A DNA stretch of 36,100 nucleotides from Candidatus Woesearchaeota archaeon (lineage in GTDB: Archaea; Nanobdellota; Nanobdellia; SCGC-AAA011-G17; GW2011-AR17), in the NCBI GenBank assembly GCA_964358335.1, contig CAYHOW010000001.1, positions 1-36,100 of the forward strand, read 5' to 3'. Position 1 is the first letter of the stretch; every line of letters starts with the position of its first letter. The translations under genes and the position numbers were made by a program. This document shows, in pieces, positions 1-36,100 of this stretch. Under the pieces are notes generated by a model. It saw only the letters and a program-made list of their open reading frames with translations, did no database searches and was not told the origin of the DNA.

Positions 1-311
1 GCTTAGTTCTTGAAAAAGATACCATTATTGCAAATAATGGCAAGACTGGTCAGCAGATTTGTAAACAAGCTTCTAAAAATTGTATGTTAGTGTTTAAGAC
101 TGCCCAAATGAGCCTTCTTGATAGCAAGGATAAGACCTGCAGCGGCAAAGTGCAAATGATATCCACTGACCATTTGTTCATCTGGCCATGCAATAAGCCA
201 ATATTCCAAGAGGAAAAATATTGCGTGTCTAATACAATCAGGAATCTTGTAGAGCCAGAGTATGGAGATAGATCAACAGTCTCAACTCCGGACAGCATAC
301 TCTGCTGCTAA
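1..311 (+). CDS. 3' end of a gene entering from upstream of the window; Cys-rich C-terminal fragment, product unknown
   Basis: The frame of ORF 84..311 is open from the window edge (LVLEKDTIIANNGKTGQQICKQASKNC...PDSILCC*) to TAA 309-311. An oligo-T tract follows directly. No family recognised. Confidence 0.45.
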   Translation, partial: LVLEKDTIIANNGKTGQQICKQASKNCMLVFKTAQMSLLDSKDKTCSGKVQMISTDHLFIWPCNKPIFQEEKYCVSNTIRNLVEPEYGDRSTVSTPDSILCC

Positions 312-315
312 CCGC

Positions 316-336
316 TTTTTCTTTTTTTTCTTTTTC
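316..336 (+). terminator. oligo-T tract, archaeal-type terminator candidate
   Basis: The sequence tttttcttttttttctttttc lies immediately after the stop at 311. Confidence 0.35.
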
Positions 337-400
337 TAAAATTATCTTCTTCAAAGTTTGCCTCACTCATCCATCCAGAATCCCCAAAACCAAACACAAT

Positions 401-410
401 ATTTATATAC
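401..410 (+). promoter_or_regulatory. TATA-box candidate for the membrane-protein triplet
   Basis: atttatatac lies about 28 nt upstream of ATG 437. No Shine-Dalgarno sequence lies in between, which fits a leaderless or near-leaderless transcript. Confidence 0.4.
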
Positions 411-436
411 TAAATTGCTCTTATGTTTGATTGAAC

Positions 437-994
437 ATGACAGCATTAGGCTCGGCAATAGACTTTTTAAAGGACTTCGGGTTCTTCGATGTAATCCTGC
501 CTTTCCTTCTGGTGTTCTCAATACTGTTCGGGATACTCGAGAAGACGAAAGTCTTCGGCGTCGAGGAGATTGACGGGAAGAAGTACCCGAGGAAGAACAT
601 CAACTCGATGGTCGCTTTCGTAATCGCGTTCTTCGTCATCGCAACCAAAGAGATAGTCACAGCATTGCAAGTTTCGTTGCCTAAGGTCGCCATGGTGCTT
701 ACAATCGTAGTATGCTTCATGCTTTTGGCAGGCTCGTTCATGGCGGAAGGAGAGTTCAGCTTCGCAGACAACAAGGTATGGAAAGTTTTCCTTACATTAG
801 TGATGTTCATCGCAATATTGTTGATATTCCTTGACGCATTCAACTGGCTTGACCCCATTATCGCATACATACTGTCAGAGAAAAGCACGGTAGTAGTCCC
901 CTTGATAATATTCGCCGGCATGATAGGCACTGTGTTTTACATCATAGGCGGAAGCCCAAAGCCAGGCAAGAAAGAGGAGAAGGAAGGTAAATAA
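437..994 (+). CDS. small polytopic membrane protein, paralog 1 of 3, function unknown
   Basis: Track ORF 431..994 starts at TTG, and ATG 437 is two codons in. The protein has 4-5 hydrophobic segments. Its N-terminal motif FFDVILPFLLVFSILFGILEKTKVFG is shared with the next two ORFs. Confidence 0.7.
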   Translation: MTALGSAIDFLKDFGFFDVILPFLLVFSILFGILEKTKVFGVEEIDGKKYPRKNINSMVAFVIAFFVIATKEIVTALQVSLPKVAMVLTIVVCFMLLAGSFMAEGEFSFADNKVWKVFLTLVMFIAILLIFLDAFNWLDPIIAYILSEKSTVVVPLIIFAGMIGTVFYIIGGSPKPGKKEEKEGK

Positions 995-1569
995 TGGTAT
1001 TCGAGCAAGTGAATTTCAGGGACATGCTGCGGACGATGGAATCTATTGGGTTCTATGACGTGGTGTTCCCTTTCCTTATCGTGTTCACGATATTCTACGG
1101 CATACTGCAGAAAGTAAGGCTGTTCGGCTCTTCAGATTCGACAAAGAACATCAATGTGGTAGTCGCTTTCGTTACTGCGTTCTTCGTGCTGAGGGTGCCT
1201 TGGATAATAGAGACCATAAAGCAGTTCCTGCCGAGAGTCTCGCTGTTGGTCATTGTGCTTCTTATGGTCCTATTGATACTCGGGATATTCGGCACTTCGG
1301 CTGAAGGGTGGACTGGCCTGCCGTTCTTCTTGGCCGTCATACTCTCTGTAGGAGGAATTATCTGGGCTGTCTACGGCTCAATACCCGGCACGACAACGTT
1401 CCTGCCGCCTTGGCTGCAATTGACGCCGAGCGACAAGGGGATACTTATGGCCATTGGCATATTCGTGCTGATACTTTATATGTTCAAGGAAAAGAAGCCC
1501 GAAGATAAAGGCATGGCCACAAAGTTCGTTGAGGCTCTCTCTGACCCAAGGAACTTCGGGAGGAAATAA
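994..1569 (+). CDS. small polytopic membrane protein, paralog 2 of 3
   Basis: The ATG overlaps the preceding TAA by 1 nt (TAATG). Motif FYDVVFPFLIVFTIFYGILQKVRLFG, with the same length class and hydrophobicity layout as paralog 1. Confidence 0.7.
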   Translation: MVFEQVNFRDMLRTMESIGFYDVVFPFLIVFTIFYGILQKVRLFGSSDSTKNINVVVAFVTAFFVLRVPWIIETIKQFLPRVSLLVIVLLMVLLILGIFGTSAEGWTGLPFFLAVILSVGGIIWAVYGSIPGTTTFLPPWLQLTPSDKGILMAIGIFVLILYMFKEKKPEDKGMATKFVEALSDPRNFGRK

Positions 1570-1573
1570 GTAA

Positions 1574-2113
1574 ATGGCATCGTTCCTGGACATCGGAATC
1601 CTGAACTACTTCGTTCCCGCTTTCGTTTTCCTGCTAGTCTACGGGCTTATTCTTGCCATACTCGAGAAGACAAAAGTCTTCGGCGACACGAAGGCCGCAA
1701 ACCAGGTGGTCGCGCTGTCCGTGGCCGTGCTGTTTGTCCTTACCCCCGACCTTGTGGGGATAGTCAAGATAATCACTCCGTGGTTCACTGTGATGCTGGT
1801 CTTCTTGCTGATGATAATGATGCTGTTCCTTTTCGCCGGAGTCAAGGAATCCGATATAACCAAGCAGTTCAGCGACAGGGGCACAGTGTGGATAATCATC
1901 GTAATAATCATTACAATTTTCATCTATGCCTTGACGCAGGTCTACGGCGCACAGATACAGACTATCTATGGCGGGCAAAATGCCACCGAGCAGGGCGGCC
2001 TAAATCAGGTCATAGGCCAGATAATATTCCATCCCAGGATATTGGGCATGCTGTTCCTTTTGGTAGTCGCAGCCCAGGCTGTCAGGATGATTAGCGGCGG
2101 CGACAAGAAATAA
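1574..2113 (+). CDS. small polytopic membrane protein, paralog 3 of 3
   Basis: A 4-nt gap separates it from paralog 2. Motif NYFVPAFVFLLVYGLILAILEKTKVFG. Confidence 0.7.
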   Translation: MASFLDIGILNYFVPAFVFLLVYGLILAILEKTKVFGDTKAANQVVALSVAVLFVLTPDLVGIVKIITPWFTVMLVFLLMIMMLFLFAGVKESDITKQFSDRGTVWIIIVIIITIFIYALTQVYGAQIQTIYGGQNATEQGGLNQVIGQIIFHPRILGMLFLLVVAAQAVRMISGGDKK

Positions 2114-2124
2114 AACAGAAATAA

Positions 2125-2844
2125 TTATTTTTTCTTTGGGCTTGACCCTCTCAATTCCTCGGTTATCCTTGCAAGCTCCTTGATGTTAGACGAAAGGGGC
2201 TCGAGTATCTTCTCGAAAACTTTCTCCAGCGCCTTCATCTCGCTGCCTATGTCGGTTATTCCCCTGCTGTACTCGTCTACCTTGCCAAGGATGGCTGCCT
2301 GCAGGTTGTCGAACCTGCCCTGGATCCTTAGTATCTCTTGCTTGATGGCCTCATTCTCGTCTGCCATCTGGACCTTCCATGTCGCGATATCGCCGACCGA
2401 GCTCATGAGCTCGCGCCATTTCTCGTCAATGATCTCCTCGACCAATGACTGGACGTCGTCCTGGCTAAGGCCGTAGCCTTGCGGCATCGCCTGCTGCGCG
2501 GCCGCATCCGCCATATCCTGCGGCGAAGGCATCGAGCCGTAATCCTGCGCTGGCTCTGCCGGGTAAGCTGAACTCTGTTCAGGTGCTGGAACGGGAATAT
2601 CTGCCTCTTTCTCCAATTCTGATATCCTCATCTCTTCCGACGGTTGGTACTCTTCATTAGCCATGTTTCCTCCTGGCGGCGCAAGGTCGCCCTCGACGCC
2701 ACTCTTTATGCTTGCCTGGTTGAAGGCCTCATTTATCTGCTGAAGCCCGTAGCCCTGGCTGCGCAAATCCTGCATTATCTGCTGCTTGGTCCTGCCTTCC
2801 TTCATGAGGCCAAGGACCGTGTCAGTCGGTGTTCCCTTTGGCAT
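2125..2844 (-). CDS. hypothetical protein: small N-terminal helical domain, acidic/Pro-rich linker, C-terminal coiled coil
   Basis: 239-aa ORF with an AAGGA-type RBS region upstream. The C-terminal half is heptad-like (ENEAIKQEILRIQGRFDNLQAAILGKVDEY...). The antisense ORF 2180..2476 is Ser/Leu/Phe-rich, as expected for the reverse of a coiled coil. Confidence 0.6.
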   Translation of the reverse strand: MPKGTPTDTVLGLMKEGRTKQQIMQDLRSQGYGLQQINEAFNQASIKSGVEGDLAPPGGNMANEEYQPSEEMRISELEKEADIPVPAPEQSSAYPAEPAQDYGSMPSPQDMADAAAQQAMPQGYGLSQDDVQSLVEEIIDEKWRELMSSVGDIATWKVQMADENEAIKQEILRIQGRFDNLQAAILGKVDEYSRGITDIGSEMKALEKVFEKILEPLSSNIKELARITEELRGSSPKKK

Positions 2845-3244
2845 TTTGTAATGTTTTCCTTACTTCCTCTTCAACCAGCTTCCTAACTTCTGAAGTTGTC
2901 ACGAATGTCAAGGGGTTCCATAAGTTAATATATTTTTCTAGTATCTTCAGGCTGTCCTTCCTTGCGAAATTGTTGGCCTCTTCAGTCAAATGCTTCATTA
3001 TGTTCTTGATGTTGTTCAGGTCGCTCTTCAGGTCGCTTATCTCGCCTTCCAATGACTTGACTTCCCTGATTATCTTCTTGTACTCCTCTATCATGTTCTG
3101 GTTCATCACCAGCATGCGCTCGCCCAGCAGCGAGTTCTTGCTCTCTATGACCCTTATCCTGTTAGTCAACTCTATAAGAACCTGATCCTGGGCGCCATAC
3201 TGCTCTCCGCCGTAGGCCTGCTGTTGTTCTGGGTTGCCTTGCAT
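2822..3244 (-). CDS. hypothetical coiled-coil protein
   Basis: The track ORF runs to 3295. I prefer the internal ATG 3244 (MQGNPEQQQ...) because 3245-3295 lies only 3 nt from the tnpB stop and is probably the IS end. The alternative start 3295 is not excluded. The body is a charged heptad-rich sequence, and the ORF overlaps the next gene by 23 nt. Confidence 0.55.
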   Translation of the reverse strand: MQGNPEQQQAYGGEQYGAQDQVLIELTNRIRVIESKNSLLGERMLVMNQNMIEEYKKIIREVKSLEGEISDLKSDLNNIKNIMKHLTEEANNFARKDSLKILEKYINLWNPLTFVTTSEVRKLVEEEVRKTLQNAKGNTD

Positions 3245-4535
3245 TTTGACCAAAAAGTATTGTGAAGCCTTCCAATTGGAGCAACGCCCCTGCATTCGTT
3301 AGCTTGAATGCAATGGAAGTTCTTGGCTCATCGATGAGAATGCGCTCTCATCTTCCCAAGCGTTACTTCCCGCACTTCCTGCGGTAGTATGTATTAAGGC
3401 AAACTGCTTAATAAGCATTGCGGACATTATATCACGGTCCATTTCTATTCCACATTTATTGCACTTATGGACTCTTATAGCCAATGATTTCTCTACCCTG
3501 TTTCCACATATGCAATATTGCGATGTCCCATTTGGATCAACTCTTACTAGTTTGCCACCAGTTTCTTCCACTTTGTAGGCAAGCAGTTGCAGGAATTTGC
3601 CCCAACCGGCATCGCTTATGGACTTTGATAAGTATCTATGATGCAGCATATTATTGATCGATAGCTTTTCTATGGCAATGATTGAATATGAATCTGCCAA
3701 TTTCCGTGATTCCTTGTGTATGAAATCTTTTCTTCGGTTTAATATTTTTTCATGGAGTCTAGCGATTTTAATCCTTGATTTCTGCCTATTTCTCCCCCCT
3801 TTCTTCTTTTTTGAATGGCTCCTCTGCAAATGAGCTAAATTCTTCTCTGATTTCCTTAGCCATCGAGGGTTGTCAACGAAATGGCCTTCGCTGTCCGCAT
3901 AGAAATGAAGCAAGCCTAAGTCAAGGCCGATAATCTTGTCTTTTTTCTCTAATTTTTTTTGTATTTCTTGTTCAACAGAAAAATAAGCATACCATTTATC
4001 GGTGCTCATCTTCTTCAAAGTCATTGTTTTGATTCTGCCTTTAATATTCCTATGCTTTACTATTTCAATATGGCCTATTTTTGAGATATGCAACTTATCG
4101 TCCACCAAAAAACCTTTTTGTGGAAAAGTTATTGAATGATAATGGTTTTTGCCTTTGAACCTTGGATATCCCGGGTTTTCTTTTCTTTTGACCCTACGAA
4201 AAAAATGTTCAAATGCAATACTCACTCTTTTGCCTGCATTCTGAAGCACTTGAGAATGAATATTTTTGAGCTCGGGATATTCCTCTTTCAAAACTAAAAG
4301 ATGTTTATTTAGGCCAAAATAATTAACATTGACGCAGTTTTGTTCATATGATTTAATCTTAAACGATAATTGCTCATTATAAACGAAGCGTACGAGTTCT
4401 AACTGGTTTAACAAATTTGCCTTCTGTTCTTTTGTAGGGTATAAGCGAAATTGGTAGGTTTTTAACATGCAATATAATCGGTAAATCGTGTTTATAAGGG
4501 TTGCGCGCACACTTGTCGGGTGTCGAGTGGTCTTA
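3245..4535 (-). mobile_element. IS1341-like (tnpB-only) IS200/IS605-family element; ends not determined
   Basis: There is a tnpB but no Y1 tnpA. The element body is visibly AT-richer than both flanks. A GC-rich imperfect palindrome (4510-4529) lies about 45 nt upstream of the tnpB ATG. The boundaries are guesses. Confidence 0.4.
3299..4468 (-). CDS. tnpB: TnpB (IS200/IS605-family OrfB, RuvC-like RNA-guided nuclease family)
   Basis: The N-terminus MLKTYQFRLYPTKEQ is the classic TnpB start. RuvC-like triad candidates are IGLDLGL (D), IAIEKL (E) and MDRDIMSA (D). Zn finger CICG...CNKCG. The GTG at 4510 in the track is probably upstream of the true start. Confidence 0.9.
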   Translation of the reverse strand: MLKTYQFRLYPTKEQKANLLNQLELVRFVYNEQLSFKIKSYEQNCVNVNYFGLNKHLLVLKEEYPELKNIHSQVLQNAGKRVSIAFEHFFRRVKRKENPGYPRFKGKNHYHSITFPQKGFLVDDKLHISKIGHIEIVKHRNIKGRIKTMTLKKMSTDKWYAYFSVEQEIQKKLEKKDKIIGLDLGLLHFYADSEGHFVDNPRWLRKSEKNLAHLQRSHSKKKKGGRNRQKSRIKIARLHEKILNRRKDFIHKESRKLADSYSIIAIEKLSINNMLHHRYLSKSISDAGWGKFLQLLAYKVEETGGKLVRVDPNGTSQYCICGNRVEKSLAIRVHKCNKCGIEMDRDIMSAMLIKQFALIHTTAGSAGSNAWEDESAFSSMSQELPLHSS

Positions 4536-4735
4536 AGAATATACTTATTTTATAGAAATCACAGAAGATTTATGACATAATCGGAAACAATAATTGAAAA
4601 CAGCAAAATACAATCTATTTTTTCGAAAAGAAAGTCCTAATTTCTGAAAGCAACAAATTAACCACGCGACAATAAGGATGTCCATTACCACATGGTTTAA
4701 TCTTGGATGTTGTTAGGATATAGGTCAATTGGCAT

Positions 4736-4748
4736 AAAATATATAAAT
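4736..4748 (+). promoter_or_regulatory. TATA-box candidate for the pilus ATPase operon
   Basis: aaaatatataaat lies about 40 nt upstream of ATG 4786. A second AT-rich box lies at 4765-4772. Confidence 0.35.
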
Positions 4749-4785
4749 CGATGGAGAAATAGATAATATATACAAAAGTGGTAAC

Positions 4786-7700
4786 ATGGCTGATAAAAAG
4801 ACGGTGACGCCTCAAGGCTACGAGATAGTCAGGGAAGGCGCTGAAGAGGTCATACGCTTGAACTATGAGAGCGTCCCGTATTCTCCTACGATTGAAGACA
4901 ACCCCTATGTCATGATGGACGTCATCGACAAGCTTGTCGAGAACCCCTCAATCGGCCGGATAACCTTCATGCAGCGCAGGCATTACAATTACGAGTTCGA
5001 GCAGACCCAGATGCTCATGCAGGTAGCCAACCTCTACAGCTACATGGTGAAGAGGAAGAAGGCGCTCAGCCCTGCCGCCATGGGCACGACGTTCGAGAAT
5101 CCCGGAATCGTTGCCGAAAGGCACAGCACCGTGAGGTACATCGTGTTCGAGCTCCTTAGGTCTGACCCGCTGGGCGCCTATGTCGAGCTCAAGCGCCTCA
5201 TCCGGCTTGAGACAATCAAGCAGAGGAAGACCGAGGACTTGAGGATGAAGGAGTCCAGGCAGGTCTTCATGGACCTTCTGCAGGACATATTCCAGCAGCT
5301 TGAAAAGACAAAGCTTGTGCAGATGGCGATGCCCTACCTTGCCGGCTACACCTTGGGAGACAGGACAGTCTACAAGCTCTTCTTCAGGCCCACCATCACT
5401 CCGGATTTCCTCTTCACGAAGCTCATGGCCCGGCTGCCCTTGGACGGAGAAGAGATGGAGATATATTCCCTTGACAAGAACACCGACGTGACAATATTCA
5501 GCACCACGGACGACATCAAGTACCTGTACCATCTCAACCCGCCGGAGTTCAAGCTCTCGGAAGACAAGTACGCTTTGGTTGACCTTGCCAAGTCTGTCCT
5601 TGCAGAGCACCAGCCAAAGGAAGAGGCTTTCCTTGACCCTGCAAAGATGCGCACCACGTTCTTCAACATCGGCTCTGACCTCCTGAGAGAACTTGCCGAG
5701 CACCAAAACCTTGACCTTACGCCTAAAGAAGTAGTCGAGCTGACCGAGATACTAATCAGGCACACAATAGGGTTCGGATTCATAGAGCTTTTGCTTAAGG
5801 ATGAGAGGATACAGGACGTATCAATAAATGCGCCGAACGGCGACGTCCCAATATTCGTATTGCACGGCACCTATGATAACTGCGTAACCAACATAATACC
5901 TTCGCGAAGCGACGCAGAAAGCTGGGCAACCAAGTTCAGGCTGCTGTCAGGAAGGCCCTTGGATGAAGCTAATCCCATCCTGGACACCGAGCTCCAATTG
6001 CCGCAGGCCAGGGCAAGGGTATCTATGATTACAAAGCCGTTGAACCCGTACGGCCTCGCATACTCGTTCAGGAGGCACAGGGACAAGCCTTGGACCTTGG
6101 CCCTGTTCGCCAAGCAGAAGATGATAAATACCACGGCCGCCGGCCTTTTGAGCTTCCTTATCGACGGCTCGAGAACGATGCTTGTCGCAGGAACAAGGTC
6201 GAGCGGAAAAACATCCTTGTTGGGGGCCTGCCTTGTCGAGATAATGAGGAAGTACCGCATTCTTACTATAGAGGACAGCGTCACAGGCGATGCCGAGCTG
6301 ATTATTAAAGATAAGTCTGGCTTCAGTAGGCTTGATTTTGATGGTCTCTTTGAGAAAAATAAGGCCAAATCAAAAAAGTCAGGCAGCAGAGATGTCATCT
6401 TCAATCCTGATTTTAATGTGTTCTGCATAGATAAAAAAGGCAAAATAAATTTAAAGCCTGCAACCAGGATAATAAGGCATTTTGTCGATAAGCCTATCTA
6501 TGAAGTGACGACTGCGACAGGGAGGGTAATCAAGGCAACTTCTGACCATTCTTTATTTAAGCTTGGCGAAGATAAGATGCTCGAAGAAGTCAAAACATCC
6601 GAGCTGAAAGAAAACGATTTCTTGGCGGTGCCCAGATGCATGACCCTGAATAATAAGGAAAGAAAACATTTTGAAATTAATTTTAATGATATAGGAAGCA
6701 ATATTTTTGTCAAAGGAAAAAATTTTAATAAAATCCTTAATGATAAGAAGATATTATTTATGAAGGCAGGAAGATTCTTAGGCTATGCCAAAGTCACTCT
6801 TCTCTCTATGATTAGACATGGCAGGCTGCCTCTTGCCATCGCAAAAAAGATGGGCTTAGTGAAGCATACCGATATGTTTAAATCCGGGCATAATTCGTTA
6901 TTCATCCCTTCAGAAGTCATATTGGATAATGTCTTCCTTGAGTTCTTGGGCTTGTGGCTGGCCGACGGCTGCTATGATAAGAACAGCATAATTGTCTCTG
7001 TAAGCTCTGAAGAAGAAAGGGATGTTGTCAGAAAAGTCGCTGAAAGATTTAACCTGAAGACTGCTATGCACAGCGATAAGTTCTCCTTGATGATACATTC
7101 CAAATCTTTTAAGTTCCTATTAAAAGATGTCATGGGCCTCAAGGGCAATGCCTATACCAAAAGAATCCCTGAATGGATATTCAATCTTTCAAATAAGCAG
7201 ATATCATCATTCTTAAGAGGGCTGTTTAGCGGAGACGGGTGCGCTTCTGACAGGGAAATTGCGATATCTTTAGCTTCCCCCAAGCTCCTATCCGACATAC
7301 AATCTATTTTATTGAATTTCGGGATTATCTTCAGGATAAACTTGCTAAGGGAACATAAATTCTTGCCTAATGACAGAACCAAAGACGGGAGGATTAGCTC
7401 ATTGAAATCCTTAAGATTATTTAAGCAGATAGGATTCCTGCAGCAAAAAAAGAACAATAATTTGGCTAAGCTGCTGAATAAGGTTTCAGTCAAAGACACT
7501 ACTGATGTTGTCCCATTGCCATTTACGACAAGGACAAAAATAGCTGGAGCCTTGAGCAATCTAGAATTCAACAAAAATGATTATCTCAATAGGGGCAACA
7601 ATGTTGGCAGGGAAAAACTAAAGAGAATTGCGTCGCTCTTAAAGGTTAAATCATCTGATAAGAAATTAGTTTCTTACATCGCCCAATTGTCTGAATCAGA

Positions 7701-8619
7701 CATATTCTGGGATAGGATAGTCAAGGTAAGGAGGGCGGACAAACCGCAATATGTCTATGATATCTCTGTGCCTGAAGATGAGAATTTCATTGCAAATAAT
7801 ATCATGGCTCATAACACTATAGAGCTCCCATCCGAAGCGCTGAGAGAGCTAGGATATGACATCCAGCCTCTAAAAGTACGCTCGGCATTGGTCGAGTCGG
7901 GAACAGAGCTTTCAGCTGCCGAAGGCATAAGGACATCCTTAAGGCTTGGAGATTCCGCATTGATAGTCGGAGAAGTCAGGAGCAAGGAAGCCATCGCGCT
8001 GTATGAGGCAATGAGGATTGGCGCGCTGGCAAACGTCGTCGCGGGAACCATCCACGGAGATTCGCCTTACGGCGTCTTCGATAGGGTTGTAAATGATCTT
8101 GGCGTGCCGAGGACTTCGTTCAAGGCAACTGACCTGATAATCGTGGCAAACCCCCTCAAGAGCCCGGACGGCCTGCACAAGTGGAGAAGGGTCACGCAGA
8201 TAACTGAAGTGAGAAAGGAATGGGAAGATGACCCTCTTACTGAAGGAGGTTTCATCGACCTGATGAAGTACAATGCCCACACTGACCAGCTCGAGCTTTC
8301 GCCAGAACTCGTCAATGGCGACTCCGAAGTAATCAAGTCTATCGGCTCCAACGTGAAGGAGTGGGCAGGAAACTGGGACGCGATATGGGACAACATCAAC
8401 CTGAGGGCGGAAATAAAGAAAAAGACAATCGAGTATTCCGACAGGACGAAGAACGACAAGATGCTTGAGGCCCCTTTCGTGATAAGGTCCAACGACCAGT
8501 TCCATAGGATTTCTAATTCTGTCAGGGAAGATATAGGCGCACTGGACTCCAAGCGCATACTATTTGAGTGGGAAGAGTGGTTGAAAAGAGTTATAAGGAA
8601 AGGAGAGCTACCTAAATAG
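4786..8619 (+). CDS. type II/IV secretion-family ATPase (archaeal FlaI/PilB-like pilus assembly ATPase), intein-containing precursor
   Basis: Walker A is AGTRSSGKTS. The Asp box ILTIED|TIELPSE is reconstituted when residues encoded by 6277-7815 are removed. Walker B is ALIVGEVRSKEA and the His box is AGTIHGDS. The extein is 764 aa. Confidence 0.9.
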   Translation: MADKKTVTPQGYEIVREGAEEVIRLNYESVPYSPTIEDNPYVMMDVIDKLVENPSIGRITFMQRRHYNYEFEQTQMLMQVANLYSYMVKRKKALSPAAMGTTFENPGIVAERHSTVRYIVFELLRSDPLGAYVELKRLIRLETIKQRKTEDLRMKESRQVFMDLLQDIFQQLEKTKLVQMAMPYLAGYTLGDRTVYKLFFRPTITPDFLFTKLMARLPLDGEEMEIYSLDKNTDVTIFSTTDDIKYLYHLNPPEFKLSEDKYALVDLAKSVLAEHQPKEEAFLDPAKMRTTFFNIGSDLLRELAEHQNLDLTPKEVVELTEILIRHTIGFGFIELLLKDERIQDVSINAPNGDVPIFVLHGTYDNCVTNIIPSRSDAESWATKFRLLSGRPLDEANPILDTELQLPQARARVSMITKPLNPYGLAYSFRRHRDKPWTLALFAKQKMINTTAAGLLSFLIDGSRTMLVAGTRSSGKTSLLGACLVEIMRKYRILTIEDSVTGDAELIIKDKSGFSRLDFDGLFEKNKAKSKKSGSRDVIFNPDFNVFCIDKKGKINLKPATRIIRHFVDKPIYEVTTATGRVIKATSDHSLFKLGEDKMLEEVKTSELKENDFLAVPRCMTLNNKERKHFEINFNDIGSNIFVKGKNFNKILNDKKILFMKAGRFLGYAKVTLLSMIRHGRLPLAIAKKMGLVKHTDMFKSGHNSLFIPSEVILDNVFLEFLGLWLADGCYDKNSIIVSVSSEEERDVVRKVAERFNLKTAMHSDKFSLMIHSKSFKFLLKDVMGLKGNAYTKRIPEWIFNLSNKQISSFLRGLFSGDGCASDREIAISLASPKLLSDIQSILLNFGIIFRINLLREHKFLPNDRTKDGRISSLKSLRLFKQIGFLQQKKNNNLAKLLNKVSVKDTTDVVPLPFTTRTKIAGALSNLEFNKNDYLNRGNNVGREKLKRIASLLKVKSSDKKLVSYIAQLSESDIFWDRIVKVRRADKPQYVYDISVPEDENFIANNIMAHNTIELPSEALRELGYDIQPLKVRSALVESGTELSAAEGIRTSLRLGDSALIVGEVRSKEAIALYEAMRIGALANVVAGTIHGDSPYGVFDRVVNDLGVPRTSFKATDLIIVANPLKSPDGLHKWRRVTQITEVRKEWEDDPLTEGGFIDLMKYNAHTDQLELSPELVNGDSEVIKSIGSNVKEWAGNWDAIWDNINLRAEIKKKTIEYSDRTKNDKMLEAPFVIRSNDQFHRISNSVREDIGALDSKRILFEWEEWLKRVIRKGELPK
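6277..7815 (+). mobile_element. 513-aa intein with LAGLIDADG homing-endonuclease domain, inserted in the ATPase Asp box
   Basis: Block A is SVTGDAELII (Ser1) and block B is ATSDH (TxxH). The two LAGLIDADG motifs are LGLWLADGC and LRGLFSGDGC. Blocks F/G are VYDISVPEDENFIANNIMAHN followed by Thr+1. The insert is visibly AT-richer than the exteins. Confidence 0.85.
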
Positions 8620-8637
8620 TGAAAAAAGGGGTAATCC

Positions 8638-10842
8638 ATGCGTCCTATAGACACCAGCACTAAAAAAATCTTAGAGAAGTACGGTGCGAAGATAGACTCG
8701 AAGTCGGGCACCAACATAATGGACATGCCTGCCGAGAAAGATGTGTTCTCCAAGGACTATTCGGTTTTCAGGGAAGAGGCGCTGAGACTGAGCAACACGT
8801 TCTATGAGCGGGCATGCAACTATGCCGAGAACTTAGTCAAGGTAGAGCCAAAGCCTGAAGATGCGGCAAAGCTAATGGAGGCCATCGACAGGACGCACCT
8901 CAACATAACGCCAACAGGCGCGTTCAGCCTTGCCACCTTGACGATGGCGGTATCGGTGCTGTTCGGCTTTGCAATAGGATTCGTATCGTACCTGCTTCTG
9001 GACAAGGCGCAGATATTCCTTGCATCGTTCTTTATCCTCGGCGGAATATTCTCATTGAAGCCGCTGAGCAAGTACCCAATATACCTGGCCGCGAAATGGA
9101 GGCTCCAGGCCTCGAACCAGATGGTGATGTGCATCCTCTACATAGTCATGTACATGAGGCATACGTCCAACCTTGAGCACGCGCTGATGTTCGCAGGGGA
9201 GCACGTGGGCAATCCGCTTGCCTTGGACCTCAGAAAAATCATGTGGGACGTCGAGACGAGGCGGTTCTCTACAGTGAAGGAGGCGCTTGACAACTATCTT
9301 GACAGCTGGAAAGATTATAATCTGCCTTTCGTTGAATCGTTCCATCTCATTGAAGGTTCCGTCGTCGAAGGCGATGCTAAAAGAAGGTTAGAGATGCTTG
9401 AGAAAGCTTTAGAGGTTATGCTTGAGGGCACGTACGAGAGCATGCTCCACTATGCGCAGAACATCAAGAACCCAATCACCACGCTGCACATGCTTGGCGT
9501 GATACTGCCAATCCTTGGCCTGATTGTCCTGCCTCTGCTGGGGAGCTTCCTTGGCGTCAAGTGGTACCAGCTCGGGCTGATTTACAATTTCATACTGCCT
9601 CTTGTCGTCTACTTCATAGGGTACAGCATAATGTCCAAGCGCCCCGTCGGATACGGCCAGAGCGGGATGTTCGAGGACAGCCCAAGGTTCGCCAACCTAA
9701 GGATGCTGCAGATAGGAGAGGGGGAGAATGTGTCCTACATCGAGCCGAAAAGCGTTGCTACTGCCATAATTTTCGTGTTCATGGTCATAGGGATGCTGCC
9801 CCTGATAATCCATCTCGTTGACCCCGCGTTCGATATCACATTCCCAGATCCCATAGGCGGAAAGCTTATAGATTACAGGACTGTCGAGACACAGGAAGGC
9901 GAGACGGTCACCATAGGGCCGTTCGGCTTGGGCGCCTCCTTGCTCAGCCTGCTGATACCGTTCGGGATAGCGTTCGGCCTGAGCACATACTACAATATAA
10001 GGAGCAAGAAGCTCATCGACATAAGGAACGAGACAGTCAGGCTGGAGAAGGAATTCCAGGGCGCATTGTTCCAGGTCGGCAACAGGCTCAGCGGAGGATT
10101 CCCCACAGAGATGATATTCGGCGATGTCGCACAGAACCTCAGAGGCACGCCTACAGGAGATTTCTTCAAGGTTGTAGACAGGAACATAAGAAGCCTTGGA
10201 ATGAGCATCGAGCAGGCAGTATTCGACGAGAAGGTCGGAGCCATAAACTATTATCCTAGCTCCCTGATTGAAAGCTCGATGAAAGTCCTAATCGAGACGT
10301 CTAAGAAGGGGCCGCAGGTCGCGTCAAAAGCACTGATGAGCATCTCAATCTACCTTGACAGGATAAACAAGGTCAACGAGAGGCTGAAAGACCTGCTCTC
10401 GGAAATCATAGGGTCTATGCGTGCGCAGATATCTTTCCTTTCCCCCATAATCTCGGGAATTGTCGTAGGCATAGGCAGCATGATAACGTCCATCATAGGA
10501 GGCCTGGGCTCAGCACTGGAGACGACCGCGGCCCCTGAAGAGGACGACGCTGCAGCCGCAGGGCTCGGCGCAGGCGGCCTGACCGACATATTCGACCCGT
10601 CGACACTGATGCCCCCTTTCTTCTTCCAGATTGTCGTCGCAGTCTACCTAATCCAAATCGTCTACATACTCTCAGTGATGGCAAACGGAATCGAGTCGGG
10701 AGTGGACAAGCTCAACGAGGAATACACGCTCGGCAAGAACCTCTACAAGAGCTTCATGTTCTATCTCATAGTCACGGCTGTTACAATAATCGGGTTCAGC
10801 CTATTGGCCAAGATGATATCCGGCGCGGCGGTGGCACAATGA
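8638..10842 (+). CDS. polytopic membrane protein, probable pilus platform protein (FlaJ/TadC/PilC-like)
   Basis: 734 aa with many TM segments separated by soluble helical regions. It lies immediately downstream of the ATPase behind a GGGGT RBS. The assignment rests on position and topology, not on a named motif. Confidence 0.55.
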   Translation: MRPIDTSTKKILEKYGAKIDSKSGTNIMDMPAEKDVFSKDYSVFREEALRLSNTFYERACNYAENLVKVEPKPEDAAKLMEAIDRTHLNITPTGAFSLATLTMAVSVLFGFAIGFVSYLLLDKAQIFLASFFILGGIFSLKPLSKYPIYLAAKWRLQASNQMVMCILYIVMYMRHTSNLEHALMFAGEHVGNPLALDLRKIMWDVETRRFSTVKEALDNYLDSWKDYNLPFVESFHLIEGSVVEGDAKRRLEMLEKALEVMLEGTYESMLHYAQNIKNPITTLHMLGVILPILGLIVLPLLGSFLGVKWYQLGLIYNFILPLVVYFIGYSIMSKRPVGYGQSGMFEDSPRFANLRMLQIGEGENVSYIEPKSVATAIIFVFMVIGMLPLIIHLVDPAFDITFPDPIGGKLIDYRTVETQEGETVTIGPFGLGASLLSLLIPFGIAFGLSTYYNIRSKKLIDIRNETVRLEKEFQGALFQVGNRLSGGFPTEMIFGDVAQNLRGTPTGDFFKVVDRNIRSLGMSIEQAVFDEKVGAINYYPSSLIESSMKVLIETSKKGPQVASKALMSISIYLDRINKVNERLKDLLSEIIGSMRAQISFLSPIISGIVVGIGSMITSIIGGLGSALETTAAPEEDDAAAAGLGAGGLTDIFDPSTLMPPFFFQIVVAVYLIQIVYILSVMANGIESGVDKLNEEYTLGKNLYKSFMFYLIVTAVTIIGFSLLAKMISGAAVAQ

Positions 10843-10940
10843 TTTCGATGAGGTCCATAGTGCTGCTGCTGCTTGCGATAACCTTAGGATTGATATTGAT
10901 AGGAGCAATAATCAAGTTCAAAAATGCGACGCTTGGATAA
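10839..10940 (+). CDS. 33-aa single-TM micro-ORF (not in the ORF track)
   Basis: The sequence is MISMRSIVLLLLAITLGLILIGAIIKFKNATLG*. Its ATG overlaps the platform gene stop (ATGA). It conflicts with the 10924 start of the next gene by 17 nt. Confidence 0.3.
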   Translation: MISMRSIVLLLLAITLGLILIGAIIKFKNATLG

Positions 10941-11730
10941 AAAAGGTGCGGGGCTGGAGATGGAATCTCTCGTTAAGATAATCCTGCTAGTCGTGTTCCT
11001 GGTGATAGCTGCCATATTGATAGTGTCGTTCTTCACTGCGGCATCCACGAGCAAGACCAAAGTCTACGGGTGCTGGATAAGCAACGGCATAATGGCAAGC
11101 AACGCCATAACGAGGGGCGCGATGAGCGTGCCGTGCAAGCAGGAAATCATAGAGAACCCACTCTCTAAAGACGAGCTCGCCGTATATCTGAAGGACGTGT
11201 GGTTCATGTTCGGAAAAGGCAAGTGGGATTTCCATATAACCAGCGACGATTGGATAATTGTCACGGCATTCAAGATGAAAGAGGATGTCACGCTGAAAGA
11301 CCTGTACCTGCACCTCATGACGCACAAGGGAGCACGCAGCCTGGTGGAGGGCGGAACTCTCGACCTGAAGGACTTGGCGTCTTCCGATTACAATTACCTG
11401 CAGTCAGGCTCGCCAGGGCAGACCGTATGCTTCCATGAGGACCTCAAGCCCAAGGACGGCATTGCCGGACTGGCCAAGGGCAAGGTGTACTACATCCTGT
11501 TCTGGGACGACACGGCGAGAGGGAGCTCTACCGGAGACAAGATAATCATAACAACCAAGCCGGAGGTTGTGGTGAATGCCATAGGCTGCTGCACGTTGCA
11601 GACTGGCCAGTGCGTCACGCTCAATGGCGACAAGTGGTACGATTACACTAACGCCATAGGCAACCTGGTCGTGGGCTATGGATGGGCCAAGCCGGGAGCG
11701 CCTACAATAACCCCTGGCAAGATGTTTTGA
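10924..11730 (+). CDS. prepilin-like protein (class III signal peptide), 268 aa
   Basis: The N-terminus is MRRLDKKG/AGLEMESLVKIILLVVFLVIAAIL. The alternative start ATG 10960 (MESLV...) has a GGTG about 12 nt upstream. Confidence 0.65.
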   Translation: MRRLDKKGAGLEMESLVKIILLVVFLVIAAILIVSFFTAASTSKTKVYGCWISNGIMASNAITRGAMSVPCKQEIIENPLSKDELAVYLKDVWFMFGKGKWDFHITSDDWIIVTAFKMKEDVTLKDLYLHLMTHKGARSLVEGGTLDLKDLASSDYNYLQSGSPGQTVCFHEDLKPKDGIAGLAKGKVYYILFWDDTARGSSTGDKIIITTKPEVVVNAIGCCTLQTGQCVTLNGDKWYDYTNAIGNLVVGYGWAKPGAPTITPGKMF

Positions 11731-11739
11731 AGTGAGAAC

Positions 11740-11898
11740 ATGAAACACAAACAAGGAAAGCTCGAGGTCGAGTACATCGCCATCATAGTCTTGGCGCTGA
11801 TGGTGCTCGTGATATTAGTCATATTCTCAGACACTATACGCCAAAAGATTGTCGAAGGCGTCACGACATTCTTCGACGAGATAGTGAGAGGCAGATGA
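11740..11898 (+). CDS. 52-aa mini prepilin-like protein (below the ORF-track cutoff)
   Basis: The sequence is MKHKQG/KLEVEYIAIIVLALMVLVILVIFSDTIRQKIVEGVTTFFDEIVRGR*. It fills the 11731-11899 gap exactly, and its stop lies 1 nt before the next ATG. Confidence 0.55.
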   Translation: MKHKQGKLEVEYIAIIVLALMVLVILVIFSDTIRQKIVEGVTTFFDEIVRGR

Positions 11899-11899
11899 A

Positions 11900-13714
11900 A
11901 TGGAAAGGGAATACGTGGTCAGCTTCATGCCGATAATCTCCGTCATATTAATAATCGGGGCCATAGCCTACATGTATTATCCTAAAGTGTTCGACGATGT
12001 CTCAAACATAGCGAAAGACGTCTTCAAGTTCGGGCAGAAAGAGAAGAACATCAAAAGCACGCAGTACGTCGCTGAATCCATACTCTCATCGCTTGAGTTC
12101 TGCCAAGGCCAGGAGCCAGTAGGGTGCTCGTGCGAGATCAAGAACAAGAAGCCGATACCTAAAGATTACAAGATATTCTTCAAGCTAGTCCAAGGATCTT
12201 CCGGGAAGACGGACATGCTGATATACGCTTTCTCCGACCAGGACGAGATAATACCAATCAAGCTTGACGCAAAGGGGCTCAAGCTGGACAACATGAAGCT
12301 TGGAGTCGCATACTGGGCAAACTGCCCGGAGTGCGGGGACGACAAGGCCTACGGAGACATATATTGCGTATTCAACTCCGAGCTCGCGGGCAAGGATTCC
12401 CCGATGATACTCAAGGGCGACGCGCAGCAGGACTGGGCCTTGGCATATTATAATTCGCAGGGCGTCCCGTTCGACCAGCTGTCTGCAGGCTCCGAGTACA
12501 GCCAGATGAGCCGCATAGGCAACATAATCAAGTTCGACGACAACAGGTACTGCTTTGTAACCACAAACCTCTTAAGGCCTGGCGACGACAGCAAGTTCAG
12601 GCCGATAACCCTGAAGAAGACCGATGATTTCGTAAAGATAATGGATGTGGCAAAGAGCGATCAGACTATTCTTACTTCCAGGGGCGCAGTCTCAACAAAT
12701 TTCAAGATAGGACTGCAATGGCCGCCTGTATGGACAGAGAAGGAGGGGAGGGCGCTGCCTGACATGAACAAAATAGAGGCTATGAGCAAGATGAAGTTCG
12801 CCTTCGGCAGCTGCGAGCTACTTAAGAAAAGCGCCACTGCATGGAGGTCGAGCGTCAGGGACGATGACATGCTCGATGCTGAAACCAAAGAGCTCTTAAG
12901 GCCTTTCGCATGGCCCATCGCCCCGTCAGGCGAAATGAAAGTGGTCTGCGATTCCAAGAACGTCGACGGCAAGCCCGTATTCTGGATAGACAGGATTAAG
13001 GCTCCGGCCAACACTCCCGTACTGGCTTCGACTGATGCGGAAGTCATGGAGGTGTGCGACGAGAAATGCCTGCCCGGAAAGAAATATGTCATACTGAAGG
13101 ACAAGGTCGAGGCCGCCTCAAGGACTATACAGAGCTCAGACTACTCAGTCAGCGACCAAGGCGTTATAGCCAATCAGCCAGGCGAGCTTAACATCCTGAA
13201 CAACATATCCGTCCTGATTTATTTCGGCAACCTAAATACAGTCAATAAGCAGAAAGTTGCATTGGGCTCCAAAGTCCTTATGGGTGACATCATCGGGGCA
13301 TTGGGGGACCCGCTCGACAGGAAAGGGCCGTGGCTTGACTACAGGGCTGCTTACGCTGATGCAGGAAGCCCTGCCACGGGGCAGTTCTTCAGCTATCTAA
13401 TCAGCGCTGTGAGGCAGCAAGGCTATAACATCGCCGTCTATCCCGACTTCGTCAAGGACAGGAACGTGATATTCGCCAGGGAGTTCAGCCCGTATGCTTC
13501 ACTTCACGCCGGCGGAATAAAGCTGGCCAAGACATTCTATGAGGGCTGCGACAACCCGTCAACGCCAAACAGCGAGCTTGACGATGCAATAAGATTGGAA
13601 GCTAGTTTCGGGCAGTCCTACAGGCGCTCCGATTTCGCCTACGAGGACCCTAGCTGGAAAGACAGCATCAAGGCCGAGCAGGCCAGCAACCCTAGAAGCT
13701 ATAGAAACATTTAA
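11900..13714 (+). CDS. N-terminally anchored large exported protein with a degenerate LytM/M23-like domain
   Basis: The TM segment is FMPIISVILIIGAIAYMYY. FAWPIAPSG...FWIDRIKAPANTPVLASTDAEVMEV and VALGSKVLMGDIIGALGDPLDRKGPWLDYR follow the M23 layout, but the His ligands are replaced. Confidence 0.6.
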   Translation: MEREYVVSFMPIISVILIIGAIAYMYYPKVFDDVSNIAKDVFKFGQKEKNIKSTQYVAESILSSLEFCQGQEPVGCSCEIKNKKPIPKDYKIFFKLVQGSSGKTDMLIYAFSDQDEIIPIKLDAKGLKLDNMKLGVAYWANCPECGDDKAYGDIYCVFNSELAGKDSPMILKGDAQQDWALAYYNSQGVPFDQLSAGSEYSQMSRIGNIIKFDDNRYCFVTTNLLRPGDDSKFRPITLKKTDDFVKIMDVAKSDQTILTSRGAVSTNFKIGLQWPPVWTEKEGRALPDMNKIEAMSKMKFAFGSCELLKKSATAWRSSVRDDDMLDAETKELLRPFAWPIAPSGEMKVVCDSKNVDGKPVFWIDRIKAPANTPVLASTDAEVMEVCDEKCLPGKKYVILKDKVEAASRTIQSSDYSVSDQGVIANQPGELNILNNISVLIYFGNLNTVNKQKVALGSKVLMGDIIGALGDPLDRKGPWLDYRAAYADAGSPATGQFFSYLISAVRQQGYNIAVYPDFVKDRNVIFAREFSPYASLHAGGIKLAKTFYEGCDNPSTPNSELDDAIRLEASFGQSYRRSDFAYEDPSWKDSIKAEQASNPRSYRNI

Positions 13715-13762
13715 ATATTCATTTTCGTTTAGTTATCCTAGAAATCAAAGGGGTGCAGAAAA

Positions 13763-14125
13763 GTGGAATCTAACAAGAAAGGCATGGAGATATCCTTGAA
13801 TTTTGTCATTATCGCAGTATTGGCATTGGTTGCACTGATTGTCATCGCATTGTTCTTTACAGGAGGCATGTCCAGGATAATCGGCAAGGAGAAGACCGTC
13901 GTTGAGCTCACCGAGCAGGACATAGCCCTGGCTGAGAGCGCATGCAAGCTGTCCTGCACATTGTGCCAGAAGGGGCAGTTCGATAATCCTGCCGTATCAC
14001 AGGCAATGAAGGATAGGTTCGCAATTACCTCTACAGGGGACGGAGCCCTGAACTGCGAAAAGATGCCAAACGTCGGCGCAGGATATTGGGACAAGAACTG
14101 CAGGGCCAAGTGCGAAGCAAAATAA
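13763..14125 (+). CDS. prepilin-like protein, 120 aa, Cys-rich C-terminal domain
   Basis: GTG start with a GGGGTG RBS. The N-terminus is (M)ESNKKG/MEISLNFVIIAVLALVALIVIAL. A T-rich tract follows the stop. Confidence 0.7.
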   Translation: MESNKKGMEISLNFVIIAVLALVALIVIALFFTGGMSRIIGKEKTVVELTEQDIALAESACKLSCTLCQKGQFDNPAVSQAMKDRFAITSTGDGALNCEKMPNVGAGYWDKNCRAKCEAK

Positions 14126-14162
14126 AAACTTTTATTAATCTTCTTCTTTTCTTACTTATATC

Positions 14163-14354
14163 ATGAAAACAAACAAAAAAGGGGTAGAGCTCACGCTGAA
14201 CACCGTCATACTTGCCATTCTGGCAGTCATGGTGCTCGTTGTCGTCACAATCATATTCATCAAGGGCTCCGGCTATTTTGTCGACAAGCTGAAAACCATC
14301 TGGGACCAGATTGCCGGACTTAAGCCTAACCTGTCAGGCGCTATACCAAAATGA
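14163..14354 (+). CDS. 63-aa short prepilin-like protein
   Basis: The N-terminus is MKTNKKG/VELTLNTVILAILAVMVLVVVTIIF. Its stop overlaps the next start (ATGA). Confidence 0.7.
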   Translation: MKTNKKGVELTLNTVILAILAVMVLVVVTIIFIKGSGYFVDKLKTIWDQIAGLKPNLSGAIPK

Positions 14355-15568
14355 CCCTGAAAAAAAGAGGTTCGGAAGAGTCGTTCAGCTTTCTCATAGG
14401 CATACTGCTGATGATACTTATACTCACGCCGATAATAATCATCGCATACAGGGCTTTCGCCGAGAAGCAGGGCGTCGAGAAGTGCTTCACCGAGATTGTC
14501 GATATATCTGCCAAACTGAAGGACGGGCAGGAGCAGGAAATACTGTGCAGGTTCCAGAAGGATTACGTGCTCATGGGCTTTGACGCCAAGCAGCCTGCGA
14601 TAGTGACCCCGTTCACAGACGCATCAAGCATAATCAGCTCTCCAAAGCAGCTGACTTACGCCAAGCCTGAAGTCTGCAGCTCGGGCTCAACCGACGAAGG
14701 CATAATAAAAGACGAACTGGGGTGCCTATGCTTCTGCTCAGACCCTGGACAGCCTATAGCATACAATAGGAAATGCTCCGGCAAGACCAGCTGCGCCCAG
14801 TTCAAGGACGTAAGGACAATAAGCGGGTTCCAACTGTGGAACAAGGACGGGTACAGGGAGACTTCCGGAAAGTACTGGAGCTTTGTCAAAACCCCATATA
14901 AGCTCATCAAGGGAGTAGGCGAGGAGGAAGTGAGGGCAAGGGTAACTTCAGGCAAACTGGCTGCGTCGGCCAACCTGATTGTCTTCGGCCAGGACCAAGT
15001 GCTTGGCGTCCTCATAAGGAAGTCCGGAGATGAGCTTAAGATATGCGTCCCTGGATACGACTGCGACTACACCAAGAAATATCCATGGCACCAGTTCGCA
15101 TTGGACATAGAGTCGTGCAGGACTGAGGCCAACGACAACTGCCTCTGCAAGGAAATAGAGTATGAGATACTTCCAAACTCCGACTTTGTCATCGCAGCCG
15201 ACAAGCAGAACAATGTTAACAGGATAGGCAATTATTATCCTAGCAAGCCGGAAGACAAGCAGTACGAATGGATAACCGATTATTCAGGCAGGCTTTGCAC
15301 TTACGACGGCAGGTCGTCCGAAAAGAAAAAGTACGTAGAAAGGTTTTCCCTTCTGGAGCTCTATCCGGAAAGCCAGGGATATACGATGAGCAAGAGAAAG
15401 GTACAGCCTATAAAGGTAGGAACCGACGTCTGTTTCCTCACCTATGCTGACGTTGAATCGTTAAAACTGCCTTCATGCTACGTTAAGCCCGCAGCATCTA
15501 CTGCTCAGCCACAGCCGCCTGCCGCTGTCACGCAACCCCCCACGCCGGGCACTGTCAGCCTGAGGTAA
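14351..15568 (+). CDS. prepilin-like protein, 405 aa, Cys-rich exported domain with Pro/Ala/Thr-rich tail
   Basis: The N-terminus is MTLKKRG/SEESFSFLIGILLMILIL. About 18 Cys are spread through the mature part. The C-terminus is PAASTAQPQPPAAVTQPPTPGTVSLR. Confidence 0.7.
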   Translation: MTLKKRGSEESFSFLIGILLMILILTPIIIIAYRAFAEKQGVEKCFTEIVDISAKLKDGQEQEILCRFQKDYVLMGFDAKQPAIVTPFTDASSIISSPKQLTYAKPEVCSSGSTDEGIIKDELGCLCFCSDPGQPIAYNRKCSGKTSCAQFKDVRTISGFQLWNKDGYRETSGKYWSFVKTPYKLIKGVGEEEVRARVTSGKLAASANLIVFGQDQVLGVLIRKSGDELKICVPGYDCDYTKKYPWHQFALDIESCRTEANDNCLCKEIEYEILPNSDFVIAADKQNNVNRIGNYYPSKPEDKQYEWITDYSGRLCTYDGRSSEKKKYVERFSLLELYPESQGYTMSKRKVQPIKVGTDVCFLTYADVESLKLPSCYVKPAASTAQPQPPAAVTQPPTPGTVSLR

Positions 15569-15600
15569 TGTTTAAATATCCGTTTCCCGTCTTAATTTGC

Positions 15601-15957
15601 ATGGATAAAAGGGGCCAGGCAGAAGTTTCTGAGATGACTGTAATATTCGAGATACTTATAGCTGTCGTTGTCGGCACTTTCTTTGTCTTGGCCGCATTGA
15701 CTTTCAACCAGCACACAAAGTTCAATAAAATATACCTCGAAGAGGATTCCAAGCTGATGTACAATGCCCTGGCTTCCTCGCCCAGCCACATAAGGTACAA
15801 TTACACGCATGCGAAGATGTACCGGATAAACGTCAGGGATGATTCCGTTGAAGTGACCAAGGACATGAAGGTGTCCGAGCTGGGAATGCGGAGCACGCTG
15901 ATTTATGAAAAGTTAGGCCCGTTAAGCCAACTCACTGCGCAGGTGAAAAATGTTTAA
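15601..15957 (+). CDS. prepilin-like protein, 118 aa
   Basis: I prefer the internal ATG 15601 to the track start 15568. It gives MDKRG/QAEVSEMTVIFEILIAVVVGTFFVLAAL. Confidence 0.65.
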   Translation: MDKRGQAEVSEMTVIFEILIAVVVGTFFVLAALTFNQHTKFNKIYLEEDSKLMYNALASSPSHIRYNYTHAKMYRINVRDDSVEVTKDMKVSELGMRSTLIYEKLGPLSQLTAQVKNV

Positions 15958-16447
15958 GAACGCGCAGTACGACCTCAGCAGGAAAGCGCTGTATTTCATC
16001 ATAGTGATATTTTTCCTTGCTGTCATGTTCATAATACTTAACTCGGCGTTCAGGACGCTTGACGTCAGGATACTGACAACCAGCCAGAGCATGGCTCAGA
16101 AGGTCCTGATGAACGAAGCGCTATATTCGCCTCTCTGTTTCGCCTATGTAGACAAGGATACAGGCAGGGCGCATCCGGGCATAATAGACGCATCAAAGTT
16201 CAATAGCGCAAACCTCTACACTTCGTGCGGCAGGTATTTCAAGGACAGGTTCGTCGTCTACCTTGCCAGAGGGGAACAAAAGAACAATATCAAATACCTC
16301 ACTTACCCGGCTTACGTCAAGAAAGCATCGCTGCCTAAAGTGGGGAAGGAAGACGCCGCATATAATAATTATATGGCCAGGCCAGTGATAATCTATGATA
16401 ACGGAAAATTCGAAAGAGGTGCCTTAGTTGTCGCATATGCGCAATAA
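15950..16447 (+). CDS. N-terminally anchored exported protein, 165 aa (atypical pilin-like)
   Basis: An 8-nt overlap with the preceding gene. The TM segment is ALYFIIVIFFLAVMFIIL, and there is no clear K/R-G cleavage motif. Confidence 0.55.
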   Translation: MFKNAQYDLSRKALYFIIVIFFLAVMFIILNSAFRTLDVRILTTSQSMAQKVLMNEALYSPLCFAYVDKDTGRAHPGIIDASKFNSANLYTSCGRYFKDRFVVYLARGEQKNNIKYLTYPAYVKKASLPKVGKEDAAYNNYMARPVIIYDNGKFERGALVVAYAQ

Positions 16448-17225
16448 AAGGGGACAGGCTGAAGACATATTCTCTGACCTGATACCCGCAATCATAATAC
16501 TTGTAATCGGCATAATAGTCATAGCGAAGGTGGATTCGACCAATAAGCTCGAGACAAGCAAGCTTCTGTCCAATAACCTCCTGGCCGACAGGATGACCGG
16601 GCTGGCCCTGCTGAAGTCGCCATTCGACGTCAAGCAGGCCAACGATATAGGGTATTCTGGCTCTTTCGTTGATTTCATTAATCAGCTCAGGCTGATTCGG
16701 CCTTCTGACACCGACCTGATAAACAAGTTGTCTGAAGCCAAGCTAGGAAAGTTCTTCTCATATTCAACATCCACAGGCGAGGTGCAGCACGGGTCGAGCG
16801 CCGCGTTCCAGTGCAAGGAAAACCTTTACTGGCATATTAATGAAGGATTCTTGGGCAACTATTTGACTTGGGTAGTCAGGGTATATGAGGAGGATGCCAA
16901 TGGAGGCAATAACCGCCTCTTGTTCATCTGCACAAGCGACATCTATGCCTATAATGACTACAATAACAAGCAGGAGAGCCTCGTTGAAAAAAATAACGGG
17001 TGCTTTTCCGAGAACAGCGCCAGGTACGATAGGGCGCTGCTTTACGGCCAGCTTGGCGGCAAGGGCAATTCTGTTGACAGGGGAGACATGTTCAGCGCCA
17101 TGATAACCCAGCCTACGCCTGACAAGTCCAAGATAATTTCGATGTTCATAGATTATTCGGATTCGACATGCCCGCTCAATCCTGAGCGCGAGACAGTTTA
17201 TGAAATAAAGGCTGAGACAAAATGA
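16437..17225 (+). CDS. prepilin-like protein, 262 aa
   Basis: I prefer ATG 16437 to the TTG at 16428. It gives MRNKRG/QAEDIFSDLIPAIIILVIGIIVIA. Its stop overlaps the next ATG (ATGA). Confidence 0.65.
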   Translation: MRNKRGQAEDIFSDLIPAIIILVIGIIVIAKVDSTNKLETSKLLSNNLLADRMTGLALLKSPFDVKQANDIGYSGSFVDFINQLRLIRPSDTDLINKLSEAKLGKFFSYSTSTGEVQHGSSAAFQCKENLYWHINEGFLGNYLTWVVRVYEEDANGGNNRLLFICTSDIYAYNDYNNKQESLVEKNNGCFSENSARYDRALLYGQLGGKGNSVDRGDMFSAMITQPTPDKSKIISMFIDYSDSTCPLNPERETVYEIKAETK

Positions 17226-18670
17226 CAATAAAACCAAGGCTCAGGAAGAAGGCGGCAGCCATACTGTTGCTGTCATCCATAGCTTTCCTAGCGTCCATAT
17301 TCATATTCAATATCGTAAACCAGAAAGCCAAGGCCGGGCCGCAGGTAGAGTACCTCGGAGAAGCCCAGCTTGAACTGTTCGACTATTACGCTTACGGCGA
17401 CGAGATGCTGTTCTATCTTGACAATGCCGCAAGATACTCGGCTGAGCCTATTGCTTTGAAAGATGGGATGACTGACACCGAGTACATCGCGCTGTTCAAG
17501 CAGAATTTCGCGGCTTACCTCGCTAATTTCAACAAGCTATACTACACGAGGCCTTACCTATTCAATGACAACTATTCGTTCTCCGTGAGCGATGGCAGGC
17601 TTATGCTCTCCACTCTTTTTGAAATCCCTGTATTCGGGGATACTGTGCCGCGCAACATCCAGACCCAAGTGGACTACAGAATCAATCCATCTTTGGTGTA
17701 CAGGAACGACAGCCTGAAGAAGCTAAAGCTAGGCGCGAAGCCTCTTATCACTGCTCCGGTTGCGCCTGCAGAAGTCACGGCCAAAGTGGAAACCCCCTCT
17801 ACAGTATCTCTGAGGCCCGCAAGCGAATATTTCCCATTCATAGTCATATCCGACCTCCAGATAGGCGACCAGAACAAGGAATGGTTTAAGTCCGGAGTCA
17901 GCCAGATAATCAGCCTCAACCCCGAGCTCGTGATAATCAACGGCGACATGATTGATGCCAACCCTTCAGACGCCGAAAGCAAGCTTGACAGGATGTGGTC
18001 ATATTTCGATTCGAATGTTAAGAAAAAGCTCGGCTCTGCTAACTTGGCAATGATACCTTCGGCGGGAAACCATGACGCTTTCGGAGGCAAGTACGAAAAG
18101 TTCTGGAACTCGTACAAGCCCGGCGTAGAGAACCTTAAGGGGAGCTATCCCAAATACTATTCGTTCGATTACAAGAAGAACCATTTCGTTGTGCTTTATA
18201 CAGTGACTTACAATATTGATGCGGAACAGCTCGCATGGCTCATCGAGGACTTGACTTCAGCCAAAGGGAAATACAACAACATCTTCGTGTTCGGCCATAT
18301 CCCCCTGCAGCAGATATGCTTCCAGCTAAGCCATTGCTCGACGACATTGAAGCCGAAAGGCCAGCTGCTTAACCTTCTCAGGGAAACCGGCGTGAAATTC
18401 TATTCAAGCGGCCACCACCACGCCTACAACAAGGGCAGCCTGAACGGCGTCGACATGATATCCAGCGGCTCGATGTACGTGTCTTATCTGGAGTTAGGCC
18501 AGACGAGCTCAGGAAGCACATACAGGCAGCAGCCCTCGTTCCTTTTCATTGACGTCAACGGCAACAAGGTCTCTGCCAAGTCTTATACCGGGACGGGCTT
18601 CAGCTCGGTGTTCGACGAGAGCAATCTCCATCAGGTTCCGGGATACGATGCCCTTGTATCCGTATCTTAG
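17222..18670 (+). CDS. membrane-anchored calcineurin-like metallophosphoesterase, last gene of the pilus operon
   Basis: The N-terminal TM segment is AAAILLLSSIAFLASIFIF. The motifs are ISDLQIG (D-x-Q/G type), NGDMID, AGNHD, FGHIP and SGHHH. Confidence 0.8.
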   Translation: MTIKPRLRKKAAAILLLSSIAFLASIFIFNIVNQKAKAGPQVEYLGEAQLELFDYYAYGDEMLFYLDNAARYSAEPIALKDGMTDTEYIALFKQNFAAYLANFNKLYYTRPYLFNDNYSFSVSDGRLMLSTLFEIPVFGDTVPRNIQTQVDYRINPSLVYRNDSLKKLKLGAKPLITAPVAPAEVTAKVETPSTVSLRPASEYFPFIVISDLQIGDQNKEWFKSGVSQIISLNPELVIINGDMIDANPSDAESKLDRMWSYFDSNVKKKLGSANLAMIPSAGNHDAFGGKYEKFWNSYKPGVENLKGSYPKYYSFDYKKNHFVVLYTVTYNIDAEQLAWLIEDLTSAKGKYNNIFVFGHIPLQQICFQLSHCSTTLKPKGQLLNLLRETGVKFYSSGHHHAYNKGSLNGVDMISSGSMYVSYLELGQTSSGSTYRQQPSFLFIDVNGNKVSAKSYTGTGFSSVFDESNLHQVPGYDALVSVS

Positions 18671-19598
18671 CCAAGTATCTCTCTTTCCTCACCTTCTTGA
18701 ACCAGCTCCTGTACTTCAGCTCCGATAGCTTCAACCTTAATTCCGAGTAAATACTGCTGTGCTTCCTGATAAGGTAGCTGTTGCCCTCTATCATAGTTTC
18801 AATCTCGGGTATGCGGCTGTGTATGTTCTCTGCGTTCCTCAGCTTCAGGTATTCCGCATCGAACTCTCTCATCCTGTCTTCCCATCTCCATGAAGCCCTG
18901 CCAGACAATATGCCTGATATTTTTCCGATGTTCGGAGTGCCTATGGCCTTCCTTATCCTGCTCGAGTTAAGCTCCTTCCTCAGCCTGCCTTCATGCCTTC
19001 TCAAGACCGCATCATAGTTAGGATACTGGCTTAATCTTTTTCCCCTGTACCTGACATTCTCGCCTATGCTCCTTACAACTTGCCATTCGTCTATCCTCTC
19101 AGAATCTTCCTCTACGCTAAGCCTCACTTCCCGACTATATTTTCCGCAGAACTCCTCGGCGTAATATTCGTCGCCCCTTGAATTGACGACTATGCTGACC
19201 AGGATGCCTTCCAGCGTGCCCTTCGATGGGTAGTGGGCTTTTTTAGCTAGCAGGCTGTTATATTTCTCTGCCAATGGCATGATTGTCGATGCGACATGGC
19301 TGTCATCCATCCCTGAATGGAACACATCGAAGCTGCCATGGCTGTGCCATATGCCGAGAACCCTCTGGTTCATCCTATAGCATCTATTGAAAACGCTTTC
19401 CAATCCGTAACTTGTGCACGACGCATAATCTGCGTCTTGCTCAGGAATATAGCTGTGCCTTGCGTAATCGTTCCCGTAATCGCTGAGGATGAGGCCTTCG
19501 CATTCTATATCTGCGCCCACTATCTCCGACACCAAATCTGCAGTCATCTTTATCTCCTTGACGAGCCTTTTGCTGATCACCTCTCTTGACATCTGCAT
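18600..19598 (-). CDS. JAB/JAMM-family metalloprotease with ~180-aa basic helical C-terminal extension
   Basis: A Glu lies in IECEGLIL. The JAMM motif HSHGSFDVFHSGMD (HxHx7Sx2D) is encoded at 19305-19346. Alternative starts are at 19592 and 19547 (AAGGAG RBS). The first start overlaps the E1 stop by 22 nt. Confidence 0.85.
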   Translation of the reverse strand: MQMSREVISKRLVKEIKMTADLVSEIVGADIECEGLILSDYGNDYARHSYIPEQDADYASCTSYGLESVFNRCYRMNQRVLGIWHSHGSFDVFHSGMDDSHVASTIMPLAEKYNSLLAKKAHYPSKGTLEGILVSIVVNSRGDEYYAEEFCGKYSREVRLSVEEDSERIDEWQVVRSIGENVRYRGKRLSQYPNYDAVLRRHEGRLRKELNSSRIRKAIGTPNIGKISGILSGRASWRWEDRMREFDAEYLKLRNAENIHSRIPEIETMIEGNSYLIRKHSSIYSELRLKLSELKYRSWFKKVRKERYLAKIRIQGHRIPEPDGDCSRRTPS

Positions 19599-20905
19599 CT
19601 TGTTTCCCCCCTAGACTTGTTTTCGAGAATGTTGAACTTCCTTTTGTTCCCGCTCTTCGAGCTGTATTCGAACCTCTTTTCCAAGAATGTAGACCTTGAC
19701 ACTATCTCCCCTGCGACCAGCGCGCCTATGAAGGCGTTGGTCATCACGACGTTCGATTCACTTACTTCTGCGCAGCCCTGCGGCCTTAACCCGGCCAGCC
19801 TATCGAAATCGTACCTGCATCCCATGCATGAATTCGTTAGCGGGATATACGCCTCGGCTATCGCGTTGAAAGGCGTCACTGCAGCATTGATCATCATCGT
19901 GGAAGTCTCCATTGCGTGCCTGTTCAGCAGCCTTCTTGCTTCCCAGTTGTCTGCGCAGCAGACTATCGCGTCGTATTCTGGCAGGCCCCGCAATGTCCTT
20001 TCCGTGATATGGCTGCCTCTCGCTGTTATTTTAGCTTCCGGAACTATATGCTTCAGCCTCGACTCCAGCACGTCGGCCTTCTTCTCGCCGATGCTTCCGT
20101 AATAGAGAAGCTGCCTTGCAACGTTATGGCCCTCAATTATGTCGCCGTCATAGACGTCTATTTCTACGCCTTCAAGCGCAAGATTCAAGGCCACATAAGT
20201 CCCTATGCCGCCTGCGCCGCAAATCAAAACCTTCTTCCTATTGTCGACCATAGAGTATAACGGGATTTCCTTTGCGCTGAACCTGCGCTCCAGAGACGCC
20301 CCGTAATTTATCCTTCCGGCATAATTGCTGTCACCTTCCAGAGGAGAAACAACCTTTCTTATCTCGTCCAAAATCACGGCGGACATCAGGCCGCTGGGAT
20401 AGCCCCCCTGCCTCAGGCTGGCGAACTCCTCAAGGCACTGGCGGGGCATCGCTCTTGCAGCCTTCGTCTTGTCCCTCTTGAATATCGCGCTAGACGACGT
20501 CCCTGAAGACGATGCGCTGACGAACAACCTGATATTTTCAGCCGCATAGAAATGGTCCAAGCAAATATCTTTTGTCCTAGGGCTGTTGCTCAGGTCCAGA
20601 AGCACGTCGGGGCAGCCCATGAGATAGCCGTCAGCCTGCAATGGCACCGCCTCTATTCTCATACCGTCATTTATGGCCATGATTTTATCTTCCATGCCTA
20701 AGACCTTGAATTTGCCTTTTTCTCTCAAGAGAAACTCTTCCCTCTCATACCCTATAGAATCGTCTATAACCCTTATGTTCCTTAAGCCAAGCCCTGCCAT
20801 GTAGAAGCAGATGTAGTTGGCCAATGCGCCGCACCCAACGATGGTGGCGCTGCCTTTGCCAATCATCTCTTGGTTCAATGCCCAGTTCCTTGAATAGTCT
20901 ATCAT
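19577..20905 (-). CDS. E1-like (ThiF/MoeB/UBA-family) adenylating enzyme with two Rossmann modules in one chain
   Basis: The C-terminal module is canonical: VLICGAGGIGTYVALNLALEGVEIDVYDGDIIEGHNVARQLLY, CCADNWEARR and CMGC. The N-terminal module has IVGCGALANY...RVIDDS and LDLSNSPRTK but lacks the NLxRQ motif. Confidence 0.9.
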   Translation of the reverse strand: MIDYSRNWALNQEMIGKGSATIVGCGALANYICFYMAGLGLRNIRVIDDSIGYEREEFLLREKGKFKVLGMEDKIMAINDGMRIEAVPLQADGYLMGCPDVLLDLSNSPRTKDICLDHFYAAENIRLFVSASSSGTSSSAIFKRDKTKAARAMPRQCLEEFASLRQGGYPSGLMSAVILDEIRKVVSPLEGDSNYAGRINYGASLERRFSAKEIPLYSMVDNRKKVLICGAGGIGTYVALNLALEGVEIDVYDGDIIEGHNVARQLLYYGSIGEKKADVLESRLKHIVPEAKITARGSHITERTLRGLPEYDAIVCCADNWEARRLLNRHAMETSTMMINAAVTPFNAIAEAYIPLTNSCMGCRYDFDRLAGLRPQGCAEVSESNVVMTNAFIGALVAGEIVSRSTFLEKRFEYSSKSGNKRKFNILENKSRGETRCRCQER

Positions 20906-20909
20906 TCTT

Positions 20910-21899
20910 TCAGTAGTTCAATGCCACGACATTATTAGATCCGCAACTTAGCTTTTTTGCCGCAAAAGTACTTTCTGTGAGCTTGTGCCATGACCTTTCG
21001 TGGCTTGTGTATTCCGTAGTCAGCACCTTCCTTCCCTTGCGCATAAGCTCCATGATCTGCATCCTCGCATCCCCTGGATATTTCTGGATAATGGATTCAT
21101 AACTGAAACCGCCCACACATACCTGCTGGTACGCCTTGTCATTTTCTGGCAATGAGGGATGGCTGTAGCTGTCCATCACCTGCAGGCAGCCCCATTCTAT
21201 ATAGCCATCACTGATGCTGAGCCTGCTGCCCACCCTTGCCTTGCCGAACTGGTAGTATGCTCCGTTGCTGCGCTCGTAAAGTGCGTAAGGCCTGACCTCC
21301 GTAAACACGTAGAAGTCACCGTCCTCTATCAAGAAGCCAATCTCTTTCTCCTTGTCATAATAGTGCGCCTTTCCAGCTATCCCCTCGAGATTGCCATCTT
21401 CAGGAAACAACGCGTCGTCTAGCATTGCCTGATACTTCCTTTCCAGATGCTCAATCGCGCACGGATTTTTCTGCGCGCTATAGCGTCTGCCGTTGACCCT
21501 CACTGTCCCGCCCATGTCCTCATAGATGGCGTACCACGAGCCGCATCTTACCAGTATGCCATCCTTCGGTATCACCTTGCTGATTATCGAAGCGCCTTCG
21601 TGCGGCATATACCCCCTGTATATATTGCCCAAGACATCCTCGACAATGAACCTCACCAGCTTCATGTTTCTGCTTTCATCCATCCATGGACGCACATCCT
21701 CCCTCAAGTATCCTCTGCGTCTCAGGTCTGAGAAATAGATCTTCTCCAGGACGTCTAGCCTTACCGGCATGCTAGTGATGTCCACGATGCCGTTGCCGCC
21801 CTTCACATTGCTCTTACTTATCTGATAGACGCTATCTTCTATAACGAAGAACGCGCTGTTCATTGCGTGCGTGCAGAACGTGCTCTTTGGCCTGTTCAT
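20910..21899 (-). CDS. hypothetical 329-aa protein of the E1/JAB cassette; C-terminal region is a candidate E2-like (UBC-fold) domain
   Basis: It overlaps the upstream gene by 4 nt and ends 4 nt before the E1 start. SHPSLPENDKAYQQVCVGG (encoded at 21117-21161) resembles the HPN...C signature of E2 enzymes. No other motif was recognised. Confidence 0.6.
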   Translation of the reverse strand: MNRPKSTFCTHAMNSAFFVIEDSVYQISKSNVKGGNGIVDITSMPVRLDVLEKIYFSDLRRRGYLREDVRPWMDESRNMKLVRFIVEDVLGNIYRGYMPHEGASIISKVIPKDGILVRCGSWYAIYEDMGGTVRVNGRRYSAQKNPCAIEHLERKYQAMLDDALFPEDGNLEGIAGKAHYYDKEKEIGFLIEDGDFYVFTEVRPYALYERSNGAYYQFGKARVGSRLSISDGYIEWGCLQVMDSYSHPSLPENDKAYQQVCVGGFSYESIIQKYPGDARMQIMELMRKGRKVLTTEYTSHERSWHKLTESTFAAKKLSCGSNNVVALNY

Positions 21900-22303
21900 T
21901 GTCTGGCGCCCACCGAAGTTATCTGGCCCACAACCATCTCGATGCAGTCGAAATCCTCGTCGTCAATGCTCCTCCTCTTTATGTAAGGCGCGACGCCCTC
22001 GTCCAGCGCCCTTATCGTCGAGCTGTTGCTATTGATGTAGCTGCCTTCATTGTCGCATGCCCTTATCTCGCAGATGGTCGAGCTGCCGTTGTGCTGCTGC
22101 ACATAGCCCGTGACTTCGTCAGCCAATTGCTTGTCCTCGCTCTGGACACCGTCAACCATATACCCTATGAGGTCCCTGAAAGTGCCAGTCCTCAGCTTGC
22201 CGTCCAGCGGCCTGATGACCGCCTTGTCCCTGCTTATGTCGCCGTCAAGCTCCACCATGTGCCTGTTGGTCTCCGTGTCCAATATCCCAATCAAGTTAAC
22301 CAT
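21896..22303 (-). CDS. hypothetical 135-aa protein, first gene of the E1/JAB cassette; candidate Ubl/modifier
   Basis: A GGAGGT RBS lies 8 nt upstream of ATG 22303. The C-terminus is ...EMVVGQITSVGARQ, with Gly residues near the end. No recognisable catalytic motif. Confidence 0.55.
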   Translation of the reverse strand: MVNLIGILDTETNRHMVELDGDISRDKAVIRPLDGKLRTGTFRDLIGYMVDGVQSEDKQLADEVTGYVQQHNGSSTICEIRACDNEGSYINSNSSTIRALDEGVAPYIKRRSIDDEDFDCIEMVVGQITSVGARQ

Positions 22304-22334
22304 TTTATCTCTTACCTCCGTTATTTCTATCTGC

Positions 22335-22346
22335 AGAACACGTTCT
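22335..22346. promoter_or_regulatory. short inverted repeat AGAAC-N2-GTTCT between a TATA-like box and the RBS of the E1/JAB cassette
   Basis: agaacacgttct reads as 5-bp arms with a 2-nt spacer, about 32 nt upstream of ATG 22303. Confidence 0.2.
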
Positions 22347-22464
22347 CAAAACAGTTTAATAACTTAACGAAAAAAAAGTGCCCTTTTTTCTTTAGGTTCC
22401 GCAATGCTTGCGGACAGCACCGGAAATGGTTAATTTTTTAAGCTCTAAGATATTCGTTATAGGC

Positions 22465-23166
22465 ATGAGAAAAATAATTTTAATACTTGCTGTGGCTTTG
22501 ATGCTGCTAACTGTCGGCTGCAAGCCTAAAGTCGAAACAGGCAATGGACTTATCAACCTGCCTGACGTGTCAAAAGAGGATGTAGAGAAAATACTTGAAG
22601 AGAAGACTCAGCAGGCTGAAGACCTGCAGGCCAAGCTCGGCTCCATCGAGGCTGCTACCAATGAGCCTGTGTTGCCTTTAGGCCAGTTCAAGCTCGCTGA
22701 CAAGCAGTCGATGGCGTATGGTGAAAACAAGGTCACCGTCAAGACTATTGCCACTGGCCCGCTGGTCGACGTGGATGTGGACGGGACGACAGGAAGGCTT
22801 GTTGAGACTAAGTCTGAAGAGGTAATAAACGGCCTAGTCATATCCATTGCCGAGTTCAAGTTCAAGCTGAAAGACAGTCCCGAGAACTATGTTGTCCTGA
22901 ACATCAAGCCATTGGATCTTGGAGAGGATGAGTATCTGCTGTCCAAGGATGAGACTGTCTCCGTCGGTGCCAAGATTGTCAAGATGATAGAGCCAAGGGC
23001 TGACGGCTCGGTCATTGTCGAAGTGCTGCCCAGCTATTCGGGGAACGAGAGGATTGTTGCAGGAAGCTCAATAATCATAGATAACCTGGAGATTTCGCCT
23101 GTCCAGTCATTCACCAAGGACAAGACTAGGAAAGCCTATGCGATAATCAAGGTTGTCGAGCAGTAA
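22465..23166 (+). CDS. secreted lipoprotein-like protein, unknown function
   Basis: I prefer the internal ATG 22465. It gives MRKIILILAVALMLLTVGC, a signal peptide followed by a Cys. An oligo-T tract lies at 23174-23187 after the stop. Confidence 0.65.
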   Translation: MRKIILILAVALMLLTVGCKPKVETGNGLINLPDVSKEDVEKILEEKTQQAEDLQAKLGSIEAATNEPVLPLGQFKLADKQSMAYGENKVTVKTIATGPLVDVDVDGTTGRLVETKSEEVINGLVISIAEFKFKLKDSPENYVVLNIKPLDLGEDEYLLSKDETVSVGAKIVKMIEPRADGSVIVEVLPSYSGNERIVAGSSIIIDNLEISPVQSFTKDKTRKAYAIIKVVEQ

Positions 23167-23214
23167 TCATTACTTTTTCTTTTTTTTCATCCCTCCACTC
23201 TAAAATAATCCTCT

Positions 23215-23628
23215 CTATTTCGATTCTATCTCGCCGCTTATGACAATTTCATCTTCCGTTTTATGTATCTTTGAAATAATCTGAAGAGTTATCTCATCAA
23301 CAATATCTTCAAGTATCTTTGAATATTTCAAATATTCTTGCCATAAGACTTCATCCATAAATGGTTTGCTGGCATTAACCATAACTGTACTATATTTCTG
23401 CCGATAGTATCTATATGGTTTTAGGCCGTGCTTGTGGCATATTGCAGCAAACAATTGCTTGTGCCACATATCCTGCGTGGTGATGGTATATTCTATTATA
23501 GATGTTTCAATACTTTGTTTCTGTAACCTTTCCTTTGCTAAGATAGCGGATTGCCTTTCGCCTTCTGTCCCTGCGCGTTCAATCAGCGCTTCAATTTTTC
23601 TTATTTTTTCTAGTATGTCCATTTTCAT
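23215..23628 (-). CDS. hypothetical protein with DUF2786-like N-terminal helix pair
   Basis: ILEKIRKIEALIERAGTEGERQSAILAKERLQKQ resembles the DUF2786 signature common in phage and plasmid genes. The gene is AT-rich, with an AGGAAG RBS. Confidence 0.5.
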   Translation of the reverse strand: MKMDILEKIRKIEALIERAGTEGERQSAILAKERLQKQSIETSIIEYTITTQDMWHKQLFAAICHKHGLKPYRYYRQKYSTVMVNASKPFMDEVLWQEYLKYSKILEDIVDEITLQIISKIHKTEDEIVISGEIESK

Positions 23629-23835
23629 AATACTTCCTGTTCGTTTTTGATTCTTGCTTCTCTAAGAATCTGCAGATATTTATTAAAATTGTGGTATTCT
23701 TGGCTTCGATTACACCTTCACACTTCCCTCGTAGTTTTGGCATTTTTTCCATCAGAATTTTCAAATGGATATATTTTTAAACTTGAAAGCACCTTCTAAT
23801 CATATCAAATTTCCCTACAAAAGGAGGTAGATGAT

Positions 23836-24456
23836 TTGGTCAACTTCAAAGAACTAGAAAAGATAGAGGACAGTTTTGTCAAGGAAAAGAACGTCTTCCT
23901 TGAGAAAGTCAAGGCGATAAAGGACGACAAGGTCAAGCACCTTAGCGAGGCAAAGGCCGAGCTTGCCAAGCTCAAGTCGAAACTCGCATTGTCCGAGAAA
24001 GAGCTTGAGACAATATTCAAGGCGCTTTCGGCATTCAACATGCAGCTTGAAAAGCTTTTCAAGCAGAACTATGAGCACAAGAAGCAGATTGTTGATCTGA
24101 AGAGACTGCGCGCAAGGATACCTGACCAGATAGACAGCCTCAAGAAGTCCATTAATTCTAACCTGAGGATAATCAAGGCAATCAAGAATGATGCGAAGAA
24201 GATATCTATGAGAAAGACAAAGTACACATACATCGTCGAAGAGCTGGGCAAGGTAGTGGGAAGGTACGAGGGTCTTGTGAAGAATATGGCTTCCGACGTA
24301 AAGGAGCTAGCTGAAAAGGAAAAAAACCTTGTCGAGGGAAAGGTCATCTGGGCAGAGAAGTCCGCACTCGAAGACCTTGGCAAGTTCCTAAAGAAGTTCA
24401 TCATGCCTGCGCCTGAGAGAAAGAAGCACAAGGCCGCACCTAAAAAGAAAAGGTAG
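23836..24456 (+). CDS. Lys-rich coiled-coil protein, unknown function
   Basis: TTG start 8 nt after a strong AAGGAGG. The ATG at 23831 is out of frame and stops quickly. The body is continuous heptad-like sequence ending in a basic tail, KKHKAAPKKKR. Confidence 0.55.
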   Translation: MVNFKELEKIEDSFVKEKNVFLEKVKAIKDDKVKHLSEAKAELAKLKSKLALSEKELETIFKALSAFNMQLEKLFKQNYEHKKQIVDLKRLRARIPDQIDSLKKSINSNLRIIKAIKNDAKKISMRKTKYTYIVEELGKVVGRYEGLVKNMASDVKELAEKEKNLVEGKVIWAEKSALEDLGKFLKKFIMPAPERKKHKAAPKKKR

Positions 24457-24707
24457 GATTCTTCTATTTTATTTTTTTACCTTTTTCTAGTGATATTTCT
24501 TGTGCTTGATTGCCAACTTGGGCTTATTCTGCCCTAAATAAGCTCACTTCCGTAACTTTTAAGTGGTCATATAAATATGTCATTTGGCTTATTTTTTGGT
24601 CGAAAAGTTTAATAACATCTTTTGTTTTTCATAGTAAAATACTTTTTGAGTTGGGATGACAAATCTCATCGGCGAAAAGTGTACCGTAAAAAAAAAGGTG
24701 AACTAAA

Positions 24708-25226
24708 GTGAAAAAATTAATTTTGGGGGTAAGTGGAGCCTTATTGTTTTTTTCTTTGTTAGTCTTGGCTGCCACCACAACAATAAGACCGGACGCAAAT
24801 GGAATCTACACGCAGTGGACTCCTGTTGGCTGTGGAACTAATTACCAGTGTGTTGATGAATCTGTTCCAAGCACTAATGATTCTGTCGAAACATACTTGG
24901 CTAACAAGTCAGATGTTTATGGTTTGCAGTATATACATAGTCTGAACATAACATCCCTGGTATTAAGCTATTATGCACGTGAATACAATACCACTGCAAG
25001 GTATATAGTGCCTTTGATGGTTATAAATAACACGGACTATTATGGCAGCCTTATAAACTTAACTAAGCCATATGTTCTGTACAACCAAACGTTTTTTGTC
25101 AATCCTGCGACGGGCTTAAATTGGACTACGTCTGATATAAATAATCTGCAGGCTGGCATGAAAACATACGGCTCTAGGCCTGGTGGAAGGGTTGCACAGT
25201 TTTATGCTCTAGTTAATTATATCTAG
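24708..25226 (+). CDS. secreted protein with eight N-x-S/T sequons
   Basis: GTG start after an AAGGTGA RBS. The signal peptide is MKKLILGVSGALLFFSLLVLAA. An oligo-T tract follows the stop. Confidence 0.6.
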   Translation: MKKLILGVSGALLFFSLLVLAATTTIRPDANGIYTQWTPVGCGTNYQCVDESVPSTNDSVETYLANKSDVYGLQYIHSLNITSLVLSYYAREYNTTARYIVPLMVINNTDYYGSLINLTKPYVLYNQTFFVNPATGLNWTTSDINNLQAGMKTYGSRPGGRVAQFYALVNYI

Positions 25227-25244
25227 AACAAATTTTTTCTTTTT

Positions 25245-25670
25245 TTACATTTCCTCCTTCAGCGTGCACGTCGATATCATCGACAATGTCTTCGTCACGG
25301 GATTGTCGTCCCTGAACTTTATCAGGAATTCGTTGAACTCCACTATGTCCCTGAACTTGCATTTAAGCAACAAGTCGTAATCGCCTGTGACGCCGAAGGC
25401 TTCCTTGATTCTCGAGTCCTTGAACTTAGTCCCGTCTATGTTGCTTGAGGTCAGCACGAAAAGGAAAACTATGAAGTTCTCGTTCGCCTTTCCGTTGTCG
25501 AGCTTCACCGTGAACTTGTCTATTATCCCATTCCCCTTCAGCTTCTGGATGCGGTTGTGGACTGTGCTCGGCCTAAGCTTCGTCTTCTTCGCTATCTCCC
25601 TTATCGGCATCCTCGAGTCCGACTTCAATACCTCAATTATCTTCCAGTCCTGGTCTGTTACGGCCATCAT
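25245..25670 (-). CDS. Lrp/AsnC-family transcriptional regulator
   Basis: The HTH is DWKIIEVLKSDSRMPIREIAKKTKLRPSTVHNRIQKLKGNGII. A C-terminal RAM-like domain follows (FIVFLFV...TGDYDLLLKC). Confidence 0.85.
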   Translation of the reverse strand: MMAVTDQDWKIIEVLKSDSRMPIREIAKKTKLRPSTVHNRIQKLKGNGIIDKFTVKLDNGKANENFIVFLFVLTSSNIDGTKFKDSRIKEAFGVTGDYDLLLKCKFRDIVEFNEFLIKFRDDNPVTKTLSMISTCTLKEEM

Positions 25671-25722
25671 TGTGCAATTTTATCCTTATTTTAATGCTAT
25701 ATGTCCAAGTTATGCTGAATAA

Positions 25723-25732
25723 TTTATATAAA
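25723..25732 (+). promoter_or_regulatory. TATA-box candidate for ahcY in the divergent lrp-ahcY intergenic region
   Basis: tttatataaa lies about 33 nt upstream of ATG 25765. A GGTGA RBS lies at 25756-25760. Confidence 0.4.
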
Positions 25733-25764
25733 TTTTGCTGATTTCAACTACATATGGTGATATA

Positions 25765-27030
25765 ATGCAATCGGGAAATGATTATGAAGTGAAGGACCTA
25801 TCCCTTGCCGCGCAAGGCAGGAACAACATCGAGTGGGCTTCCATGCACATGGGCGCCCTGATGAGCATAATGGAATCGTTCGGGCAACAGAAGCCTCTGC
25901 GAGGGGCAAGGGTCGGCATAGCGCTGCACGTGACTAAAGAGGCCGCCAACCTGGTCAGGACGCTGCAGGCAGGCGGAGCTGAGGTTGCAATAACAGGCTG
26001 CAACCCTCTCTCAACGCAGGACGATGTCGCTGCCGCTCTCGCTTCTGAAGGCGTGAAAGTGTGGGCATATAAGGGCGAGACGACTGAAGACTATTACAGG
26101 TACCTGGAGAACATAATAAAATTTAAGCCTAACATAACCATGGACGACGGATGCGACCTGGTGAGCCTGATACATCTGAAGCATCCCGGGCTTATACCTT
26201 CGATAATCGGAGGGTGCGAAGAGACAACCACCGGCGTGATAAGGCTGAAGGCGATGATGAAGGATTGCTCGCTGAAGTATCCTATGATAGCCGTCAACGA
26301 TAACAAGACGAAGCATCTACTGGATAACTATTACGGCACCGGGCAGTCGACGCTTGACGGGATACTGAGGGCAACGAACATCTTATTGGCCGGCAAGACT
26401 GTCGTCGTGGCAGGCTACGGAGACTGCGGGAAAGGCTTCGCGCTGAGGTCTAGGGCAATGGGCGCCAACGTCATCGTCACTGAGATTGATTCTTTCGCCG
26501 CCATTAAGGCAGTATACGATGGGTTCAGGGTCATGAGGATGGACGCCGCATTGAAGGAAGGCGACATCTATTGCACACTTACCGGAAACAAGCACGTCAT
26601 CACAACGGCGCATATGCAGAAGATGAAGGACGGTGCGATTTTAGCCAACTCCGGGCATTTCGACATCGAGATAGACGTGAAAGGATTGGAGGCCATAGCT
26701 AAATCAAAGCGCAGCATACGGCCTTCCCTAGATGAGTATACTTTGGATAATGGGAAGAGGATATATCTCTGCGCCGAGGGAAGATTGGTGAACTTGGCAG
26801 CTGCCGAAGGCCATCCTTCCGAAGTCATGTCGACAAGCTTCTGCGGACAGGCTCTCGCTTGCGAGTATCTGGTTAAGAACAGGGGCAAGCTTCCTGTGGA
26901 TGTCATAACATTGCCAGAATCCATTGACAACAAGATAGCAGCGATACAGCTCAGCGCTATGGGCGTCAAGGTGGATAAGCTGACAACAGATCAGAAGGAA
27001 TATCTCTCTAGCTGGAGAGAGGGGACATAA
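25765..27030 (+). CDS. ahcY: S-adenosyl-L-homocysteine hydrolase
   Basis: Family signatures are GCNPLSTQDDVAAAL, CEETTTGV, DNYYGTGQSTLDGILRATN and VVVAGYGDCGKG. I prefer ATG 25765 to the TTG at 25735. Confidence 0.95.
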   Translation: MQSGNDYEVKDLSLAAQGRNNIEWASMHMGALMSIMESFGQQKPLRGARVGIALHVTKEAANLVRTLQAGGAEVAITGCNPLSTQDDVAAALASEGVKVWAYKGETTEDYYRYLENIIKFKPNITMDDGCDLVSLIHLKHPGLIPSIIGGCEETTTGVIRLKAMMKDCSLKYPMIAVNDNKTKHLLDNYYGTGQSTLDGILRATNILLAGKTVVVAGYGDCGKGFALRSRAMGANVIVTEIDSFAAIKAVYDGFRVMRMDAALKEGDIYCTLTGNKHVITTAHMQKMKDGAILANSGHFDIEIDVKGLEAIAKSKRSIRPSLDEYTLDNGKRIYLCAEGRLVNLAAAEGHPSEVMSTSFCGQALACEYLVKNRGKLPVDVITLPESIDNKIAAIQLSAMGVKVDKLTTDQKEYLSSWREGT

Positions 27031-27174
27031 AATTATTTTACCGAAAACTATTTATATAAGTCTATATAGATATATGTATATAAATATATAAATAATTAAC
27101 AAAAGACGTGATTATAAGGTGACGCCAGCAGAGGCCTTTTAGCCTATGACATCTTGTGAAGAAAGTAATCAAAC

Positions 27175-27462
27175 ATGAAGGAACAAATAAGGAGAGAAAG
27201 GGAAGTATTAGAAGTAATTCATTATCCCAGTTTGAAAACTGTGTTAATGGTTGAGGAAACATTAAAAAATGCTAACAAATTATTGACACGCGAACAATTA
27301 AAAAAGAAATTGCCAAAACAAGTAATGCACCAGACATTAAACATAATTTTGGAATATTTGGAGAAGAGCGGGAAGATTATTGACGGAAGGAAAGGTATTT
27401 TATGGATATACAATCCGAGCCTTAAGATGGACAAAGCAATCAAAGAGGGAATTGAAGTATGA
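27175..27462 (+). CDS. small winged-helix-like protein, possible antitoxin or regulator of the downstream toxin remnant
   Basis: 95 aa, containing QTLNIILEYLEKSGKIIDGRKGILWIY. Its stop overlaps the next ATG (ATGA). Confidence 0.5.
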   Translation: MKEQIRREREVLEVIHYPSLKTVLMVEETLKNANKLLTREQLKKKLPKQVMHQTLNIILEYLEKSGKIIDGRKGILWIYNPSLKMDKAIKEGIEV

Positions 27463-27839
27463 CATTCAAGGGAAAGCCTGTAAAAGTCAACCTTACAGGA
27501 AATGCGAAGGAAGAGTTTGAAAGGCTAAATCATCTGGTTGGAGAGGAGCTTGCTAGGAACATCTCTAACTCTGATAATCAAATCCTCTTTAGGTCTATAC
27601 AGCAAAAGATAGATTTCCTGAAGGACAATCCTTAATATGGGACGCATATACCTAAAAATCGTATACCTAAAGAATATATCTTGAATTATGAAGTAAATAA
27701 CCTCTGGAAGGCTGACCTTTCCGGAGCATGGAGAATGATTTATACCTTGAGGGGCAGCGAGGTTGATATCATTTCCTTGGTTTTGGACATTTTTGGCCAT
27801 ATGGACTATGAGAAAAAGTTCAATTACAGAAAATCTTAA
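27459..27839 (+). pseudogene. RelE/ParE-superfamily toxin gene interrupted by one in-frame TAA (27633-27635)
   Basis: Reading through the TAA gives ...IQQKIDFLKDNP*YGTHIPKNRIPKEYILNYEVNNLWKADLSGAWRMIYTLRGSEVDIISLVLDIFGHMDYEKKF. The second half matches the RelE-type pattern (NLWK..L..WR.IY...H.DYEK). The track shows only an antisense ORF here. Confidence 0.65.
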
Positions 27840-27879
27840 TCATAAACTATAAAAACTCTCGATTTTTCCTCTATCTCTT

Positions 27880-28473
27880 ATGAGAATACTAGCTTTCACT
27901 GACCTGCATGCAAGAAAGGGCGCCATAGATGACGTGATGAAGAAAGTCAAGGATGCTGACATAATAGTCGGCGGCGGAGACTTCTCTGACTGGGGCAAGG
28001 ATACTGAGAAGATATTAGAGAGGTTCAAGGATTGCGGGAAGCCCGTCATTGTAGTCCACGGCAATCACGAGAGCGAAGCCCTCATGCACGATATCGAGAA
28101 AAAGCACAAGCATGTATTATTTCTGCACAAGAGGAGCTACCAAATTGACAAGTACGTTTTCTTCGGCTACGGCGGAGGCGGGTTCTCCAAAGAGGACGGA
28201 GGGTTCGACAAGGTCGTCGACAAGTTCGCGAGGACCATCCAGAAGGAAGACATCGTTATAATAGTCACACATGGGCCGCCTTACGGGACCAAGCTAGACA
28301 AGCTAAGCAACGTGGGATATGCCGGCTCGAAGTCCTACAGGAAATTCCTTGACTTGAAAAAGCCGGTGCTCTGGATATGCGGGCATATACACGAGAATTT
28401 CGGCAACATGGACGTCATCGACAACACTGTCGTGGTCAACCCCGGGCCTGACGGAAGAATCATTGAAATCTAG
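27880..28473 (+). CDS. cytoplasmic metallophosphoesterase (MJ0936/YfcE-like)
   Basis: The motifs are FTDLH, GGGDFSD, HGNHE, VTHGPP and CGHIH. Confidence 0.85.
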   Translation: MRILAFTDLHARKGAIDDVMKKVKDADIIVGGGDFSDWGKDTEKILERFKDCGKPVIVVHGNHESEALMHDIEKKHKHVLFLHKRSYQIDKYVFFGYGGGGFSKEDGGFDKVVDKFARTIQKEDIVIIVTHGPPYGTKLDKLSNVGYAGSKSYRKFLDLKKPVLWICGHIHENFGNMDVIDNTVVVNPGPDGRIIEI

Positions 28474-28498
28474 GAATCCTGTCTTCTATTAATTAGGG

Positions 28499-28987
28499 TT
28501 AGTTGACAATAATAGTACCGTATCCCATTCTCATCCCACATGCAAATTCAAATGCCCCCCTTTGATTTGGAGTAAATTTTATACTATCTGAAGGATTTTT
28601 AGAATAAACACTTACTCCTAATTCCCGAATATTAAATGAACGGAAGCATCCTCGGACACTGCTATCCAAAGTGATTTCTACAGGCCTGCCTGCTTCTACA
28701 GTTATAGTATTTGGGTAATAATTATTTTTAAAACTTAGAGTGATCTTTTGAACGCTATCTTCAGTCAAACCTCTTTCAGAGATTGCATTTCCAGTTAGAC
28801 CTCTTCCCGAGACTAAAAAATAAACTACGATTATTGCCAATATGCCTATAACCCAAAATATTTTTTTTCTGGATTTTTCTTCTTTTGCATTATTTAATGG
28901 AAGATTATGTTTAGCTGAATTATGCATTGCCAAGGCTTCCTGACTTTGAAATTCCCTATTGCACTCTTCGCATCTCATTGTTTCCAT
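28499..28987 (-). CDS. C2H2 zinc-finger - TM - cupredoxin-like domain protein
   Basis: I prefer ATG 28987 to the TTG at 29020. The zinc finger is CEECNREFQSQEALAMHNSAKH, followed by the TM segment IFWVIGILAIIVVYFLV. A C-terminal beta-rich domain ends in FEFACGMRMGYGTIIVN (Cupredoxin_1-like). Confidence 0.65.
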   Translation of the reverse strand: METMRCEECNREFQSQEALAMHNSAKHNLPLNNAKEEKSRKKIFWVIGILAIIVVYFLVSGRGLTGNAISERGLTEDSVQKITLSFKNNYYPNTITVEAGRPVEITLDSSVRGCFRSFNIRELGVSVYSKNPSDSIKFTPNQRGAFEFACGMRMGYGTIIVN

Positions 28988-29050
28988 ATTTTTTACCTGT
29001 ACACCCACTAATTTCAGCAAATATACATTTGTTTTTCAGGCAGCTATATT

Positions 29051-29443
29051 TTATTTAACAGTCAATTTGCCTTTCATTTGCATATGCCCAGTCCCGCACA
29101 TGTTTGCGCAATACCAAATGAATTCTCCAGCTTTATCTGCAGTAAACTCTAAACTTTCATCTTCTCTTAAATTCAATTCTGGAATCCTGATCCCGTGAAG
29201 AACATCAGTATTCTCAATATTTATCCTTACCTTGTCCCCTTTATTCACAGTTATCTCGTCTGGAGTATAACCGAACCTAAATGCCTTAACGTTAAACTCC
29301 TTAACATCACCTGTTTGGGCCACTGTATTCTGTACAACATTTCCTGTTGGCGAGAAAGAGCCAAATATCTTTATTCCAGCAAAAGCAACCACTACGATGG
29401 CTACCATAACTAAACTCCATTTAATCGTTTTTCCTTTTTCCAT
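29051..29443 (-). CDS. membrane-anchored cupredoxin with a complete CuA-type motif (cytochrome oxidase subunit II-like domain)
   Basis: The CuA ligand pattern is LHGIRIPE ... WYCANMCGTGHMQM (H...Cx3Cx3Hx2M). It has a single N-terminal TM segment and a GGAGGTG RBS. Confidence 0.75.
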   Translation of the reverse strand: MEKGKTIKWSLVMVAIVVVAFAGIKIFGSFSPTGNVVQNTVAQTGDVKEFNVKAFRFGYTPDEITVNKGDKVRINIENTDVLHGIRIPELNLREDESLEFTADKAGEFIWYCANMCGTGHMQMKGKLTVK

Positions 29444-29569
29444 GCTTAATGCACCTCCGACTAATTACTACTAATCACATATTTATAAATGTTACTATAA
29501 TGTAACCTTAATATAAATGAGAAAAATATATAAAGCAACTATAATCATATTTATTCAGGAGGAGCTAAA

Positions 29570-29878
29570 ATGGACATAGGCTTATTTTTCCAGGGCTTGA
29601 TTCTTTTAGGATCGTTAGGATTTCTTGTTGCTGTATATTATGCATTCAGATTATCAAAAGAAACAAAGAATGAGAAGCATTGGCTGGTCTTGGCCTTATC
29701 TGCATTGTTCTTAACAATAAACCAATGGACAATGATACCTTGGGAGTTTCATATTATCACAAATGATGTTAGGCTGGCTGTGCAGCAGATTACCATGATT
29801 ATCGGCTCCATACTATTCGCTTATTCGATATATGGGTTATTTGCCTCTATGAAGAAGATAAGAGAAAAGATGAGGTAA
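29570..29878 (+). CDS. small membrane protein (3 TM), unknown function
   Basis: An AGGAGG RBS lies 7 nt upstream. The protein has three hydrophobic segments, and its stop lies 2 nt before the next ATG. Confidence 0.5.
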   Translation: MDIGLFFQGLILLGSLGFLVAVYYAFRLSKETKNEKHWLVLALSALFLTINQWTMIPWEFHIITNDVRLAVQQITMIIGSILFAYSIYGLFASMKKIREKMR

Positions 29879-29880
29879 TT

Positions 29881-30162
29881 ATGCTTTCAAAATCAATACT
29901 CTTTTACTGGAGCAAGGGCTCTGATACCAGGAGAAAAATTATAAGATTAATGTATGAAAGCGAAAAAGAAAACAAGCCTTGCTTTTTGAATATTATCGCT
30001 AACAAACTTAATTTAACCCATGTTGCTGTAAGAAAACATCTTGACCTATTAATCGAAGAGAAGTATATTAAGCCAATTAATCCTTCTGGAAAACCAATAT
30101 ACCTTAAATTAGCTGATTCTGGCAAGGCAATGGTAAAAGAGTTAGGCTTTACTAAAATCTGA
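29881..30162 (+). CDS. small winged-helix (ArsR/MarR-like) transcriptional regulator
   Basis: FLNIIANKLNLTHVAVRKHLDLLIEEKYIKPINPSGKPIYLKL fits an HTH plus wing layout. Confidence 0.6.
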   Translation: MLSKSILFYWSKGSDTRRKIIRLMYESEKENKPCFLNIIANKLNLTHVAVRKHLDLLIEEKYIKPINPSGKPIYLKLADSGKAMVKELGFTKI

Positions 30163-31135
30163 GCATCCTGTCTTCTGAATCTTCTTTCATCAATAACGTC
30201 ACCCTTGAGTTCGGCTTCTCCGCAATTATCTTCAGCCCTGTGAGCTCGCATATCTTCTTAGAGAACTCTACTATCTCGTGATGCCTCGGCATCTTCTCGT
30301 ACTCTATCCTGTACCTTGAATACCCTACTGCCATTGCAGCCTTAATCTCTACAAATTTAACCGGGTTGTCGTTTATTATCTTCGCGTAGCCTTCGGGATT
30401 GTTCATGTTCAGGTCCTTCGACAATGTCAATCTAATAGTGCTCCTCCCGAACTTCTGCAATATTCTCAAAGATTCCATCAGCCTCTCCCATTGATCTGGT
30501 ATGAGTGGCCTGCATGTTTTCAGGTATGTTTCTTTATCCGGAGCCGCCAATGTGACGTAAATCTGCGTCGGCTGGCGCCTCAATAATTTCCTCATCATCT
30601 CGGGCGAGCATCCGTTGGTGACCACGAAAGATGTCATGCCCCTCGACTTTATCTCGTCTATAAGTTCAGGCAGCTTTGGGTACAGGACGCTTTCTCCCGA
30701 CAAGCTCAACGCGAAATGCAGCGGCTCCATGGACTCCTTCAATCTCTTCGGGTCAGAACTGCCGCAGCCTTTCATGCCCTGCAGATATTTCAGATGCTCT
30801 TTGATCAGCCCGTCGACTATCTCCTTCGGCTCATTGGCTTCGCCTTCCCACCGCTCCTTGGTATGTGCAATGTCCCTCCAGCAGAACTGGCACCTGTTCG
30901 TGCAGACGTCCATCGACACCGAAGACTGGACGCAGCGCCACGACTGGATGCCATAGAACGTGTTCTTGTAGCAGACATCCTCGCCCTTTATCGCCTTCTT
31001 GCACCACGTGCACAATTTTATGGCGCTGTGGCTGCCCACGAACCTGTAGCCCTGCTTCTCCAAATTCCTCCTTACTGCCGATTCCATAACGGCTGAAAAT
31101 GTACGTAATCTGTATTTAACACTTTCGGATTTCAT
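30152..31135 (-). CDS. taw1: radical-SAM tRNA 4-demethylwyosine synthase (Taw1/TYW1 family)
   Basis: HSAIKLCTWCKKAIKGEDVCYKNTFYGIQSWRCVQSSVSMDVCTNRCQFCWRD matches the Taw1 N-terminal cluster and radical-SAM region. ATG 31087 is an alternative start. Confidence 0.9.
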   Translation of the reverse strand: MKSESVKYRLRTFSAVMESAVRRNLEKQGYRFVGSHSAIKLCTWCKKAIKGEDVCYKNTFYGIQSWRCVQSSVSMDVCTNRCQFCWRDIAHTKERWEGEANEPKEIVDGLIKEHLKYLQGMKGCGSSDPKRLKESMEPLHFALSLSGESVLYPKLPELIDEIKSRGMTSFVVTNGCSPEMMRKLLRRQPTQIYVTLAAPDKETYLKTCRPLIPDQWERLMESLRILQKFGRSTIRLTLSKDLNMNNPEGYAKIINDNPVKFVEIKAAMAVGYSRYRIEYEKMPRHHEIVEFSKKICELTGLKIIAEKPNSRVTLLMKEDSEDRMLRF

Positions 31136-31150
31136 TTTTACTATAACTCT

Positions 31151-31192
31151 TTTTAAGTAACTTTAAGTAACTTTAAGTAATATTAAAGTAAG
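31151..31192. repeat. 10-bp tandem repeat (c/t)tttaagtaa x3 plus a degenerate fourth copy
   Basis: Read directly as ttttaagtaa ctttaagtaa ctttaagtaa tattaaagtaag. It lies in the taw1 upstream region. Confidence 0.6.
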
Positions 31193-31370
31193 TTGTATTG
31201 AGTGACTGTAATAGTTATTCAAGCAAAATCTGCTTAATTATTTTAATCATTTCCTTTATAGAAATCCGACCCTTTTTAGCGTTTTGTAATCCAATAACAA
31301 CTATATGCGAGGTCTGTAATTTGATAGCCTCCTGAAGAAATGCTTAAATATCAATTACCAGCTAACTATT

Positions 31371-32414
31371 ATGGTGAACAACAGAATCATTTTCCTTGCA
31401 TTGGCATTAGCGCTTCTTTCCGCAGGATGCTCAAATCAATCCCCGGACGCAGTACAGGCGTTCTCCATGGAGGTTTTGGCTGAAGGCCTTGACACCCCTT
31501 GGGCGATTGACTTCCTTCCTGACGGCAGGATGATATTCACAGAACGGCCAGGCAGGCTAAACATCCTAGAAGGTAAGGCAGTGACCAAAATAGCCGACAT
31601 AAACATAACCGAGATTGCGGAGTCCGGGCTTTTGGGCCTCGCCGTCGACCCCGAATTCGCCGATAATCATCTTATCTATCTATACTACACCTATGAAGAC
31701 GGCGGCAAGCCGTATAACCGAGTATCTTCGTTCGAGCTTGACAATGATAAAATATCTAACGAGAACGTCCTGCTTGACAACATCCCTGCCGCAATTTTCC
31801 ATGATGGCGGAAGAATAAGATTCGGTCCCGACGGAAAGCTCTACATAACAGTCGGCGACGCGACAGAGCCCAGCTCTGCACAGGATATCGATTCTGTCTC
31901 CGGAAAGATACTCAGGATGAACAAGGACGGGACAATCCCCGAAGACAACCCGTTCGGGAACTACGTATACAGCTACGGGCACAGGAATCCCGAAGGCATG
32001 ACGTGGGGAAACGGAATGATGTACTCTTCCGAGCACGGCCCGTCAAGCGATGACGAGGTAAATATCATAGAGCCCGGCAAGAATTATGGCTGGCCCAGCC
32101 CATGCTCCGAACCTGCCGCCAACACAGAGATGCCAATCAGCTGCTACAGCGAATTCACATTGGCGCCAGGAAGCATAGCCTACCATGAAGGAAACCTTTA
32201 CGTCAGCGGGCTCAGGGGCGCGCAGCTCAGGAAAATAACCTTGGGCGATGACGGCAGGGCCATCCTGAAAGAGGAAGAGGCAATCACAGGCCTGGGCAGG
32301 GTAAGGGAAGTAGTAAGCCACGATGGCTTCGTCTATATCTCCACAAGCAACTGGGACGGGCGCGGAATACCCAGGATAGGCGACGACAAGATACTGAGAA
32401 TCAAGTGGAATTAG
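31371..32414 (+). CDS. PQQ-dependent (soluble) glucose/sorbosone dehydrogenase-family beta-propeller, lipoprotein signal
   Basis: The signal peptide is LALALALLSAGCSN. Family motifs are PWAIDFLPDGRMIFTERPGR, GLLGLAVDPEF, HDGGRIRFGPDGKLYITVGD, GKILRMNKDGTIPEDNPF, YGHRNPEG and GKNYGWP. Confidence 0.85.
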   Translation: MVNNRIIFLALALALLSAGCSNQSPDAVQAFSMEVLAEGLDTPWAIDFLPDGRMIFTERPGRLNILEGKAVTKIADINITEIAESGLLGLAVDPEFADNHLIYLYYTYEDGGKPYNRVSSFELDNDKISNENVLLDNIPAAIFHDGGRIRFGPDGKLYITVGDATEPSSAQDIDSVSGKILRMNKDGTIPEDNPFGNYVYSYGHRNPEGMTWGNGMMYSSEHGPSSDDEVNIIEPGKNYGWPSPCSEPAANTEMPISCYSEFTLAPGSIAYHEGNLYVSGLRGAQLRKITLGDDGRAILKEEEAITGLGRVREVVSHDGFVYISTSNWDGRGIPRIGDDKILRIKWN

Positions 32415-32488
32415 CATCCTCAAAAAAGCAAAAGGTTAATAAATTTTGAGAATAAATGTTACGTATCAAAATCAAAGAGGTGCGACCA

Positions 32489-32911
32489 ATGAAAGGATTC
32501 TTATGCAAGGTATGCGGGCACATAGAGCTCGATTCCATACCAGATAAATGCCCTGTCTGCTTCTCGCCAAGCACGGCGTTCAGCGAGCAGGACGTCGTCA
32601 AGACCATAAAGGACGAGGGCCCGAAAGAGAAGCACGTCCCAGTGATAGCAGTAAACAAGAAGTGCAAGCTGATCCCGGCTGGATGCACAGAGGCACAAGC
32701 CAAGATAGGGGAGGCTATACATCCTATGGAGCCTGCGCATTTCATACAATGGGCAGACTTCTACGTGGACAGGAAATGGGTGGCGAGGGCGCATCTAACC
32801 CCTGAATGCAACCCTGCGGCATCTGCGTTCCTTAAGGCCGCTTCCGGCACACTGACCGTAATAGAGAAGTGCAACATCCACGGGCACTGGATTGGCGAGA
32901 TGAAACTTTAA
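32489..32911 (+). CDS. superoxide reductase (neelaredoxin/desulfoferrodoxin family) with N-terminal CxxC...CxxC zinc-ribbon/rubredoxin-like module
   Basis: I prefer ATG 32489 (AGAGGTG RBS). The N-terminal module is CKVCGH...CPVC. The SOR ligand pattern is EKHVPVI, HPMEPAH and CNIHGHW. Confidence 0.8.
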   Translation: MKGFLCKVCGHIELDSIPDKCPVCFSPSTAFSEQDVVKTIKDEGPKEKHVPVIAVNKKCKLIPAGCTEAQAKIGEAIHPMEPAHFIQWADFYVDRKWVARAHLTPECNPAASAFLKAASGTLTVIEKCNIHGHWIGEMKL

Positions 32912-32912
32912 T

Positions 32913-33137
32913 ATGGCAAAGTACAGGATTGAGTTCGAACGCGAAAAGTGCATAGGCGCGACGTCGTGCAATGACAAGTGCCCAGGCAACTGGGATCTTA
33001 AAGAGGACGGCAAGTCCGACTGCAGGACAAAGGACCTGGACGATGCGCAGCTTGAATGCAACCTTGATGCGGCGAAAGCATGCCCTGTCAATGCAATACA
33101 TATCGTCAATGCTAAAACCAAGGAGAAGCTAATATAG
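32913..33137 (+). CDS. small ferredoxin-like Fe-S protein
   Basis: It contains CIGATSCNDKCP and AKACPVNAI. It lies directly upstream of the OFOR genes. Confidence 0.55.
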   Translation: MAKYRIEFEREKCIGATSCNDKCPGNWDLKEDGKSDCRTKDLDDAQLECNLDAAKACPVNAIHIVNAKTKEKLI

Positions 33138-33146
33138 GCGCACACC

Positions 33147-34871
33147 TTGGCAAACAGCAAGCTGAACTGGAAGATTGGAGGCAAGGCCGGATACGGCATA
33201 ATGGTTACAGGCCTGATATTCTCAAAAGTGTTCTCCAGGTCGGGCTACCACGTGTTCGATACTGTTGAATACCCCTCATTGATTAGGGGCGGCCATAATT
33301 TCTATGACGTCAGGGTGGAGGATGAGGAGGTCCATTCGCATACCGGGACTGCAGACATCCTTGTCGCGCTCAACAAGGAGACTGCCGACCTGCACAAGAA
33401 TAATGTCTCTGAGAGCGGCGCAATAATATTCGACAGCATTGACACAAAAATAAGCAGTGGTGAGATTCGGAAAGGCATAATGCTCTACGATGTTCCCCTA
33501 TTGGAGATATCCAAGAAGATTTGCGGAAAGGACATGATGAGGAACACCGTCTCGCTCGGAGCTTCGCTTGCCATAATTGACTACGATTTCGATGTGCTTG
33601 CCGGCGTCCTGGCAGATATCTTCGGCGATAAGGGAAAAGAAATCGTTGAGCAGAACATCTCGTCAGCAAAAGCAGGATATGATTACGTCAAGGAAAAATA
33701 CAAGGCGCCTTTCAAGATAAGGATGAAGAAGATGAGCAATGAGAGAAAGATGCTTGTCACAGGCAACGAGGCTATCTCGATTGCCGCCATAACAGCCGGG
33801 TGCAAGTTCTATTCAGCCTACCCAATGACTCCTGCTTCTTCCATACTGCATTACATGGCTGCGCATGACAGGAAAATCGTAGTCAAGCAGACCGAGGACG
33901 AGATTGCCGCAATACATGCTGCCATAGGAGCGTCTTTCGTCGGCGCAAGGTCCATGACCGCGACTTCGGGCGGAGGGTTCTGCCTGATGACTGAAGGGCT
34001 TGGATTGGCTGCTATGACCGAGACGCCCCTGGTACTGGTCTTGGCGCAACGGGCCGGACCTAGCACGGGGCTCGCCACAAGGACAGAGCAGGCTGACCTC
34101 AAGTTCGCAATGAACGCTTCACAGGGAGAGTTCCCTCGAGTAATAATAACGCCAGGTGATGTAGAAGAATGCTTCTATCTTACACTTAAGGCATTCAACC
34201 TCGCTGACAAGTATCAGGTCCCGGTAATAATAATGACCGACAAGCACCTTTCCGAGAGCCACAAGACTGCCGAGAGGTTCGATACTGATTATACTGTAGA
34301 AAGGAGCGTCATACTCAACGATAAGGATGTCAAAGATGATTACAAGAGGTTCGAGGACACCAAGACCGGCGTGTCGCCAAGGACATTGCCTGGAAGGAAA
34401 GGCATATTCAGGGCTCCGTCATATGAGCACGACGAGCACGGCTGGAACATAGAGGAGCCTGAGGATAGAATGGTGATGGCAGACAAGAGGCTCAGGAAAG
34501 CCAAGTCCATCATGAATGAAATACCTGCGCCCAAGCTTTATGGCAAAAAAGACGCTGACATAACTATCGTCGGATGGGGCGGGACAAAAGGGCCTATCAT
34601 GGAAGCGATGAAGCTCCTTAAAAAAGATAAGCTTAACGTTAACTTCGTGCATTTCAGTTTCATATTGCCTTTCAAGGCCGAGGCTGTAACAAAGATGCTG
34701 AAGGGCGCAAGGAAGGCTATCATCGTAGAGCAGAACCGCACGCTGCAGCTTGCCGGAGTGATAAGGGAAAATACCGGGATTGAGTTTGGCCACTCATTCT
34801 CAAAATATGACGGGAGGGAGATGCTGCCGTCAGAGATTTATGCTAATGTCAAGAAGGTGCTCAATGGCTAA
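33147..34871 (+). CDS. 2-oxoacid:ferredoxin oxidoreductase subunit alpha (fused gamma+alpha domains)
   Basis: The gamma-type N-terminus is KIGGKAGYGIMVTGLIFS...EYPSLIRGGHN. The alpha core is LVTGNEAISIAAITAGCKFYSAYPMTPAS. A TTG start is the only option that keeps the conserved N-terminus. Confidence 0.88.
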   Translation: MANSKLNWKIGGKAGYGIMVTGLIFSKVFSRSGYHVFDTVEYPSLIRGGHNFYDVRVEDEEVHSHTGTADILVALNKETADLHKNNVSESGAIIFDSIDTKISSGEIRKGIMLYDVPLLEISKKICGKDMMRNTVSLGASLAIIDYDFDVLAGVLADIFGDKGKEIVEQNISSAKAGYDYVKEKYKAPFKIRMKKMSNERKMLVTGNEAISIAAITAGCKFYSAYPMTPASSILHYMAAHDRKIVVKQTEDEIAAIHAAIGASFVGARSMTATSGGGFCLMTEGLGLAAMTETPLVLVLAQRAGPSTGLATRTEQADLKFAMNASQGEFPRVIITPGDVEECFYLTLKAFNLADKYQVPVIIMTDKHLSESHKTAERFDTDYTVERSVILNDKDVKDDYKRFEDTKTGVSPRTLPGRKGIFRAPSYEHDEHGWNIEEPEDRMVMADKRLRKAKSIMNEIPAPKLYGKKDADITIVGWGGTKGPIMEAMKLLKKDKLNVNFVHFSFILPFKAEAVTKMLKGARKAIIVEQNRTLQLAGVIRENTGIEFGHSFSKYDGREMLPSEIYANVKKVLNG

Positions 34872-35715
34872 GATAGAGGACTTCAATACCGGGCAGACGC
34901 CTGTATGGTGCCCCGGCTGCGGCAACTTCGGGATACTTATGGCAGTCAGGTCCGCCCTCGCCGAGCTTAACATCAAGCGCGAGAATACGCTCATTGTCAG
35001 CGGCATAGGATGCTCTGACAAGTACAACCAATATGTGAATACATATGCGTTCGAAAGCATTCACGGCAGGATACTGCCTGTTGCCATGGGCGCAAGGCTT
35101 GCCAACTATAATCTCAAGGTTGTCTGCATAGGCGGAGACGGCGACGGGTACGGCATAGGCATGTGCCATTTCGTGCATGCCGCAAGGAGGAACCTCAACC
35201 TCACTTACATAGTCTGCGACAACCAGATATACGGGCTTACCACCGGACAGACGAGCCCGACTTCAGATAAAGGGTTCAAGACAAAGTCAACGCCGAACGG
35301 GAACATAGAGATGCCTGTCAATCCTCTCACTATCGCGCTGTCCGCAGGCGCAACTTATGTTGCAAGGGGATTTGCCGGAGATGTCGCCACGCTCAAAGAA
35401 TTGATAAAAGGCGGCATACAGCATAATGGGTTTGCAGTCATAGACGTGTTCCAGCCGTGCGTGACATTCAACTACAAGAACACTTACGAGTGGTTCAATG
35501 CTAAATTGTACAAGCTTGGCGAAGACCACGATACTTCAAGCAAGGAGATGGCGTTCAAGAGAGCAAATGAGAGCGAGAAGCTTCCAATCGGACTTTTCTA
35601 TAAGGAGGACAAGCCCACTTACGAGGATGAGGCATTGCCGGCTAAAGCAAAGCCTTTGGTCGAGCAGGACATCTCTAATGTAAATGTGGATGACCTGATG
35701 GACGAATTGATGTGA
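34864..35715 (+). CDS. 2-oxoacid:ferredoxin oxidoreductase subunit beta (TPP-binding)
   Basis: I prefer ATG 34864, which overlaps the alpha stop by 8 nt. Motifs are TPVWCPGCGNFGIL and the TPP motif GGDGDGYGIG...CDNQIYGLTTGQ. Confidence 0.9.
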   Translation: MAKIEDFNTGQTPVWCPGCGNFGILMAVRSALAELNIKRENTLIVSGIGCSDKYNQYVNTYAFESIHGRILPVAMGARLANYNLKVVCIGGDGDGYGIGMCHFVHAARRNLNLTYIVCDNQIYGLTTGQTSPTSDKGFKTKSTPNGNIEMPVNPLTIALSAGATYVARGFAGDVATLKELIKGGIQHNGFAVIDVFQPCVTFNYKNTYEWFNAKLYKLGEDHDTSSKEMAFKRANESEKLPIGLFYKEDKPTYEDEALPAKAKPLVEQDISNVNVDDLMDELM

Positions 35716-35751
35716 GAATATTCTGATTCAATCTATATTCCTTAAATTAGC

Positions 35752-36006
35752 CTAAACCATCTCTTTCCTTTTTAGAAAGAAAATCTTTTTAGTAGGGTCA
35801 TCTGAATACTCATCTTCGTCTTCATTCTGATAAATCTCGCTCGAATAATCTGCTATTTCTGACATGACTGCACTTTTTATCTTATTGCAATTTTTTGTCG
35901 CAGATCCTAAACTTGAAATTATGAATATGTCTGGATTGTGTGCTCTTATTTTTGCAATGATATCTCGGCTCTTCTTTTTTATATCGTCATGATTTGCTAT
36001 GAACAT
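35752..36006 (-). CDS. hypothetical 84-aa protein with acidic tail; possibly a gene remnant
   Basis: This is only an ORF in an AT-rich context. The frame stays open 17 codons upstream of the Met, up to a TAG at 36058-36060. No motif recognised. Confidence 0.3.
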   Translation of the reverse strand: MFIANHDDIKKKSRDIIAKIRAHNPDIFIISSLGSATKNCNKIKSAVMSEIADYSSEIYQNEDEDEYSDDPTKKIFFLKRKEMV

Positions 36007-36100
36007 AAGATGTTTGTCTGTATTATCAATCAGATTTTGGAGCGCTTTATTAAGAGCCTATCCCAGTAGTCCGGTTGCTCTCCATGTGATTATCCCGCAG

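Follow-up and report, generated by a model that had tools for sequence, protein, structure and literature searches.

A class-1-type LAGLIDADG intein predicted in the Asp box of a DPANN-archaeal type-IV-filament/secretion ATPase

Within the 36,100-nt stretch of DNA analysed here (hereafter the window), we identified a pilus/secretion-type ATPase gene whose Asp box is interrupted by a predicted intein (Table 1). It is most probably a class-1 intein of the canonical sort, with a LAGLIDADG homing endonuclease of two motifs nested inside it, that resides in a type-IV-filament/secretion ATPase of a DPANN archaeon (Woesearchaeota/Nanoarchaeota-type), splices out of its host protein and homes into intein-less alleles. 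As a new case of a common and already catalogued kind, the intein is well preserved but ordinary, and knowledge of inteins and pilus ATPases is unchanged by this case. For annotation purposes, the locus represents one intein-containing T2SS/T4P-type ATPase, not a novel 1277-aa fusion or a 'LAGLIDADG endonuclease'. Intein biology gains a well-preserved, endonuclease-bearing Ser1/Thr+1 family with at least 35 natural alleles at one site. With intein-free alleles present in close relatives, the family offers a convenient natural setting in which to study how homing proceeds in uncultured DPANN archaea, and it might supply splicing domains free of Cys as well as new LAGLIDADG specificities.

Table 1. 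Features of the intein-bearing ATPase gene, in window coordinates.
Feature	Position (nt)	Strand	Supporting evidence
Host gene, 1277-aa precursor (145.6 kDa) with one intein	4786..8619	+	single uninterrupted ORF; Pfam T2SSE + Intein_splicing + LAGLIDADG_3
N-extein, 497 aa	4786..6276	+	
Walker A, AGTRSSGKTS	6187-6216	+	
Asp box, first half, RILTIED	6256-6276	+	
Intein, 513 aa (precursor aa 498-1010), 58.4 kDa, pI 9.8	6277..7815	+	Pfam, NCBIfam, PDB sequence search, AF2 model, Foldseek
Block A, SVTGDAELI; Ser1 as N-terminal nucleophile	6277..6303	+	TIGR01445 intein_Nterm, 35.6 bits
Block B, GRVIKATSDHSLF; T88 and H91	6520..6558	+	
TxxH motif of block B, TSDH, intein aa 88-91	6538-6549	+	
LAGLIDADG homing-endonuclease domain, intein aa ~216-420	6922..7536	+	Pfam LAGLIDADG_3
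LAGLIDADG motif 1, LGLWLADGC; D230	6946-6972	+	
Conserved Lys295 of endonuclease domain, in NAYTKRIPEW	7147-7176	+	
LAGLIDADG motif 2, LRGLFSGDGC; D320	7213-7242	+	
Blocks F and G, YVYDISVPEDENFIANNIMAHN; block-F Asp495, penultimate His512, terminal Asn513	7750..7815	+	TIGR01443 intein_Cterm, 29.2 bits
C-extein, 267 aa and stop; Asp box, second half, TIELPSE	7816..8619	+	
Thr+1	7816-7818	+	
Walker B, ALIVGEVRS	7957-7983	+	
His box, AGTIHGD	8041-8061	+	

Identification of the intein

Reading across both junctions gives ...RILTIED↓SVTGDAELI...NNIMAHN↓TIELPSE... (arrows mark the splice points). The insert comprises a Hint splicing domain, which a linker/DNA-recognition region divides, together with a LAGLIDADG endonuclease domain of two motifs; a helical segment follows the endonuclease. 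Pfam searches matched it to Intein_splicing (PF14890; E = 5e-30, 104.7 bits against a cutoff of 35.8) and to LAGLIDADG_3 (PF14528; E = 8e-16), and the NCBIfam models TIGR01445 and TIGR01443 both scored above their own cutoffs; matches of this strength far exceed chance. In an AlphaFold (AF2) model of the intein (pLDDT 93.1, pTM 0.92), the Hint fold was matched by Foldseek to mini-inteins (rmsd ~1.9-2.5 Å over ~122 columns), and the pseudo-dimeric alpha-beta-beta-alpha-beta-beta-alpha fold of the endonuclease to the corresponding domains of PI-PkoII and PI-PfuI; the same search also recovered the free-standing I-DmoI and I-Tsp061I. A class-2 (KlbA-type) intein was ruled out, given that the window intein possesses Ser1 and Thr+1 and not Ala1 and Cys+1. 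Taken together, these features identify the insert as a class-1-type LAGLIDADG intein in which every splice residue is intact, as are the two aspartates of the endonuclease. The first-pass annotation had placed a 513-codon intein at 6277-7815, joining RILTIED to TIELPSE upon removal, and these coordinates proved exact; the Ser1, TSDH, penultimate His, terminal Asn and Thr+1 that it listed were likewise all located where it had put them.

The host ATPase and the insertion point

Removal of the intein in silico yields a 764-aa ATPase with a predicted mass of 87.2 kDa which, together with that of the intein, agrees with the products of ~85 and ~58 kDa anticipated earlier. Walker A, Asp box, Walker B and His box are all present, and in order, in the spliced protein, and two split matches to the Pfam T2SSE profile (62-178 and 189-275) become one contiguous match (63-275, 63.6 bits) once the insert is deleted. 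Among solved structures, those closest to the spliced sequence were afGspE (2oap; 2e-24), CpaF (8rkd; 4e-20) and FlaI (4ii7; 6e-12), with all of which the restored IEDT.E motif aligns. These findings assign the host protein, as judged from its sequence, to the GspE/PilB/CpaF/FlaI/VirB11 secretion-ATPase superfamily, in keeping with its original description as an Asp-box-interrupted ATPase of FlaI/GspE type. The archaellum motor ATPase FlaI itself was rejected, the NCBIfam model NF058587 scoring 100.2 bits against an equivalog cutoff of 550. This shortfall, together with an extra N-terminal region of ~300 aa in the 764-aa extein and a lack of archaellin genes near the ATPase gene in Pfam and NCBIfam searches of its neighbours, places the protein in a DPANN-specific subfamily of T4P/secretion-type ATPases. 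Neither the 734-aa membrane protein encoded downstream nor the three ~185-aa membrane proteins encoded upstream matched a Pfam or NCBIfam family, so that it is the homology of the ATPase itself that bears on a pilus versus a secretion role.

Comparison with intein-free homologues, proposed in the first-pass annotation as a check, confirmed the insertion point. Two orthologues without the insert (P0001 and P0002) are exactly 764 aa long and 92-93% identical to the exteins, and alignments to intein-free orthologues in both protein and DNA place the junction exactly, between Asp497 and the Thr of the IED↓T.EL Asp box. In a blastn comparison with the intein-free allele L002, the alignment stops at window position 6277 and resumes at 7814. 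Extein identity is 96.7% between L002 and L001, the latter being the window's nearest relative that carries the intein.

Proposed splicing and homing cycle

Following translation of the 145.6-kDa precursor, an N-O acyl shift at Ser1, helped by T88 and H91, would generate an ester open to attack by Thr+1, giving a branched intermediate. Cyclisation of Asn513, helped by His512 and the block-F Asp495, followed by an O-N shift, would then yield an 87-kDa ATPase with its Asp box restored and a free, basic 58-kDa intein. The endonuclease of the free intein may in turn cleave the ...ATAGAGGAC↓AC(A/T)ATAGAG... junction, its putative target, in alleles that lack the intein; repair of the cut allele would copy the intein in, and the element could keep circulating where both allele types coexist.

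Conservation, distribution and alternative explanations

Each of S1, T88, H91, D495, H512 and N513 was found in all 35 distinct intein alleles at the Asp-box site (site a), as were D230, G231, K295, D320 and G321, in agreement with the earlier claim that both LAGLIDADG motifs keep their acidic residues. T88 and H91 are also invariant in a 41-sequence alignment, and Thr+1 (T1011) is invariant in the host-protein alignment. Between the window and L001, both of which carry the intein, dN/dS was 0.039 for the N-extein, 0.025 for the C-extein and 0.025 for the endonuclease (HEN) domain, versus 0.105 and 0.108 for the two Hint halves, estimates that are noisy because dS values exceed 1. Mean pairwise identity across site-a alleles is likewise higher in the endonuclease domain (0.54) than in Hint-N (0.47); all alleles fall between 501 and 522 aa, and no mini-inteins occur among the 35. 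The endonuclease domain thus appears to be constrained like the exteins, and maintained. Since the insert lies between Walker A and Walker B, and low extein dN/dS points to a working host gene in carriers, the insert is presumably removed. A non-splicing insert, whether a lineage-specific domain or a pseudogene broken by a dead intein, is scarcely credible: the splice-junction residues are all present and invariant, the exteins of carriers are under strong purifying selection, the ORF is intact while orthologues lack precisely the insert, and no second T2SSE ATPase able to compensate was found within the window.

Site-a inteins were present in 35 of 188 exteins, a fraction that is not a prevalence because the query included the intein and the sample of loci is enriched for carriers. 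Fitch parsimony on the extein tree requires at least 30 changes in intein presence or absence, an approximate count because the NJ tree is crude, and intein distances track extein distances only loosely (Spearman 0.42), some pairs being clearly incongruent. This extreme patchiness and incongruence speak against a splicing-competent intein that is inherited vertically, its endonuclease no longer driving homing and being kept for structure or host benefit. Such a history, which we consider unlikely, also predicts decay or deletion of the endonuclease, contrary to its low dN/dS, the invariance of both aspartates and Lys295, and the lack of mini-inteins. It does draw support from the similar dS of intein (1.29) and exteins (1.18 and 1.63) when the window is compared with L001, and from the correlation of intein GC with host GC (r = 0.93), which suggests long residence. 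A co-conversion analysis of the window and L001 against the intein-free L002 and L003, using 90-nt windows and informative sites, gave counts of 7, 9 and 7 within +/-150 nt of the junction for the three groupings; it yielded no clear signal, a result compatible with such a history. Given the equivalence of intein and extein dS, the history of this small clade is explained equally well by repeated homing and by vertical inheritance combined with precise losses. Across the family, the constraint on the endonuclease, the lack of mini-inteins and the very patchy distribution fit ongoing homing, and the intein is probably still mobile. That the intein might instead act as a conditional, environment-sensitive splicing switch, partly domesticated to regulate pilus-ATPase activity, seems very improbable. 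In favour of a switch, the insertion interrupts a catalytic motif that lies between Walker A and Walker B, so that the precursor must be inactive, other ATPase inteins splice conditionally, as described for that of RadA (PMC4513877), and a second intein family is found at Walker B in this protein. Against this, selfish inteins generally insert in conserved motifs, the sequence carries no sign of a sensor, the Ser1/Thr+1 chemistry lacks a redox-sensitive Cys pair at the junctions, and the existence of close relatives without the intein indicates that it is dispensable.

Base composition and age

As first noticed in the window, the AT content of the intein exceeds that of its exteins (GC 38.5% versus 53.0% and 50.9%; GC3 0.45 versus 0.73 and 0.61), and L001 shows the same low intein GC3 relative to its host. 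The first-pass annotation had read this difference as a sign of recent acquisition. We rejected AT-richness as such a clock: the offset is family-wide, being found in 18/18 site-a hosts and in 12/12 hosts of a second intein (site b, below), the window intein lies on the regression line relating intein GC to host GC, and intein dS is close to extein dS. The low GC3 would suit horizontal transfer from a lineage of lower GC, with amelioration still incomplete, and does not imply a recent event.

Comparison with known inteins

The top match among inteins of solved structure was PI-PkoII, the Pol-2 intein of Thermococcus kodakarensis (2cw7; phmmer 1.4e-19, Foldseek 7.5e-30, TM 0.73/0.70), followed in Foldseek by TliVMA (7qss) and PI-PfuI (1dq3). 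All three are archaeal and of class-1 type, and their architecture is that of the window intein: Hint domain, DNA-recognition/linker region and double LAGLIDADG endonuclease, supplemented by an extra helical domain. However, they are only ~17-21% identical to it, reside in a DNA polymerase, a V-ATPase and a ribonucleotide reductase, and occupy insertion sites of different sequence, presumably with different DNA targets.

The KlbA inteins, known since 2000, also occupy an archaeal protein, a member of the VirB11/TrbB-like ATPase group (Methanocaldococcus jannaschii MJ0781). The M. jannaschii KlbA intein (2jmz) resembles the window intein weakly in sequence (E = 0.058) and, in contrast to it, lacks an endonuclease, being a mini-intein of 168 aa. 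The N-extein of the 2jmz construct ends in ...DG↓, indicating an insertion site different from the ...IED↓ of the window. KlbA inteins carry Ala1 and Cys+1 and follow a three-step class-2 pathway (PMC2807308).

Table 3 of Novikova et al. (2016; PMC4760082) lists 21 archaeal inteins in VirB11-type (COG0630) and 5 in CpaF-type (COG4962) ATPases, in a survey older than most DPANN genomes. These inteins share with that of the window an archaeal host and the superfamily of P-loop T2SS/T4P ATPases, a likeness drawn at the level of the host family. In addition to the ~35 orthologues, many shorter T2SSE ATPases are occupied at the Asp-box site. Contrary to the first-pass annotation, which regarded a pilus-assembly ATPase as an unusual host gene, these occurrences and the published entries show that it is not. 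Our searches of the literature found no account of inteins at an Asp box, nor the window's intein in work on DPANN/Woesearchaeota.

Within this DPANN ATPase family, the site-b intein lies directly after Walker B (GEVRS↓S...LHN↓T). It too is ~500 aa long, with Ser1, Thr/Ser+1 and a LAGLIDADG endonuclease, but is only 26% identical to the window intein and has Glu as the acidic residue of its LAGLIDADG motif (YYLSEG). It is absent from the window; L028, L036 and P0166-P0168 carry it alongside an intein at site a. A broader reading, which we consider unlikely, is that DPANN type-IV-filament ATPases form an intein hot spot, hosting two unrelated endonuclease-bearing inteins (Asp box and Walker B site), sometimes in the same gene, with endonucleases under extein-level purifying selection and no decayed or mini forms. 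Such a hot spot could mean that homing is unusually sustained, and DNA exchange between these tiny episymbionts therefore frequent, or else that inteins have taken on a role in pilus assembly, domesticated or regulatory.

Outside the ATPases, the nearest relatives are inteins in the myo-inositol-1-phosphate synthases of DPANN and Altiarchaeales (GGN↓SVTGD...HN↓TDF), which are 27-32% identical over 100% of the intein. They share with the window intein the SVTGD start, Thr+1 and the invariant LAGLIDADG residues, and differ from it in host gene and motif and in being ~45 aa shorter.

Identification of the intein and its host ATPase

Translation of the host gene reads ...VAGTRSSGKTSLLGACLVEIMRKYRILTIED↓SVTGDAELI...NFIANNIMAHN↓TIELPSEALREL... 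across the insert (arrows mark predicted splice junctions), matching exactly the coordinates and 513 codons given in the first-pass annotation, whose detection of an intein was correct and precise. With the insert removed, the host protein gave one contiguous match to the Pfam T2SSE family of GspE/CpaF/FlaI-type ATPases (63.6 bits), whereas with the insert left in the match fell into two fragments, breaking off and restarting at the junction. The joined extein sequence aligned with A. fulgidus GspE (2e-24; IEDTiEL opposite IEDTrEi), and likewise with CpaF and FlaI, and possesses the full set of Walker A, Asp box, Walker B and His box. The intein interrupts the Asp box between its Asp and Thr (site a), thus between Walker A and Walker B. 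Identity of the host protein as FlaI was rejected (100 bits against a 550-bit cutoff); from the names of its matches, it is a member of a 750-775-aa subfamily in Woesearchaeota/Nanoarchaeota-type DPANN archaea.

Intein-free relatives confirmed the proposed junction at both the protein and DNA levels. A search with the spliced sequence identified two intein-free proteins (P0001 and P0002) of exactly 764 aa and 93% identity, while about 20 of the best 120 matches possessed a ~510-aa insert with intein domains. Intein-free proteins in the alignment read ...IED-TIELP..., and 13 of the 15 intein-bearing proteins aligned carried their insert at exactly the IED↓T position, with Ser1 and ...AHN↓T. Similarly, the DNA of two intein-free contigs (L002 and L003) aligned to the window until 6277, and again from 7814.

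Features located in the window
Feature	Coordinates	Strand	Description
Three tandem paralogous membrane proteins	431-2113		~180-190 aa; upstream of ATPase
TnpB-only IS element, IS200/IS605 type	3262-4769		about 1.5 kb
TnpB ORF	3299-4510	-	
Host ATPase ORF	4786-8619	+	1277 aa, one long ORF
Intein	6277-7815	+	aa 498-1010; 513 codons
Polytopic membrane protein	8638-10842		734 aa; directly downstream of ATPase
Two adjoining cupredoxin-like genes	28499-29443	-	most AT-rich island in window

Pfam scans of the insert identified Intein_splicing (E 5e-30), as a split domain over intein residues 43-513, and LAGLIDADG_3 (E 8e-16). Both intein_Nterm and intein_Cterm of NCBIfam exceeded their cutoffs, and long partial NCBIfam matches were obtained to the intein portions of many intein-containing archaeal proteins. 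The closest solved relative by sequence was PI-PkoII (1.4e-19), which was also a Foldseek neighbour (E 7.5e-30, TM 0.73) of a confident AlphaFold2 model of the intein generated from a 41-sequence alignment (pLDDT 93.1, pTM 0.92). Further neighbours included the TliVMA intein and PI-PfuI; mini-inteins superposed on the Hint (splicing domain) part of the model at about 2 A, and its middle part matched I-DmoI-type LAGLIDADG enzymes.

Conservation, selection and mobility

Among 35 distinct site-a inteins, S1, T88, H91, D230, G231, K295, D320, G321, D495, H512 and N513 are invariant, bearing out the intact splice and LAGLIDADG residues read initially; lengths range from 501 to 522 aa, with no mini-intein among the 35. 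We compared the window with L001, the contig of its closest intein-bearing relative (P0003). dN/dS was 0.039 and 0.025 in the N- and C-exteins (the host parts before and after the insert), 0.025 in the endonuclease domain, 0.105 in Hint-N, 0.108 in Hint-C and 0.143 in the linker, ratios which are only approximate because dS exceeds 1. These patterns suggest that the ATPase is functional in intein-carrying lineages, in which case the intein must be removed, and that the endonuclease is under selection, which for a selfish element would mean that it is in use.

The distribution of the intein is patchy: 35 of 188 exteins carry it at site a, requiring at least 30 gains or losses by parsimony on a neighbour-joining tree of exteins. 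Within the four-member clade of the window, informative sites group L001 with L002 and the window with L003, and only the window and L001 possess the intein; the exteins of L001 and L002 are 96.7% identical. Similarity among inteins tracks that among exteins only loosely (Spearman 0.42), as in P0019 (extein identity 0.72, intein 0.41) and P0065 (0.64 and 0.56). Co-conversion tracts beside the junction were looked for in the window and L001-L003 and no clear signal emerged, informative sites within 150 nt on either side falling 7, 9 and 7 among the three groupings. Taken together, the sequence comparisons point to a well-preserved LAGLIDADG intein that is probably splice-competent and probably still homing.

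Base composition and age

Recent acquisition had been proposed from the AT-richness of the insert. The insert is indeed AT-richer (GC 38.5%, versus 53.0% and 50.9% in the flanking gene parts), but the offset is family-wide: the intein is AT-richer than its own exteins in 18 of 18 site-a hosts, and host GC predicts intein GC (r = 0.93, slope 0.64), with the window's intein at 0.385 against a predicted 0.395. Part of the offset is amino-acid composition (Lys 11.7% vs 6.3%, Asn 7.2% vs 3.8%, Phe 6.8% vs 3.7%; intein first), and another part is GC3 (0.45, versus 0.73 and 0.61 in the flanks), which is equally low in the L001 intein (0.468). Between the window and L001, the intein and the exteins show equal synonymous divergence (dS 1.29 versus 1.18 and 1.63), so that either the age of the element matches or exceeds that of the split between these two lineages, or each acquired it independently from donors that were equally diverged. 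The element may plausibly have come horizontally from a lineage of lower GC and be incompletely ameliorated; a recent acquisition is not supported.

Inteins in related ATPases

An ATPase of this type had been considered an unusual host, which was not borne out: ATPase inteins are catalogued and the Asp-box junction is widespread. Novikova et al. (2016, PMC4760082) count 21 VirB11-type and 5 CpaF-type archaeal ATPase inteins, and KlbA inteins represent a classic case (PMC2807308). When the intein was used as query in an exhaustive HMMER search, 104 cluster representatives were recovered at E<=1e-30, and the junction IED↓SV.GD...HN↓T.E(L/I) occurred in 33 of 144 among the matches listed and examined (P0166-P0309). 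All nine of these junction proteins scanned against Pfam were T2SSE ATPases of varied size, both of those bearing an organism name came from Nanohaloarchaea, and such proteins already carry the JGI annotation 'VirB11/archaellum biosynthesis ATPase/intein/homing endonuclease'. The window's intein thus adds to a known, already catalogued kind. It differs in class, size and site from KlbA inteins, which are class 2 (Ala1, Cys+1; PMC2807308); that of M. jannaschii is a 168-aa mini-intein, with the N-extein ending ...DG↓ in the 2jmz construct.

In other members of this ATPase family, a second LAGLIDADG intein of ~500 aa, unrelated to the first (26% identity), occupies a position directly following Walker B (site b; GEVRS↓S...LHN↓T/S). 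It too is AT-richer than its exteins (12 of 12 hosts). Ten loci carry it alone (L021-L023, L025-L027, L030-L032 and L035), P0035 and P0071 are listed among proteins with it, and both inteins share one gene of about 1780 aa in L028, L036 and P0166-P0168. Among representative-library matches (P0174-P0213), the site-a junction also occurs in shorter T2SSE ATPases with exteins of ~480-560 aa, Nanohaloarchaea included; several proteins of 1400-2140 aa in this set are suggestive of multi-intein ATPases, with 3-7 intein-like stretches each. Outside ATPases, the nearest relatives (P0141-P0158; 27-32% identity, with the SVTGD start and Thr+1 in common) are inserted in myo-inositol-1-phosphate synthase, at its GGN↓TDF motif, among metagenomic proteins of DPANN/Altiarchaeales type. 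The records of L009, L011, L025, L026 and further loci bear the title 'uncultured Methanosarcinales archaeon', yet their ATPase is clearly of the Woesearchaeota/Nanoarchaeota-type family, probably reflecting mis-assigned MAG taxonomy.

Genomic neighbourhood

Outside the ATPase gene, the window is unremarkable archaeal chromosome, encoding a wyosine-formation radical-SAM enzyme, 2-oxoacid:ferredoxin oxidoreductase, AdoHcy hydrolase, ThiF and JAB proteins, and metallophosphoesterases; no second intein was seen among these remaining genes. The four membrane proteins flanking the ATPase are syntenic in L001-L003 and gave no Pfam or NCBIfam matches, and are candidate filament or platform components of a DPANN system. 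The TnpB element (GC 0.37, GC3 0.38), matching guided_TnpB of NCBIfam (282 bits) and OrfB_IS605, Cas12f1-like_TNB and HTH_OrfB_IS605 of Pfam, is absent from the syntenic contigs L001 and L002, whose ~54-bp divergent intergenic spacer it replaces. A gap of 16 nt separates its end from the ATPase start codon, so it may have displaced the operon promoter. The cupredoxin-like genes (GC 0.35-0.38; GC3 0.25-0.35, against ~0.65 in neighbouring genes) were probably horizontally acquired.
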